Source: an uncultured Verrucomicrobiae bacterium
Lineage (GTDB): Bacteria > Verrucomicrobiota > Verrucomicrobiia > Chthoniobacterales > UBA10450
Assembly (NCBI GenBank): GCA_963815455.1
Contig: CAWFGO010000001.1
Location: forward strand, 1,600,001 to 1,664,000
Reading direction: 5' to 3'
DNA length: 64,000 bases
Below, in pieces: positions 1-64,000 of the stretch; positions within the stretch are counted from its first letter, which is position 1, and each line of letters opens with the position of its first letter. Under the pieces are notes generated by a model. The model was given only the letters and a program-made list of their open reading frames with translations, was not told the origin of the DNA and ran no database searches. A program made the translations under genes and the position numbers.

Positions 1-104
1 ATCAAAGGATTATCCCACTTTACGAAATGATCCGCAGTTGGCACGTAGTGAGCTGTTCCGGCATTTCGCATTTCGGTGGGTGGAAACGTCGCGAAACCGA
101 TGAT

Positions 105-128
105 CAAGAAATGCGCAGTGATTCCCAA
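105..128 (+). promoter_or_regulatory. candidate regulator-binding site, CAARAAAYGC-N6-WTTSCCAA (copy 1)
   Basis: CAAGAAATGC-gcagtg-ATTCCCAA, 50 nt upstream of the GltD-like ATG; same spacing as the two minus-strand copies. Confidence 0.4.
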
Positions 129-177
129 GCTATGCGCAGGCCGCCGCCCCGGTCGTGCGAGGCTTATAGAAGAAACC

Positions 178-1674
178 ATGTCGGACCCGAACGAAACTCA
201 CGGCGCAACGTGGCCAACAAAACATAACTGGCGTCACATCGCGCGGGAATCGCCCCCTAAACGCGACGTCGCCGAGCGCGTTTGCGACTTCGATGAGATT
301 TACGGCCTGTATGATGAAGCGACGGCCCGTGCGCAGGCCAGTCGCTGTATTGATTGCCCCGACGCCCCCTGCGCTCAGACCTGTCCCCTGGGCAACCGAA
401 TTCCGGTGTGGCTGGCCTTGGTGGCGGACGGGCGCTTCCTCGAAGCGGCGGAGTCGTCGCGCTCCACCAGTAACATGCCCGAAATCTGCGGCCGGGTCTG
501 CCCGCAGGAACGGTTGTGCGAAGGCGCCTGCATCCTGAACGCGCGCTCCGACCCGGTCGCCATCGGGGCGATTGAAAAATTTCTTAACGAGTACGCGTTT
601 GCGCATGACACGGTGGATGGCGCGGTTGCCGCACCTAATGGACTCAAGGTCGCGGTCGTGGGCAGCGGTCCCGGTGGCATCGCCTGCGCGGATGAACTGG
701 CCCGGGGTGGCTACGCCGTCACCGTTTTCGAATCGCAAAGCCGGGCCGGCGGGCTGTTGGTCAACGGCATTCCGTCGTTCAAGCTCGAGAAGCCGATCGT
801 GGAACGGCGGCTCGATCTATTGCGCCGTCGCGGCGTCACCTTCCGCTGCGGTGTCAAAATCGGTCGCGACATTTCGTTGGCGGAGCTGCGCAGACATTAC
901 GACGCGGTTTACCTGGCGATTGGCGCGCAAAAACCGAAACCGCTCGGAATTCCCGGCGCTGATCTGCGCGGAGTCTTCGATGCGTTGCCGTTCCTGATTC
1001 AAAAGAATCTCGACGCAGCGACCGAAGAGCCGCCGGTCGAGATCGCCGGGAAGCGCGTTGCCGTGTTGGGTGGGGGCGATACCGCAATGGATTGTCTGCG
1101 CACGGCGATCCGTTCCGGCGCCCGCGAAGCGATTTGCATTTATCGCCGCGACCTCGAAAACATGCCCGGAAGCCGGCGCGAGTATCTGAACGCGGTGGAA
1201 GAAGGGGCGCGGTTCATGTTTCTAACGAATCCGATCGCATTGTCAGGCGGCGACAACGGTGAGGTTTCCGCCGCGCACTGCGTGCGGATGGAATTGGGCG
1301 AACCGGATTTGAAGGGGCGACGGAAGCCGCGAACCGTTGTCGGGTCTGAGTTCGACGTGCCGGTCGATGTCGTGCTGGTCGCTTTCGGCTTCGATCCGGT
1401 GCCGATCTTTGCGGCCGGCAATTCCGAAAACATTGAAGTCAACGGGTGGGGAGGCGTCGTGGTCGATCCCAATCAAATGACCAGCGTGCCCGGCGTCTTC
1501 GCCGGCGGCGATCTCGTTCGCGGCCCCGATCTGGTCGTGCGCGCGGTGCGCGACAGCCGGAAGGCTGCCGCTGGCATTCACGAGTATTTGTCATCGCAAA
1601 AAAACGCACCGGTAGCCGAGCGCGGCTACGGATACAACCATTGCTTCTGCCAGCCACCGTCAGAGCGCTTGTAA
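178..1674 (+). CDS. GltD-like NAD(P)-dependent Fe-S flavo-oxidoreductase (glutamate synthase small subunit family)
   Basis: CIDCPDAPCAQTCP and ICGRVCPQERLCEGAC Fe-S motifs, VGSGPGG and VLGGGDTAMD Rossmann motifs, FAGGD. Start placed at ATG 178. No gltB in the window. Confidence 0.85.
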   Translation: MSDPNETHGATWPTKHNWRHIARESPPKRDVAERVCDFDEIYGLYDEATARAQASRCIDCPDAPCAQTCPLGNRIPVWLALVADGRFLEAAESSRSTSNMPEICGRVCPQERLCEGACILNARSDPVAIGAIEKFLNEYAFAHDTVDGAVAAPNGLKVAVVGSGPGGIACADELARGGYAVTVFESQSRAGGLLVNGIPSFKLEKPIVERRLDLLRRRGVTFRCGVKIGRDISLAELRRHYDAVYLAIGAQKPKPLGIPGADLRGVFDALPFLIQKNLDAATEEPPVEIAGKRVAVLGGGDTAMDCLRTAIRSGAREAICIYRRDLENMPGSRREYLNAVEEGARFMFLTNPIALSGGDNGEVSAAHCVRMELGEPDLKGRRKPRTVVGSEFDVPVDVVLVAFGFDPVPIFAAGNSENIEVNGWGGVVVDPNQMTSVPGVFAGGDLVRGPDLVVRAVRDSRKAAAGIHEYLSSQKNAPVAERGYGYNHCFCQPPSERL

Positions 1675-2261
1675 AGAATGCGTTCGTGGCGGCGGAATGG
1701 TCTCTGAACCCAAAATTCAATCCGGTCCGGCACCACGCGAAATCCCGACCAGAATGGCGGGCGCGGCACTTCGCCGATCCCGAATCGAATCACGGCCTTG
1801 GCCACTTCGGCTTCCAGCTCAAAATAGCCGTGCATTTCTGTCGATTGCTTCGAGGCCCACGCGCTGATCTGACTTAGCCGCGGGCGCGTTGCAAAATAGG
1901 CGTCGGCTTCTTCATCGCTAACGATCTCCGTCTGTCCGCGAACGCGGACCTGCTTGCCCAGATTGTCCCAATAGAAACAGAGCGCCGCCCGCGGCTCATG
2001 GAGCAACGCCTGTGCTTTCGGGCTTTGCACGTTTGTGTAAAAAACGAATCCCCGCTCGTCGAAGCCCTTGAGCAAGATCATCCGCGCGTCCGGGTACCCA
2101 TCGGCGTCAACGGTCGCCACTGTCATTGCGCCCGGTTCCTTGAATCCCGCTTCGATCGCCTCCTGGTGCCAGACTCGAAAAAGCGCGATCGGATCGTCGC
2201 CGCAATGGGGATGCTCGATTGATTGGGCCTGATCGAGCAGCGGCTCCTTTGCCTCAGACAT
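1626..2261 (-). CDS. pdxH: pyridoxine/pyridoxamine 5'-phosphate oxidase
   Basis: PDARMILLKGFDERGFVFYTN, RPRLSQISAWASKQS, PRPPFWSGFRVVPDRIEFW, C-terminal LYP. Confidence 0.93.
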   Translation of the reverse strand: MSEAKEPLLDQAQSIEHPHCGDDPIALFRVWHQEAIEAGFKEPGAMTVATVDADGYPDARMILLKGFDERGFVFYTNVQSPKAQALLHEPRAALCFYWDNLGKQVRVRGQTEIVSDEEADAYFATRPRLSQISAWASKQSTEMHGYFELEAEVAKAVIRFGIGEVPRPPFWSGFRVVPDRIEFWVQRPFRRHERILYKRSDGGWQKQWLYP

Positions 2262-4677
2262 GGTGTTTCGCCGACCGGTCCTGAATGTAAGCTTGGATCG
2301 CCCCGAATTGGCTTACGCCGTCGAGGCCTGCTTCCGACATGACCATGTCGCCGCGCCCGCTTCCGAGAAAATGCCCATGCCGGAATGGATGGAGTGAGTG
2401 AGCGCGTCCGTAATCGGAACGCACCCAGCGTGACATTGTCGCAAATGTGAAATCGGTGATGCCCATGGCTTCCCGTTGATGCGCTTCGGGAAAAATTCGC
2501 TCGCGCTCGGCTGGCGGCAACATATCGAACAACTCACTTGAGGTGATGACGTAAACATTTAGACCAAGACCTGCGTTATTGATTAACGGTAATGTCTCGG
2601 TCACGAATGCATTCGCGACCCCGGTGCCTTGAAGGACAATTGTGCCTTCGGCATGACCGTTCGCCGAACGCAGACGGTAAACGCCCTGGGCGGCGAGTGC
2701 GGCCGAGGGCAGACCCAGTGCCGCGCGATCAAGTACCGTTTCGGACGGACGCGTGACAAACGGCGCGATGATCGCCGGGCGCTTCGCCAGCGCCGCCGAC
2801 ACCAGGAACCAGATTTCCTGCGGATCCCATGGCGTCAGTGTGATCATCGAGCCGAGCGGAAAGTTGTCCTGAAGCAATTGCAGCGCTTGCGGGTCGGCGT
2901 GGGTCGGACCGTCTTCGCCGGTTTTTAAACCGGCATGCGCGCAGATCAGGAAGAACGGACGGAACGCGCCGCCTTCCATTGCAACGCGTGCCTGGTTGCC
3001 AATCGCGTGGAGCCGCGCTGCGATATGTCCGAGCGGCGCGCTGAATGCGCCGTAGGATGAGCCGGCCCCGATGTGCGCGCCAAACGCTGAGATCCCGGAC
3101 AACATCGACATGATGGCATCTTCGCAAATGCCGCCGATGGCGAGCTGGCGCGCACCCGGGTTGGTCTGCCGGTTGTAAAATCCAGTCGGGAAAGTGTCGC
3201 CCACTTTGTTGATGCTTGTCGATCCAAGCAAGTCGGCCGCGGCAATCACAAACCCACCGTTGGTGGCCTTATTATAATAGTTGAGCGTGCGGCCAAGCTC
3301 GTCGCGCAGCGTTGCCTGGGTCCGGAACTTGAGCGCGAGCTCGCTCGGCGCGTGACCATTAACTTGTCCCGCGATTTGGTAGGCGATGTCGATCTTGGGC
3401 GCGTCGGTGCGCGGTTTGCGATCAGACGTGTTCAACCGCTTTTGCGCGGCGCGCAATTGTGCGGCCAGTGCTTCCACGGTCGATGGCTCCAGTTCGAGCG
3501 CGTGCCGGATGATGCCGAGCGTTTGCCAATAACATTCTTCCAGAATGGTCGCATCCGTTCCGCAGTTGCAGCGCTGGGCGCCGTCGCAATGGGGGATCGG
3601 TTTCTCATCTTTCGGTAACAGCGGCGCGACCGCGGTGAAAAACGCGTTGGAACAGAGCCCGTGCCCGGCCCCATGTGAAGCGCGCCCCTCGATTCCATAA
3701 CGCCAGCCTTTGATCGTGCGATAGACAATCGCGGTGGGTTGGCCGTTATGAAGATCGAGCGCCAGACGCTGCGCGAACGTGATCTGCTGCCAATCGAACC
3801 CGTCCGGCACGTAGATCACGTTCCAATCGTGCAGATAAGCGAGCTCGGCCGGTGTCCATTGCACATAATCGCCGGGCAACTCACCGTCACGACAAACCCG
3901 ATTGGAATCGATCGACGCCTGATTCCAATCGACATGCAGAACGATGTTGTCGAGCGAAGCCGTGCCCGCTGCCGCCAGGGCCTCCGCCACACGGCCCGGC
4001 GTCATCCCGCCTTCGCCCTCTATTATATGTACGCGGGGCGCGTTCTCGCCGTAAACGTCAGCCGCGGCCCAGGCCAAACCGAAGGATGCCGGGATTCCGA
4101 CTCCGGATGCCCCGGTTGAAAGTCGGACGAACGGTGTTGCCGGCGTGGGATGGCCATCGAGAGGTTTCGCGTGAAATTGCTTCAAGAGCGGCGTGTGCGA
4201 GGCCGGGTTGCGGCGAAAGCCGAGTAAATCTTCGAGCCGCAACTGAAATTTCTCGTTCGTTGGCAACAGATCAGGCGCCGCAATTCGCGCGATCTCGTTG
4301 CGCAACGCCCACATTGCGTAAAGACCCAGCGCTTTGTGCCCGGCTGCATAGGAAATAATGTCGGCGTCCAAACGATCCGGACGCGACAGATCGTAATCCA
4401 TCGCGTCGAACAACAAACGGGCCACGAAACGGCCGGACGAAATCGAGCCGCCCGGATGGCCCGACATCGGCGCGTAGTTGTACATCACCGCGCAAAGCGT
4501 TCGATAAAAGAGATCAAATGTTTCGCAATCCTGAAGTGTCGATTCGTCGAGCGGGTCGCCTTCCTCTGCGAGACGTTCAGCTGCGTTGATGAAGACGCCG
4601 CGACGCGGCCCGAATGACATTGTCGATCTTTCAGGGCGAGTCGGCGCCGTTGGCCGTGAAGTGAGTTCTGTTAGCAT
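2254..4677 (-). CDS. single-chain transketolase-like ThDP enzyme
   Basis: SGHPGGSISS, AAGHKAL, LDGHPTP, GEGG...DWN ThDP-like motif, GEDGPTHA. Start inferred at ATG 4677, which overlaps the upstream ORF end. Confidence 0.85.
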   Translation of the reverse strand: MLTELTSRPTAPTRPERSTMSFGPRRGVFINAAERLAEEGDPLDESTLQDCETFDLFYRTLCAVMYNYAPMSGHPGGSISSGRFVARLLFDAMDYDLSRPDRLDADIISYAAGHKALGLYAMWALRNEIARIAAPDLLPTNEKFQLRLEDLLGFRRNPASHTPLLKQFHAKPLDGHPTPATPFVRLSTGASGVGIPASFGLAWAAADVYGENAPRVHIIEGEGGMTPGRVAEALAAAGTASLDNIVLHVDWNQASIDSNRVCRDGELPGDYVQWTPAELAYLHDWNVIYVPDGFDWQQITFAQRLALDLHNGQPTAIVYRTIKGWRYGIEGRASHGAGHGLCSNAFFTAVAPLLPKDEKPIPHCDGAQRCNCGTDATILEECYWQTLGIIRHALELEPSTVEALAAQLRAAQKRLNTSDRKPRTDAPKIDIAYQIAGQVNGHAPSELALKFRTQATLRDELGRTLNYYNKATNGGFVIAAADLLGSTSINKVGDTFPTGFYNRQTNPGARQLAIGGICEDAIMSMLSGISAFGAHIGAGSSYGAFSAPLGHIAARLHAIGNQARVAMEGGAFRPFFLICAHAGLKTGEDGPTHADPQALQLLQDNFPLGSMITLTPWDPQEIWFLVSAALAKRPAIIAPFVTRPSETVLDRAALGLPSAALAAQGVYRLRSANGHAEGTIVLQGTGVANAFVTETLPLINNAGLGLNVYVITSSELFDMLPPAERERIFPEAHQREAMGITDFTFATMSRWVRSDYGRAHSLHPFRHGHFLGSGRGDMVMSEAGLDGVSQFGAIQAYIQDRSAKHHV

Positions 4678-5003
4678 AGGTGTTTTCCTTCCTGGATGAA
4701 GTCTTGAAATCCGGCGACGTCGCTCGCGGCATTGCGAATCCGTGCGAGAGCGATTTGGAGATCGTCCAGCGCGGTCGCGATCGAAAACCGGAGATAATGT
4801 TGACCTTCGGATCCGATGGACCCGAACGATCGCCGATCCATCGTCGCGACCCGATGGCGCCAAAGCAAAAAAATCTGCACCAGTGTCGAGGGACTGCTTC
4901 GTTCGCGCTCGCCCGGTTTCGGTTTTTGCCCGGTCACGACCGGCCTGGTCTTTCCAGGTTCCGGCTTTGTCACCGGCTCCGGCCGAATTAGAACGGTATT
5001 CAT
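4671..5003 (-). CDS. small protein resembling the C-terminal part of a class I/II PLP aminotransferase
   Basis: SFGSIGSEGQHYLRFSIATALDDLQIALARI resembles the aminotransferase C-terminal (F)G..YLR.S.A..L..AL.RI segment; 110 aa with a Pro/Lys-rich N-terminus. Confidence 0.5.
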   Translation of the reverse strand: MNTVLIRPEPVTKPEPGKTRPVVTGQKPKPGERERSSPSTLVQIFLLWRHRVATMDRRSFGSIGSEGQHYLRFSIATALDDLQIALARIRNAASDVAGFQDFIQEGKHLC

Positions 5004-5081
5004 ATGATTTCTTCTCCAGCAATCTCCGTGAATTCTTGAATAAGAAGATTGTTCTTCGAGCCGAAATGCGCCACGCGACTA

Positions 5082-5105
5082 TTGGCAAAAAGCAGGCGTT
5101 TTTTG
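5082..5105 (-). promoter_or_regulatory. candidate regulator-binding site (copy 2)
   Basis: Minus strand CAAAAAACGC-ctgctt-TTTGCCAA, upstream of the transketolase-pdxH unit. Confidence 0.5.
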
Positions 5106-5189
5106 TGATCGCGAATCCGGGCCTGCAACGATGGCCGATCCGCTTGCAGTCGATTTCCGACCCGATCGATCCCGGGCTAATCCAAATCC

Positions 5190-6113
5190 CTACGCAGCCT
5201 TGGTCGTGCGTTTGCCGGTGGCGAGGTGTTCTCGAAACTCGGTTGGCGACTGACCAAAGACTCGCTTGAAGGCGCGATTGAATTGAGTGAGCGATTGAAA
5301 ACCGACGTCGTAGGCGATTTCGCTGATCCGCAGGTTCGGATTCAACAAACGATTTCTGGCATCCTCCAGGCGCACCCGCGCCACATAGTCGGTAAACTTG
5401 AGTCCCGTGCTCTTGTGAAAAACCTTGCAGAAATGAAACAGACTCGCGCCCGCTGCCTTGGCGACGTCGGCGAGTGATAGTTCCTCGGCTTTGTGTTTGT
5501 CAATGTACTCCCGGGCCTTCTGCACAAGGGGCGGCTCCGCATTCTGTTGTTCGAGCACAATCTGATTGATCAAGGTCGAGAGTTGCTCGGCGAAAAATGT
5601 AAGGAGGCGGACGATTCCGCTGTAGCGGTCGGGCGTGCTGAGCGGATTTTTCTCCCAGGCTTTACGGAGTTCGCCGGTGAACCGGACTCCATGGCGCGCC
5701 AATTCGCGGCTCACTCTTGTCGTATCCGATTTGACCGGCAGGTGCCGTAATACCTGCCCGATTCGCAGGTATCCGATGGTTTCCGGGCCGAGCTTCACCG
5801 GAATAGCGGTCTCGGTCAGGCCAAATGGGCAAGTCACCGTGTGTGGAATGTCGCCAGTATGGTGAATCATTTCGTCATGCGCTCGCAAACACACCGCGAG
5901 CGTCGCCGGGTTCTCTGCGAGCAAAGCGCAGAATAAGTTTTCTTGTTTCTTCCCGTGATGGGAAAGTTGCCAATATTCCAAGGGCTGAAGGGCCAGGGGC
6001 AAGCCGGTGGCTTTCGTAAAAACGCCTTCGTAATCGCGAAACAATCGCGATCGCCGCAACATGTCGATCAATTGCTTGTTCGCAGTTGCATCTCGTGACT
6101 CAGCTTGAGGCAT
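5190..6113 (-). CDS. AraC family regulator with PocR sensor domain
   Basis: N-terminal FTKATGLPL, FCALL and TCPFGLTETAIPV...IGQV (PocR-like); C-terminal ISEIAYDVGFQSLTQFNRAFKRVFGQSPTEFR (AraC HTH). Confidence 0.9.
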   Translation of the reverse strand: MPQAESRDATANKQLIDMLRRSRLFRDYEGVFTKATGLPLALQPLEYWQLSHHGKKQENLFCALLAENPATLAVCLRAHDEMIHHTGDIPHTVTCPFGLTETAIPVKLGPETIGYLRIGQVLRHLPVKSDTTRVSRELARHGVRFTGELRKAWEKNPLSTPDRYSGIVRLLTFFAEQLSTLINQIVLEQQNAEPPLVQKAREYIDKHKAEELSLADVAKAAGASLFHFCKVFHKSTGLKFTDYVARVRLEDARNRLLNPNLRISEIAYDVGFQSLTQFNRAFKRVFGQSPTEFREHLATGKRTTKAA

Positions 6114-6157
6114 GTAAGAAACCCGATGGAAGAGTTTCTCTTAGCCCCAATGCCTGG

Positions 6158-6694
6158 TCAATCCGAATCCAGTTCCTGATCCATGAATGGCGACTCCAGA
6201 GCCACCGGCTCCAGCGCGGCGCCACGAGCATTGATGGAAAGCATCTTTGTGCGCGCAGCTTGCAAGCGCCGCAGCATGATCGGGCTCATTCGCTTGAACA
6301 ACTCGTAGCCCAAAGAGTGATCTTTCTCGCAATATTCCCGCAAAATCGTGCCGTAAAAGAAGATCGCTTCCGTCGGCTCGGCCGCGCGGGCGGTAAAATG
6401 CCAGATGTAGGGCGGAAACATCCACGACCATCCAAGCAAATCCCCCGAGCCGATTGTTTCCACGATGACCGGTTCGCCGAAGTCTACGCCGGACTCGAGC
6501 ACGACTTTGCCCCTCTCGATCAAATAGAATCGGTTGGCGATTTCGCCTTCACGCACGACGACCTGCCCGGGCTGGAAACGGGCCGCCATCGCGCAATCCG
6601 TTAGCAGAGCCAGCTGTCTCCGGTTCATTCCCGCCAGGAATGGATGAAGGGCCACGCGCGCGGCCATCGGTTCAACATTTATTGCCGTTCTCAT
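6158..6694 (-). CDS. stand-alone cyclic nucleotide-binding domain protein
   Basis: FQPGQVVVREGEIANRFYLIERGKV, GDLLGWSW, TARAAEPT; no HTH evident. Confidence 0.85.
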   Translation of the reverse strand: MRTAINVEPMAARVALHPFLAGMNRRQLALLTDCAMAARFQPGQVVVREGEIANRFYLIERGKVVLESGVDFGEPVIVETIGSGDLLGWSWMFPPYIWHFTARAAEPTEAIFFYGTILREYCEKDHSLGYELFKRMSPIMLRRLQAARTKMLSINARGAALEPVALESPFMDQELDSD

Positions 6695-6707
6695 GATGTT
6701 CTCCGTT

Positions 6708-7238
6708 CTAGACGAACTCGTGTTCCTTTTCGCGGATGACGAGAACGGGACAGGGCGCCGCGCGGACGACTCGTTCGGCGGTGCTCCCAATGGCGAAATG
6801 TTTCCAGCCCGTATGACCATGCGTGGCCATCACGATAAGATCGACATCTAATTCCCTGGCCGTTTCCACGATCTCGTGCGAGGCGAGCCCGCGACGAAAC
6901 ATCGCGTGCGCCCCGGCGATTCCGCGGCCGCGAGCCGTGCCGACCAGCGCTTTCAAATTCTTTTCTACTCCAGATGATTCTGTTTCCAGCGGAGGCGGCG
7001 GCATGGACAATCCCTCGAACGTTAGCGGCATGATCGGTTCAAGGATGTGTAGGAACGTAAGATTCGCACCGAACTCATGGCCCAAGCGCAACGCATATCT
7101 CATCGCGTTCTCCGAAGCGGGAGAAAAATCTGTCGGCGCGAGTATCTTCTTGATGGCGATACCAGCGTGACCGTTCTTCGTTTGGACGAGAACCTTTCGT
7201 GATTCCCGCGGCTTGGCTGCGCGTGTTTCTATCTTCAT
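6708..7238 (-). CDS. universal stress protein
   Basis: KILAPTDFSPAS and DLIVMATHGHTGWKHFAIGSTAERVVRAAPCPVLV. Confidence 0.93.
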   Translation of the reverse strand: MKIETRAAKPRESRKVLVQTKNGHAGIAIKKILAPTDFSPASENAMRYALRLGHEFGANLTFLHILEPIMPLTFEGLSMPPPPLETESSGVEKNLKALVGTARGRGIAGAHAMFRRGLASHEIVETARELDVDLIVMATHGHTGWKHFAIGSTAERVVRAAPCPVLVIREKEHEFV

Positions 7239-7282
7239 GGCTCTCACTTTGCCGCGCCTGAGAACGTTCCGCTTCGCAGCTG

Positions 7283-7306
7283 TTGGCAAACATTGTGCGT
7301 TTTTTG
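7283..7306 (-). promoter_or_regulatory. candidate regulator-binding site (copy 3)
   Basis: Minus strand CAAAAAACGC-acaatg-TTTGCCAA, upstream of the usp-cNMP-AraC unit; both half-sites identical to copy 2. Confidence 0.5.
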
Positions 7307-7334
7307 CGCAGCGTACGCGTAACGAGAATCTATT

Positions 7335-8042
7335 TCAGCTTTGCCGGGTGCGGCCGAGTTCTTCGAGCAATTCGATCTGGATTTGCTGAATCTCGAAGAG
7401 GCGATTGTATTGCCGCCGCAGGAGATGATCGATCTTTTCGTGCAGGTGCCGGATTTCCAATTCGGCCTTGAGATTGATTTTGTAATCGTTCTCGGCCCGT
7501 AACCGATCCCGCGCCTCGGCCCGGTTCTGGCTCATCATAATCACCGGCGCCTGAACGGCAGCCAGACAGGACAGAATTAGATTGAGGAGGATGAACGGGA
7601 ACGGATCGAATGCACGGGTTACCAGAACAACGCCGTTGATGGCGATCCAGACGAAAAGAACGCCGCCAAATATGATCAGGAATTTCCAACTGCCGCCGAA
7701 CTCGGCGATGCGATCGGACAATCTTTCGCCAAAAGTCAGTTTTCGTTCGAACTGTTTGCTGATGTTGGCGGAAAGAAGCTCGTGCTGCTGCAAGCTCTCG
7801 ACCACTTCCTGGTCAAGCTGGGTCAATTCACCGAGCTCGTCTTCGAGTACCACTTTGACATATTCTTTCCGAAGCGAGCGCATATCGTCGAAGCAGGCAA
7901 AGTCCTTGCTATCGCAATCCGGCAGCCGCTTTTTAATGAATTGAAAGAGCGACGGTCGAATCATGTCGAGAATCTGTCCCTGGTCTGGCGACATCGGTTT
8001 TTTGCAGATGCAGCAAATCGGTTGGTGATCGGGCTTGCTCAT
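7335..8042 (-). CDS. DUF1003 family membrane protein
   Basis: GERLSDRIAEFGGSWKF, FDPFPFILLNLILSCLAAVQAPVIMMSQNR, DYKINLKAELEI. Confidence 0.9.
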   Translation of the reverse strand: MSKPDHQPICCICKKPMSPDQGQILDMIRPSLFQFIKKRLPDCDSKDFACFDDMRSLRKEYVKVVLEDELGELTQLDQEVVESLQQHELLSANISKQFERKLTFGERLSDRIAEFGGSWKFLIIFGGVLFVWIAINGVVLVTRAFDPFPFILLNLILSCLAAVQAPVIMMSQNRAEARDRLRAENDYKINLKAELEIRHLHEKIDHLLRRQYNRLFEIQQIQIELLEELGRTRQS

Positions 8043-8230
8043 CGAACGGAACAATAAGATCGGTTCGCCCCATGTCGATCCCGAGTTGCCTCGATTGCCC
8101 ACGGGTGATGTCCACGCGCCGGTCGTCACTTCCGGCGCGACGTTGCGCACCTAATCGCCCCGCGCTGGTAGCAACCAACGAATACACCGATTCCGTCTTG
8201 AATGGGCGATTGTCGATCCTAAGTTAACCC

Positions 8231-8734
8231 GTGCGGGTTTTGGCCATTGATGCGTCGTTGCGGAATACAGGGGTCGCGATTGTCGATGCCAACAATGGCT
8301 CGATGCGCTCGCTTTATTTCGGCACCATTCATAACGCGAGCACGCTGCGGTCGTCGTCGTGTCTGGTTGCGATCCGCGACCGGCTGGCGGAATTGATTCG
8401 GGCGCACGAACCGGATTGCTGCGCGCTCGAGTCGGTGATTTACGTCCAGAGTCATAAGACCGCGATTTTGCTCGGAGCGGCGCGGGGAGCGGCCATTCTC
8501 GCGGCGGCCGAGAATGGGCTTCCCGTTTTTGAATATCCGCCGAAGCGGATCAAACAGGCCACGGTGGGGCAGGGCGCGGCTGGGAAAAATCAGGTCGCGT
8601 TCATGGTGCGGGCCTTGCTTGGTTTAACCGAGACGCCGGACGCGGACGCGGCCGACGCGCTCGCCATCGGATTGACGCATTTGCGGGCGCAGGAAGCGGC
8701 CCGCCTCGGGATACCGAACGCGAAACAAATATGA
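8231..8734 (+). CDS. ruvC: Holliday junction resolvase RuvC
   Basis: LAIDASLRNTG, CALES, LGAARG, IKQATVGQGAAGKNQV, DAADALAI. Confidence 0.93.
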   Translation: MRVLAIDASLRNTGVAIVDANNGSMRSLYFGTIHNASTLRSSSCLVAIRDRLAELIRAHEPDCCALESVIYVQSHKTAILLGAARGAAILAAAENGLPVFEYPPKRIKQATVGQGAAGKNQVAFMVRALLGLTETPDADAADALAIGLTHLRAQEAARLGIPNAKQI

Positions 8735-9420
8735 ACAGGGCACAAAACAAAACGTTCGAATGGCGCTGGCTGGGGCAGGTAAAGTTTGCCGATGCGCTGA
8801 AGATGCAGGAGGACCTTGTCGCGCGAAAGCGAGATGATCGCACGGCGCCGGATCAACTTCTGATGCTGGAGCACGAGCCGGTTTACACGATTGGCCGGAC
8901 ACCGGACCAATCGAGTCTGCTCGATCCGGCCAGTTTGCCGCATCCGTTGCACACGATTAATCGCGGGGGCCAGGCGACGTATCATGGCCCGGGACAACTG
9001 GTGGGCTATCCGATTGTCGATCTTCGCCGGTGCGGACAGGATTTGCACAAGTATTTGAGATGGATTGAGGATTTGTTAGTCAAAACGCTGCGCATCTTCG
9101 ACATCGGCGCGTGGACCCGGCCCGGTCTCACTGGGGTGTGGGTCAAGGGCGGCAAGATCGCATCGATCGGCGTGGGCGTGCGGCATTGGATAACGATGCA
9201 CGGGTTCGCTCTGAACGTTTGCGGCGATCTCACGCCGTTCGATCACATCGTGCCCTGCGGCATTCAAAACGTGACCATGACTTCGATCGAAAAGGAAACC
9301 GGCAAAACATTTTTGCCCGAGGATGTGAGCCGGCGCGTAGCGGAGATCGCCTATCATTCGATTGCGAATCTCACCAGCGAAGGTTCGCTCCTGCAAATCA
9401 CGCCGGTTCTGCGGTTTTGA
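8731..9420 (+). CDS. lipB: lipoyl(octanoyl) transferase
   Basis: LEHEPVYTIGR, RGGQATYHGPGQLVGYP, KIASIGV, HGFALNV, IVPCG. Confidence 0.95.
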   Translation: MNRAQNKTFEWRWLGQVKFADALKMQEDLVARKRDDRTAPDQLLMLEHEPVYTIGRTPDQSSLLDPASLPHPLHTINRGGQATYHGPGQLVGYPIVDLRRCGQDLHKYLRWIEDLLVKTLRIFDIGAWTRPGLTGVWVKGGKIASIGVGVRHWITMHGFALNVCGDLTPFDHIVPCGIQNVTMTSIEKETGKTFLPEDVSRRVAEIAYHSIANLTSEGSLLQITPVLRF

Positions 9421-9538
9421 TTTAGGGCTGCTCGCTGTCTGGCTGGCGCAATCGAAAGGCGGCAGAGCACTGTCGAAGACGTCCCAATGCTAAATATGCT
9501 GGAAAAGGCGCGAGCAAATTGTTACACCAGAGTCGCCA

Positions 9539-10360
9539 ATGAATATCCCTCTGGAAGATAATTTTGCCGATATTCTCGGCAAAGCGCAGCGCGGTCTGGG
9601 GATTGCCGACTCGGAAATTGCGGAGAAAGCGCGGGTCGGTCACCAGAAAGTCCGCGAGTTACGCGAGGGCGAGTTTAATGAACTGGCCGCTCTGCGAGTC
9701 GCGCCGATTTTGGGTCTGGCCGGGCGCGCCCTGGTGGATCTGGCCAAAGGTGAGTGGCAGCCGCCAGAGATCGAGTTGGAAGGGCTCGCCCAATTCAGCA
9801 CGAGTTACGGCGAGATGCTGGTCAATTCGTATCTGGTGTGGGACCCGAACACGATGGAGGCGGCCGCGTTCGATACCGGCGCGGATTGCTCGGGAATGTT
9901 AGAGCTGGCGAAGAAGCGGAAATTGAACGTGAAACTGATCCTGCTCACGCACGCCCATCCGGATCACATCGCCGATTTGAAACGGCTGCGCCAGGAAACG
10001 GGCGCGCCGGTGTTCATTTCCGAGCGTGAAGTGATCCCGGCGGCGGAAGCGATTGAAGAGGGAAAACAATTTCAGCTCGGGAAGATCGACATCGAATCGC
10101 GGCTGACGTGGGGACATTCCCGCGGCGGAATCACTTATGTTGTGAACGGCCTGGCCCGCCCAGTCGCGATCGCAGGCGATTCGATCTTCGCCGGGTCCAT
10201 GGGCGGAGGAAGCGTTTCCTACGAAGCAGCGCTTCAAAATAATCTCGAAAAAATTCTCACCCTGCCGGACGAAACGATTATTTGTCCGGGACACGGACCG
10301 ATGACGACGGTGGGCGAGGAAAAGGAACATAACCCGTTTTTTGCCGGCAAAGCCGGCTAA
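9539..10360 (+). CDS. MBL-fold metallo-hydrolase with N-terminal HTH-like segment
   Basis: THAHPDHI, GHSRGG, GDSIFAGS, PGHGP; the N-terminal ~70 aa look like an XRE helix-turn-helix. Confidence 0.85.
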   Translation: MNIPLEDNFADILGKAQRGLGIADSEIAEKARVGHQKVRELREGEFNELAALRVAPILGLAGRALVDLAKGEWQPPEIELEGLAQFSTSYGEMLVNSYLVWDPNTMEAAAFDTGADCSGMLELAKKRKLNVKLILLTHAHPDHIADLKRLRQETGAPVFISEREVIPAAEAIEEGKQFQLGKIDIESRLTWGHSRGGITYVVNGLARPVAIAGDSIFAGSMGGGSVSYEAALQNNLEKILTLPDETIICPGHGPMTTVGEEKEHNPFFAGKAG

Positions 10361-10797
10361 TGTTTGATGTTAGATTTTAGATGTAAGATTGACGATGTAA
10401 TCCTTGGCGCGTGGATAAACAGGAACTTCAGAGCCGCACCAAGCAGTTTGCGCTTCGGGTGTTCAAACTAGTGGACGCCCTCCCGCGAACTCCCGCTGGG
10501 CGCGCAGTCGCAAGTCAGTTAGTGCGCAGTGCAGCATCTGTTGGCGCAAATTATCGGGCCGCCTGCCGTGCCCGATCTCGCGCAGAATTTGCGGCCAAGC
10601 TTGGAACTGTGCTAGAAGAAGCAGACGAAAGTCTGTACTGGCTCGAACTGATTCGCGACGCGAAGCTGATCCCAGAAGCGAAAATTTCCCTGCTTTTGAA
10701 GGAGGCGGACGAGCTAACCGCAATCGCTGCCGCTGGCAGAAAATCGGCGACGAAAAAGACCAACATCTAACATCCAAACTCTTACATCTTAAATTTT
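10359..10797. repeat. inverted heptamer arrays flanking the four-helix bundle gene
   Basis: Left: gatgtta gatttta gatgtaa. Right: aacatct aacatcc aaactct tacatct, which are reverse-complement units. Confidence 0.75.
10411..10770 (+). CDS. four-helix bundle protein (23S rRNA IVP/Avd-like family)
   Basis: RTKQFALRV, QLVRSAASVGANYRAACRARSRAEF, EEADESLYWLEL, EADEL. Confidence 0.9.
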   Translation: MDKQELQSRTKQFALRVFKLVDALPRTPAGRAVASQLVRSAASVGANYRAACRARSRAEFAAKLGTVLEEADESLYWLELIRDAKLIPEAKISLLLKEADELTAIAAAGRKSATKKTNI

Positions 10798-10799
10798 TC

Positions 10800-11675
10800 A
10801 TGAACATTGGATTTGTCGGCGTTGGGAGAATGGGCGCGAACATGGCGCGTCGATTGAAAGATCGACAATTTCGCGTCACGGCCGTTTATGACTCGAATCG
10901 CAAGGCGGCGACGGATTTGGCAGGAGAACTCGGGTGCGCGGCGGCTCAGGATTTGTCTGAAGTTACGGCGGAGTCGGACGTGATCATCACCGTTGTGACC
11001 GACGACAGCGCGATGCGACAGATTTTTTCAGGAGCAGGGGACAACTTGCTGGTAAATGCGCGCGGGAAATTGTTCATCAACTGCGCGACGATTTCGCCGC
11101 AGGTTCATGTCGATGTTGAGAAGCTTGCAGCGAAAGAGGGCGCGTTAACTCTGGAGGGTTGCATGGCTTCGAGCATTCCCCAAGCGCGGGAAGGCAAACT
11201 CTATTTGATGTGCGGCGGAAGCGAAGAGGCAGTCCGCAAAGCGGAACCGGTTTTGAAAGAGCTTGCATCGACAGTGCGGTTCGTTGGCAAGGCGGGTGAG
11301 GCGGCCAAGGTCAAGGCGCTTGTGAACATGGTGATGAACATTAACACCGCAGGGCTCGCCGAAGGACTCGGGCTGGGTGCGGCGCTCGGCCTCGATCTAA
11401 AAATGCTGCGTGAGATTTTTGCGCAGACCGGAGCGAACTCGCGCGTGCTCGAAACTGATGGTGAGGACATGCAAAATCGCGATCACAGTTGTTTCTTCTC
11501 CGCGGCGCATGCCGCCAAGGACAGCGGCATCGCGCTCGAGCTGGCCCGCAGCCTCGGTCTCGATCTGCCGCTCGCCCGCGCGACGAAAGATCAATACGAC
11601 CGCATGATCGCGGAAGGTTTAGGCGAACTCGACAAATCAGGAATTGCCGAGCTGACCTTCAAGGATCGGCATTAA
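10800..11675 (+). CDS. 3-hydroxyisobutyrate dehydrogenase family NAD(P)-dependent oxidoreductase
   Basis: IGFVGVGRMGANMA, INCATISP, LMCGG, KVKALVN, AAKD. Confidence 0.88.
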   Translation: MNIGFVGVGRMGANMARRLKDRQFRVTAVYDSNRKAATDLAGELGCAAAQDLSEVTAESDVIITVVTDDSAMRQIFSGAGDNLLVNARGKLFINCATISPQVHVDVEKLAAKEGALTLEGCMASSIPQAREGKLYLMCGGSEEAVRKAEPVLKELASTVRFVGKAGEAAKVKALVNMVMNINTAGLAEGLGLGAALGLDLKMLREIFAQTGANSRVLETDGEDMQNRDHSCFFSAAHAAKDSGIALELARSLGLDLPLARATKDQYDRMIAEGLGELDKSGIAELTFKDRH

Positions 11676-11723
11676 CAGAACGGTCGCCGGGCTTGAAACC
11701 CAGCCGGCGGCGATTTTCCAGGG

Positions 11724-12470
11724 CTAAAACTTGAAGTTGAGGCCTGCCTGGACCAGGTCGCGGTCACCGACATCGGCGCTGAAGGATCTGTCGACGCCCG
11801 ATCCGCCACCGGTTGTCTCTTTGCCGGTTACATCCTCGGAACCGAAGAACAAGTGATTGTATTCGAGTTTTACCGACCAATGGCAGGTGAACGCGTACTC
11901 CAAACCACCGCCGACTAATCCGGCGGTTCGATCCTCATTGGCATTGAACCGCTCCGAGCCGCCCACTTCCTCGGTGTGATAATCGAACTCGGTAAACGCG
12001 GCGCCCCCTCGCGCGTAGGCGAGCAACCGATTGTTCCAGAAACTTATGCCGACACGCCCGGCAACAGTCGCCATCCAATCGCTGTCGACGTGCCCCCGGC
12101 TGTGCTCACCACCGGCAAAAATATCGGCGCCGTCACTGAAGTCGCCTCCCGAGAATGTGCCCTCAACCCCGATGACAAACCAGGGGCCGAGCTGCAGATT
12201 CGCGCCGACCTGACCGCCGCCGAAAAATCCTTCCGGATCGAATTCATAGGCCGGATCGGTTTCATCCAGTTCACGAAAACTGAGATCGCCCCAGGAATAA
12301 CCGCCGTGACCGCCGAAGTAAAAGCCGGTCCAGCGACATAGCGGCTGCTCGACGATCGGTTGCGGTGCAGCCTTGTAATCTTTTGTTTCCAGCGGTTCCG
12401 GTCCGGCTACGAGGCGATCGGCCGCGACCAAAGCAATGGCTAATGCGAGCCAAATGGTGAGGTGTTTCAT
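11724..12470 (-). CDS. outer-membrane beta-barrel protein (Omp25-like)
   Basis: Signal peptide, WTGFYFGGHGGY, GGGLEYA, WSVKLEY, terminal GLNFKF. Confidence 0.85.
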   Translation of the reverse strand: MKHLTIWLALAIALVAADRLVAGPEPLETKDYKAAPQPIVEQPLCRWTGFYFGGHGGYSWGDLSFRELDETDPAYEFDPEGFFGGGQVGANLQLGPWFVIGVEGTFSGGDFSDGADIFAGGEHSRGHVDSDWMATVAGRVGISFWNNRLLAYARGGAAFTEFDYHTEEVGGSERFNANEDRTAGLVGGGLEYAFTCHWSVKLEYNHLFFGSEDVTGKETTGGGSGVDRSFSADVGDRDLVQAGLNFKF

Positions 12471-12586
12471 GGGACGCCAGTTATGGCAGCTCGCCGGGCT
12501 TGTGTCAACCCCGGCTGCCGATGGCGTGCCCGGGTGATTTCATGCCGATGCGGAGATCGTCTGCGTGTGATAACTTTCCTGGCTAA

Positions 12587-14395
12587 ATGAAAACGGTCTG
12601 GCGCGTCTTTACTTATCTAAAGCGGTATCCCTGGCTCGCGGCCGGGACTTTGGCTTGCGCGATTGCCGGCACGCTGATGGTGATCGTGTTTCCGGCGGTC
12701 ACAAAACGGATTGTGGATGAGGTTGTCTACCAGCGACACGAGGAACGACTCATGCCGCTGGTTTGGTTGGCCGCGCTCGCATTTTTTCTGCAACACGGGT
12801 TGAACGCGTTGCGCATCGTGCTGAACAATACTTTCGAGCAAAAAGTAATCTTTGATCTGCGGAGCGATCTCTACTCCCACATTCAAATGCTTCCGCTGCG
12901 CTGGTTCGATAACCGGGCCACGGGCGATCTGATGACGCGCGTAATCGAGGACGTGAACTCGGTCGAGCGGGTACTGATCGACGGAATCGAGCAGGGCGTC
13001 GTGGCTGTCCTACAAGTGGTGGTCGTGCTGGGAGTGATGTTTTACGTGAGTTGGACTCTCGCCCTGCTGGCGCTGGCGCCGCTGCCGATTCTCGTCGGTG
13101 GCGCGCTGTGGTACACATTGACGGCGCATCGTCGTTACCGGCTGCAACGCCAGGCCTCGTCGGCTATGAATTCGCTTTTGCACGACAATCTTTCCGGCAT
13201 TCGCCAGATCAAGAGTTTCGTGCGCGAGAAAGAAGAGCACGCCCGTTTCAATCGAATGAGCGACAAACTGCGGCACGCCACGCTGGTGGTGATGCGGGTT
13301 TGGGCGGTTTATCACCCGTCCATGTATCTTGCCGGATCGTTAGGCATTGTGCTGATCGTCGCGGTTGGCGCGAAGACCGTGCTCAGCGGGGGAATGCAGC
13401 TGGGCGAGCTTGTAGCCTTTCTCATGTTGACCGGATTCTTATACGAGCCGATTGGAAAATTGCATCAGCTTAATCAACTGGTGCAGGCGGGCCGGGCCGC
13501 GGGCGAGCGCGTATTCGAAATTATCGACACCCCAATTGAGCCCGGCTGGGCAGATGGAGAGCGTTCAGTGACGCGGATTGTGGGGGATATTCGGTACGAA
13601 AACGTCAGCTTTAGTTATGCCGAGGGACTGACCGCTCTCCACCGAGTTTCCCTGCACGCCCGCCCAGGCGAGACCATCGCATTGGTCGGCGCGACCGGCG
13701 CCGGGAAATCGACTCTGGTAAACATGCTGATGCGCTTTTATGAGTTTACCAGCGGCCAAATCTACATCGACGGAAAACCGCTGCGGGAATACGGCCTGCG
13801 AGCTCTGCGCGAATCCATCGGAGTGGTGACGCAGGAAAGTTTTCTGTTTAACGGGTCGATCCGGGAAAATGTGTTGATGGGAAGACCGGGAGCGAGCGAG
13901 GTCGATTTGTGGCGCGCGATCGATACGGCCAATGCCCGTGAGTTCATCGAGCGTTTACCTCAAGGATTGGAGAGTGTCGTGGGCGAACGCGGCGTAAAGC
14001 TGAGCGTCGGAGAAAAGCAGCGGCTTTCTATTGCCCGGGCTCTTCTGAAAGATCCGCCCATTCTCATTCTGGATGAAGCAACCGCGAGCGTGGACACGGC
14101 GACGGAGCGTCTCATCCAGGGCGCTTTGGAAAATCTGATCTCCAACCGGACGTCGATCGTGATTGCGCATCGCCTATCAACCATTGTGCACGCGGACCAA
14201 ATCCTCGTGCTCGATCACGGGCGCATCATCGAGCGGGGTAAACACGAGGAATTGATCGCGGCCGGTGGAAAATATGCGCAGTTATGCCGGCAAAGTTTGC
14301 TCGAGACATCCCCGCAGCGGGAAGATATTTCGGCAAATTATCCGGAGGAGAAAACGGAAATCGAAATTGCGGCCGATAATAGTCCGGCGTTTTAG
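12587..14395 (+). CDS. ABC exporter, fused permease/ATPase (MsbA-like)
   Basis: TM domain, then GATGAGKST, LSVGEKQR, ILDEATAS, IAHRLST. Confidence 0.93.
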   Translation: MKTVWRVFTYLKRYPWLAAGTLACAIAGTLMVIVFPAVTKRIVDEVVYQRHEERLMPLVWLAALAFFLQHGLNALRIVLNNTFEQKVIFDLRSDLYSHIQMLPLRWFDNRATGDLMTRVIEDVNSVERVLIDGIEQGVVAVLQVVVVLGVMFYVSWTLALLALAPLPILVGGALWYTLTAHRRYRLQRQASSAMNSLLHDNLSGIRQIKSFVREKEEHARFNRMSDKLRHATLVVMRVWAVYHPSMYLAGSLGIVLIVAVGAKTVLSGGMQLGELVAFLMLTGFLYEPIGKLHQLNQLVQAGRAAGERVFEIIDTPIEPGWADGERSVTRIVGDIRYENVSFSYAEGLTALHRVSLHARPGETIALVGATGAGKSTLVNMLMRFYEFTSGQIYIDGKPLREYGLRALRESIGVVTQESFLFNGSIRENVLMGRPGASEVDLWRAIDTANAREFIERLPQGLESVVGERGVKLSVGEKQRLSIARALLKDPPILILDEATASVDTATERLIQGALENLISNRTSIVIAHRLSTIVHADQILVLDHGRIIERGKHEELIAAGGKYAQLCRQSLLETSPQREDISANYPEEKTEIEIAADNSPAF

Positions 14396-14406
14396 TGTTG
14401 CTTGTT

Positions 14407-14764
14407 GAGATTCCTCGCCGCGCTCGGGCTGACAGGGAAAGCGGGCGTACCGGCGAAAGCTTGTCATCCTGAGCGGAGCGAAGGATCTCACGAGACAGGG
14501 ACAACGCTCGCGGGCAATAAAGCGATCACGACGCAGTGTTGCTCGATCGGGTTTAATGCGACTGGGAGGTCCCTCGCTGGCCTCGGGATGACAGGGAAAG
14601 CGAACGCGCCTGCGAAGAGCGAGATCACATGCTTGTCATCCTGAGTGAAACGAAGGATCCCGCGAGCGGGGACAACGCTCGCGGGCAACAAAGCGATCAC
14701 GACTCAGTTTTGCTTGATCCGATTTCCCGCGTGGGTGGGGTCCTTCGCTTCGCTCAGGATGACA
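14407..14764. repeat. cluster of five alternating REP-like palindromes (TGTCATCCTGAG..GAAGGATC family)
   Basis: Units at about 14407, 14462, 14566, 14634 and 14737 in alternating orientation; an internal ~35-bp linker is duplicated at 14498 and 14668. Confidence 0.85.
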
Positions 14765-14851
14765 TGCTTCGGGCGCATTTTGAGATTACTAACTCCTCGT
14801 TCATCCCGGGTGTCGTGGTGCAATGGACAAGGCGCGCCTCCGGCGCTTCAA

Positions 14852-15541
14852 CTAGATGACCCGCCATTTTTTGCTACGCGTTCGCGGGTCGATGTCCCAA
14901 AGACGCACGCCGCCTCGAAAGGCGTTGCGATTGTCGCCGCTCTCGATGCCTTCAGGCAGTTTTTTGAAAAATCGCGCATTCCCTCCGCCGAGAACGACGT
15001 AATCGGCAATGAACGAGCGTTTCAATTGGCCGATGGCGTAAAGAACTTCGCGCATCCACTTTTTCCGGCCGAGAAGTTCCAGCCCGGGTTGGCCGAGCCA
15101 TTCTTCAATGATGTCGCCCCCCCGATACGGCAGATCGCCCAGCTCCAGTGGAAACAAAGTTTTTTCCCACACCAGGGCCGATCCGAGCCCGGTCCCGAGC
15201 CCGAGAAAAAGCATTCGTTTGCCGTGATAACTCCCCAGCGCTTGCATGGCCGCGTCGTTAACTACGTGGACCGGTTTGCCCAGCGCTTTGGAAAAGTCGA
15301 AGCCGATCCAGCCTTTGCCCAGATGTTTCGGATCCTTGATTACACGGCCATGGCGTACCGGGGAGGGAAACCCAATCGAGATGGCATTGAAATTCCAACC
15401 GCGCACCGCTTCCTTGAACTTCGGGACCATCATTTTGGGCGTCATTCGCGGCCCGGAAGGAAATTTCCGTTGATCGCGTGTCGACATGAGAAGTTTCACA
15501 TTCGTGCCGCCGATATCGACGACGAGAACTCTCTTCTTCAT
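14852..15541 (-). CDS. ROK family sugar kinase (polyphosphate glucokinase-like)
   Basis: VVDIGGTNVK, IGFP, VVNDAAMQALG, LGLGTGLGS, ELG, VLGGG. Confidence 0.88.
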   Translation of the reverse strand: MKKRVLVVDIGGTNVKLLMSTRDQRKFPSGPRMTPKMMVPKFKEAVRGWNFNAISIGFPSPVRHGRVIKDPKHLGKGWIGFDFSKALGKPVHVVNDAAMQALGSYHGKRMLFLGLGTGLGSALVWEKTLFPLELGDLPYRGGDIIEEWLGQPGLELLGRKKWMREVLYAIGQLKRSFIADYVVLGGGNARFFKKLPEGIESGDNRNAFRGGVRLWDIDPRTRSKKWRVI

Positions 15542-15564
15542 GGGCGGTCAGCTCCTGCGAGCGC

Positions 15565-17697
15565 CTACTCTCCGGCTCCGATTGAACGCGTGATACGCTG
15601 AAAAATTCCTTTGCTCTCCGGCTTCGGCGCAGCACTTGGTGGCCAGCATTCTACGATCTCGAGCGCGAGAAACCGGAACAGCGTGAGCCGGGCGAATTTC
15701 AAATCGAGCCGCAAATTCTTGGCGATTTGCGCGATGGATCGCGCCCCGTTGAACTGGGAGGCGAACTGCGCTTCCGCCACAGTGAGCTTCAGATTTTGAA
15801 CGCGGTCGAAACCGTCCTTGGTGTAAGCCGGAATCGAGGCCGGATCGTAATTGGCTTGCGCGCCGAGGTCGTGAAATTGAATGAAACGCAAACATCCCAG
15901 CGCCCAATGATCGACATCGGGTTCGGCTGGGACATCGCCGGCATAAGCGGGCAGGCCTGCGGCCTGCTCGAACATGAAACGCGCTCGCCCGGCCGTCCAA
16001 AGCTGGGCGAAAAGTTTTTGACCGTAATGCTGAACCAACTGGACCGCCGGATCGCGCAAAAGTAATCCTTCCCGCGCCAGAGTCAGGAAAAGCGGGCACG
16101 CTGTTTCAGTTTGCTCCGCCCGCGCTGCCGCAATTCTTTCGGGATCGACATTGGCCAGAGTGATCGGCGCCTCCGAACAATAAAGCTCGGGGTCGTGCGT
16201 GGTCGCCAGAACGATTTGACCGTTGTGCGTGAGAAGCTCGACTGGCGTTGCCTGCCAAAACGCGCGGAAAAATCCAGTCAGCCTTTGCTTGGCGATCGTC
16301 TGGAAAGCCCAGTTGATGGAAAAGAATGTCGTGTCGCCGCAAAAATACGCGCCGCCAGTGACGGACTCATCCGGAGGATCGACATCGGCGCGCGGGGAAG
16401 ACATGGGAGCAGCAGCTGCAGTTTGCGGTTGCGACCAATCCGGGGCCTCGGGTGGCGGGCTCCACCATTCCTCGGCTTGGGCCGGTTCGGGTGCAGGTTG
16501 CTCCTCGGGAATCGGCTCCTGCTCGGCCTGATCGGGCACTTCGTTCGGTTCTGGCCCCGCTTCAGGTTCTGTTGATTCCGGCTCGCCAGGTGATTTCGGC
16601 ATATGGGTCTCCACGGTTTTGATAAGCAAATCCGAAGTGAAGGGTTTATTCAAGAACCCAATCACATTGGCATTCGACTCCCGGTCGGGGATCAAATCCG
16701 CTCCAAAGCCGGACATATAGATCACGGGAATGTCGGCCGTCTTCCGATCCTCCAGCAATTTGCGGCTTACTTCGTCGCCTTTCATGTCGGGCAGGACGTA
16801 ATCGAGGAGAATCAAATCCGGCTCGTCGCTCTTGGCCGAACGCAAACCGTCGGCGGCGGTCGGCGCGATCGCTACTTTAAAGCTCGCCTCGGCCAGGACT
16901 TCCTCCACGAAACGCAGCAGCATCGGGCTGTCGTCAATGACCAGGATCTTGCGGGTCGAGGATCGTTTGGCCCGAAAACGGGGCGCCGGCCCGGCGGCTT
17001 TCGATTCGTCCGACTCGCGCACCGCGTCCATGAGCAAGAGCTGCCAATCCTGGTTGATGGTGCGCGGCGCGGCGCCCGCATCCGGGACTTCGGAAATTGT
17101 TCCGCCCTGCCAGGTCACGATTTCATTAAACGCAACAAGTCCCTGCTTGCCGGGCGTCGTTGCATGCCGCACCTGGCCCTTCTCGAAATACACCCGGGCT
17201 TTTTCCCCTCCCGGCCCGGTAAACTCCAGCACCGAGCTTCTGCCCGACATGCATTTTAGCTGGATAATGTCGGCAATGTGGAGATCGCTCAGCGTGCCGT
17301 GAAACTGTTCCGTCTCGGTTTCCGCGGGCCGAAGCAGCGCATCAACCACCTCGACGAAGTCCTCTCGCGAGAACGGCTTTTCCAGAAAGTGGATCGCGCC
17401 GAGCCCGGCGACCTGCTCACGCTGCCCCGGCACATGGGCTTCGGTAAGAATAATGGCGCGCGCGTTCGGATGACTGGTGCGCAAATCATAAAGAAAATCC
17501 GGCCCCAGATCGGGCGCGGCATCGAGATCCAGGACGAATAAATCGGGCTTCCCTCGCAGGGCCAGTTGTTGCGCTTCCTCGAGATTGCGCGCCACATCCA
17601 TCAGCGCGCCAGGCGCAATCTCCGCTAATGCGCTCGAAACCTCCGCCGCCAGAGGGCCCGCTGGTCGCAGGAGCAAAATTCGTTTCTTTACTTTCAC
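15565..17697 (-). CDS. multi-domain response regulator (REC - DUF4388-like - REC - Pro linker - DUF4388-like)
   Basis: PDLFVLD..FLEKPF; GTLSDLHIADIIQL..VYFEKGQVRHA; ILVIDDS..PDLILLDYVLPDMKG..KPF. Confidence 0.8.
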   Translation of the reverse strand: MKVKKRILLLRPAGPLAAEVSSALAEIAPGALMDVARNLEEAQQLALRGKPDLFVLDLDAAPDLGPDFLYDLRTSHPNARAIILTEAHVPGQREQVAGLGAIHFLEKPFSREDFVEVVDALLRPAETETEQFHGTLSDLHIADIIQLKCMSGRSSVLEFTGPGGEKARVYFEKGQVRHATTPGKQGLVAFNEIVTWQGGTISEVPDAGAAPRTINQDWQLLLMDAVRESDESKAAGPAPRFRAKRSSTRKILVIDDSPMLLRFVEEVLAEASFKVAIAPTAADGLRSAKSDEPDLILLDYVLPDMKGDEVSRKLLEDRKTADIPVIYMSGFGADLIPDRESNANVIGFLNKPFTSDLLIKTVETHMPKSPGEPESTEPEAGPEPNEVPDQAEQEPIPEEQPAPEPAQAEEWWSPPPEAPDWSQPQTAAAAPMSSPRADVDPPDESVTGGAYFCGDTTFFSINWAFQTIAKQRLTGFFRAFWQATPVELLTHNGQIVLATTHDPELYCSEAPITLANVDPERIAAARAEQTETACPLFLTLAREGLLLRDPAVQLVQHYGQKLFAQLWTAGRARFMFEQAAGLPAYAGDVPAEPDVDHWALGCLRFIQFHDLGAQANYDPASIPAYTKDGFDRVQNLKLTVAEAQFASQFNGARSIAQIAKNLRLDLKFARLTLFRFLALEIVECWPPSAAPKPESKGIFQRITRSIGAGE

Positions 17698-17742
17698 CGT
17701 AGTTATTTAGAGATGCCTGCTTCTTAACAAATGCAAACATTT

Positions 17743-19146
17743 TTAACTTCTCTTGGTAGCATATAGCCGGCCCAGGTCGCGCCGGCTGATTTTTCCCCGT
17801 TCATTCACCGGGATCGCGTCCACAACAAAAATACGTTTTGGCACCTGCCAACTGCTCAGCGCGCCGCGGCACGATTCCAGGAGATCGCTTTCACGAAGAT
17901 CGACATCGGTCACTACACAGGCCGCCACCTCCTGGTTGCGCAATGCCGATTCGCGGCCGAACACGACCGCCTGCCGCACACCGGCGACCTGCAACAAATG
18001 GGCCTCGACCTCAGCCGGACTCACTTTCTTGCCCGCGACGTTAATTACATCCGATATTCGCCCAACGATTCGGAATCCGGCACCGCTTTTCGTGAGCAGA
18101 TCGTCAGGAACAAAAACTCCGCGGCTCAATTTCTCTTCATCCGGTTCCGGGAAATAGCCGTCGCCAATCGCCGCGCCCAGCACCCGCACCTGGCTCGACG
18201 GCGCCGCCGGATCGATCATTTCAACATCGACATCTTTCATCGGCCGCCCGACAAAGCCTTCGATCCCGCTACTGCCGTCGCGATCGTAACAAATCCCGCC
18301 ACATTCAGACGCGCCGTAGAATGAATGGATCGGCCGCCCGAATTTTTCACGAAATCTTTTTGCAACTGAAAGAGGCAGCGGCGCGCCGGCCGAAATGCAA
18401 AGCCGCAGGTTGGGCAGCGGTGGAACAGTTTCCATATCGCAAAACGCCTGATAAAAGACCGGCATCCCGGGAAAGACGGTCGCATTGGTGCGGGCCAGAT
18501 CGGCCAGGACCGCGCGAGGCGTCCGGTCATTGCTCAAAACCATGGGAACCCCGCGCGCGATGAGCGGCGTGAGCAAATTGCTAAATCCGTAGGAGTGCGA
18601 AATGGGAATGACGCCGAAATTAAGATCGACATCGGCGATTTCCATCGTGTCGCAGATCTGGTTGCAATCGGCCAGCAATTGCCCGCTTCGAAAACGGATC
18701 GCGCGGGGCGCGGCGGTGGTTCCTGAGGTTAGCTTCAACAAGCTCGGCGGGTTGTTATCCCAGACGGCTGTAGCGTCGGCTGTCCCCAGCCGAAAAACCT
18801 CAGGATTTCCGCTGGGGACAGCGGACACTACAGCGGCTGCTCGGCAAACTTCCAGCGCGGCGTCGCGTTGCTGTTCGCTGATCGATCGTTCGAGCGGAAG
18901 AATCGTCAATTGCTGGCGCAGGCAGGCGATCAAGATCGACGGCCAATCTTCGTGATTGCCGATTTGGACGGCAATGACCTCGCCGGGGCGGAACATGTCG
19001 ATCTTCGCGGCAAAACTCTGCGCGCCTTCCTCGATGCCGCCAAATGTTCGCAGCATGTCGCCATTGGCCGCGAAAATCGCCGGAGCATCACCCTTTCGCG
19101 CGAGCGTTTCGTCCCACCTGGCCAGCAATGGATCCCCCGATTTCAT
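17743..19146 (-). CDS. class I adenylate-forming enzyme (acyl-CoA synthetase family)
   Basis: [43 protein letters not shown]. Confidence 0.9.
18767..18834. repeat. GTAG-type REP-like palindrome within the adenylate-forming enzyme gene
   Basis: gctgtag..gctgtccccagc...gctggggacagc..ctacagc nested inverted repeats; reading frame stays open. Confidence 0.7.
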
Positions 19147-19196
19147 CGCTTGCACCGACGGGCAGACGTGATTACATTTCGCGCTCCTTTTCGAAG

Positions 19197-19424
19197 ATGA
19201 AAGCAGGCATCCATCCAGAGTATTTCGAGACCGATATCGCGTGCGCGTGCGGGGCAGTGTATCACACCCGCTCGACCCAACGGGATATTAAGATCGGTAT
19301 TTGCGCCGCTTGTCATCCGTTTTTCACCGGTGAACAGAAATTCGTCGATACCGCAGGCCGGGTGGAGAAATTCGCCAAACGCTACGGCACCACCAAGGCC
19401 GTCCGCACCCCGAAAAAGGCTTAG
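19197..19424 (+). CDS. rpmE: 50S ribosomal protein L31 (Zn-binding type)
   Basis: [37 protein letters not shown]. Confidence 0.97.
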
Positions 19425-19440
19425 CTGATTCACTTTTCGA

Positions 19441-19480
19441 GACGCTGACCCCGAAAGCATTCGGGGTCGGCGTTTTTGTT
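19441..19480 (+). terminator. hairpin with U-tract between rpmE and prfA
   Basis: gacgctgaccccgaa-agca-ttcggggtcggcgtt followed by T-rich run. Confidence 0.55.
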
Positions 19481-19481
19481 T

Positions 19482-20564
19482 ATGGACTTTACTTCACTCA
19501 TCGAACGCAGACGGGAGCGCTTCCAGCAACTGGAAGGCGAGATCGCCGATCCGGGGCTTTTTTCGAATCGCAAACGGGCCGGCGAGCTTATGCGCGAGCA
19601 TTCCGGCATCAAGCAGGTGCTGGCCAAGTGGGACGAACTGGAAGCAGCGCGGAAACAACTGGACGACAATCGCGAACTGGCTACATCGCGCGACGTCGAG
19701 ATCGCAGCCATGGCCGATGACGAAATTCCGGATTTGGAAAAACGAGTGGCCGATCTGGAGCGAGAAATTCAAATCGGGTTGCTGCCTCCGGATGAAAATG
19801 ATGATCGGGACGCAATCGTGGAGATTCGGGCCGGCACCGGCGGAAACGAGGCGGCAATTTTCGCGGCCGACCTTTCCCGGATGTACCATCGCTACGCGGA
19901 GTCCGCCGGATTCAAGATCGAAGATTTGGAATCGAGTTCATCCGAGCTCGGAGGATTGAAGGACGTAATTTTCCAAGTCTCCGGCGAGTCGGTTTTCCGC
20001 AAGCTGCGTTACGAGAGCGGCGTCCATCGAGTGCAACGTGTGCCGGCAACGGAGGCGCAAGGCCGGATTCATACTTCAACGGCGACCGTTGCCGTTTTGC
20101 CGGAGGCCGAAGAAGTCGACCTCGAATTGAAGCCGGAAGATTTGCGGATTGAAGTTTGCCGGGCCGGCGGTCCAGGCGGCCAGGGCGTCAACACGACCGA
20201 CTCCGCCGTGCAGGTTTTGCATATTCCGACCGGACGGATCGTGCGTTGCCAGGACGGGCGCAGTCAGCAGAAAAACAAGGAGAAGGCGCTGAAGATCATG
20301 CGCGCGCGTTTGCTCGAGGAAAAACAGCGCGAGGAAGAAGCGAAGTATTCGGCCGCGCGCAAAAGCCAGATCGGTTCCGGTGGGCGCGAAGAAAAAATTC
20401 GCACCTACAATTTTCCCCAGAACCGCATCACCGACCACCGCATTGGGTTGACGCTCTATAATCTGGACCGCGTCATGGAAGGAGACATCGGCGAGATGAT
20501 CCAATCGCTCCAAGCAGCCGACCTTGCCGAACGATTGAAGGAATCGGCCATGCCGGCAAGTTAA
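19482..20564 (+). CDS. prfA: peptide chain release factor 1
   Basis: EIRAGTGGNEA, YESGVHRVQRVPATE (PAT), GGPGGQ, IRTYNFPQNR. Confidence 0.97.
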   Translation: MDFTSLIERRRERFQQLEGEIADPGLFSNRKRAGELMREHSGIKQVLAKWDELEAARKQLDDNRELATSRDVEIAAMADDEIPDLEKRVADLEREIQIGLLPPDENDDRDAIVEIRAGTGGNEAAIFAADLSRMYHRYAESAGFKIEDLESSSSELGGLKDVIFQVSGESVFRKLRYESGVHRVQRVPATEAQGRIHTSTATVAVLPEAEEVDLELKPEDLRIEVCRAGGPGGQGVNTTDSAVQVLHIPTGRIVRCQDGRSQQKNKEKALKIMRARLLEEKQREEEAKYSAARKSQIGSGGREEKIRTYNFPQNRITDHRIGLTLYNLDRVMEGDIGEMIQSLQAADLAERLKESAMPAS

Positions 20565-20630
20565 CGACCGGCAACGTTTTCGAAAATTCAGGATTGCAGC
20601 AGGCGGCCTGAGCCGCTACAAAGGTTCCCC

Positions 20631-21245
20631 ATGGACCCGCAGTCGTTAGTCATCGTTTTACGAATGGCCGAGCGGATTCTCGGCGTTCTTATCGGCGGAG
20701 TGCTGATCTACTTTGGTTATCGCCTTTTCCTTAGCCTGTCCAGCAAGCGAGGGCGCGAGGGCGGCAGTGGCGACTTTTCTTTTGCTGGAGGAAACAAAAT
20801 CAAGTTGAGCAAGGTGGGTCCGGGCGTTTTCTTTGCCCTCTTCGGTGCGGCTCTGATTGTTTTTTCCATCGCTCGCCCGGTCAAGTTCAATGCTTCCGGT
20901 CCGCCTGCGGGCAAGGCGGCGGCCGGGGGCGAATCCAAACCGCTCGCCGCCACCACGATGACGTTCATGGGCGCGACTTCGTTGCCGGAAAACGAACAGG
21001 AACGCATCCAACGTCGCGCCGAGATGCGTGAACAGATCGCCGTTCTGAACCGTGCGGTCGAACAGGCGAACCCAGCTGATCGACCGCAGCTCGAGGCCGC
21101 GGTGGCGCAGGCGAAGCTGGCTTTGATGGAGCGGTTGTGGACGGACGACTGGGGCGATCTGGCGGATTTCCGCGCGTGGCTCGAGAAGGGTGGCGCACCG
21201 CCCGCCGCAACGCAGCCGGCCGTTGAGATTTTTCAACGAAAGTAG
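20631..21245 (+). CDS. hypothetical two-TM membrane protein
   Basis: Two hydrophobic helices (..LIYFGYRLF; GPGVFFALFGAALIV) followed by a soluble helical C-terminus. Confidence 0.7.
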   Translation: MDPQSLVIVLRMAERILGVLIGGVLIYFGYRLFLSLSSKRGREGGSGDFSFAGGNKIKLSKVGPGVFFALFGAALIVFSIARPVKFNASGPPAGKAAAGGESKPLAATTMTFMGATSLPENEQERIQRRAEMREQIAVLNRAVEQANPADRPQLEAAVAQAKLALMERLWTDDWGDLADFRAWLEKGGAPPAATQPAVEIFQRK

Positions 21246-21251
21246 GTCCTC

Positions 21252-22576
21252 GTGCGACACGGGTTGTGTCTGATCCTGGCTCTTCTCGGCTGGTCGCAGG
21301 CGAGCGGGCAGGGCGTTTCGAGTCTTTACCCGAAAGCGAAACTCGACGCGGACGCCGCCCGTTACGGCGAACAGATTCGCGCCGAATATCGGGAAACAAT
21401 TCTCCCACAGTTAACCGAGGCCGAGCGCGCCGCGCTGAGCGAAGTGAAGATCGAAGTGCCGGCTGTCGGCCGGAGAGGGGATCCCTTTGAGTTCTATCGT
21501 TCCGAGAACACGGTTTATCTGCCCGCCCTGTCTCTTCGATTTTTTGCCGATCTTTGCCTGGCTAATGCCTGGCTAAATGCGCACGGTTATGACGGCACCA
21601 CGGTGCGCGATTACGTCGGCCTGTTTTTTCGCGAAGCGACGGTCTCGCCCAGCGCGCCGCTTCATCCGATCTTCGAATCGCTTGGCATCCCCGCAAACGC
21701 GCGCGACGAAACGGCCGTCTCCAATCGGGTGGATCGCAATTTCGGCAACACCGTCGTTTTCCTTCTCGCGCACGAGCTTGGACACGTCCTTAAGAAACAT
21801 CGCAACGATGCCGGCGATCCGGCATTGCAGCGAAAACAGGAAATCGAGGCCGATCAATTCGCAATCGATGTCATGCGGCGCATCGGCCAGATCCCGCTCG
21901 GCCTTGAGTTTTGGTTCGACCTTGAACGAATCCGTTATCAAGCGCCGCGGGAAATTCCGAGTGATTCGGAATGGCAGAAGTACCTTTCCGGCCTCGATCA
22001 TCCGGTCACGACCGAACGCCTGAACGCTCTCGCCGATGCGATTGAGAAAGCCCCCGATTCATTCGCGCGCAATCAAACCAATCAGGCGCTCTGGACCGCG
22101 CGCTCGGGGATGTTCGCACAGTACTTTCGCCAAGCCGCGCCTTTTGCCGGGAACTCGGTCGCGCGCGTGGCGGAGTATCCCGCGTGCGCGATTTGCGCTG
22201 GGGCTCTATCAAACCGCGCAAAGCCGCCTTTGCCGTCCCGAGAGGCGACGGGACGGACGAGGAATTCCAGGGTCTTTTCCGTGTCCAGCGTACGTTCGCA
22301 AGCGGCAAGCCCGGGGATGAATTCGATCTCCTCCTTTTGCGCAGTGGCGACGAAGCCGTGGGCCATTATTCGGGCGCGAATGTGGAGGGTTCGGTCGAAG
22401 GAAAAATTTCCGAAGGCGTACTACGCTTTAAGTGGAGCGAAGGAACCGTTCAAGGCCGCGGCAAAGTTGAAAGCCGGGGCGGGACGCTCCGCGGCACATG
22501 GGGAACGGGTGAAGCCGAGAAGGGCGCGGGCGAATTCAGCGCTATGCGGCAAAAGCGAGAGGACACCGCGCGGTAG
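21252..22576 (+). CDS. secreted HEXXH zinc metallopeptidase (M48/Lit-like) with C-terminal beta domain; frameshift near 22178
   Basis: Signal peptide, LLAHELGHVL, QEIEADQFA, DHP. A protein-like continuation (RVRDLRW..LRGTWG) lies in the 22184..22576 frame. Confidence 0.7.
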
Positions 22577-22655
22577 GTTTTCGTCAATTCGATTAGCCGC
22601 CTGTCAGTTCGATTGAACAGGAGAAATCCTTGTCGTTTTGAGTTAACTAAGACTC

Positions 22656-23493
22656 ATGACCGTGCTGGAAGTGCTGCAATCGACGGCCACGTACTTTAAG
22701 AAGCGCAACATCGACAATCCGCGACTGAATGCGGAGCACTTGCTGGCCCACGCATTGGGCCGCACTCGCATGGAGCTTTATCTCGAATTCGAGCGAGTGC
22801 TTGCCGAGACCGAGCTCGCGCCGTTGCGGGAACTTGTTCGACGCCGGGGCGAAGGCGAGCCGCTTCAGCATTTGCTCGGCACGGTGGAATTTTGCGGGGA
22901 GATTTTCCTTTGCGATAAACGCGCACTGGTTCCGCGGCCGGAAACGGAGCAATTGGTCGAGACGCTGCAATCGAAGATCGAAAATCCGAAATCGAAAATT
23001 CTCGATGTTGGCACGGGGTCGGGCGTGATCGCGCTGAGTTTGGCAAAGAAATTTCCCGACGCGCAGGTTTTCGCTGTCGATGTTTCGGAAGATGCCCTCG
23101 CCCTGGCCCGAGAAAACGCGGCCCGACTCGGGCTTTAGCGAGCGCATTCAGATCAAGAAAAACGATCTGCTGGCAAATTTGGATGAAAGATTCGATGTCA
23201 TTGTTGCGAATCTTCCTTATATCGCCATGCAAGATCGACAATCACTTTCCCGGGAAGTCCTGCGCGATCCGGAGATCGCGCTCTTTGGCGGACTGCGCGG
23301 CGACGAATTGCTGCGACGACTGATCGAACAGGCTCCCGAACATCTGAAGCCCGGCGGGCTGCTCGCACTGGAAATCGGGCTCGGCCAGGCGGAGGCGCTG
23401 GCCGAGTTTCTCGGGCAAAAAAATTATCACGACATCGAGTCGAAAAAGGATTATTCAGGCATTACTCGTTTTCTCTTTGCCAGGTATGGATAA
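22656..23493 (+). CDS. prmC: release factor glutamine methyltransferase; frameshift near 23135
   Basis: RRGEGEPLQHLLG, LVPRPETE, LDVGTGSG in ORF 1; VANLPYI, ALFGG, LEIG in ORF 2. One extra T at ctttagc. Confidence 0.92.
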
Positions 23494-24745
23494 GATCCGG
23501 ATTCATGGTGGGCATGCGCTGAGCGGGTCGATCAAGATCAGCGGTTCGAAAAACTCTGCCCTGCCGATCCTGGCGGCGACTTTGCTTACCCGCGAGACAT
23601 GTACTCTTCGGCGCGTGGCCGACTTGAGCGACACCCATTACATGCTCCAAATCCTGTCTCATCTCGGGGCGCAAGTGGAACGGGCCAGCGGGACGGTGAG
23701 CGTGACCGCGGACAAAATTATTTCCGCCGCGCCTTACGATATCGTGCGCAAGATGCGGGCTTCGGTTTGCGTGCTGGGGCCGCTGCTGGGCCGGTGCAAA
23801 GAAGCCACGGTGTCGTTGCCGGGCGGCTGCATCATTGGCGACCGGCCGATCGATCTGCATTTGAAAGGTTTCGAAGCACTCGGCGCGGCCGTGCGCGTCG
23901 AAGGCGGCAACGTAAAAGTGTTCGCCCCGAAATTGACTGGCGCCATTATTAATCTGCGCGGCAAACTCGGGCCAACGGTCCTGGGAACGGACAACGTGAT
24001 GATGGCGGCGGTGCTGGCCGAGGGAACTACCGTGATCGAAGGCGCAGCCCAGGAACCGGAAGTCATCGATCTGGCGAATTTCCTCAACAAAATGGGCGCG
24101 AAGATCGAGGGAGTGGGAACGCGGCGCATCATCATCGAAGGCGTCCCCGAGTTGCACGGCGCGGAGCACGACATCATCCCCGACCGGATCGAGGCCGGAA
24201 CATTTCTGGTGGCGGGCGCGATTTGCGGAAAGGGGGTTACGATCAAACGGGTCGAGCCGGCGCATTTGACGGCGGTGACAGCCGCTTTGGAGAATTGCGG
24301 ATTTCCCGTGAACATTGGCGGGGACACGATCACGATTTCGCCTAACGGAACAGCGCGGCCGCTCGAAATAGTTACCGAGCCTTACCCGGGATTCCCGACC
24401 GATATGCAGGCACAGATGTGCGCGTTGCTTTCAACGACGAACGGGACCAGCCTGATCACGGAAAATATTTTTCCGCAGCGTTATATGCACGTCGCGGAAT
24501 TGAAGCGCATGGGCGCGAATGTCGATCTGGAAGGGCCGAAGGCGGTGATCACTGGTGTCGAACGTCTTTTCGGCGCGCCGGTGATGGCGAGCGACTTGCG
24601 CGCATCGGCGGCCCTCGTGCTGGCCGGGTTGAAAGCGGACGGAATTACCGAAGTCAGCCGCGTGTATCATATCGACCGCGGTTACGAACATCTCGATGAA
24701 AAACTCAGCGAGCTCGGCGCACATATCGAGCGAGTGAAAGGATAA
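23486..24745 (+). CDS. murA: UDP-N-acetylglucosamine 1-carboxyvinyltransferase
   Basis: SGSKNSALP, MRAS, LPGGCIIGDRP, PGFPTDMQAQ, DLRASAAL, IDRGYE. Confidence 0.97.
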   Translation: MDKIRIHGGHALSGSIKISGSKNSALPILAATLLTRETCTLRRVADLSDTHYMLQILSHLGAQVERASGTVSVTADKIISAAPYDIVRKMRASVCVLGPLLGRCKEATVSLPGGCIIGDRPIDLHLKGFEALGAAVRVEGGNVKVFAPKLTGAIINLRGKLGPTVLGTDNVMMAAVLAEGTTVIEGAAQEPEVIDLANFLNKMGAKIEGVGTRRIIIEGVPELHGAEHDIIPDRIEAGTFLVAGAICGKGVTIKRVEPAHLTAVTAALENCGFPVNIGGDTITISPNGTARPLEIVTEPYPGFPTDMQAQMCALLSTTNGTSLITENIFPQRYMHVAELKRMGANVDLEGPKAVITGVERLFGAPVMASDLRASAALVLAGLKADGITEVSRVYHIDRGYEHLDEKLSELGAHIERVKG

Positions 24746-24748
24746 ACC

Positions 24749-25126
24749 ATGGACCAACCGCCACCACCAATACCGACTTCATCCACATCCTCCGATACGC
24801 GGACCTGGATCGTGCTTTGCCACGCCAGCGCGTTGCTCGGATTGTTTTTCCATTTTCTGGGTCACATCATTGGCCCGCTCATCGTTTGGCTGGCCAAACG
24901 AGGCGACTCGCCCGAGATCGACGCCCATGGAAAGGAATCGCTCAATTTCCAGATCTCGATGCTGATCTATGACGCGATTGCCGCGATTTTGTGCATCGTG
25001 CTGATTGGCATTCCGATTTTGATCGCGCTTTGGGTGCTGAACACGGTGCTGGTGATCGTCGCATCGGTCAAAGCGAGCGAAGGAAAATTCTATCGCTATC
25101 CGTTTACGATCCGCTTGATCAACTAA
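24749..25126 (+). CDS. DUF4870 family membrane protein
   Basis: LCHAS, GPLIVW, HGKESLNFQIS, YRYPFTIRLI. Confidence 0.88.
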   Translation: MDQPPPPIPTSSTSSDTRTWIVLCHASALLGLFFHFLGHIIGPLIVWLAKRGDSPEIDAHGKESLNFQISMLIYDAIAAILCIVLIGIPILIALWVLNTVLVIVASVKASEGKFYRYPFTIRLIN

Positions 25127-25141
25127 TCCCGAGACCGCTGC

Positions 25142-25238
25142 TGTCATCCCGAGCGAAGTCGAGGGATCCCGTTGCGCTGGCTTTAACCTAGATCCGCGGG
25201 ATTCTTCGACTCCGAAAGCGTTCGGGGCTCAGAATGAC
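25142..25238. repeat. REP-like inverted pair (TGTCATCC family)
   Basis: tgtcatcccgagcgaagtcgagggatccc ... gggattcttcgac..ctcagaatgac, with a nested ccgaaagcgttcgg mini-hairpin. Confidence 0.8.
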
Positions 25239-25243
25239 GACCC

Positions 25244-26140
25244 TCATTGGCGCGGCCTTGTTGCCAACCCGCGAAGCGTCTTCATATTCTCTACGTCTTC
25301 GCGCAGCTCTTTCCCTTTCGGCGTTTCCAATACCTTCGGAACTTTGCGGAAGCGCCGATCGCGCATGATGAACCGGAATGCGTCGAGGCCGATCTTGCCC
25401 TTGCCGATGTGTTCATGTCGATCCACGCGCGAGCCGCGGGCGGTTTTCGAGTCGTTGAGGTGAATCGCCGCGAGGCGCTCAAGGCCGATCACGCGATCGA
25501 ACTGGCGAAATGTTTTCTTAACGGCCGTCGCGTTGCCGATATCGTAGCCGGCGGCGAAAACGTGAGCGGTATCGAGACAAACACACAGGCGCTCCGGCTC
25601 GCGGACGTTGTCGATGATGTAAGCAATTTGCTCAAATGTATGGCCCAGGCATGAGCCTTGTCCGGCGGTCGTCTCCAGCGCGATGCGCGTTTTCACTTTT
25701 GGAATTTTCCGCAGCACCCTGTCGATTGAGCCAACGATCTTGTCGAGTCCAGCTTCTTCGCCCGCGCCGACGTGCGCACCCGGATGTAAAACGAGAAAGG
25801 GCAGTTCGAGCTGATTGGCTCGCGTCAATTCCTCGGATAAAGCGCGGACCGAATTCGCCAGGAACTGCGGATTGGTGGCGGCGAGGTTGATGAGATAGTT
25901 GGCGTGAGCGAAGATCGACAACAACTGGCCGCGCTGTCGATGGTTCAAGAATGCGAAAATTTCTTCGCCCGTTAGCGGGCGGGCGAACCATTGCATGTTG
26001 TTTTTCACGAACATCTGGATGGCCGTGCAGTCGATCGAGCGACCGCGCTCAATGGCCATGTGGACACCGCCCGCGATCGACATGTGGGCGCCGAGAAGAA
26101 TTTCTGATTTTGGATTGCTGATTTCTGATTGTCGCCGCAA
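25244..26140 (-). CDS. nfo: endonuclease IV
   Basis: LGAHMSIAGG, HANYLINL, LHPG, LETTAGQGS, CLDTAH, HLNDSK, DRHEHIG, LETP. Confidence 0.95.
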   Translation of the reverse strand: MRRQSEISNPKSEILLGAHMSIAGGVHMAIERGRSIDCTAIQMFVKNNMQWFARPLTGEEIFAFLNHRQRGQLLSIFAHANYLINLAATNPQFLANSVRALSEELTRANQLELPFLVLHPGAHVGAGEEAGLDKIVGSIDRVLRKIPKVKTRIALETTAGQGSCLGHTFEQIAYIIDNVREPERLCVCLDTAHVFAAGYDIGNATAVKKTFRQFDRVIGLERLAAIHLNDSKTARGSRVDRHEHIGKGKIGLDAFRFIMRDRRFRKVPKVLETPKGKELREDVENMKTLRGLATRPRQ

Positions 26141-26152
26141 TGGTGATGGACC

Positions 26153-28540
26153 TCAGAACCTTTTCGCGTGCCACTCCGGTTTTTTGAGACTGCCCTGGCC
26201 GACGTACTCGAAAAGTTTGTAAACCGGCGAGAGCAGGACCCCGGCCGCACCGTGCATGTCCATCCGCATCTCGAAGTCGAGCTTGTCATCGAGAAAATGA
26301 ACGTCGCCGCGGCCGAGCATGCTGAAGAGTTTGCCGGCCACTTCAAAATCGTCGGTGTGAATAGTTCCGTCCTTGATCGTGAAACTGGCCGAGGCTCTGC
26401 GCCCAATGCTGTAGCCGGAGCCGGGCACGATGGTGTTAAGAATTCCCGAGAGGGGACCAAAAATCGGGATGGCAAACACATCGCCGTTTGTAACCAGAAT
26501 TTTTCCGGCGCCACGCATCGTGCGCGCGTCGCCGCCCGCGCCGGTGAAATCATAAGTGCCGTTCAACTCGCCCTGCAACGTCTTGGTTTGATAATAGAGA
26601 TCGGTTAACCGCGGGAAATTTATCGATTTGACCGCGATCCTGGCCTTATAATGGGGATCGTCTTTCGCGAGCGAGATATCGGCGTTGCCGTGAACGTTGC
26701 CGCCAAAAACGCCGGCTTTAACATCGAGAAGTTGCAGCCGGTCGTTCGTGAACAGCAGTTGTCCGGTGACGCGATCGAATGGCAATGTCTTGCCCAGGAA
26801 ATCGTAATCCATTCCCTGTGGAGCATCGACACCAATCTCCAAATGCGTCTTTTTTCCGCCGGCAAATTGATAGACGCCATTAATGGTGAGATTCGGTGGA
26901 TGGCGGAACTTATAGGGCGTGACGGTTTTCCAGACTTTTGGATCGATCCAAAAAATGACATCGGCCGGGCGCAATGATGTTTTGATGTTCGAGAGCCGGA
27001 CTTCGTGGTTCTTAAAATCGTAGGTGAACGTTCCGGTGCCAGTGCCTTCGTCGCGAGTAACCCGGAAGTTATCGTAAGTAACCGCGCGGTCGCCAAAATG
27101 GATCTTTGTCGTGCCACTATTCGCCCAGACGCCGCGAAAGCGCGTCCGGTTTAGCGCGAGAGTGCCCTCGCCCCGCCAGTTGTCCGGATGTCGATCCTGA
27201 GCACGAATCTCGAGGTGAACAGTCGGCGGGCGCTGCCATTCCCACTCACCCAGAAACTCGTTCACTCCACCCGATGTCAGCGGACGCAGTGCGCCGGGAC
27301 TGATCGTGCTCTCCAGGTTCAAGCGAAAATCGTTTGGAGCATCGAAGACTTCGGCGGTGAGTAGCCCGCTTTCGTGTCGAAGCCGAATATCGCGGAGCAA
27401 CGTTCGCTCGCCGTCCCAGGAAAAATCGACGTTGAAATCGGAGAACGGCACCGATTTGTAATCGAAACGGCCTGCCGCGGCGTGGCCGATGATCTTTAGT
27501 CGCGGCCGCTCTCCCCCAAAATTCACTGTGCCGGAAATTTCGACCAGGGGCGGCGTAGGAAATTCTGCATCTTTAAGAGGCCCGGCGAGCTCGACGGCTT
27601 CGAGCAAATCTCTCAGGCCGAGATTGCTGCGTACCTGAAAATCGGCCGCGTTAGTCTGGCGGCTCCAACTGGCGCGGCCGGCTAGACTGCCCTGCGCGTC
27701 GTTCCATTCACAATGGGTGACGTTGAGATGCTGATCTGCCCACTCGGCATCGACAGCCAGGTTTCTTATCTCATATCCGCTTCGGCTGATCCGGTCGCCG
27801 CGCAGCGTTGTCTCTACCCGTGCGTTTTCGAGGTCCGCGAGGTCGCCGTTGAATTTCACCTGCAGAGAGGGAGGACCGGATTTGAAGTCGAACTTTTGCA
27901 ACTCCCCCACGAGTCGCTGCAATGTCGAGATCTGCGCCTGCCAATCTTTATCGACGCCGGGCGAAGGTTCATAGTCCTCCCGTTTGATCAATTGGCCGGT
28001 CACCGAAATCCGCACCCCGCACAGAATTCCTTCGGCCTGGCTCACGTAGATTTGTTCGGGCGGGAAATAGACATGAGCGCGAAAGTTCTTGAGCTCCGCT
28101 TTCTTGGATTTTCCATCCGGGCTCTCGAGCGGGAGAGTGATTTGAGCGTTGCGCACGTCGAGCGCGTTAAGAAACGGCTGGCGATGGAAGAACGCGGCAT
28201 AGTTAATATCGAGCGAGATCTCGCTCACGACTGCGAGCAGGGTTTCGCGGTTCTTGTAATCGAAAATGCGCACATCCTGCGCAATGAGACCACGGAACGG
28301 ATCCAGCGTGATGCGGCGCACGGAAGCTTCCACGCCGCGCCGATGAAGTTCTTCGACCACTCGGGAACGCCATTGCCGGCCGAACCCTTCTCGGGCCAGA
28401 TAATAGCCGCCGCCGATAAATGCCGAGAGAGCAAAAACCAGAGAGAAGCGCAGGATCGAAATTGCCAGACGGCGCCCGAATGGCGGATGTCGATCCTCCC
28501 TCGGTTCGGTAATTTCTTGTGGCTCGATAACGGCAGGCAT
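26153..28540 (-). CDS. AsmA-like family protein
   Basis: N-terminal TM anchor, long beta-strand-rich body, C-terminal ASFTIKDGTIHTDDF..GRGDVHF..LDF..GSLKKPEW. Confidence 0.75.
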   Translation of the reverse strand: MPAVIEPQEITEPREDRHPPFGRRLAISILRFSLVFALSAFIGGGYYLAREGFGRQWRSRVVEELHRRGVEASVRRITLDPFRGLIAQDVRIFDYKNRETLLAVVSEISLDINYAAFFHRQPFLNALDVRNAQITLPLESPDGKSKKAELKNFRAHVYFPPEQIYVSQAEGILCGVRISVTGQLIKREDYEPSPGVDKDWQAQISTLQRLVGELQKFDFKSGPPSLQVKFNGDLADLENARVETTLRGDRISRSGYEIRNLAVDAEWADQHLNVTHCEWNDAQGSLAGRASWSRQTNAADFQVRSNLGLRDLLEAVELAGPLKDAEFPTPPLVEISGTVNFGGERPRLKIIGHAAAGRFDYKSVPFSDFNVDFSWDGERTLLRDIRLRHESGLLTAEVFDAPNDFRLNLESTISPGALRPLTSGGVNEFLGEWEWQRPPTVHLEIRAQDRHPDNWRGEGTLALNRTRFRGVWANSGTTKIHFGDRAVTYDNFRVTRDEGTGTGTFTYDFKNHEVRLSNIKTSLRPADVIFWIDPKVWKTVTPYKFRHPPNLTINGVYQFAGGKKTHLEIGVDAPQGMDYDFLGKTLPFDRVTGQLLFTNDRLQLLDVKAGVFGGNVHGNADISLAKDDPHYKARIAVKSINFPRLTDLYYQTKTLQGELNGTYDFTGAGGDARTMRGAGKILVTNGDVFAIPIFGPLSGILNTIVPGSGYSIGRRASASFTIKDGTIHTDDFEVAGKLFSMLGRGDVHFLDDKLDFEMRMDMHGAAGVLLSPVYKLFEYVGQGSLKKPEWHAKRF

Positions 28541-28627
28541 GATGGAACTTGGATCGTTGAAGCGCTAGAGTATTGAAGCGTTGAAGCGGTCCGGCAATGT
28601 AACGCTTTAACCCTTCAACGCTCCAAC

Positions 28628-29062
28628 ATGATTTCGATATCCGATCTTCCTGCGATCAATGCCGCGCTCAATGCCTTGAGCACGATCTTCATTTCCGCTG
28701 GCTGGTTCTGGATCCGGCGCAACGCCTGGCAGCGTCACGTGCCGTGCATGATCGCCGCGATCGTTTGCTCGACCCTGTTCCTCGTGGGTTACATCACTTA
28801 TCACGTTCACGTCGGCGAAAAATCTTCTGGCTATACTGGATGGACTGCGGCGATTTATTTTCCGCTCTTGATTTCCCACATCCTGCTCGCCTTCGTGACC
28901 CTCCCGCTGGTAATTGTGACACTCGTCCCGGTTTTTCGGCGCCGCTGGGACCGCCACCGGCGGCTCGGCCGCTGGACAATGCCGATCTGGCTCTATGTTT
29001 CCGTGACCGGTGTGCTCGTTTACCTCATGCTCTACAAATGGTTCCCGCCGCCAGGAGTCTAG
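28628..29062 (+). CDS. DUF420 family membrane protein
   Basis: LPAINAALN, HVPCM, FLVGY, LISHILLA, HRRLGRWTMPIWLYVSVTG. Confidence 0.9.
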   Translation: MISISDLPAINAALNALSTIFISAGWFWIRRNAWQRHVPCMIAAIVCSTLFLVGYITYHVHVGEKSSGYTGWTAAIYFPLLISHILLAFVTLPLVIVTLVPVFRRRWDRHRRLGRWTMPIWLYVSVTGVLVYLMLYKWFPPPGV

Positions 29063-29164
29063 CCGATCAGTTCGCGCACGGGTTGACACCGTACTTAGCT
29101 ATCTTGCATCCTTAGGAGAATTGATGTTTGATCAGAAACTGCCAAAACGGAATGCCAACGAAAT

Positions 29165-29617
29165 ATGGTGACGATCGCAACCTTTAACGAGCCGGCTAAA
29201 GCGAAGGAGCTCAAGACGCGTCTCCAGCAAGCCGGGTTGCAGGCGGACGTGCATAACGAAGCGCCGCTCCAGCAGGTTGGCTTCATGTCCAAGCCGCAGG
29301 CGAACGCCAAGGTGCTGGTGGAAGATACTGATTTCGAGCGCGCCCAGGGTCTCATGGTCGAATGGGAAGCGACCGATCCGGTCATCGCCGAGGCCGTGAT
29401 CCGCTGTCCCCAATGCGGCTCGTCACGGATCGAATATCCGCAGATGACACGCAAATTCATGACCCCGGCGCTGGTCGGCGTGCTTTGCGCGCTCAAGATT
29501 ATCCCGAAGGAATTTTACTGCCAGGATTGCCATTACACCTGGAGCAACCAGGAGGAGCGCATTATCGGGCGACTCTGGCATCGTTTTTTCCCGGGGAGCG
29601 AACCGGGGCAGAGTTGA
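29165..29617 (+). CDS. hypothetical protein (DUF2007-like N-terminus plus zinc ribbon)
   Basis: VTIATF..A..LKTRLQQAG; CPQCGS and CQDCHYTW. Confidence 0.7.
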   Translation: MVTIATFNEPAKAKELKTRLQQAGLQADVHNEAPLQQVGFMSKPQANAKVLVEDTDFERAQGLMVEWEATDPVIAEAVIRCPQCGSSRIEYPQMTRKFMTPALVGVLCALKIIPKEFYCQDCHYTWSNQEERIIGRLWHRFFPGSEPGQS

Positions 29618-29694
29618 GCCGGGGCAACCAATCGCTTGCCCCGGCCATAGTCGCGGCTGAAATTCAGGCCCGGCATGATCGATAAATTGCATCC

Positions 29695-30528
29695 ATGAAG
29701 TGGCTTTTTGTACTGTTGCTTGCGGCGTTCATCTTTGGCGCGGCCTGGTTTGGCTACAACCTCGTCTTCAAAGAGGACATCCAGGTGCGCAAAGAGCAGC
29801 GTGGCGAAATCACGCCCTCCGCCACGCCCGATATCAGCCTGCCGGAGTTTGAGGCCGCGGCGAAACTGCGCCAGGAAGGAAAACTCGTCGAAGCGCGCAA
29901 CGCCCTCACGTTACTGATTCAAAAATATCCCAACGGATTGCATGTCGAGGAAGCCAAGGACCTGCTGGGCGAAGCCAATGTCGACATCCTGCTTTCGACT
30001 CATCCCTCGCCCGAGAAAGAAGAGTACATCGTCAAGCCGGGCGACGTTTTGGCCAAAGTGGGACGCAGAATGAAATCGACGCCCGAACTGATCATGCGCA
30101 TGAACAATTTGAGCGGCACGATGCTGCGAATTGGCCAGAAGCTCCTGATTTCGCACCCCAATTTTTCGATAATCATTCAACGCAAAGCCAAAGTGATCGT
30201 GTTGCTGAACAACGGAGCGTTCTTCAAGCAATACCATGTTCGGGAAGAGAAGTTGCCGGCCAAAGCGACTCCAAAAATTATCACGAGAGTTTCCGAAACG
30301 CTGGCTTGGAAGGACGGCAAGCGCGTCGGGTTCGGCACCAAAGAGTACGCCGAGAGCACGCGCTGGATCCGTTTAGCCAATTCGGCCTACACAATTTATT
30401 CCGTGCCCGATGGGGCCCATTCGACTGTTGAGGAGCCGCCTTCGCAAGGGCTGGGCCTGGATGCTTCCGACGTGGAAGAACTGAGCAGTCTTGTAAACAA
30501 CAAGACGCCTGTCACCATTATCGACTGA
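29695..30528 (+). CDS. LysM domain protein
   Basis: N-terminal TM, TPR-like helices, YIVKPGDVLAKV..LIMRMNNL..LRIGQKL; C-terminus resembles a YkuD fold without an evident catalytic Cys. Confidence 0.8.
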   Translation: MKWLFVLLLAAFIFGAAWFGYNLVFKEDIQVRKEQRGEITPSATPDISLPEFEAAAKLRQEGKLVEARNALTLLIQKYPNGLHVEEAKDLLGEANVDILLSTHPSPEKEEYIVKPGDVLAKVGRRMKSTPELIMRMNNLSGTMLRIGQKLLISHPNFSIIIQRKAKVIVLLNNGAFFKQYHVREEKLPAKATPKIITRVSETLAWKDGKRVGFGTKEYAESTRWIRLANSAYTIYSVPDGAHSTVEEPPSQGLGLDASDVEELSSLVNNKTPVTIID

Positions 30529-30532
30529 AAAA

Positions 30533-31512
30533 ATGCAACCGCTCGATTTCGAAAAGCCGATCTTTGAGTTGGAACGGCGTCTGCAGGATTTGAAGACCCA
30601 TTCGAACAAGCACGATGTCGATCTTGAGTCGGCGATCAAGGAGATCGAGGGAAAGATTCGGCAAAAGAAGAAGGACATTTACGGCAACTTGACCGCGTGG
30701 CAGCGGGTCCAGATCGCGCGGCACACGCAGCGGCCGTTTTCTCTGGATTACGTCGAGCGCTGTTTTACAAACTGGGTCGAACTGCACGGCGATCGTCATT
30801 TTGCCGACGATAAGGCGATGCCGAGCGGGCTCGCCATGCTCGGCTCGCGGCATTGCGTCGTCATCACCCACCAGAAAGGACGGAACACGAAGGAGAACGT
30901 GATGCGCAATTTCGGTTGCGCGCATCCGGAAGGTTATCGCAAAGCGCTCCGCTTGATGCGCCTGGCCGAAAAGTTCGGGATGCCGGTAATTTCGCTAATC
31001 GACACGCCCGGCGCATTTCCGGGTGTCGGGTCGGAGGAACGCCACATTTCCGAAGCGATCGCGGTGAACCTGCGCGAAATGATGACGTTGCGCGTGCCCA
31101 TCGTTACTGCCGTAATCGGCGAAGGCGGCTCGGGCGGCGCTTTGGGCATCGGCGTGGCCGATCGGGTATTGATCCTCGAGAACGCGTATTATTCAGTCAT
31201 TAGCCCAGAAGCGTGTTCCGCGATTTTATGGCGCGACCGGCGACACGCGGCCGAAGCCGCCGAAGCGCTCAAGCTTACCGCGCAGGATCTACTTAAGCTT
31301 CGGGTAGTGGATGAAATCGTGCCCGAACCTGAGGGCGGCGCCCATCACGATTACGATACGGTTGCGGCAAATCTCGGGACTGCGTTGCGCCAAATCTGGA
31401 AGGCTTGATGGAAACGCCGATCGATGATCTGCTCAAAAAGCGCTACCGGAAGTTCCGCGCGATCGGCAACTTCGAAGAGGAAAAAAGTTCAACGTCCTCT
31501 TCGCGTTCATGA
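30533..31512 (+). CDS. accA: acetyl-CoA carboxylase carboxyltransferase alpha; frameshift near 31393
   Basis: LDFEKPI, ELHGDR, PEGYRKALR, IDTPGA, IGEGGSGGA. The conserved tail DLLKKRYRKFRAIG follows in a shifted frame ending at TGA 31512. Confidence 0.95.
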
Positions 31513-32318
31513 CCTTCGCTGGCAGTGTCTGGCGAAGCATCGCCTCCCTCACTTTCGGATTCGCACTGTTCACCGGGGCGCAGGGCAGCGTTCGGGCATC
31601 CGACTTTCAATTTCATCGGGAAATATTCTCATTCGTTAACTCAACGGTGTTTGCCTATCATGACGGACAAATTGTCAGTCGGGGCAAAGCTGCCGGGAAA
31701 CAGAAGACCAAGCGATATACCAGACGCTGCTTTGTCATGAGCCGTGCAGTGTTGCAATTTCACAAATTTGCCCGGTTCGATCCGCGAGGCGCGCCGTTGG
31801 ATGACAAGACTTTGGCCAGACGAATTCGGCAGGTCGCGCACGAAGGCCCGTGGCATCCGGCGTTTCCGGACAACAAGCGAGTTGTGTTTCCGGGCTATTC
31901 CGATCTTCGCTCGATGAGCAAAGCTCGGGCGCGTGTGTTGCAGGAAAATCTCGGGCTGGGTTGGCCGACCTATCTGCGGGTTGGCAACGGCCGAATGTTT
32001 TACAAACATAATTTGAAATATCAGGCCCAGACCCAGGCAGATCTGGAGAAGACATTGGCGCGCGGCGACATGTTCGTGGCTTATCTGTCCGATTATCCGA
32101 CATTGCATATTAATCACGCCGTCCTGGTTTATGAGCGAAAGCCGGGCCGCGGGAAAAATGGCATTATTCGTTATCGTGTGTACGATCCGAATCATTCCGA
32201 CGCGCCGCGCGAATTGACCTGGTCGCCCTCCAAACGCGCGTTCAGCTTTGAGAAGGACGAAGAATTTGTCGGTGGTTTCACCAGGGTGTATCAGGTTTAC
32301 GGTAAGCCGTTTCAATAA
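31509..32318 (+). CDS. hypothetical exported protein, possibly papain-like fold
   Basis: Signal-like N-terminus; RRCFVM..NHAVLVY..YRVYDPN has Cys/His/Asp spacing reminiscent of papain-like enzymes. Confidence 0.6.
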   Translation: MTFAGSVWRSIASLTFGFALFTGAQGSVRASDFQFHREIFSFVNSTVFAYHDGQIVSRGKAAGKQKTKRYTRRCFVMSRAVLQFHKFARFDPRGAPLDDKTLARRIRQVAHEGPWHPAFPDNKRVVFPGYSDLRSMSKARARVLQENLGLGWPTYLRVGNGRMFYKHNLKYQAQTQADLEKTLARGDMFVAYLSDYPTLHINHAVLVYERKPGRGKNGIIRYRVYDPNHSDAPRELTWSPSKRAFSFEKDEEFVGGFTRVYQVYGKPFQ

Positions 32319-32450
32319 CCGACATGTCGGATCCCGTTCCAGCGCCCAGACCAGCCCCGCCCGCGCCGGGTCCACATCCAATTCCGCGTCCGGAGCCACT
32401 GCCGCCGAATCCGCCCGAACCACCGGCGAGAAGATAGAACCACCTGGCGC

Positions 32451-33257
32451 TCATCCGTGGGCGAGCGGAAACAGAAATCGCAGCGCGGGATCGAAACGGG
32501 CCGCCCATGCTCCCTCGCTGTGATCCGCGCCTTCGGCCTCCAGGTAATGAAGGTCGTGATACAATCTCCACCCTTTTTCAACCAAACGATTCCGTAACTC
32601 GCGCGCCTGCTCCCAGCCCGGTTCAGCCGTGCCGGTATCGAGCCAGATTTTCAACGGCGGTCGTTGTTCGATGGAATCGACCAGCCGATAAATCGCGAAA
32701 TCGTCCCACCAAATCGATGGTGACATCACCATCAGCCGGGTGAACGCGTGCGGGAACAAAATCCCGATCGCCAGTGTAACCAGTCCGCCCAGCGACGATC
32801 CGCCGAGTCCGGTAAATTCGGGCTCGCGCTTGGTCCGATATTTCTTGTCGATGTAAGGTTTGAGCTCGTCGATCAAAAATTGGCCGTAAAGACGGGCCAG
32901 TCCGCGGCTCCGTTTTTTTTGCTTCGCTTTGGCATCGATGACGCCTCGGGTCGGTGCGTATTCGTGGATCCGATCTTCGCCGGTGTTTGCCACCGCCACT
33001 ATGATGAGCGGTTCGACCAGTTTTTTGCCGATCAAGCGCTCGGCCGTTTCATCCACGTTCCATTCCACCCCGGCGAATGCCGTCGCCGCGTCGAAGACAT
33101 TTTGGCCGTCATGCAAATACAAGACTGGATACGTTGCCTTGGAAAATCGACTGTAACCCGGCGGCAGATACACCAGCACCTCGCGCTGGTTCCCCAGGAT
33201 CCTCGATGGAAATCTCGGCAGCCGTTTGATGTCGCCGGTGAGTGTGGGTTTGGCCAT
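32451..33257 (-). CDS. alpha/beta hydrolase, putative esterase family
   Basis: VYLPPGY, YPVLYLHDGQN, GGSSLGG, MSPS, HSEGAW. Confidence 0.9.
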   Translation of the reverse strand: MAKPTLTGDIKRLPRFPSRILGNQREVLVYLPPGYSRFSKATYPVLYLHDGQNVFDAATAFAGVEWNVDETAERLIGKKLVEPLIIVAVANTGEDRIHEYAPTRGVIDAKAKQKKRSRGLARLYGQFLIDELKPYIDKKYRTKREPEFTGLGGSSLGGLVTLAIGILFPHAFTRLMVMSPSIWWDDFAIYRLVDSIEQRPPLKIWLDTGTAEPGWEQARELRNRLVEKGWRLYHDLHYLEAEGADHSEGAWAARFDPALRFLFPLAHG

Positions 33258-33413
33258 GCAACGCGAGACGCATCGCCGAGGATGTCGATCTTGTCCAGAT
33301 TCGGCTCCACCGAACAAAGCGAAATTGCTTTGACAGAATTAACGGAATAAAAGCGAATGTTTAGCCGCCGGCCGTGATTCCGATAATCTTGTCGATCCTG
33401 CCTCGGAACCTAC

Positions 33414-34125
33414 ATGAACGAACGCTACATTAAATGGCACACATCCCTGGCTCAGTCGCGAGTTTGAAATGCTCGTGTTCGGAGATGGTGGCGGCCTTCC
33501 GCTGATTCTTTTTCCCACTTCGTTCGGCAGTTATTACCAGAACAAGGATTTCGGTCTGGTCGGTTCCGTTGCCGGTTACATTGATGCCGGGAGGCTGACC
33601 GTTTATTGCCCGGACGCGATCGATCTGGAAAGTTTCTACAACAAATCGATTCATCCGGCCGATCGGATGCGGACGCATAACGCTTATGAAAATGTGATCG
33701 TGCACGACGTGTTCGATCTGGCGCGGCGTGAATGCAATGCTCATCGGGTGGCAACCTGCGGCGCCAGTCTCGGCGCGTATCACGCTGGCAATATCGCGTT
33801 TCGTCATCCCGATCTGGTCAGCCACTTCATCAGCCTGAGCGGCTCGTTCGACATCAGTTCATTTTTCGACGGCTATCACGACGACAACATTTATTTCAAC
33901 AGCCCGTATGAATATCTGCCGAACACGACCGACCCGTGGAAATACAATCACATGGGCATCATCATCGGCACCGGCGAATGGGATAACACCCGCCACGAAT
34001 CGTTCCGGATGTCCGAGATTCTAAATTCGAAAGGCATTCAACATTGGCTGGACGACGGAAAATGGCGCGGCCACGATTGGAATTACTGGCGCGACATGCT
34101 GCCGTATTACTTGTCGACGATTTGA
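33414..34125 (+). CDS. putative esterase; frameshift near 33443
   Basis: ATG 33414 gives MNERYIKWH, which joins PWLSREFEMLVFG after removing one base; GASLGAYHA nucleophile elbow and GHDWNYW. Confidence 0.82.
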
Positions 34126-34131
34126 TTTGGT

Positions 34132-34217
34132 GGTAGAGCTCCGGGCGTCCGTCGAATTTCTCTTGCGCGGATCTGCCGCCGGCAATAAGTCGGACGGCTT
34201 GGAAATCCGTCCCTACC
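34132..34217. repeat. GTAG-type REP-like element
   Basis: ggtagagctccgggcgtccg..cggacggc..ccgtccctacc; related to 37541-37661. Confidence 0.65.
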
Positions 34218-34227
34218 TGAATACGTT

Positions 34228-35190
34228 ATGAAAAAAATCGGAATACTTTTTGGCCAGGAACACAGTTTCCCGCCGGCGTTTGTCGAGCGGGTGAACCAGA
34301 AAACAGGCGGCAAGGACATCGTCGCCGAGTTCGTGAAGATCGACAAAGTGATCCAGGGTGAGCCGTGCGGCTACGATGTGGTGATCGACCGCATCTCGCA
34401 GGATGTTCCGTTTTATCGCGCGTGGCTAAAGAACGAGGCGCTAACCGGCTGCGCCGTGGTCAACAATCCCTTCTGGTGGAGCGCCGACGAAAAATTTTTC
34501 AATAACGCGCTCGCCACCAAGATTGGCGTGGCGGTTCCGCGCACGGTCTTGCTGCCATCGAACCAGCCTCCGCCCGACACGAACGACAAATCATTTCGTA
34601 ACCTCGAGTATCCGCTCGATTGGGAAGGAATTTTCAGCTATGTCGGCTGGCCGGCATTTTTCAAACCGTTCGCGGGTGGTGGCTGGAAGAACGTATACCG
34701 GTTGCACAACCCCGAAGAATTTTACCGCGCCTACAATGAGACTGGCCATCTGGTGATGATGTTGCAGGAGGAAGTGAAATTCGACATGTACTTCCGCTGT
34801 TACTCGATTGATCAACGTCACGTGCGGATCATGCCCTACGAGCCGCGGCATCCTTATCATTTGCGCTATCAAACCGAGTGGCAGGCGCCGAAGGACGTTT
34901 TGCAAAAGGTGGAAGAGGGCGTGCTTACCCTGAATCAATTTCTCGGTTACGACTTGAACACGGTTGAGTTCGCCATCCGCGACGGCGTGCCAGTGGCGAT
35001 CGATTTTTGCAATCCCGCGCCGGATGCGGAAGCAAGCAACGTAGGCCAGGCAAATTTTGAATGGGTGGTGGAAGCGGTGTCCGACATGGCCATTCGCAAA
35101 GCGCGGGTGCACCAGCCCGGCCAGGATAATTTGAGCTGGGGCAAGTTCGTGCACGCCGCAGTGTTGAAACGTTCTCTGGGCGAACTGTAA
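34228..35190 (+). CDS. RimK-like ATP-grasp protein
   Basis: VIDRIS, VVNNPF, VPRTVLL, FFKPFAGGGWKNV, LQE, TVEFA, IDFCNPAP. Confidence 0.85.
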   Translation: MKKIGILFGQEHSFPPAFVERVNQKTGGKDIVAEFVKIDKVIQGEPCGYDVVIDRISQDVPFYRAWLKNEALTGCAVVNNPFWWSADEKFFNNALATKIGVAVPRTVLLPSNQPPPDTNDKSFRNLEYPLDWEGIFSYVGWPAFFKPFAGGGWKNVYRLHNPEEFYRAYNETGHLVMMLQEEVKFDMYFRCYSIDQRHVRIMPYEPRHPYHLRYQTEWQAPKDVLQKVEEGVLTLNQFLGYDLNTVEFAIRDGVPVAIDFCNPAPDAEASNVGQANFEWVVEAVSDMAIRKARVHQPGQDNLSWGKFVHAAVLKRSLGEL

Positions 35191-35198
35191 AATCTAAT

Positions 35199-35335
35199 TG
35201 TTATCCTGAGCAGAGCGAAGGATCCCACGAATACAGGCAACGTTTACGAGCGATCCTAGGATCATATGCTCAGTGTGGTTGAGTGGTGGGGTGCGTTCGC
35301 GGGATCCCTCGTTGTCTGCGCAACTCGGGATGACA
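35199..35335. repeat. REP-like inverted pair (TGTCATCC family)
   Basis: tgttatcctgagcagagcgaaggatccc ... gggatccctcg..ctcgggatgaca. Confidence 0.8.
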
Positions 35336-35369
35336 GATTGCAGTTTTTAAGGCACAATTGCGCCCCGCC

Positions 35370-36494
35370 ATGAGCGCCAAAGATCACAAATTCACGCTCG
35401 GTATCGAAGAGGAATTCGCGATTGTCGATCCTGTCACCCGCGAATTGCGGTCGCACATCCAGGAAATTCTCGAGGGCGGCAAGGTTGTGCTCAAAGAGCA
35501 GATCAAGCCGGAGATGCATCAATCCGTGGTCGAATTGGGCACCGAAGTTTGCGACTCGATCGAGCATGCCCGCGCCCACGTGATCGAGTTGCGCAGCAAG
35601 CTGGCCGAACTGGCCGGACGGGCCGGCTTGAAGATCGCTTCCTCCGGCACGCATCCGTTTTCGCACTGGCGTGATCAGGAGATCACCGAGGGCGAACGTT
35701 ACGTCGATATCGTCCGCGACATGCAATTGCTCGCCCGCGCCAACCTCATCTTCGGCCTGCACGTGCATATCGGCATTCCCGACCGGAACAGCGCCATCCA
35801 TGTGATGAACCAGGTCCGCTATTTTTTGCCGCACATTTACGCGCTCTCGGTCAATTCGCCGTTTTGGGTCGGGCACGACACGGGTCTAAAAGGTTATCGC
35901 CTGAAAGTGTTCGAACGTTTCCCCCGGACCGGCATTCCCGATTCGTTCGACTCGCTTTCCGAGTACGAAGATTACTGCAAACTGCTGGTGAAAACCGGTT
36001 GCATCGACAATCCCAAGAAAATCTGGTGGGACATTCGGCTGCATCCATTCTTCGACACCCTGGAGATGCGAGTATGCGACGCGCAATCGCGGGTGGATGA
36101 CACGATTGCGATCGCGGCCCTGATCCAAGCCGTCATCTCGAAACTCTTCAAGCTGTTCTGGCAAAACACGACGTTTCGGATTTATCGCCGCCGTCTCCTG
36201 GATGAAAACCGCTGGCGCGCCTCCCGCTACGGCATCGGTGGAAAATTGATCGATTTCGGCAGGGAAACCGAAGTCGAGACGCGAAGTTTGCTGGACGAGC
36301 TGTTGCAGTTCGTTTCGACCGAAGTCAAAGAGTTCGGCACCCAAAAGGAGATGGCGCATGTCGAACGGATCATGCGTGAAGGCACCGGCGCGGATCGACA
36401 GCTCGCAGTTTACGAACGCACCCAGGACATGAAAGCCGTTGTCGATCATATCGTGGCGGAGACCTACGACGGGTTAACTTTTGCGCGTGCCTGA
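35370..36494 (+). CDS. carboxylate-amine ligase (YbdK/GCS2 family)
   Basis: TLGIEEEF, SVVELGT, GTHPF, FGLHVHIG, NSPFW, WWDIR, TLEMRVCD, ENRWRASRYG. Confidence 0.92.
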   Translation: MSAKDHKFTLGIEEEFAIVDPVTRELRSHIQEILEGGKVVLKEQIKPEMHQSVVELGTEVCDSIEHARAHVIELRSKLAELAGRAGLKIASSGTHPFSHWRDQEITEGERYVDIVRDMQLLARANLIFGLHVHIGIPDRNSAIHVMNQVRYFLPHIYALSVNSPFWVGHDTGLKGYRLKVFERFPRTGIPDSFDSLSEYEDYCKLLVKTGCIDNPKKIWWDIRLHPFFDTLEMRVCDAQSRVDDTIAIAALIQAVISKLFKLFWQNTTFRIYRRRLLDENRWRASRYGIGGKLIDFGRETEVETRSLLDELLQFVSTEVKEFGTQKEMAHVERIMREGTGADRQLAVYERTQDMKAVVDHIVAETYDGLTFARA

Positions 36495-36520
36495 TTTCTG
36501 CGTAACTCTGAGAACTTTCC

Positions 36521-37540
36521 ATGCCCGATCGAGTATATCTTCATCCAATTGACCCGGAATTGATGCCGGGTGCGCGCAACGCGATCGAGGTTTGCCTGCA
36601 GTTGAAACCAGAGGAGCGGATCACGATCATCACCGATACAGCGACGCGCGAAATCGCGGCGGCATTGCAAAAGGAAGTGGAACGTGCCGGTTCGGACTAC
36701 AGTTTGTTCGTGCTCGAACATCACGCGCGCCGCCCGCTGAAGTTCATGCCGGAAATCATCCTCGAAGACCTGGCCCTTTCGCAGGTCTCGATCTTCGCCG
36801 CCCAGAGCCAGCCGGGCGAACTCTTTTCTCGCACCCAAATGACAGCCGTGGTCAACAAACACAAAATTCGCCACGGCCACATGGTGAACATCAACCGCGA
36901 AATAATGCTCGAAGGCATGCGCGCCGATTTTCACGCGATTGATGCCTTGAGCGAACGGCTGGTCGAACGCGCCCGCCAGGCAGAACGGATCGTATGCAAG
37001 ACGCCGCGCGGAACGGAATTCGAAGCAGAACTCTCGCCCAAACTAAAATGGCTGAAGACCAGCGGCATCATCACGAAAGACAAGTGGGGTAATTTGCCTG
37101 GCGGCGAGATTTTTACCGCGCCAATGAATACCAATGGCACATTCGTCGTTGACGGCGTGGTTGGCGATTATCTTTGCGAACGCTACGGCGATTTGAAAGA
37201 GAGCCCGTTGACGATTGAAGTGGAAAATAATCGCATTGTCGATCTTCGGTCGGAAAACAAGGACCTGCGGGATGATTTCCGGCTTTACACCAGCAGCGAT
37301 GAAAACAGCAACCGCGTCGGCGAATTCGCCATCGGCACCAACACGGCATGCACCCATGTCATTGGCCACATCCTTCAGGACGAAAAAATCCCGGGCGTTC
37401 ACATCGCCTTCGGTCATCCATACGCCGAGCACACCGGAGCGGATTGGGTTTCCGAAACGCATATTGACTGTGTCGGCCGCGACTTCGACATCTGGTTCGA
37501 CGACGACAAGGTGATGCAGGGCGGGAAATTTTTGGTTTGA
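36521..37540 (+). CDS. M29-family (thermophilic) aminopeptidase
   Basis: NLPGGEIFTAP, GTFVVDG, VGEFAIGTN, DEKIPGVHIAFG, HID. Confidence 0.88.
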   Translation: MPDRVYLHPIDPELMPGARNAIEVCLQLKPEERITIITDTATREIAAALQKEVERAGSDYSLFVLEHHARRPLKFMPEIILEDLALSQVSIFAAQSQPGELFSRTQMTAVVNKHKIRHGHMVNINREIMLEGMRADFHAIDALSERLVERARQAERIVCKTPRGTEFEAELSPKLKWLKTSGIITKDKWGNLPGGEIFTAPMNTNGTFVVDGVVGDYLCERYGDLKESPLTIEVENNRIVDLRSENKDLRDDFRLYTSSDENSNRVGEFAIGTNTACTHVIGHILQDEKIPGVHIAFGHPYAEHTGADWVSETHIDCVGRDFDIWFDDDKVMQGGKFLV

Positions 37541-37661
37541 GGCAGGGACGCACCTCCGGGGCGTCCGTCGAATTGATTTCGCTGGCGCGAACCGCGCAGA
37601 AACAGCAAAAATAAGTGGGACGGTTCCCGCCGCGGCGGATAAACTGCAAGCCGTCCCTACC
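37541..37661. repeat. GTAG-type REP-like element with nested ccgccgcggcgg palindrome
   Basis: ggcagggacg..gcgtccgtcgaatt..gggacgg..ccgtccctacc; shares three blocks with 34132-34217. Confidence 0.65.
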
Positions 37662-37663
37662 TG

Positions 37664-38884
37664 ATGGATCCGGAACTTCGCTCTCGCTTCAACGCTGATT
37701 TCACGCCGGAGAAGTATGCCGCGCTCGTTCGTTGCGTAAACGAAACCGAAAAATGGCCGGCAGATTTTCGCGTTTCGGAGACGCCGATTTTTTTGACGCG
37801 CGAGTTTACGGATGAATTAACCCGGGCTGCGACCAGGATTGTCGATCTTACCCGGACGCCGGAATTCGCGAAGCATTCCGAGAACGCGATTCCGAAAGGC
37901 CTGGAGGTGCCCAATGAATCGGCGCATCCAAATTTCCTGGTGGTCGATTTCGGTGTTTGCGCGGAGGGCGGCCGCCTGGTGCCGCGCTTGATCGAATTGC
38001 AGGCGTTTCCCAGTCTATTCGGTTTTCAATTGCTCGTCCTGCATTGCCTGCGCCAGGCGTATCCGGTTATCCCGCGGAATTGGACGTCATCCTTCGGCGG
38101 GATGAAGGACGATGCCTACCTGGAATTGCTGCGGCGCACAATTTTGGGCGATGTCGATCCTGAGAATGTGATCCTGCTCGAGATCGAGCCGGAGAAACAG
38201 AAGACGAGAGTCGATTTCGCAGCTACTGAGAGATTGCTCGGCATCCGCCCGATTTGCCTCACGAAGATTAGGAAGCGCGGCCGCCAATTATTTTACGATC
38301 GCGATGGACGCGATGTGCGGATCGAACGGATTTACAATCGAGTTATTTTTGACGAGTTAATGCGCCGCCCCGATCTTGAGTTCCCCTTTCGACTTCAAGA
38401 CGATCTCGATGTCACCTGGGCCGGCCATCCCAACTGGTATTTCCGAATCAGCAAACATTCGCTGCCGTTTCTGAAGACCGAGCATACATCGCCGGCGTTT
38501 TTTGCGGATGAATTTCCCGCCTTCGCCAAGGCTACGGCGGGCAGGCCCGCCGCCGATAACATCGACAATTACGTTTTGAAGCCGCTCTACTCATTCGCCG
38601 GTCTGGGCGTGGACATGGACCCCACGCAGGAAAAAATCGCTGCGCTGGAGAATGCCCACGAATGGATTCTGCAACGCAAAGTTCATTACGAGCCATTCGT
38701 TTTAACGGTGGACGGCTTGAAGTCGAAAGCTGAGATCCGAATGATGTTTCTCTGGCCGGAAGAAGATCGACATCCGACGCTGGTCAACAATTTGGTCCGG
38801 ATGAGCCAGGGCAAAATGATGGGCGTCGATTTCAACAAGGACAAGACGTGGGTCGGTTCGAGCATCGCACTGCACGAAGCTTGA
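37664..38884 (+). CDS. circularly permuted ATP-grasp-like (glutathione synthetase-like) protein
   Basis: VDFG..PRLIELQ early, IYNRVIFDE, then YVLKPLYSFAGLGV and WILQRKV: permuted ATP-grasp motif order. Confidence 0.7.
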   Translation: MDPELRSRFNADFTPEKYAALVRCVNETEKWPADFRVSETPIFLTREFTDELTRAATRIVDLTRTPEFAKHSENAIPKGLEVPNESAHPNFLVVDFGVCAEGGRLVPRLIELQAFPSLFGFQLLVLHCLRQAYPVIPRNWTSSFGGMKDDAYLELLRRTILGDVDPENVILLEIEPEKQKTRVDFAATERLLGIRPICLTKIRKRGRQLFYDRDGRDVRIERIYNRVIFDELMRRPDLEFPFRLQDDLDVTWAGHPNWYFRISKHSLPFLKTEHTSPAFFADEFPAFAKATAGRPAADNIDNYVLKPLYSFAGLGVDMDPTQEKIAALENAHEWILQRKVHYEPFVLTVDGLKSKAEIRMMFLWPEEDRHPTLVNNLVRMSQGKMMGVDFNKDKTWVGSSIALHEA

Positions 38885-38913
38885 TCCGCGGATTTACGCA
38901 GATTGTTTCTGCA

Positions 38914-39098
38914 AGATCCTTCGACTCAAGATGACAAGGGAAGCAATGTCGGGTCATCCCGAACCGCGCGGGCGGTGAGGGATCTCGCAGTCGGCCAAAC
39001 TGCACGCAGGCGGTTATGACCCGTTGCCGGGTGCATCGATTCCCTAGTGCGACAATTCAAGGCGCACTCGCGGGGTCCTTCGCTTCGCTCAGGATGAC
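38914..39098. repeat. REP-like cluster (TGTCATCC family); last unit contains the kbl stop codon
   Basis: agatccttcgactcaagatgac, gtcatcccgaacc..gagggatctc, ggggtccttcgcttcgctcaggatgac (the last identical to the 14737 unit). Confidence 0.8.
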
Positions 39099-40282
39099 GA
39101 ATCGCGGAGTTCCCGGTTTACTTCGGCGAAGGCGTTGACGGCGAATTCCAAATCTTCGCGGGAATGGGCGGCAGAAACCTGGGTGCGAACTCGCGCGGTG
39201 CCATGGGGCACGACCGGATAAAAGAAACCGATGACGTAAACGCCTTTGTCCAGCATGCGGGCGGCGAACTTTTGCGATTTGGCGGCGTCGCCGATCATGA
39301 TCGGAACGATGGGATGCGTGCCGGGTTTGATCGTCAGGCCGCGTTCGGTTAGAGCGGCCCGAAAGTATTTTGTGTTTTCTTCGAGTTTGTCGCGCAGTTC
39401 GGTGGACGCGCTCAAAAGTTCGAGCGCCTTCAGAGACGCGGCCACGACCGGCGGCGCAATCGTGTTTGAAAACAAGTAGGGTCGGGATCGCTGGCGGAGA
39501 AGATCGACAATCTGTTTGCGGCCGCTGGTAAATCCGCCGCTGGCGCCGCCGAGCGCCTTTCCGAGCGTGCCGGTGATGATGTCGATCTTGCCCATGACCC
39601 CGCGATATTCGTGGGTGCCGCGTCCGGTCTTGCCGAGGAATCCGGTGGCGTGGGCGTCGTCGATCATGGTGAGCGCGTTGTATTTCTCGGCAAGATCGAC
39701 AATTTCCTTCAAGCTCGCGATGGTCCCGTCCATCGAGAAACAGCCATCGGTGGCGATTAGCCGGAACCGCGCATCTTTCGCCGCGCCCAACTGCGCTTCG
39801 AGATCGGTCATGTCGTTGTGCTTGTAACGGAAGCGTTGGGCCTTGCAGAGCCGGACACCATCGATGATCGAGGCGTGATTCAATTCATCGCTGATGATCG
39901 CGTCCTTGTCGGTGAGAAGCGTTTCGAACAAGCCGCCGTTCGCATCGAAGCATGACGGATAAAGAATCGTGTCTTCGGTGCCGAGGAATTTCGTCAGCGC
40001 TGCCTCGAGTTCCTTGTGAATGTCCTGAGTGCCGCAAATGAAACGGACGCTGGCCATGCCGAAGCCGTGGGTGTCGAGGGCTTCCTTTGCCGCGGCGATG
40101 AGCGCGGGATGATCGGCCAGGCCGAGATAATTATTCGCGCACATGTTAAGAACGCGTTTGCCGCCGGTGATCGCAATGTGCGCGTCCTGCGGACTGGTGA
40201 TGACCCGTTCGGTCTTGAAGAGGCCCTGCGATTTTATCTCTTCGATGGTCTGAGAAATCTGTTTTTCGAATTCAGCGATCAT
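39089..40282 (-). CDS. kbl: glycine C-acetyltransferase (2-amino-3-ketobutyrate CoA ligase)
   Basis: [59 protein letters not shown]. Confidence 0.95.
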
Positions 40283-40402
40283 CTCGAAGTTGTACGAAAG
40301 AGATGCGCGCGATGCAAAGCCCTTTGGCCGGGCCAGCGCATTCGCATAGAAAAAGCGCTTGCGCAGTTTTGTGAATAGCTGTTAATAACTTTCCAATCCC
40401 CC

Positions 40403-41122
40403 TTGCGTAACCCCCAGCGCATATTTGCTCAATTTGCCGCGATCGGTGCATTCTTGCTGAGTGCATGCGAAACGACTACACGGGCTTTGCCTCAATACGA
40501 GTCGCGTTTGCCCCAGAGCGATTTTCAAACTGTGCGGACCACGGCCTACACGCATACGGAATCGGATCATCGCCAATTCAGCAATCGCAACGCGCTTGGC
40601 GGCGAATTGCATGCCGCCGGACCGGCGATTCGGCGGGCCGAAAACATCAGTCGCGCGATTGAGGCTTCCGAGAATGATAGTTCCGCCTTGCGGCAGGCAT
40701 CGAATTCCGGCGCACCGCTACAGCCGTTCTCGATGGAACCTGTGGCAAGGCGAGTGACCGCGGCGGCAACAGCAACAAGATCGACATATGCTTTGCCGCG
40801 ATCGGGTGTTTACGGGAGCGCGGCGGCCGATTGGTCGCGCTGGCCCGCCGGCACGATCTTCCGTTTGCTTTCCACCGGGCAAGTCTATCGCGTAGACGAT
40901 TACGGGTGGGCGCTGGCCGGGCGAAACACGATCGACCTTTACATGGCGAACCAGCGGGAAATGAACAACTGGGGCGTGCGGCAGGAATCGATTCAAGTCC
41001 TACAATGGGGCGATCCGCAGGAAAGTTTGCGGTTGCTCGGTCCGCATCAGGAACATCCACAAATCAAGCGGATGATTCTTGAGTTACAGGGGCGAGAGCG
41101 AGAAGCGGCTGAGATGCGGTAG
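40403..41122 (+). CDS. 3D-domain lipoprotein
   Basis: LLSAC lipobox, VRTTAYT, AAADW..GT, VDDYG..IDLY. Confidence 0.8.
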   Translation: MRNPQRIFAQFAAIGAFLLSACETTTRALPQYESRLPQSDFQTVRTTAYTHTESDHRQFSNRNALGGELHAAGPAIRRAENISRAIEASENDSSALRQASNSGAPLQPFSMEPVARRVTAAATATRSTYALPRSGVYGSAAADWSRWPAGTIFRLLSTGQVYRVDDYGWALAGRNTIDLYMANQREMNNWGVRQESIQVLQWGDPQESLRLLGPHQEHPQIKRMILELQGREREAAEMR

Positions 41123-41144
41123 TTGTTCCAAGCCGCTTGTACAA

Positions 41145-41178
41145 AAGAAAGCTCGCCGTGCGGCGAGCTCACTTTCTT
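41145..41178. terminator. probable bidirectional terminator
   Basis: aagaaagctcgccg-tg-cggcgagctcactttctt hairpin between convergent genes. Confidence 0.65.
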
Positions 41179-41237
41179 ACCTGAACCGCTGTGCGGGATC
41201 GGACCGCATTACGGTTTCGGTTCTACGATTTAGCGGC

Positions 41238-41450
41238 TTACTTGTTTCCAAAACCGCCGTCGATGTTCTTACCGGCTCCGGCGACTCCCGCTCCGGCTAC
41301 GCCAGCTCCAGCGACTCCAGCTCCGGCAACTCCGGCTCCAGCGACCCCGTGTCCGGCAACTCCCGCGCCGGCTACTCCATGTCCGCCGCCTTTGGCGTCT
41401 TTGCGGGGTTTGAGGTCACGAACTTTGATGTTTTTATTTTTCTTAGCCAT
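41238..41450 (-). CDS. double-glycine-leader precursor peptide with G(A/H)GVA x7 core
   Basis: Leader MAKKNKNIKVRDLKPRKDAKGG (22 aa) plus 48-aa core; co-oriented with and downstream of the C39 ABC transporter. Confidence 0.8.
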   Translation of the reverse strand: MAKKNKNIKVRDLKPRKDAKGGGHGVAGAGVAGHGVAGAGVAGAGVAGAGVAGAGVAGAGKNIDGGFGNK

Positions 41451-41451
41451 T

Positions 41452-41634
41452 TTATTTTTCCTTTTTGTTGTAGGTTAGTTGTTGTGGTTCAGTTGCGCCG
41501 AACAACAACCGACGACCCCCCGAGACGTTGGCCTTTGGGATCAGGTCGTCCAAGCGGATCAATTTTTCTTTCTTTCGCCTTTGCTTTCGAATTCCTGATT
41601 CTCCAGCAGCAGCATTTATGTTGTCTTTCGGCAT
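41452..41634 (-). CDS. second putative double-glycine-leader peptide
   Basis: ..KKEKLIRLDDLIPKANVSGG|RRLLFGATEPQQLTYNKKEK; leader aligns with the neighbour; stop is 1 nt before the neighbour's ATG. Confidence 0.65.
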   Translation of the reverse strand: MPKDNINAAAGESGIRKQRRKKEKLIRLDDLIPKANVSGGRRLLFGATEPQQLTYNKKEK

Positions 41635-41655
41635 ACTTTGTTAACGAATCCCATT

Positions 41656-41671
41656 ATCAGTATCCATGCCA
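41656..41671 (-). promoter_or_regulatory. candidate sigma-54 (-24/-12) promoter for the peptide genes
   Basis: TGGCATGGATACTGAT versus consensus TGGCACG-N4-TTGCW; GA replaces GC at -12; ends 22 nt before ATG 41634. Confidence 0.45.
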
Positions 41672-41797
41672 GTGTGGACTCGGCGCCAAAATAGGAGAGT
41701 AATCCGGTGCGAGCATCTGCTTTGTCTTCAGTAATTTACAACTAATTACAATTTCTCGGAATGGCGCATGCGAAGACAAAAAATCGAACACAGCGTT

Positions 41798-41855
41798 GGC
41801 CTCGATCTGAGTCCATCATAGTGCCATTATTAGACCAGCTCGCTCACTTTTGAGC
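41798..41855. promoter_or_regulatory. candidate upstream activator sites
   Basis: Imperfect palindromes ggcctcgatctgagtcc and gctcacttttgagc, about 130-185 bp upstream of the putative promoter. Confidence 0.35.
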
Positions 41856-42842
41856 CATCTTCTGAAGGTGCCGCGTAAGGGTTGCGCGAGAGATGCCAAG
41901 TAGCTTCGCCGTTCGTCGTTGATTCCGATTTGTTTGTTCGTAAACCCGGCTTACATGCCGGCGCACCGCGGCTACCAGCGAAAGATCTTGATCCGATCGA
42001 TCATGATTCTGACCCGGCTGCGAGGCCCGCTCGGATCGATCGTTGTTCGAAGAAGTGTCGGGCAGATCGGGAGGGAAAAGGACATGTTCCGGCAAGATGA
42101 CCGAGCCCTCGCAAAAAAGCGTCATGGTGCGAACCGTATGGTTGAGCTCGCGCAAATTCCCCGGCCAATGGTGGGCAGTGAGCCGCTGCATGGCCTCGGG
42201 ATGGATGGCGGTGATCTTCTTGCCTTCGTTTGCCGCCGCGGTTCTGAGTTCGGCCGCGATGAGCGCGGGCAACTCTTCGATTCGTTCGCGTAACGGAGGA
42301 ATTAACAACGTCAGGCCGTTCAGTCGATGATACAAATCTTCCCGAAATTTTCCCTGGCGCACTCGCTCTCGCAGAGAGCAATTGGTCGCGCAGATGATCC
42401 GGGCTTCGCACTTGAGCAGCCGCTCGGAACCCAGGCGCTCAAACTCGCCGTATTCCAGGGCCCGCAAGACTTTCACCTGGGCCAGGGGGCTCATCTCGGA
42501 GATTTCATCGAGGAAAAGAGTGCCGCCGTGAGCGAGTTCAAATTTTCCTTTCACCGTTTGTTGGGCACCGGTAAACGCGCCGCGTTCGTGACCGAAAAGC
42601 TGGCTATCGAGGAGGGTATCGCTCATAGCCGACGCGTTAAACGCGACGAAAGGTTTGCCGGCGCGCGCCGAGGAATTGTGAATGGCGTGGGCAAGGAGCG
42701 TTTTACCGGTACCAGTTTCTCCCAGAAGCACAACAGGCACCGCGGATCTTGCAGCAAGGGCGGCCAGGCGAAGGCAACGAGCCATCGCTTCATTCGTCGT
42801 GGTCAGGGCCTCGACCGTGAGATTGGAAAGTGCCGGTTGCAT
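41844..42842 (-). CDS. sigma-54-dependent transcriptional activator lacking an N-terminal sensor domain
   Basis: [45 protein letters not shown]-terminal Fis HTH ([12 protein letters not shown]). Confidence 0.92.
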
Positions 42843-42855
42843 CGGGTAAACGGAA

Positions 42856-44040
42856 TTACTCGCGCATATTTTCGCGCAATTGCTTGATCGGCTCGAATGC
42901 GTATTCAATCAGAGTGCGCCGGCCGACCACGATGCGCGCATCGCCTCTCATCCCGACGGACAGGGCCAGCGGCTTGCGGCGCTTGGTGGAGTTGGTCTCA
43001 TCCAGCAAAGCCAATCCCACAAAATGCGGCCCGTCGGCCGAGGAAACGGCAGAGGGACTGACCCAGGAAAGTTTTGCATCCACCGCGCCATAGCGCTGGT
43101 AAGGAAACGCTTCGAAAAACAGGCGGACGCGTTGGTCAGCTTTCAACTTCGGAATTGCGGTTTCGTTGAAGGTTAATCGGGCCCGAACGCTGGATTTTAG
43201 CCGGGCCAGCTGACACAGTTCCTGGCCGCTTTGGACGACGCTGCCGGGGCTGCGTTGCGTCAGGGAGAGAACGACGGCGTCATATGGGGCCCGGATCGAC
43301 AACAGGTTCTGGTCCGAATTCACCAGATCGCCCTTGAGTGCGGACATTCGCATTTTCAGCTTTTCGATCTCGGCAACTTCCTCGCCACGCTTACGCGAGT
43401 GTTCCACCTCCATTCGCTTCCGATCCAGCTTCACCTGTTGCAGCGTCCGCTGCGAAACGCTCAAATCTTTTTCGGATGCCGCCAGATCGAGCCGGAGCCG
43501 GATTAGCTCGACCTGCGAAATACCGCCGCTCGCAGAGAGCGTTTCCATTCGATTAACCAAATCCTTGCTGCTGGCCACGTGTTTTTCCCGAAATTTCACT
43601 TCGCTTTCGGCCTGCCCGATTTCCGCCAATTTAATTTCGAGCTCTGATTTGTAAGCGGCATCGGCCTTGGAAAGGCTCTGCTCACGTGTCCGCAAGTCCT
43701 CGGCGTAGGTTCGTGAATCGGTGCTCAGGCCGCGGATCTCATCAGAACGCAACACGAACAATTGATCGCCTTTCTTCACCTGCTGGCCTTCCGCCACTCC
43801 AATCTGAGTCACAACGGCGAGACGCGGCGATTGAATTGGGTCGGCGCCTTCTTTTGGAATCAGGATAAATGGAGCGTTGACAGTCTCGGGAAGGTGAATG
43901 GTTATTGCGGCGAACAACCCGGCGAAAAACATTGCGATCAAAAGCCAGGCAATGAGCCTCATGATCCTGGGAGGCGGATCCTGGGGCAACATTTCCGACT
44001 CGACCGCCTTGGCGCCGCGTTGAGTTGCAGTTGCGCTCAT
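42856..44040 (-). CDS. HlyD family membrane-fusion protein
   Basis: N-terminal [15 protein letters not shown], coiled coil, [19 protein letters not shown]...[15 protein letters not shown]. Confidence 0.92.
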
Positions 44041-44066
44041 GTTGATTTTTCGGTGATCAAACCACG

Positions 44067-47000
44067 TCAGATTCCTAATTGTTGGCTGGAGAGATAAAAA
44101 TAGAGGCCGCGCTGGGCCATCAGTTCGTCGTGCGTTCCGACTTCGGCCACGCTGCCTTTTTCCAGGACGACTATCGCGTGTGCCTCGCGAATCGTGCTCA
44201 AGCGGTGAGCGATCACAATAGTCGTGCGTCCGGCCATCAGTTTTCCGAGATTATCCTGGATCGCGCGTTCCGATTCCGTGTCGAGCGCGCTGGTGGCTTC
44301 GTCAAAAATTAGCACCGGCGGGTTATTGTAAATCGCGCGAGCAATCGCGACGCGCTGTTTCTGTCCGCCCGACAAAGTCAGTCCCGATTCGCCGATCTTG
44401 GTTTCGTAACCGAGCGGCAATCGCATGATGAAATCGTGCGCCGCCGCTGCCTGAGCCGCGGCCAGAACCCGATCCAGGTCCGGCTCGGCATCACCGAAAG
44501 AAATGTTGCGCGCGATCGTCTCGTTAAAAATGTGGTTCTCCTGCAACACCATTCCAATTTGGTGGCGGACGTCCCGATAATTAAGCGTCTTAAGATCGAC
44601 ATTATCGAACAGGATTGTTCCCTCGGTTGGTTCGAGCAGGCCGGCGATCAATTTGATGAGCGTCGTTTTTCCGCAACCGCTGCGGCCCACCAAGGCAATC
44701 ATTCGTCCCGGCGCAATATCCAGCGTGATGCCTTTCAAAATATCCGGCGATTCCGGCCCGCCGTATTTGAAGCCGACATTGCGTAACTCGATGCGGCCCT
44801 CCAGGCTGTGGACCGGTGTGAGCCGGGAGCGATCTCTTCCCTGCTCGGGTTCCTGTTCGAAAATGTCGTTCAACCGGTTCAGTAGAACGGAAGCGAATTG
44901 CAGGTTGTCCCAGACGCCGAGTGTTCGCATGATTCCTCCGTAGGCCATCGCGGTCAACGAACTAAAAGCAACGAAACCGCCGATGCTCAGGTTTCCCTGT
45001 ATGACCTGGTTTGCTCCGACCCAGAGAAAGATGGCGGTCGAAAGCATACCGATTGTTTGCAGGACACTGTCGTATGACATCACGATGAAGCTGCTCCGAA
45101 AGATTTTCTTCGACACGGCCAGGAATTCGTTGAGCATGGTGTCCCGAAAAACGGACTCGGCGGCGGCCGCCTTCACCGCCTCGATGCCTTTGATCGCATC
45201 GATCTGATGCGAGCTATACTTGCCCTGCGCTTCCTCGACCTCGGCAAACAATGGCCGCAGGACCTTCTTCGAAAAATACATCAGCCCGGCGTAAATCGGC
45301 GTGGTGACAAGAAAAGCCAGCATCAGGGACGGGCTGTAAACAAACATGAGCACGAGCGCGCCGGTGAGCTGCACAAGCGCCAGCAGCGCGCCGATTCCGT
45401 TGCCTACGGCGAATTGCCGGACCTGACGCGCGCCGTCCAACCGCCGCTGAATGTCGCCGGTGCGACGGCTGGTAAAGTAGGTCATCGGCAGAGACAAAAG
45501 CTGGCGGCTCAGGAAATCGAGGATCGCCGTGTCGAGGCGAACGGCCGCGAACGCGAGCAGGTATTCCTGGGCCAGGGCGGAGGCTTGAACAAAAAAGAGC
45601 GCCGCGCCCATGCCCAGCAGGATCGTTTTGAGAAGACCGATGTCCTTCTCGACGATCACCTTGTCCACCACCATTTCGGTAAAGATCGGGAAGAGCAATT
45701 GCAGGAAGCTCACCGCGACTGCCAGCAGGAGCACCTGCAAGAGAATGCGGCGGAACTTCGCGAAAAAGGGCATCAGCCACGCCAGAGTTGCCTTCGACTC
45801 GGGCGCTTTCTCGAACGCAATCGTGTAATCAAACAGCGCGGCATAACCCGACCAGCCTTGTTCGAAGTCTTTTCGCGGAATCCGTCTCAGCCCGAGGCCC
45901 GGATCCGCTACCCGGACGAATTTCTCATCGACATCGTAGAGGACCATCCAATGATTGCCCTCCCAATGAACGATGGCGGGCAACGGCATCTGCGGGAGAT
46001 TGCGCAACGAAACTTTTAACGCGCGGGCGGCCAGACCCAGCTCCGTCGCCGCCCGGCAAAGCGCCTTCAGGCTCGTGCCATCCGTGGCGGTGTGACAAAG
46101 CTGCCGGATGTACGCGAGGCTTACTTTGCGTCCGAAATGACGGCAGATCATGCCCAGACTCGCCGCGCCGCAATCCATCTCGTCGATTTGCTCGATATGC
46201 TCGAACTTGCGGATCGGTTTCTTCCGTTTGCGGAAAAGCCCTGTCTCGTCCGCGAATGGTTCCTCGCCATCTTTGCCGGGCGGGAGCGCGGCTTCTCCGT
46301 CCAGGGCCACCTTGTTCACGGTGGCGGTTTCGGCCGGCAAGTTTTCGACCGTAAAATCCAGCGGAATCCGCGCCTCGGTTTTTGCCTGATATTGCGCGAG
46401 GCGCTCTTCGAGCAGTTTTTGGAACTCCGGGAAGCGGTTTTTCAAATCGTGGACAGCGCTTGGCTCGAGCGCCAGCAAGCGACAATCGGTGAAAGCTTCC
46501 ACCGAGGCCGCCCGAGGCGACCCATTTAAGATCGACAATTCGCCAAAAAAATCGCCGTCCCGGTAGAACGCGAGATTGCGTTCGCGGCCGTTGTTCGCGA
46601 GAAAGGCCCGAGCCCGGCCTTTTTCGAGGATGAACATCGGCCCGGCGGGATCGCCCGCGCGAATGATGAGACCGCCTTTTTGGCAATCCATTGGGGTGAG
46701 ATTCTCGATCATTCCGCGCAAGGCCGCGGCGGGGAGCCGGCCGAAATTGCTGAACTCGTAAAGGAAACCCTGGAGCGCGCGCTGCCGTCCCATGATCTCG
46801 ATGTGGTGTTTTAGCTCAGGAACTTCCGCCACCAGTTGCAGAAAATCGTCGCGATCGAGTCTGATGACGTCGACTGCGGTACTGCAACGGACGCTGGCCG
46901 ATCGCGTGCCGCCCTCGGCCAGGGCTGCTTCGCCAAAAGTGTCGCCCGGCTTGAGCGTGCCCAACGGCAATTCTTGTCCATCCTGGGCCGTCTTGATTGC

Positions 47001-47180
47001 CCGTGCTCGACCGGATGTCAGCACGTAAAACGAGTCGGCCGGGTCGCCTTCTTTGACGATGATCTCGCCGAATTCGTAATGCTCTTCCTGCATCAACGGC
47101 ACGATTTTTTCGAAAATCTCGTCCGGTAGCAGCTTGAACAGCGAGGTTCGTCTTAGCAGAGCATCGTCGTAAGTTTTCAT
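44067..47180 (-). CDS. peptidase-containing ABC transporter (2x cNMP - C39 - TMD - NBD)
   Basis: Two cNMP domains (GDTFGE..RSASV; GDFFGE..RAASV), QIDEMDCGAASL and HWEGNHWMVLYD (C39 Cys/His/Asp), GRSGCGKT, LSGGQKQR, DEATSALD. Confidence 0.95.
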   Translation of the reverse strand: MKTYDDALLRRTSLFKLLPDEIFEKIVPLMQEEHYEFGEIIVKEGDPADSFYVLTSGRARAIKTAQDGQELPLGTLKPGDTFGEAALAEGGTRSASVRCSTAVDVIRLDRDDFLQLVAEVPELKHHIEIMGRQRALQGFLYEFSNFGRLPAAALRGMIENLTPMDCQKGGLIIRAGDPAGPMFILEKGRARAFLANNGRERNLAFYRDGDFFGELSILNGSPRAASVEAFTDCRLLALEPSAVHDLKNRFPEFQKLLEERLAQYQAKTEARIPLDFTVENLPAETATVNKVALDGEAALPPGKDGEEPFADETGLFRKRKKPIRKFEHIEQIDEMDCGAASLGMICRHFGRKVSLAYIRQLCHTATDGTSLKALCRAATELGLAARALKVSLRNLPQMPLPAIVHWEGNHWMVLYDVDEKFVRVADPGLGLRRIPRKDFEQGWSGYAALFDYTIAFEKAPESKATLAWLMPFFAKFRRILLQVLLLAVAVSFLQLLFPIFTEMVVDKVIVEKDIGLLKTILLGMGAALFFVQASALAQEYLLAFAAVRLDTAILDFLSRQLLSLPMTYFTSRRTGDIQRRLDGARQVRQFAVGNGIGALLALVQLTGALVLMFVYSPSLMLAFLVTTPIYAGLMYFSKKVLRPLFAEVEEAQGKYSSHQIDAIKGIEAVKAAAAESVFRDTMLNEFLAVSKKIFRSSFIVMSYDSVLQTIGMLSTAIFLWVGANQVIQGNLSIGGFVAFSSLTAMAYGGIMRTLGVWDNLQFASVLLNRLNDIFEQEPEQGRDRSRLTPVHSLEGRIELRNVGFKYGGPESPDILKGITLDIAPGRMIALVGRSGCGKTTLIKLIAGLLEPTEGTILFDNVDLKTLNYRDVRHQIGMVLQENHIFNETIARNISFGDAEPDLDRVLAAAQAAAAHDFIMRLPLGYETKIGESGLTLSGGQKQRVAIARAIYNNPPVLIFDEATSALDTESERAIQDNLGKLMAGRTTIVIAHRLSTIREAHAIVVLEKGSVAEVGTHDELMAQRGLYFYLSSQQLGI

Positions 47181-48268
47181 TGCGCGTAATTGAGCGGGCC
47201 CCGCCATTGGATGCGGTCGGCCACGAGCTGGCAGAAATGCCGATCAAGGATGGATTGGTCGATCCGGGCCTGAAGGGCCGGGTCATCCGCGTCGGGCGCG
47301 ATCTTTTTCATGATCCGGCACAACTGAAAACCGTCGCCGCGGGTCAGGGGCTCCAGGACTTTTCCGGGCGACACACTGAGAAACTTTTGCTGAAGTTCGT
47401 TGTCGATCTCCTGAAGCAGTAGCTCGACCCGGGTAAATGGATAACGCCCCTCCTTTGCCACTTCTTCCATCGACATTTCATCCTCGGTAACGCAGAGCGA
47501 TGCTTCCCGGGCCGCATCCATCGATTCCACTTCCACCATTTCCACTTCAAATCGCGTTAGCGGCAAACGCAATGCCGCCAGTTCGCTTTGACGCGACTTC
47601 GGATTTAGAAGCTGATCTCTTTTCGCATGCAAGATCGCCTCCATTCGCAGCATTTCATCGAGCCACTCCCGGTTCCGGCCAATGCCGGAAAGCCAGGCCA
47701 CCAATCCGGCCTGATCGATCCCGGTGCGTTCCAAAAAAGATTTCTCCTGCAACGCGATCGAAGCCGGATCGATCTCTTCGGCTTTCGATTCAAAAGCTGC
47801 GGCGACGCGCCAGCTGAGTTCCCTGGCCATCTTGTCGAACTCCCCGGAGAGAATGAGATCGATCTTCAGCAGATCGCGCAAATCCTCCGGTGCCGCAACG
47901 TAATCGATCGCCTTCGGCGCGACTTCGTCGTTCCAATGTTCGCCCCAATAGCGGCGCGCAAAATATTCTCCGAAATCGTCCAGGGTCAGGTCGCGCGCTT
48001 CGAGCCAATGCTCCGTCTCTTCCGCCGTGATCAGGTCATGGTCATAGCGAAATTCTTCCGCCGCCTGGTCCAGCGCGCCCTCCTCGATCTCGAGTTCATC
48101 GGCCTGGTTTTCACACTCGATGCTTCGCAGAAGTTCGTTCCAAATCGGCGCCAGATCGCCACGGAACAAGGCCGCATCGATCACATCCTTTTCCATGTAG
48201 GAAACGCCCTCACACGCGAAAATGGCGACCGGTTCTTTTAGAGTGGGCTGACTATCTTGGTTGGACAC
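47177..48268 (-). CDS. PpiC/SurA-like chaperone associated with the peptide exporter
   Basis: AAEEFRYDHDLITAEETEHWLEARDLTLDDF helical region and a degenerate parvulin-like C-terminus (PGKVLEP..DGFQLCRI); overlaps the transporter start by 4 nt. Confidence 0.65.
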   Translation of the reverse strand: MSNQDSQPTLKEPVAIFACEGVSYMEKDVIDAALFRGDLAPIWNELLRSIECENQADELEIEEGALDQAAEEFRYDHDLITAEETEHWLEARDLTLDDFGEYFARRYWGEHWNDEVAPKAIDYVAAPEDLRDLLKIDLILSGEFDKMARELSWRVAAAFESKAEEIDPASIALQEKSFLERTGIDQAGLVAWLSGIGRNREWLDEMLRMEAILHAKRDQLLNPKSRQSELAALRLPLTRFEVEMVEVESMDAAREASLCVTEDEMSMEEVAKEGRYPFTRVELLLQEIDNELQQKFLSVSPGKVLEPLTRGDGFQLCRIMKKIAPDADDPALQARIDQSILDRHFCQLVADRIQWRGPLNYAQ

Positions 48269-48375
48269 CAGCCCTGTCTCCTAACCGAAAGGGGCATACG
48301 AAGTCTAGCCTAAAAATGCGCCTTTTGGCCTTGTTTTGAGGCCAGTGGGCATTCCTGCCTCGGGCCCGCCCTCCC

Positions 48376-49413
48376 TCAGGACGATATCCTGCCCCAATCG
48401 AGCACGATCTTGCCGGAGTTGCCGGATTTCATTAACTCGATGGCTTCCTTGAATTCCGTGAAGGGAAACCGGTGGGTGATGACGGGTGAGATGTCGAGGC
48501 CGCTTTGAATGAGGGCGGTCATTTTGTACCAGGTCTCATACATTTCGCGGCCGTAGATTCCTTTGATCGTCAGCTGATTAAAAACGACGAGGTTCCAATC
48601 GATCGCAGCGCTTCCGGGCATGATGCCGAGCAGCGCGATTTTGCCGCCGTGAAACATGTTCGGCAAAATGTCGGCGAATGCTTTCGGATTGCCGGACATT
48701 TCAAGCGCGACGTCGAACCCTTCTCTCATGTCGAGCTTGTGCATGGCATCGGTGAGCTTCTCCGTGCGCACGTCCAGGGCGATATCGACGCCCATTTTGC
48801 GGGCGAGATCGAGACGATACGGATTCACGTCGGTAATCACCACGTGACGCGCGCCGGCTTTTTTGCAGATCGGAATAGCCATGCAACCGATCGGGCCGGC
48901 GCCGGTGATGAGAACGTCTTCGCCGACAAGATCGAACGAGAGCGCGGTGTGCACGGCGTTGCCTAACGGATCGAAACAGGAGAGCACATCGAGCGAGATC
49001 GAGGGATCGGCGTGCCAGCAGTTTGATTGTGGGATGGCCACGAACTCGGCGAACGCGCCCGGCCGATTTACGCCGACGCCTTGGGTGTTTGGGCAAAGAT
49101 GACGCCGCCCGGCCAGACAATTCCGGCAATGCCCGCACGTGATATGGCCTTCGCCAACCACGAGATCACCTTTGGCGAACCCTTTCACGTGATCGCCCAC
49201 ACCATCGACAACGCCGACGAACTCGTGCCCGATCGTCATCGGCACCGGGATCGTTTTCTGCGCCCAGGCATCCCAGTTATATATATGTACGTCCGTCCCG
49301 CAGATCGATGTTTTGACCACACGGATCAGCACATCATCGCCCGTGGCCACGGGAACCGGAACGTCCTCGAGCCAAAGTCCCGGATCGGCCCTCGACTTCA
49401 CCACGGCTTTCAT
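48376..49413 (-). CDS. tdh: L-threonine 3-dehydrogenase
   Basis: [53 protein letters not shown]. Confidence 0.96.
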
Positions 49414-49438
49414 TGTTTTTTGCACGACAGGGAGATTA

Positions 49439-49506
49439 TCCACAGATTTCGCAGATTCCTCAGCAAGAATTCTTAATTATCTGCGAAAATCTGCGTAATC
49501 TGTGGA
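49439..49506. repeat. nonamer-based hairpin element
   Basis: tccacagatttcgcagatt ... atctgcgaaaatctgcgtaatctgtgga; a related half-element lies at 38885. Confidence 0.7.
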
Positions 49507-49538
49507 CAAAATTCTCTCCGGTCGGGATGATTCCAGCA

Positions 49539-50453
49539 ATGCCCGTGACGATTGAAGAATCCCAGCTGAAACCGACGAAACCGCGCTCCACGTTCATTTT
49601 GCGGTTCGTCAGCACGATCGGGCTCTGGGCGATCGCGCTGTTTATCGCGTTTTCCGGATACGAAATCCTGTTCTGGTTTCTGATCAGCGCCTTCGGATTG
49701 ATCGCGCTCTGGGAATTCTACGGCATGCTCGATCACGATCATCTGCCGAATTTCAAGATCACGGCGATGATCTGCGGCGCGTTCATGCTGGCCGGTAGTT
49801 TTTATTATTTCGCTCACGTGGGACCGGCCGGTTCCTACGACTTCGAGATCGCGGTCCTGGTTTTTTTTCTTTTGACCATGTTCGCCCGCCAGATGTTCGC
49901 CCGGTTGCGGGATGACGAGCCGCTCAAGACGATGGCGTATACGCTGTTCGGTTTGATGTATGTGCTTTGGCTTTTCAATTTCACGACCAAGATTGTTTAC
50001 CTGACGCCGCGCTCGACCGCCGGCATCGTGACGGGGCAATTTTACTGCCTCTATTTGATCGCGGTGACGAAATTCAGCGATATGGGCGCCTATCTGACGG
50101 GAAGTCTCATCGGCCGGCACCAGATGAGTCCGCACATCAGCGCGAAAAAAACCTGGGAAGGATTCTTCGGCGCGCTCATGTTTGCGCTCCTTTGCAGTTT
50201 GGCCTTGTTCAGTGTTATGCCCGGTCACTTGTCGATGTTGACCTGGACGCATGCCACCATCCTCGGTTTGCTGCTAGGATTCGCGGCGGTGATTGGCGAC
50301 CTGGCGGAGTCGATCATCAAGCGCAGCACCGGAGTAAAAGATTCCGGCAATCTGCTTCCCGGGATCGGTGGCGCGCTCGACCTGATCGACAGTCTCCTGT
50401 TTACGGCACCGGTCTTGTTTTTCTATCTCCGGCTGGTCATTCACGTGCCGTAA
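49539..50453 (+). CDS. cdsA: phosphatidate cytidylyltransferase
   Basis: SDMGAY, ISAKKTWEG, GDLAESIIKR, KDSG..PGIGGALDLIDS. Confidence 0.93.
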   Translation: MPVTIEESQLKPTKPRSTFILRFVSTIGLWAIALFIAFSGYEILFWFLISAFGLIALWEFYGMLDHDHLPNFKITAMICGAFMLAGSFYYFAHVGPAGSYDFEIAVLVFFLLTMFARQMFARLRDDEPLKTMAYTLFGLMYVLWLFNFTTKIVYLTPRSTAGIVTGQFYCLYLIAVTKFSDMGAYLTGSLIGRHQMSPHISAKKTWEGFFGALMFALLCSLALFSVMPGHLSMLTWTHATILGLLLGFAAVIGDLAESIIKRSTGVKDSGNLLPGIGGALDLIDSLLFTAPVLFFYLRLVIHVP

Positions 50454-50496
50454 CAACCGCCGTGAACCGTTGTGACCGTTGTGTGATAGATTGAAA

Positions 50497-51657
50497 ATGA
50501 AGCATAAGCGTGTTGTTGTACTCGGCGCCACCGGCTCGATCGGTGAGAGTACGCTGAAAGTTGCGCACGACATCCCGGATCGGATGGAGATTGTCGGTCT
50601 CGCGGCAAATTCCAATGCGGAGAAACTGGCGGCGGCGGCGAACAAGACGCGTGCAGGATCGGTTTGTCTCGTTGACGAATCGAAGATCGACATCTTGCAG
50701 CGCACGCTGGAATACACGCCGCGGATCTTTTCGGGTGAAGCGGGCTTGCGCGAGATCGCTTGCCTTGCCGAAGCCGACATGGTGCTGGTCGCGATTGTTG
50801 GGACCGGCGGCTTGCGTCCGGCCCTGGCGGCAATCGAGGCGGGAAAAGATCTGGCAGTGGCGAGCAAGGAGATTTTGGTAATGGCTGGCGAGATTGTGAT
50901 GCGCGAGGCGGGCGAGAATGGCGTTCACGTTTTGCCGGTCGATTCGGAGCACAATGCAATCTTTCAGTGCCTCGATGGCCGGAGGTCAGAAGTTAGACGA
51001 ATCATTTTAACGGCGTCCGGCGGACCGTTTCGCGAGACGCCCGCGAAGGAACTTGTCGATGTTACGGTAGAGCGGGCATTGAAACATCCGACCTGGAACA
51101 TGGGGCCGAAGATTACGATCGATTCGGCCACGCTTTTTAATAAGGGGCTGGAGATGATCGAGGCGCATTGGTTGTTCGGCACAGAGATGAAGCGCGTGGA
51201 AGTGGTGATTCATCCGCAGAGCATCGTGCATTCGATGGTTGAGTTCGCGGACGGCTCGACTCTCGCGCAATTGAGCTACTCCGATATGTGTTTCCCGATT
51301 CAGTACGCGGTGACCTGGCCCGATCGCGTCCCCAACACGCTTCCACCGCTCGATTTTTCGAAGTTGTCGAAGCTGGAATTCTTTACCCCGCGCTTTGCTG
51401 ATTTCCCGGCTTTGAATCTGGCGCGACAAGCCGGCGAAACGGGCGGCACGCTGCCGGCGGTTCTAAACGCTGCCAACGAAGTCGCGGTGGCAGCTTTCTT
51501 GGACCGGCAACTGCGATTTCCACAAATCTGGCAAATTGTTGACCAGGTAATGGATCGGCACACGCCCGTTGCGCATCCCGATCTCGATGCCATATTGCGG
51601 GCCGATCAATGGGCGCGCGAGGAGGGCACGAGGTTCGTTAAAACGTTACATCGTTAA
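50497..51657 (+). CDS. dxr: 1-deoxy-D-xylulose-5-phosphate reductoisomerase
   Basis: LGATGSIG, LPVDSEHNAIFQ, TASGGPF, HPTWNMGPKITIDSA, NAANEVAV. Confidence 0.97.
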   Translation: MKHKRVVVLGATGSIGESTLKVAHDIPDRMEIVGLAANSNAEKLAAAANKTRAGSVCLVDESKIDILQRTLEYTPRIFSGEAGLREIACLAEADMVLVAIVGTGGLRPALAAIEAGKDLAVASKEILVMAGEIVMREAGENGVHVLPVDSEHNAIFQCLDGRRSEVRRIILTASGGPFRETPAKELVDVTVERALKHPTWNMGPKITIDSATLFNKGLEMIEAHWLFGTEMKRVEVVIHPQSIVHSMVEFADGSTLAQLSYSDMCFPIQYAVTWPDRVPNTLPPLDFSKLSKLEFFTPRFADFPALNLARQAGETGGTLPAVLNAANEVAVAAFLDRQLRFPQIWQIVDQVMDRHTPVAHPDLDAILRADQWAREEGTRFVKTLHR

Positions 51658-51706
51658 ATCGGCAGCGCGTTTCCCAGATCACAAATTTTCCACTCACGTT
51701 CTCACC

Positions 51707-53128
51707 ATGCTGGCTCACATCGCGCGCGTAATTTTCGTTCTCTTCGAAGTGCTGGTGCTCTTCAATATGCTCATCGTTGTTCATGAGCTTGGCCATTTTC
51801 TAGCGGCGCGCTGGCGAGGATTGTACATCGAAAAATTTGGTGTCTGGTTTGGCAAACCGCTTTGGAAAAAGACCATCAACGGCGTGCAGTATTCCCTCGG
51901 GTCCCTGCCCTTCGGCGGTTTTGTGGCGCTGCCGCAACTGGCGCCGATGGATATTATCGAAGGCAAGGCGGATCTCGATCGAGCGAAGCTGGCCCCGATT
52001 TCCGCGCTCGACAAAATCATCGTCGCGATTGCCGGGCCATTATTTAGCCTGCTGCTCGCCCTTGTTTTCGCCTGCGTGGTTTGGGCGGTCGGCCATCCGG
52101 TGGGCGAAGCCGACACCACCACGGTGATCGGTTACGTTGCGCCGGAGTCGCCGGCGCTAAAAGTTGGGCTGCAACCCGGTGATAAGATTCTCGCGGTGGA
52201 CGACAAGCCGGTTACCCGGTTTCTGGGGATGACCGACAGCGTGAGTTGGAACGTGGTGCGGAGCGAAGGCGACAAGATCGCTATCAAATTCGAGCGTGGC
52301 GGAAAAGTACAGACAGTTTGGGTGGAACCATACAAGGCCGAGACGCGGGGATGGCGCAGAAAAAGCGTAAGACAACTGCTGATCTATCCGGCAGCGACAC
52401 CGATCATCGACGAAGTAGAGCCGAACACTCCTGCGTCCGCGGCCGGTTTGCGTGCGCGCGACATCATTCGCGGTTTCGACCAAACACCGATGTACAGTCC
52501 AGTTGCTTTGATGGAACACATCAACGCGCATCCCAATGATAAGCTTGTTCTTCATGTGGAGCGGGCGGGAGCGAAGCTCGATGTTCCGGTAACGCCGGCG
52601 CCGTTGCCGACTGAGGGTGAAACGAAGCCCCGCATCGGAATTCGCTGGGATGCGGATGGGAAGATGTCGATCTCTCATCCGAATCCTGTCGAGCAGGTTT
52701 ACAAGAGCGTGACCGGCACTTTGAACACGATCGGCGCGATCGCCTCCCCGAAATCGGATGTGAAGCTGCAACACTTGAGCGGCCCAGTCGGCATCGGTCG
52801 CATTTACTATCTGCTTTTCCAAAGCGAGCGCGGCTGGCAGCTCGCGATCTGGTTCAGCGTGATTCTAAACGTTAACCTCGCGATTCTGAACATGCTGCCG
52901 ATCCCGGTGCTCGACGGCGGACACATCGTGCTGGCAATTATCGAATCGATACGGCGCAAGCCGGTCAACATGCGCTTGCTCGAAGTGGTACAGACCGCCT
53001 GCGCCGTGTTGATCATCGGTTACATGCTCTACGTCACATTTTTCGATGTGCAGGATTTGCCTTTCGTCCGGAAACAGCTCGACCAGATGGAATCGCAGCC
53101 GTCGCCGAAGAATTCGGACGCACCCTAA
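51707..53128 (+). CDS. rseP: RIP metalloprotease RseP (two PDZ domains)
   Basis: HELGH, PFGGFV, AGP, GLQPGD, NMLPIPVLDGGH. Confidence 0.93.
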   Translation: MLAHIARVIFVLFEVLVLFNMLIVVHELGHFLAARWRGLYIEKFGVWFGKPLWKKTINGVQYSLGSLPFGGFVALPQLAPMDIIEGKADLDRAKLAPISALDKIIVAIAGPLFSLLLALVFACVVWAVGHPVGEADTTTVIGYVAPESPALKVGLQPGDKILAVDDKPVTRFLGMTDSVSWNVVRSEGDKIAIKFERGGKVQTVWVEPYKAETRGWRRKSVRQLLIYPAATPIIDEVEPNTPASAAGLRARDIIRGFDQTPMYSPVALMEHINAHPNDKLVLHVERAGAKLDVPVTPAPLPTEGETKPRIGIRWDADGKMSISHPNPVEQVYKSVTGTLNTIGAIASPKSDVKLQHLSGPVGIGRIYYLLFQSERGWQLAIWFSVILNVNLAILNMLPIPVLDGGHIVLAIIESIRRKPVNMRLLEVVQTACAVLIIGYMLYVTFFDVQDLPFVRKQLDQMESQPSPKNSDAP

Positions 53129-53170
53129 CGCTCGATTGCGCGCCTCGGCCGGCCCTTTTAAGTTAAGCGC

Positions 53171-55054
53171 GTGACTTATTGCGCTTCTCCATTTTCGTAT
53201 TCTCGCCGCCAGACCCGCGAAGTGATGGTGGGAAACGTCGGCGTGGGGGGATCGAATCCGATCCGGGTCCAGTCGATGATCACCTGTGACACCATGGACA
53301 CGGAGATGTCGATCAAGGAAACGATCGAACTGGCCCAGGTCGGTTGCGAAATTGTGCGGATCACCGCGCCGACGGTGAAGGATGCACGCAATCTCGAATT
53401 CATTGTTAAAGGTTTGCGCGAACGCGGCTGCGAAGTCCCGATCGTGGCCGACATTCATTTCAAACCGGACGCGGCGATGGAAGCGGCCAAGTGGGTGGAC
53501 AAGGTCCGGATCAATCCGGGCAATTACGCGGACTCGAAGAAGTTCTTGATTCGCGAATACAGCGATGAGCAGTACGAAGCGGAACTGAACCGGATTCGCG
53601 AGCGATTCACGCCGCTTGTCGATCTTTGTAAGGCACGCGGAATCGCCATGCGCATCGGGACGAATCATGGCTCGCTCTCCGACCGGATCATGAATCGTTA
53701 TGGCGACACACCGCTGGGGATGGTAGAGAGCGCGCTCGAGTTTGCCCGAATCGCTCGCGACCGCGATTATCACGCATTCATCTTCTCGATGAAATCGAGC
53801 AACCCGAAGGTGATGATTAATGCGTATCGATTGCTCGTTGCGCGACTAAATAAAGAGGGGCCGGATTGGAATTATCCGATTCATCTCGGCGTAACTGAAG
53901 CGGGCGAAGGCGAAGACGCGCGGATCAAGAGCGCGATTGGGATCGGCTCGCTCCTGACCGATGGAATCGGGGACACGATTCGCGTTTCGCTGACTGAAGA
54001 TAGTCCGCATGAGATTCCTGTAGCGAAAGCATTGGTCGCGATGGTGCAGAAAACATCGAACGCCGAACATCGAACGTCGAACGCAGAACTATCCTTTGAC
54101 CCATTTTCATATCAGAAGCGCGCTACAGAGACGATCGCTGTAGCCGGGATCGGTGATCCCGGCCAGGAGGTGAAACTGGGCGGCGAAGAACTGATTCGCG
54201 TTATCGTCAGGCAAGAGGCTTTCGAGAAAATCGCGCACAAGGTCGACAAGATGGGCGATTACAAGCCGGAGATTGTTTATGAGAACGCGCAGATACAGGA
54301 AGTCGATCCGCGCGATGAGAGCGCGATCGCGCAATTGAACAAGAATTCGAGGCCGCAGTTCGTGACCGTGCGAGACGATGTCGATCTTGCGGTGATTCCC
54401 GCGTTTCGATTACTGGCCGCCCGATTAAGTCCGCGGCATCCGATTCTTTTAAAGGATGTTTTTTGTCATTCCGAGCGGAGTGAACTGAAGCGGAACGCAG
54501 TCGAGGAATCCCGTGGTGAAAGCCTATCGGCGGCACAACGGGATCCTTCGACTTCTGACGATAACGATTTCCTTACAACTCTTCTGATCGCATCCACCAA
54601 CATCGGCTCCCTGCTCTGCGACGGAATTGGCGATGCGATCCTGGTGCAGGGCGAGGAAGCGCCCGGGCAATCGCTGCGGCTTTCTTATAATATCTTGCAG
54701 GCGGCCGGCTCCCGGATTTTCAAAACCGATTACGTGGCCTGTCCATCGTGCGGACGAACGCTATTTAATTTGCAAACCACGACGGCGAAGATCAAGGCGG
54801 CAACGTTGCATCTCAAAGGCGTGAAGATCGCAATCATGGGCTGCATCGTGAATGGCCCGGGCGAAATGGCGGATGCCGATTTCGGTTACGTGGGCGGCGC
54901 GCCCGGCAAAGTGAATCTCTACGTGGGAAAGACACCGGTGAAATTTAATATTCCGGAAGCCGAAGCGGTCGATCGACTTCAGGATTTGATTCGCGAACAC
55001 GGCAAATGGGTTGATGCAGTGCCGCAACCGATGTCGGCCGAGTTGTCCGCTTAA
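53171..55054 (+). CDS. ispG: (E)-4-hydroxy-3-methylbut-2-enyl-diphosphate synthase, long form
   Basis: IRVQSM, VADIHF, RINPGN, RIGTNHGS, HLGVTEAG, GDTIRVSL, CPSCGR, MGCIVNGPGE. Confidence 0.97.
   Translation: MTYCASPFSYSRRQTREVMVGNVGVGGSNPIRVQSMITCDTMDTEMSIKETIELAQVGCEIVRITAPTVKDARNLEFIVKGLRERGCEVPIVADIHFKPDAAMEAAKWVDKVRINPGNYADSKKFLIREYSDEQYEAELNRIRERFTPLVDLCKARGIAMRIGTNHGSLSDRIMNRYGDTPLGMVESALEFARIARDRDYHAFIFSMKSSNPKVMINAYRLLVARLNKEGPDWNYPIHLGVTEAGEGEDARIKSAIGIGSLLTDGIGDTIRVSLTEDSPHEIPVAKALVAMVQKTSNAEHRTSNAELSFDPFSYQKRATETIAVAGIGDPGQEVKLGGEELIRVIVRQEAFEKIAHKVDKMGDYKPEIVYENAQIQEVDPRDESAIAQLNKNSRPQFVTVRDDVDLAVIPAFRLLAARLSPRHPILLKDVFCHSERSELKRNAVEESRGESLSAAQRDPSTSDDNDFLTTLLIASTNIGSLLCDGIGDAILVQGEEAPGQSLRLSYNILQAAGSRIFKTDYVACPSCGRTLFNLQTTTAKIKAATLHLKGVKIAIMGCIVNGPGEMADADFGYVGGAPGKVNLYVGKTPVKFNIPEAEAVDRLQDLIREHGKWVDAVPQPMSAELSA
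54464..54559. repeat. TGTCATCC-family REP-like element in frame within ispG
   Basis: tgtcattccgagcggag..gtcgaggaatccc..gggatccttcgac, translated as CHSERSE..EESR..RDPSTS. Confidence 0.8.
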
Positions 55055-55291
55055 GTCGCCCCACTCAGCCCTCCCATAGAAACGCCGGTTTTTGGTCACG
55101 GAGGGAAGTGCAAGATACGCTCGATGTTTGGCAAAAAACGGGGAGCAACTGGGGGGTGCTGTCCCTATGTGTTGCAGATAAGCCGGCAATCATGAAGGCA
55201 ATCAACCCTCTCATGCGAATGACCTTCACTCGTCCAAACTCGGGACCGAGCAGAGCGAATGCGGAGAATCTAACTCAACCCACATCTAAAT

Positions 55292-57823
55292 ATGAAAAAA
55301 CATTGGCTTCACCTAGCAGCGTTTTTGGCGTTTGCGATCGGCATTGCTACCACCCAGGCAGGAACAGTTTTTTATCAGGCGATCCCGGCGGTGCAGAGCG
55401 ACCCGGGCTCTGGAATTAGCACTGATAATGGCTATACCAGCGCGGTGGATGGCGGGAACACGCGCGGAACGGATCGGGTCATCAATGGAATTACGCTTTA
55501 CGCCCTGGTGATCGACGGCCAGACGGCTACAGCTGACAACTGTACCCTCAATGCACTAGCCGGCACTCTCTCCAATGCGGGCGGATCGAGCGCCAGTATT
55601 CAGGCCGCCGGCATTTTTCGCGAGGTCTTGTCGGACATGACTTTCAACAACGGCGCGACCGACAATTCGCAGCAGGAGATCGTGCTCGATCCGGAGAGCT
55701 TGGAAGCAGGCGTGACATATGACCTGCGCGTTTATGTCTGTAATTCTTCGGGCCAAAACAGGCAGGTGAATCTCTCGTTCGTGGGCGACGGCCAGGCCGC
55801 GGTAGAGACCGGGTTCTTCAATGAGGACGACGCGACGACCTCGGCCGGCGGATTTAAGGACCCGAATCAGGTGTATTATATCAATTATCGTTTTACCTGG
55901 GACGGAGATTCCACGCCGGGCATCACGATTGCACAACGCTCCGGGAGCGCACCTTTCCTTCTTTATGCCTTGACCAACGAAGTGGTTCCGGCGGGCGGCG
56001 CGGAAGCAGCGCCATCCAGTGCCGGCGCAGCCTTGCAGGCGGGGGCCGATGAAGGCCTAACAACCGGCATGGTCGAAAACGAATCGGATGAAGTCGGCGT
56101 TGCCAGCGACGACTTTTATGGCAGCGAATCGCTCAATAACAACGGGCGCTGGATCAGTGTGGAAAAATGGGGCAAATGCTGGCAGCCCACCAATTGTTCG
56201 GCAGGCTGGACTCCCTATACCAATGGAACTTGGAGCGAATGCGACGATTGCGGCTGGACTTTTGTCTCGGACGAACCGTGGGCCTGGGCCTGTTATCATT
56301 ACGGCAGATGGCTCAAGGTTAGAACCGGCTGCGGTTGGGCCTGGGTGCCGGGCAAGGTCTGGGGGGCCTCCTGGGTTTCCTGGCGCCAGGGCCGGGATAA
56401 TGATTGTGATTGCATCGGCTGGGCTCCCCTGCCGCCGGAAGCGGGCTGCGAAGTCAACGTAGGCGTCAGCACCTGGGTTGATGAGATCTGCGACATTGGT
56501 TTCGAATCGTACACGTTCATCAGGATTCGCGATTTCGGCCGGGAATCGTACTGGGGCTGCAACTGCATCTTCGACCGCTCCCGCAACGTGACGATCATTA
56601 ATCAGACCATCAACATCACCAACATTTCCTATACCAGTCACGTAAACATCTATTGCGGCGGGCCGGATCGCGACTGGTGTAATACACGGATTCGCCAGGA
56701 AGGCGGCAGAGAAGTCGGGAAGGTCATGATCGATCGGATCGAGGACATGGGAGGGATGGGAGGGAAATATCAGAAGCACGATGGCGACCACCTCGCGCTT
56801 CATTCTCCGAAGATTAAAGGCGATAAGCACCCGAAACATGATCCGAAAGTTGCCGAGCATGTGGGCAAGGACAAGATCGACAAGGGCTGGGGCAAGGATA
56901 AGAAGGCTGAAAGAGAGGCGAGGAACCACATCGCCCAGCAAAACAAAGGGAAGAATCCAAAAAACACCAAGGGGAAACTGCCATCCGATGTCGCCCAGAA
57001 AATTGGCAAGCATGGCAAACAGGCCGGTGCTGGCGGTGGCGACGGACAACACCCCGGCGGGAAAGGTAAGAAGGGCCAGGGCAAGGGGGCAAGCTCACTT
57101 GCCGGAGAAGGTCAGGGCGCCGGAGGCGGCTTTAATCAGCATCCTGGCGGAAAGGGTAAAAACAAGGGTCAGGGTAAAGGGGCTGCCACAGCTGGCGCAG
57201 CGGGTGCGAGCGGCGGTGGCTTCAATCAGCATCCCGGCAAGAAAGGGAAGAACAAAGCTCGGAACGCAGGCCAGCTTGCCAATACCTTAGCCGGCGGTGG
57301 CGACCAGCATCCCGGCAAGAAAAAGAAAGGCAAGGGTCAGTCCGCCTCATCCGCGGCTGGTGGCGGGGGTACCGGCGGGTTCAATCAGCACCCAGGGAAG
57401 GCAAAGAATCACAAACGACCTGTGACCGCGACCCTTAATTCTGGTGCAGTTAACCAGCATCCCGGGAAGAAAGAGCATAAGGAAAAAACCAATGTGGAGG
57501 GGGTCGGGCAAGCGGGCGGCGGTAGTGGCGGTGGCAAGCACGGCAAGAAAGTTTCGCGAGGCGCGGGTCAGATGACGCAAGGTGGAGCTGGCCAGGCTGG
57601 CGGTGGCGGCGGCAAACACGGCAAGAAAGTTTCGCGAGGCGCGGGCCAGATGACGCAAGGTGGAGCTGGTCAGGCTGGCGGTGGCGGCGGCAAACACGGC
57701 AAGAAAGGAAGAAGAAGTACGGGCCAGATGACCGCGCCGGCAGGCGGTGGTGGCGGTGGACAGGGCGGTGGCGGCGGCGGGAAGAAGGGGAAAAAAGGGA
57801 AGGCAACTCCTCCGCCGTTTTAG
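55292..57823 (+). CDS. secreted DUF6600-like protein with Gly/Lys-rich repetitive tail
   Basis: Signal peptide; GRW..WGKCWQP..WTPYTNGTW..EPWAWACYHYGRW..WAWVPG..IGWAPLPP; six QHPG motifs in the tail. Confidence 0.8.
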   Translation: MKKHWLHLAAFLAFAIGIATTQAGTVFYQAIPAVQSDPGSGISTDNGYTSAVDGGNTRGTDRVINGITLYALVIDGQTATADNCTLNALAGTLSNAGGSSASIQAAGIFREVLSDMTFNNGATDNSQQEIVLDPESLEAGVTYDLRVYVCNSSGQNRQVNLSFVGDGQAAVETGFFNEDDATTSAGGFKDPNQVYYINYRFTWDGDSTPGITIAQRSGSAPFLLYALTNEVVPAGGAEAAPSSAGAALQAGADEGLTTGMVENESDEVGVASDDFYGSESLNNNGRWISVEKWGKCWQPTNCSAGWTPYTNGTWSECDDCGWTFVSDEPWAWACYHYGRWLKVRTGCGWAWVPGKVWGASWVSWRQGRDNDCDCIGWAPLPPEAGCEVNVGVSTWVDEICDIGFESYTFIRIRDFGRESYWGCNCIFDRSRNVTIINQTINITNISYTSHVNIYCGGPDRDWCNTRIRQEGGREVGKVMIDRIEDMGGMGGKYQKHDGDHLALHSPKIKGDKHPKHDPKVAEHVGKDKIDKGWGKDKKAEREARNHIAQQNKGKNPKNTKGKLPSDVAQKIGKHGKQAGAGGGDGQHPGGKGKKGQGKGASSLAGEGQGAGGGFNQHPGGKGKNKGQGKGAATAGAAGASGGGFNQHPGKKGKNKARNAGQLANTLAGGGDQHPGKKKKGKGQSASSAAGGGGTGGFNQHPGKAKNHKRPVTATLNSGAVNQHPGKKEHKEKTNVEGVGQAGGGSGGGKHGKKVSRGAGQMTQGGAGQAGGGGGKHGKKVSRGAGQMTQGGAGQAGGGGGKHGKKGRRSTGQMTAPAGGGGGGQGGGGGGKKGKKGKATPPPF
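57533..57706 (+). repeat. 78-bp coding tandem repeat (about 2.2 copies)
   Basis: KHGKKVSRGAGQMTQGGAGQAGGGGG repeated; cggcaagaaa at 57541, 57619 and 57697. Confidence 0.9.
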
Positions 57824-57924
57824 GATTTCGGCGTTGGTTGTTGAAAATTGAAAAAAATTTTGAGCGTGCGAATCGACATCCGCGCGAATGAAAATATCAC
57901 CCCACCTCGGGTGAGAAGCGCTCG

Positions 57925-57958
57925 CGGCAAATGGGTTGATGCGGTGCCGCAACCGATG
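57925..57958 (+). repeat. 34-bp direct repeat of the ispG 3' end (55000-55033)
   Basis: cggcaaatgggttgatgc[a/g]gtgccgcaaccgatg, 33/34 identical. Confidence 0.9.
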
Positions 57959-58158
57959 GAATTGCAGCGCCGCTGATTGTTAAAACGTCGCGGGAAACGA
58001 ACCGCGCATTCGCGTGGTGTACTGCAAATGCGAGGCCACCGAAATTGCTAGGGATTTTTGAAAAAGAAAGGGCGGAAAAGTCTTGACTTTTGCGCGCGAG
58101 ATCAATCAGGCTGCTGGGTTCAGTCAACTCACAACCCAACCCGCAGCCCGAGTAAACT

Positions 58159-61100
58159 ATGAAAACTAGTCGCACTCTGATTTCAAATCGTGTTTTCCCA
58201 TCTTTTGCTTCCGTGGGCCTGTTCTGTCTGGCCATTTCGGTAGCTTTCACATTTGCGGCCCCTTTACCCAAAGGAGCGGCCAACGACGTGTCCGGTGAGC
58301 CCGCCGGTATTCCGCCAAATCTGCAAAGCGGTTCGGACCTCAAGAACTCCCTCGCGGTCATGGTGGAGTTGAACGGCGATCCGGCGGCAGTCACTTACGC
58401 CGCCGCCTTAAAGGAGGCCCAGGCCCAGGCCGACGCGGCGCGCAATTATGCGCTGGCCCATCCGAAGGCGAAGGGCTCGAAGAAGCTCCTGAAGCAAAAG
58501 CCCGAGGCGATTAGGATCAGCGCCGCTGCGGCGCGGCAGGTTCAGGCGACCGTGCGACAGCTTGATCAGGAGCAACAGGCGATTGTTAACGCATTAACCG
58601 GTCGGGACATTCGGGCGACGGTGTTGTTTCGGGCGCAACGCGCTTACAACGGCATCGCGGTGGCAACGAGCAATGATAAGATTCCCGCTATCGTCCAAAT
58701 TCCGGGCGTCAAAGCCGTCCACTTGATCGTGCCGAAGTTCGCGACCGCGGCTTTTTCCGATATTGATTTCCTGGCCACCCGTCCGGCATGGACGACCGGG
58801 CCATTCGGCACGCACGGTGAAAATATCAAGATCGCGGTGATCGACACGGGTCTGGATTACATTCACAGGAACTTTGGTGGTTCGGGTTCGGCTGCGGATT
58901 ATGCCAGCACCGGGGACACGACGCCGGTACCGAATCCGAATTATCCTACCCCGAAGATCCCCGGCGGAACCGACCTCGTCGGTGACACTTATAACGCCGA
59001 TCCAAATAGCCCGAGTTATCAGCCGATTCCGTTCCCGGACAACAATCCGTTCGATTGCAATGGTCACGGCACGGCTTGTTCCAGTTTGGCCACCGGATTC
59101 GGCGTGACCAGCGCCGGGTTTACTTATTCCGGCAACTACAATGGGAGTTCTCCGGACATGAGCACGCTGTCGATTTCTCCCGGCTTCGCTCCCAACGCGA
59201 AGCTCTATCCGGTGCGCGTGTTCGGCTGCGCCGGTTCAACTGATGTAGTCGTCTCGGCTATCGAATGGTCGATGGATCCAAATGGCGACGGCGATTTTGT
59301 AGATAAGATGGACGTGGTGAGCATGTCGCTGGGCGCGAACGAAGGTTTTGCGGATGATCCGGACGACGTTGCCGCTTCCAATGCCGCCTCGATCGGCATT
59401 CTCGTCTGTTCGGCAGCCGGCAATGCAGGCGATTCCTATTATATCCACAGCAGCCCGGCGGCAGCTAGCGGCACTCTCGGCATCGCGGCCACTTTTAACG
59501 ATCAAGGCGGTTTCATTTACGACTCGAACGTCACCTCCAATACGGCGGGCGGGGGCGGAGTTGGAGCGATGTATTTTTCGACAAAAGGCAGTGACAGTTC
59601 CGCCATTCCCGCAGGTGGCATCACGGGCAACCTGGTTTATGCCGTGCCACCCGACGCGAACGCGCCCGCACTTACCAATGCCGCCCAGGTCGCCGGCAAT
59701 ATTGTGATAATCGATCGCGGAGCCACGACTTTCACCGATAAGGTGACCAAGGGTTTGGCCGCCGGCGCCATCGCCGTAATCATCGACAATTTCACTAACA
59801 ATCCGAACGCTTTTGTTCCTATTTTAATGAGCACGGCGGGCCAGCCGCCCGGAGTAGATGTGATGATTTCCCGCACCAGTCGCGATACGATTGTGACGGC
59901 TTCTGGAGGGTTCGATCCAGTGACCGGGATTCCGGTAAATCCGGTCAATGTGACAATTAATAACGACAGCGGCGCACAAGTGATTCCGGCGCTGGCGGTG
60001 CCGGATACTATCCCCGCCTACAGTTCCCGTGGTCCGCGGCTGCCCGATAGCGCGGTCAAACCCGATATATCGGCCCCGGCTGAAGTCGTTGGTGTGGCCA
60101 ATCCCTTTAGCGGAACCGGCGTATCAAACTTTAACGGCACGTCGTCCGCCACTCCGCACGTCTCCGGCATCATGGCGCTGCTCCGTCAGTTGCACCCGGC
60201 CTGGACAGTCCAGGAACTCAACGGCGTAATTTGCGCCACCGCCAACCACGATCTCTTCACAACTACGGCGCACACGACGCAATACGGGATTGGAAGAATA
60301 GGGGCGGGGCGCGTTGATGTTGCCGCGGCGGCCAGGTCGAACGTGACCGCCTACAACGGGACCGATCCAAACCTGATCGGCCTCTCCTTTGGTGTGGTTG
60401 AGGCGCCGGCGGATAGCTCGGCGTCGGTTACCAAGAATATCATGGTTACGAATAAGGGGACGAGCAACGTGACCTACAGCGTGAGCTACCAGGACGTGAC
60501 CCCGGTCGGTGGCGCCAGCTTTACCTTGCCTGGCGGACCGATCACGGTGAACGCGGGCACAAGCATGAACGTGCCCGTCACGTTTGCTGTTACCGGCAGC
60601 CTTTTGAAGCATGGTCGTGAGGACAGCGTCACGGCTACTCTGGGAGGCAACCCTCGCCAATGGTTGACGGAGAAATCGGGCTACGCGGTGTTCACCGATG
60701 TTGGCGGTGTCGAGCCGACGCTGCGCGTGGCGCTTTATGCTGCGCCCAAACCGGCTTCCGTGATGCATTCTACAATCACCAGCGTTGTGCCCTCACAGCC
60801 AAACACCGGTTCGTTCACGATCAATCTGTCGGGTTCGCCTGTGAATACGGGCCCAAATCTCGGTAACGGCTTCGATATTCTCGGTCTGGTCAAGGCCTTT
60901 GAATTGCAATACGCCAGCGCGTTTGTCGGCCTGCCCAATGCCCCGACGAGCCCGAATGACCTCAAGTACGTCGGTGTAACCAGCGATTACGTAAATCGAG
61001 GCGTAGCTACCGCGGCCACCAGGGTTTTCTGGGGGATTGAGGGCTTCGGCAACGCGGCCACGCCCGACTTTGCCAGTTCGGACAAGGAAATCTTCGTGGA

Positions 61101-61914
61101 CACTGGCGACGGAGCCGGTGGTCCGCCAGATGGCGATCCCGACTTTGCAATTTATTTGAGTTCCACGGGGACGGTCAATGTCTTTACGCCAATTGTCGTT
61201 AACCTGCATACAGGCGGGTCGGCCTCGTCTGGTCTGTTTACGAACGGCCTTTCCGCCGCCGTTGCCGACACCAACGCTTACAACAATAGCGCGGTAGGCA
61301 TGATGGTTAACGCTTCATCGCTCGCCGGTCCCGGCTACCCGGCCTTGGGCACTGCCGGGCATACCCTCTTCCAGTATCAAGTGGTCACCTTTGACCGCTC
61401 GAACAACGAAGTAGATGAGACGCCGGTGCTGACCTACGACCTGGCTAATCCAGGCCTGGAAGTGGAAAATTCCGCGGGTGTCGCCGGAGTTTCCAAGACG
61501 CCAGCTGGCGGCGCCTTCCTCGAGCCGTTCCTGTACGATGATCTGGCTACCAATTCGATTCCGGTAAATTACAACGGCACCAATTTCCAAAATAATGGGT
61601 CGCTCGGTGTCCTGTTGCTGCACATGCACAACGGAACGGGAAATCACGCCGATATGGTGGCCTTCCGCAAACCAACCGTTAGCGGATTTAGCCCAACCAG
61701 CGGCCATGCCGGCGCGCAGATCACCATCACTGGCTCGAACTTCGGGCCTGGGACGGCCGTAAGGTTCTTCAATAACCAGCCGGCATCGGTGAATGTGCTT
61801 ACCAGCAACACACTCGTGGCCACGGTACCAGCCGGCGCTGTGACCGGCCCAATTAGGGTCTCCAATGCAGCGGGCGGAGTAACCGCACCCGGGAACTTTA
61901 CCGTATTGCCGTAA
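58159..61914 (+). CDS. secreted S8 subtilase with prodomain, PA domain and C-terminal IPT/TIG domain
   Basis: IAVIDTG, NGHGT and NGTSSATPHVSG triad; IVIIDRG PA domain; PTVSGFSPTSG..ITITGSNF IPT. Confidence 0.93.
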   Translation: MKTSRTLISNRVFPSFASVGLFCLAISVAFTFAAPLPKGAANDVSGEPAGIPPNLQSGSDLKNSLAVMVELNGDPAAVTYAAALKEAQAQADAARNYALAHPKAKGSKKLLKQKPEAIRISAAAARQVQATVRQLDQEQQAIVNALTGRDIRATVLFRAQRAYNGIAVATSNDKIPAIVQIPGVKAVHLIVPKFATAAFSDIDFLATRPAWTTGPFGTHGENIKIAVIDTGLDYIHRNFGGSGSAADYASTGDTTPVPNPNYPTPKIPGGTDLVGDTYNADPNSPSYQPIPFPDNNPFDCNGHGTACSSLATGFGVTSAGFTYSGNYNGSSPDMSTLSISPGFAPNAKLYPVRVFGCAGSTDVVVSAIEWSMDPNGDGDFVDKMDVVSMSLGANEGFADDPDDVAASNAASIGILVCSAAGNAGDSYYIHSSPAAASGTLGIAATFNDQGGFIYDSNVTSNTAGGGGVGAMYFSTKGSDSSAIPAGGITGNLVYAVPPDANAPALTNAAQVAGNIVIIDRGATTFTDKVTKGLAAGAIAVIIDNFTNNPNAFVPILMSTAGQPPGVDVMISRTSRDTIVTASGGFDPVTGIPVNPVNVTINNDSGAQVIPALAVPDTIPAYSSRGPRLPDSAVKPDISAPAEVVGVANPFSGTGVSNFNGTSSATPHVSGIMALLRQLHPAWTVQELNGVICATANHDLFTTTAHTTQYGIGRIGAGRVDVAAAARSNVTAYNGTDPNLIGLSFGVVEAPADSSASVTKNIMVTNKGTSNVTYSVSYQDVTPVGGASFTLPGGPITVNAGTSMNVPVTFAVTGSLLKHGREDSVTATLGGNPRQWLTEKSGYAVFTDVGGVEPTLRVALYAAPKPASVMHSTITSVVPSQPNTGSFTINLSGSPVNTGPNLGNGFDILGLVKAFELQYASAFVGLPNAPTSPNDLKYVGVTSDYVNRGVATAATRVFWGIEGFGNAATPDFASSDKEIFVDTGDGAGGPPDGDPDFAIYLSSTGTVNVFTPIVVNLHTGGSASSGLFTNGLSAAVADTNAYNNSAVGMMVNASSLAGPGYPALGTAGHTLFQYQVVTFDRSNNEVDETPVLTYDLANPGLEVENSAGVAGVSKTPAGGAFLEPFLYDDLATNSIPVNYNGTNFQNNGSLGVLLLHMHNGTGNHADMVAFRKPTVSGFSPTSGHAGAQITITGSNFGPGTAVRFFNNQPASVNVLTSNTLVATVPAGAVTGPIRVSNAAGGVTAPGNFTVLP

Positions 61915-61938
61915 TTCAGCTGAAATGAGGATCAAACT

Positions 61939-62719
61939 ATGAAAGTCATGAAAAAAAATCTGTCAGCCGGAACGTTTGTTCTGATCGCCTTTGCCCTTTT
62001 TGCCCTTCCCGCGACTTCAAGTTGGGCAACTCTGGTCGAGGGCTTCGAATCCGGAGCGCTCGCTCCCGGGTCCACCGTCGGCGACGCCGGCATCCGGGCG
62101 CCAAATTATTTTGGGATCAATCCCACAGAAGGAACCCATCAGCTGTTGCTCACGACGATCAACAACACCAGCGATCCCGGATACACCAACCAGTCGGGCA
62201 CAAATGCGGTCTCAGTGACGGCGATTGCCGCTTTTCTTGGTATTCCTACGAGCAGCATTCGCGATGGCATTGTTGCCGGGCAGGAAGGCTCTGCGTTTAG
62301 GCTTAACCTGGGCTTTTTGAACGTGGGCGATGTAGTGACGTTTAACTACAACTTCCTCACCGACGAAGTTCAACCGGGCGCGCATAACGATTTCGCCTTT
62401 GTCTCGCTCAGCGGCATAGGTGGAAATACCCCCGTCGTCGCGGACACGTTTAGTACCTCTGTTTCCGACGACAGGGAGCGGCAATCCGTTTGTTCTGGAA
62501 ACCCACTATCAGACGTATACGATCAGCATCACTAGCGCCGGCACATATGTCCTGGCAATTGGTGTAGTCGATGGAACGACGACCGACAGCGCTCCTACGG
62601 CGCTACTGGTCGACAATATTCAAGTCATCCCGGTTCCAGAACCTTCGACCTTTGGCCTCGCCCTTGTAGGCGCGGGTCTCCTGGTCGCGCTGCGCAGGCG
62701 AATCAAGAGAACTTCGTAG
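61939..62719 (+). CDS. PEP-CTERM sorting-domain protein; frameshift near 62455
   Basis: Signal peptide in ORF 61939; VPEPSTFGLALVGAGLLVALRRR in ORF ending at 62719. Confidence 0.85.
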
Positions 62720-62745
62720 CCCGACGCCAACTGCAGTTCTGTAAA

Positions 62746-62775
62746 TGGGCCGGCCGCAACGCCGGCCCGTTTCCG
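62746..62775 (+). terminator. possible terminator hairpin
   Basis: gggccggc-cgcaac-gccggccc followed by a short T run. Confidence 0.45.
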
Positions 62776-62890
62776 TTACAGCGGTAACGCCCGTAAGTTG
62801 ACGCCTCGCGTAGTCGCGTCCATATTCTGCACTCTCAATTGTCGGGACAACCCCCGCGAGAAGTAACGCCCCGGTTGATTGGATTCTCTC

Positions 62891-64000
62891 ATGGATAAGA
62901 TCCGTAACATCGCCATTATTGCGCACGTCGATCACGGCAAGACCACGCTGGTTGATCAACTGCTGCGCCAGTCGGGCACTTTCCGTTCCAATCAAAAAGT
63001 CGAGGAGCGTGTGATGGATTCGATGGATTTGGAGCGCGAAAAAGGGATCACGATTCGGGCGAAGAACGCCTCCTTTCAGTGGAATGGTTACCGGGTCAAC
63101 ATCGTGGATACGCCGGGGCATGCCGATTTCGGCGGCGAAGTGGAGCGGATCATGAAAATGGTCGATGGCGTTTTGCTCGTTGTCGATGCTCACGATGGTC
63201 CACAGGCGCAAACGCGTTTCGTTTTGCGCAAGGCGTTGGAGAACAAGGCCAAGCCAATTGTAGTCATCAACAAGATCGACCGGGAAAATGCCCGTCCCCA
63301 CAAGGTGCTCGACATGGTCTTTGATCTGTTCGTGGAATTAAAAGCGACCGACGAGCAGCTCGATTTTCCGATTATTTACGCCAGCGCGAAAAATGGTTTC
63401 GCCATGCGCGAGCTGCACGACAACAACGAAGATTTGACTCCGTTGTTCGAGGCGATCGTGAAGCATGTCCCGCCGCCGACGGTTTCAACGGAACCTTATT
63501 TCCAGATGCTGGTCTCTAATCTCCACTACAGCGATTACCTTGGTCGTATCGCGATTGGGCGGATCGTGAGCGGCCGTGTGGCCGTGGGGGATTCCATGGT
63601 TTGCATTCATCGCGATGAACGCCGCGAACGGTCTACCGTGACGGCGCTTTTTACTTATGAAGGCCTGGAGGAGGTCGAAACAAAGCACGCCTCCGCCGGC
63701 GACATTATCGGGCTAACCGGCTTTGAAGAAGTTTACATCGGTGAAACACTGACGGATCGCGAGGAGCGCGCGCCTCTTCAGTTTGTCGATATCGATCCGC
63801 CAACGATCCGTATGCGCATCCTGGTGAACGATTCGCCTTTTGCCGGACGCGAAGGGAAGTTCGTCACCGCGCGGCACGTGCGCGAACGGCTGGTGCGCGA
63901 AACTCGGGCGAACGTTTCCCTCCAGATGAGCGATACGGAAGTAGCCGGCACTTTTGAAATCAACGCCCGTGGAGAAATGCAGATCGCCATACTGGTCGAG
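62891..64000 (+). CDS. typA: translational GTPase TypA/BipA (truncated by window end)
   Basis: [64 protein letters not shown]. Confidence 0.96.

Follow-up and report, generated by a model that had tools for sequence, protein, structure and literature searches.

A double-glycine peptide as possible anti-activator in a sigma-54-linked peptide export locus of Chthoniobacterales

Introduction

What are the two short double-glycine (GG) peptides for that an uncultured verrucomicrobial bacterium encodes next to a peptidase-containing ABC transporter (PCAT), and what has a dedicated sigma-54 activator to do with them? The genes concerned lie on the minus strand of the window, i.e., the whole 64,000-nt stretch of DNA that was analysed, and had been read in an earlier note as an undescribed export system for unmodified or remotely modified peptides, with both small ORFs (here PepA and PepB) as equivalent cargo. 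Here, we follow the two peptides through related genomes and consider for PepA a role in transcriptional control.

Results

Organisation of the Locus

All six co-oriented ORFs, both GG peptides and the terminator were confirmed (Table 1), and the locus indeed holds no tailoring, immunity or TolC gene, TolC-type genes being located elsewhere in the genome. Short gaps separate the transporter from the HlyD gene (26 nt), the latter from the activator gene (13 nt) and pepA from pepB (1 nt), and 209 nt lie between activator and pepA; as enhancer sites and a sigma-54 promoter were located in this gap, transcription probably proceeds in two units. A sigma-70-type promoter of the first unit is suggested by conserved boxes noticed on visual inspection of the sequences upstream of 76 loci, and an enhancer-like palindrome lies near it; a scan for sigma-70 promoters gave no excess over chance (3 sites vs. 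2.6 expected). Between activator and terminator, PepA and PepB are the only conserved ORFs, and the adjacent immunity gene to be expected for class II bacteriocins is absent.

Relatives belong to the Chthoniobacterales and were found by an alignment-based scan of genome contigs, a scan with a single protein having returned nothing. From one homologue search with 52 matches, 43 weak ones (E above 1e-10, mostly covering the parvulin region) were set aside, and the clusters looked up for 10 distant homologues had no informative names. Searches of main texts in the open literature found no account of this locus or of an anti-activator cleaved by a PCAT, and catalogues of biosynthetic gene clusters in the supplements may list the cassette.

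Table 1. Positions of the features of the locus within the window.
Feature	Position	Strand	Remarks
SurA/PrsA-like chaperone, parvulin (PpiC) fold	47177-48268	-	Model pLDDT 89; Foldseek matches to PrsA/SurA
Peptidase-containing ABC transporter	44067-47207	-	Two cNMP-binding domains, C39 peptidase, membrane domain, ATPase
HlyD-type membrane fusion protein	42856-44040	-	Domain profile matches
Sensor-less sigma-54 enhancer-binding protein, 332 aa	41844-42842	-	Likely start ATG 42842, stop 41844; AAA+ with GAFTGA, Fis-type HTH
Three palindromic enhancer (UAS)-like sites	41841-41856, 41821-41836, 41798-41813	-	Consensus GGctcAaattTgagCC; spacing ~20-23 bp
Sigma-54 (-24/-12) promoter-like element	41656-41671	-	Near-constant distance to PepA start in 50 loci
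PepA, 60 aa, conserved GG peptide, proposed anti-activator	41452-41634	-	IRLDDLIP...GG followed by RxLLFG; GG at residues 39-40
PepB, 70 aa, cargo precursor	41238-41450	-	22-aa Lys-rich leader ending in GG, 48-aa core
Bidirectional intrinsic terminator	41149-41170	Called on both strands	Common to convergent gene 40403-41122
Putative sigma-70-type promoter of transport/activator operon	48278-48308	-	Conserved -35-like/-10-like boxes just 5' of first gene
Enhancer-like palindrome	48327-48343		Near the putative sigma-70-type promoter

The Transport Apparatus

The description of the first gene product as PpiC-like is upheld by its fold, which superimposes on the PpiC domain 3gpk (VIA Z 10.1, rmsd 2.2, 93 aligned), and not by profile searches, in which Pfam returned 0 families and TIGR04500 reached 38.3 bits against a cut-off of 180; Rotamase_2 of Pfam was matched in 11 of 58 homologues. 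The protein is acidic (pI 4.5) and probably cytoplasmic, as it has no hydrophobic signal segment.

At its N-terminus, the transporter carries two cyclic-nucleotide-binding domains, which are an addition to the earlier reading. Its C39 peptidase domain (PF03412, 123 bits), the only one in the genome, has the intact catalytic residues Q340, C346, H419 and D435, and Cys and His are kept in every homologue captured by a pattern among the 40 patterns listed. Together with the ABC membrane domain and an ATPase featuring Walker A, signature and Walker B motifs, the protein has the structural make-up of a PCAT. That it cuts after the GG and exports the product is suggested indirectly by the linkage to GG peptides, since homologous transporters have cargo peptides next to them in 53 of the 57 evaluable loci, as the earlier note had expected.

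PepB and Other Cargo Peptides

PepB is hypervariable and repeat-rich, with a core of Gly/Ala/Val repeats devoid of Ser, Thr and Cys. Its GG leader recurs in 84 ORFs across 54 loci, and together with the codon conservation of PepA (0.89/0.94/0.72 at positions 1/2/3; 43 of 50 rows matching the core pattern) this recurrence indicates that the peptides are real genes. Most cores are rich in Ser/Thr (S or T in 79/83), and cargo cores are polar, cationic and repetitive; typical pore-formers are unlike such cores. A GG-type leader with cognate PCAT is what a class II bacteriocin or microcin would have, but hydrophobic residues are spaced differently in this leader than in the usual class II consensus. 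Neither peptide matches any NCBIfam model at E up to 1, in line with the earlier note, which could not assign the leader to a known class, and the atlas matches of PepB were all under 0.9 and without names. PepB-type peptides most likely serve at the cell surface or in the matrix, for which the inferred chances are somewhat better than even; a strain-specific signal seems rather doubtful and an antimicrobial role more so.

The Activator and Its Putative Regulon

The activator combines Walker A/B, GAFTGA, sensor II and HTH motifs with the absence of an N-terminal regulatory domain, which is the architecture of PspF and HrpRS, and falls in a distinct clade (clade support 100). The enhancer-like sites span the end of its own gene. 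With a motif trained on 49 other loci, from which the present locus was held out, its sites outscored all of 4000 random windows; the 16-bp motif was used here, a 17-bp motif having been discarded as being the activator's own coding sequence. A hand-made consensus was weakly enriched (49 sites vs. a shuffled mean of 20). The promoter-like element of pepA is the top match of the matrix in this genome, in which rpoN is present, and has a base other than the usual C at -12. With a -24/-12 promoter, upstream palindromes and rpoN, the motifs resemble a target of PspF/HrpRS-type activators.

Beyond the locus, the same type of promoter and enhancer precedes an exopolysaccharide operon in this genome, and exopolysaccharide promoters held out from training carry enhancer pairs (scores equalled by a fraction of 0.002-0.019 of random windows). 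Against a general link speaks that the promoter motif reached a score of at least 12 in only 4 of the 16 relatives having that gene, with a fifth being borderline. A second copy of the sigma-54 promoter in this genome has kept an orphan cargo gene and lost the PepA core, leaving a shortened remnant. No sigma-54 motif was found at the third GG ORF of this genome (C2:291889-292077) or at eight orphan cargo-leader matches in relatives. Promoter matches at C1:995906 and C3:71014 were dropped as regulon members for want of an enhancer pair.

Inheritance of PepA

Conserved forms of PepA occur in different classes and also in another phylum. Wherever a locus was read, pepA comes first behind the sigma-54 promoter with its palindromic enhancer sites; it begins a few bases past the expected transcription start, and its end lies no more than a few bases from the next start. 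Within the family, each of the 26 genomes with the system (26/26) has chaperone, activator orthologue and PepA, and each of the 13 without it (13/13) has none of the three. Of the 57 loci compared, 49 have an intact activator, and 47 of these also have an intact PepA. PepA is defective in 4/4 loci in which the activator is heavily broken or deleted and transporter, HlyD and cargo are intact; these four may represent only 2-3 events, as kin are not independent and the genes are linked in most genomes. One locus (L059) has lost HlyD and an intact cargo gene and retained PepA, and six genomes of another phylum, which carry a transporter cassette without activator orthologue, gave no PepA match. 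Cases against this coupling are a frameshifted PepA next to an intact activator (L005), two genomes with clade activators and no PepA match (G644 and G787), and a distant PepA in which AG replaces GG (G286). Two clade activators without PepA are missing the interface residues E198 and H214.

In two genomes of another class (G540 and G629), chaperone and transporter occur with an unlinked activator orthologue and with 3 and 2 copies of PepA, respectively, which head adhesin-like genes whose large products are pilin-like or repeat-bearing surface proteins. The queries used found no HlyD and no cargo leader in these genomes, which are 91-92% complete, so that either could be missed. PepA behaves as a partner of the activator and not, as had been supposed, as a product on a par with PepB.

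Predicted Complex of PepA and Activator

In complex predictions, activator residues 1-262 with PepA scored 0.72, compared to 0.00 for the best control; the mark applied to this score is reached by approximately 116 of 157 solved complexes and 2 of 215 mismatched pairs, as counted with our own alignments. Runs share at least 86% of the contacts, with a partner pLDDT of at least 55. On PepA, the modelled contacts comprise residues 23-33 and 40-50, which flank the GG and hold most of its invariant residues, and on the activator they include residues 8, 12-15, 46, 49-50, 230 and 234. This region we take to be the adenine/ATP pocket, going by the PspF residues and by an approximate mapping onto LuxO. 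The mapping, accurate to within ~1 residue, places the contacts near the LuxO linker and Gln363 in the ATP site, as described in the accessible text on LuxO (PMC4878744). The complex was modelled without ATP, and the Phe lying in the empty nucleotide pocket may be an artefact. Clade-specific residues are marginally enriched at the interface (7/29, p = 0.054). The model places PepA on the activator at its probable ATP pocket.

Discussion

We propose, at about even chances, that PepA is an anti-activator which is taken out by the protease of the transporter, so that export turns on a matrix regulon. To judge from the conserved boxes, a housekeeping-type promoter would drive chaperone, transporter, HlyD and the sensor-less activator, which would bind the palindromes at the 3' end of its gene and fire the sigma-54 promoter of pepA-pepB, as well as the promoter copies before the orphan cargo gene and the exopolysaccharide operon. 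PepA, as first product of this promoter, would bind the activator via the two segments flanking the GG, as predicted by the model and in keeping with their co-inheritance, and most likely block its ATP site, resulting in a negative feedback. Going by the biochemistry of C39 domains, the protease would cut PepA at the GG and export the C-terminal half, freeing the activator. The tandem cNMP domains could gate the transporter, as HetC suggests, and the missing sensor of the activator would in effect be relocated to the exporter. PepB-type precursors would be cut and exported unmodified via HlyD and a shared TolC-type channel, with the acidic SurA-like protein probably holding and delivering the basic leaders.

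More generally, and here we would not quite claim an even chance, the PCAT could be a signal-transducing protease whose cNMP-type domains sense a cytoplasmic signal and whose cut removes the GG peptide that plugs a sensor-less sigma-54 activator at its ATP site, thereby switching on genes for exopolysaccharide, adhesins and repeat peptides. Chaperone, transporter, activator and PepA would form the core of such a system, HlyD and cargo being optional.

Both peptides could alternatively be exported products, i.e., unmodified microcin-like or matrix peptides with PepA as second component, and the activator be constitutive or otherwise controlled. The leaders of PepA and PepB are related and both end in GG, their genes are translationally coupled across the 1-nt gap, and the joint export of several unmodified GG peptides has a precedent in EbfG1-4/PteB, as far as the available text goes (PMC4997328). 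We nevertheless regard this option as unlikely, since PepA is kept in genomes that yielded neither HlyD nor cargo, its decay follows that of the activator and not that of the transporter, the complex model passes its controls, and the second promoter copy has cargo with the PepA core gone.

Decidedly less probable is a positive role of PepA, either as co-activator or as an exported pheromone whose mature half re-enters the cell in a quorum-type loop. Co-inheritance, co-decay and predicted binding are compatible with either sign, the LLFG segment behind the GG is conserved, and one distant cassette adjoins an OPT-family peptide importer. However, neither a receptor nor an importer is a recurrent neighbour of the loci, and the predicted binding depends on leader residues that would remain intracellular, at a site overlapping with the probable ATP pocket. 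Furthermore, known sensor-less activators are inhibited in trans, according to the part of the source at hand (PMC7057263).

We consider it very unlikely that the cargo represents RiPP precursors modified by enzymes encoded elsewhere, with the SurA-like protein as a partner comparable to MirC. MirC (TIGR04500) is likewise a cytoplasmic SurA-like protein, with genes for a precursor peptide and a peptidase-containing transporter next to its own, and is needed for graspetide maturation, in the text accessible for this system (PMC13097080). Moreover, distant cassettes adjoin radical SAM, methyltransferase or ATP-grasp genes, and most cores are Ser/Thr-rich. In contrast to MirC, the protein described here stays far below the TIGR04500 cut-off, and the locus has no ATP-grasp ligase. 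Remote modification, as formerly suggested, is disfavoured in this genome (90% complete) by a survey covering YcaO, GT41 and radical SAM proteins: searches that detected their controls found neither YcaO nor GT41, and 15 of 15 radical SAM proteins, PqqE included, could be assigned to housekeeping or cofactor families. No tailoring family recurs near the loci among the neighbour families seen at more than one locus (249 of 326 occur at a single locus), the PepB core has none of Ser, Thr and Cys, and the cores have no modifiable motif in common. Scarcely credible, finally, is pepA as a cis leader ORF which brings ribosomes onto a sigma-54 transcript almost devoid of a leader and couples the following gene translationally: its position between transcription start and next start and its copies before several operons in G540 and G629 would suit this, but the amino-acid motif is shared between phyla while synonymous positions vary, a constraint that mere coupling of translation would not call for, and a shortened remnant is enough at the second promoter copy.

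The anti-activator role proposed for PepA has parallels in several known systems. Inhibitors of PspF and HrpRS belong to the activator's own regulon and are not known to be GG-leader peptides or to be cut by an ABC exporter. PspF/PspA and HrpRS/HrpV resemble the proposed pair as sigma-54 activators without a cis sensor that are under negative control in trans, in the account available to us (PMC7057263). If true, our proposal would mean that abundant soil bacteria control an AAA+ activator in a novel manner. Export of the anti-sigma-28 factor FlgM likewise switches transcription on. The same logic applies to ExsE, a small negative regulator removed by type III secretion, as far as described in the accessible text (PMC3372540). 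These cases differ in using type III or flagellar export without proteolysis and in targeting an AraC-type cascade or a sigma factor instead of an AAA+ activator, so that their logic would be extended to type I/PCAT secretion. A short peptide segment filling the ATP site of an enhancer-binding protein, able to inhibit in trans, is described for LuxO, where a linker within the protein takes this role and is freed by phosphorylation (PMC4878744, in the part available).

For the transporter, the accessible description of HetC of Nostoc PCC 7120 provides a counterpart with a cNMP domain, which is essential in HetC and binds ppGpp in vitro; HetC is thought to export a regulatory peptide (PMC10986499). 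Two such domains are found here, and that text describes no link of HetC to an enhancer-binding protein. A gating role could hint at the purpose of these unexplained domains in HetC-type transporters.

Small GG peptides with C39 export and lineage-specific mature parts are also known as EbfG1-4/PteB of Synechococcus elongatus, a likeness by description; EbfG peptides promote biofilm, and EbfG1-3 form amyloid (PMC4997328, PMC9981879). Their control, in the available portions of both papers, is by an extracellular inhibitor, with no sigma-54 activator or anti-activator peptide described. The present system, if correctly understood, would tie peptide export to surface-matrix genes and define a regulon of exopolysaccharide, surface proteins and repeat peptides for a soil lineage that is mostly uncultured. 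What mining tools would list as another bacteriocin precursor would then be a transcriptional regulator, and the exporter a sensor.

The transport core itself is no novelty; what holds of the earlier reading is a dedicated and conserved route for the export of short GG-leader peptides, with no tailoring enzyme nearby. Cyanobacterial group I bacteriocin clusters (Wang et al., 2011; PMC3140520) share the long-type C39 transporter with N-terminal CAP_ED/cNMP domain, HlyD, SurA/rotamase and the lack of a modifying enzyme, as described in the accessible text. Compared with these, the host here is a member of the Verrucomicrobiota, the leader is not NHLP, N11P, HetP or DUF37, and the locus has a dedicated sigma-54 activator, its promoter and the conserved PepA, of which the accessible text on group I makes no mention. 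In relation to the HetP motif KIxDLxYLEx10GG, the leader described here has DL only 8 residues before the GG.

Locus anatomy and distribution

The six co-oriented genes and the terminator described in the earlier note were confirmed; they encode a SurA-like chaperone, a cNMP-C39-ABC transporter (PCAT), HlyD, a sigma-54 activator, the conserved double-glycine (GG) peptide PepA and a cargo precursor. The transporter, the only C39 protein of the genome, combines two cNMP-binding domains, a C39 domain, a membrane domain and an ATPase, and the Cys/His/Asp previously read as intact is present (C346, H419, D435) together with Q340. The description of the first gene as PpiC-like stood at the level of fold, its predicted structure (pLDDT 89) resembling PrsA/SurA chaperones and the parvulin domain, but not in Pfam, where it had no match; the product is acidic and lacks a signal-like segment. 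The activator (332 aa) has intact motifs and no sensor domain, rpoN was found in the genome, and TolC-type genes are present outside the locus.

Among the best 80 of 230 confirmed genome matches, the transporter match adjoins the chaperone in 80/80 (one being a remnant only) and gene order is invariant. The locus is real and conserved, and no artefact. Named relatives belong to the Chthoniobacterales (Verrucomicrobiota), many of them from soil metagenomes. We found the chaperone in 26 of 39 genomes of the family (25 of 38 without the unpublished genome G173), 32 of 301 in the order and 6 of 401 in the phylum. In the phylum to which a record labelled Terriglobales belongs, 9 of 301 genomes had it at E < 1e-10. 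The gene tdh lies upstream of the cassette in 30 loci, and the cassette may have been inserted into a tdh-kbl operon.

Coordinates of features in the window, on other contigs of its genome (C1-C3) and at related loci (L)
Feature	Position	Observation
Six-gene locus	window 41238-48268, minus	
Terminator	window 41149-41170	
kbl-like and tdh-like genes	window 39089-40282 and 48376-49443	on either side of the cassette
Convergent gene	window 40403-41122	weak 3D-domain match, lipoprotein-like start; bidirectional terminator in common with the locus
Activator	window 41844-42842	Walker A GKT in its clade; GKE in 18/18 generic activators compared
-24/-12 element	window 41656-41671	-12 base T, A or G, never the usual C, here and in 50 related loci
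Enhancer-like palindrome	window 48327-48343	directly upstream of the operon's own promoter, also in some relatives; autoregulation possible
Second copy of enhancer, promoter, PepA remnant and cargo gene	C3:21070-21510	
TolC-type efflux gene (L082)	C3:25631-27210, minus	fragmented; ~4 kb away from the second copy of promoter and cargo gene
Priming-glycosyltransferase gene of exopolysaccharide-type operon	C1:427-1464	
Third GG-leader ORF (L083)	C2:291889-292077, minus	acidic, divergent leader; Gly/Lys repeats; no sigma-54 motif
Methyltransferases (SAM-dependent)	L122:12396-13595; L164:1321-2574	adjoin cargo peptide genes in two distant genomes
Activator neighbourhood	L124:10980-11892	activator, different GG peptide, TPR gene (tail presumably like an O-GlcNAc-transferase-type protein)
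Transporter relative	L095:6968-9943	weak ATPase match (29 bits), no HlyD, clade activator adjacent; possibly a purely regulatory form
Orphan GG peptides	L290; L163:6081-6260	short tails, which we take to resemble the Hcp and H-X9-DG motifs

The transport trio corresponds to group I of Wang et al. (PMC3140520). The exporter cluster belongs to a known kind, of which the cassette here is a variant; there is a good case for a regulatory circuit not described before, and our search of the open literature found no account of this locus or of a PCAT-cleaved anti-activator.

PepA as a candidate anti-activator

The best explanation, whose chances we regard as even, is that PepA is an anti-activator removed by the transporter's protease, and that export switches on a matrix regulon. 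PepA would inhibit the activator, its cleavage would relieve this inhibition, nucleotide gating could contribute, and the cargo would play a role in the matrix. Such functions could be analogous to those of EbfG/PteB (PMC4997328; PMC9981879), HetC (PMC10986499), PspF/HrpRS (PMC7057263), LuxO (PMC4878744), ExsE (PMC3372540) and MirC (PMC13097080; PMC8939145).

PepA is a single conserved family, with IRLDDLIP ahead of the GG and LLFG behind it, on which selection acts at the protein level; a profile search returned 2007 proteins out of 4671 candidates. The alignment was built from 35 of the 50 rows, to which the window and two distant copies were added, and left out mis-started, frameshifted, truncated and degenerate PepAs as well as loci with a broken activator, so the invariance in it is inflated. 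In the window the usual GTG start is lost, and an ATG stands two codons downstream.

Structure prediction of activator residues 1-262 with PepA gave a complex score of 0.72 (best control 0.00), with a contact agreement of at least 86% and a partner pLDDT of at least 55 in the complex runs; of the solved complexes, 116 of 157 attain the score mark, as do 2 of 215 mismatched pairs, counts that are only rough here because we supplied our own alignments. The prediction supports binding of PepA to the activator; no comparable solved complex is known to us. In the model, the activator contributes its lid strand 210-215, paired with PepA residues 23-33, and its residues 12-15, paired with PepA 40-50, and F45 of PepA lies against activator residues 13, 14, 20, 24, 46, 49 and 50, a region that we take, from PspF, to be the adenine end of the ATP site and to which an approximate mapping via LuxO would also assign the contacts. 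The GG sits between the two predicted contact segments; a cut would therefore divide the surface used for binding.

The activators group in a single clade (support 100), in which the interface residues E198 and H214 stand in place of the usual Phe and Ser; both are missing in the two clade members without PepA. Clade-specific positions are marginally enriched at the interface (7 of 29, p = 0.054). Further clade-specific changes are concentrated at residues 68-75.

PepA and the activator are co-inherited. Chaperone, activator orthologue and PepA are all present in 26 genomes and all missing in 13, these genomes being kin and the genes mostly linked. Activator and PepA are both intact in 47 of 57 evaluable loci. 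PepA is defective beside an intact activator in two (a frameshift in one, a contig end in the other) and intact beside an activator with a single frameshift in three; in four, PepA is defective and the activator deleted or heavily broken, with transporter, HlyD and cargo intact, and one locus has lost everything. Locus L059 has kept transporter, activator and PepA, and lacks HlyD and an intact cargo gene. In genomes G540 and G629, chaperone and transporter are isolated, the activator orthologue lies at another site, and the queries used recovered neither HlyD nor cargo leaders. Each of the five PepA copies there, four of them with a recognisable sigma-54-type motif upstream, stands at the head of a gene or gene run encoding large proteins that begin like pilins; four of these proteins carry tandem-95 repeats. 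PepA also lies downstream of the activator in genome G286 and, in another phylum, G748. No PepA match was obtained in six other-phylum genomes having the cassette but no activator orthologue. The clade activators of genomes G644 and G787 likewise had no PepA match, which counts against the pairing.

At loci L158, L159, L160 and L161, large proteins with pilin-like N-termini and mostly tandem-95 repeats, each with a PepA copy ahead, constitute a surface-protein family without a name.

Promoter, enhancer and putative regulon

A -24/-12 element lies 26-36 nt upstream of the PepA start in 49 of 50 loci, the exception being a mis-called start; T-14, G-13 and T-11 are invariant in the 50 loci, the GG of the element being imposed by the search pattern. 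In the window and these loci the first start codon follows only a few bases past the expected transcription start, so the PepA message may be nearly leaderless. Of the 49 other loci on which the enhancer palindrome GGctcAaattTgagCC was learned, 43 contain it at least twice, and the held-out window has three sites ~21 bp apart; the most upstream cluster overlaps the stop region of the activator.

The same genome carries a second copy of enhancer, promoter, PepA remnant and cargo gene, and enhancer plus promoter also stand ahead of the priming-glycosyltransferase gene of an exopolysaccharide-type operon. This gene occurs in 16 of 39 relatives, with a promoter score of at least 12 in four of the 16 and a borderline fifth, and enhancer pairs accompany all five. 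Control stretches scored 7.4 at most, and no such promoter motif occurs in the two of these genomes that lack the system. The partial recurrence among relatives and absence from controls argue, on sequence grounds, for an exopolysaccharide link that is real but not universal.

Cargo peptides and tailoring enzymes

The K-rich cargo leader (V.DL.P.KDA.GG) is common to 84 ORFs in 54 of 81 loci, a set that includes the window and in which many loci stop short of the peptide region. The 83 distinct cores (11-48 aa) are rich in Gly, Ala, Arg, Ser, Thr and Asn, contain no Cys and have a median net charge of +4; tandem repeats occur in 42 (shuffled mean 10.8, maximum 17). Orphan cargo leaders are present in two genomes without the system, a point against the pairing of PepA with the activator.

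The absence of a tailoring enzyme, claimed for this locus, stood, and no modifying family recurs near the related loci among the 55 scanned of 77 neighbour families present in at least two of them; the other families were core genes, spurious frames or genes recognisable on inspection as housekeeping. Searches of this genome (90% complete) found no YcaO and no GT41, and its 15 radical SAM proteins are all assigned to other pathways. Distant cassettes adjoin radical SAM, methyltransferase or ATP-grasp genes, which argues from gene neighbourhood that in other lineages the exporter module is used by RiPP clusters. The cluster at locus L129 is graspetide-like and of MirC type, with two SurA-like genes, a related transporter, a GG precursor and an ATP-grasp ligase.
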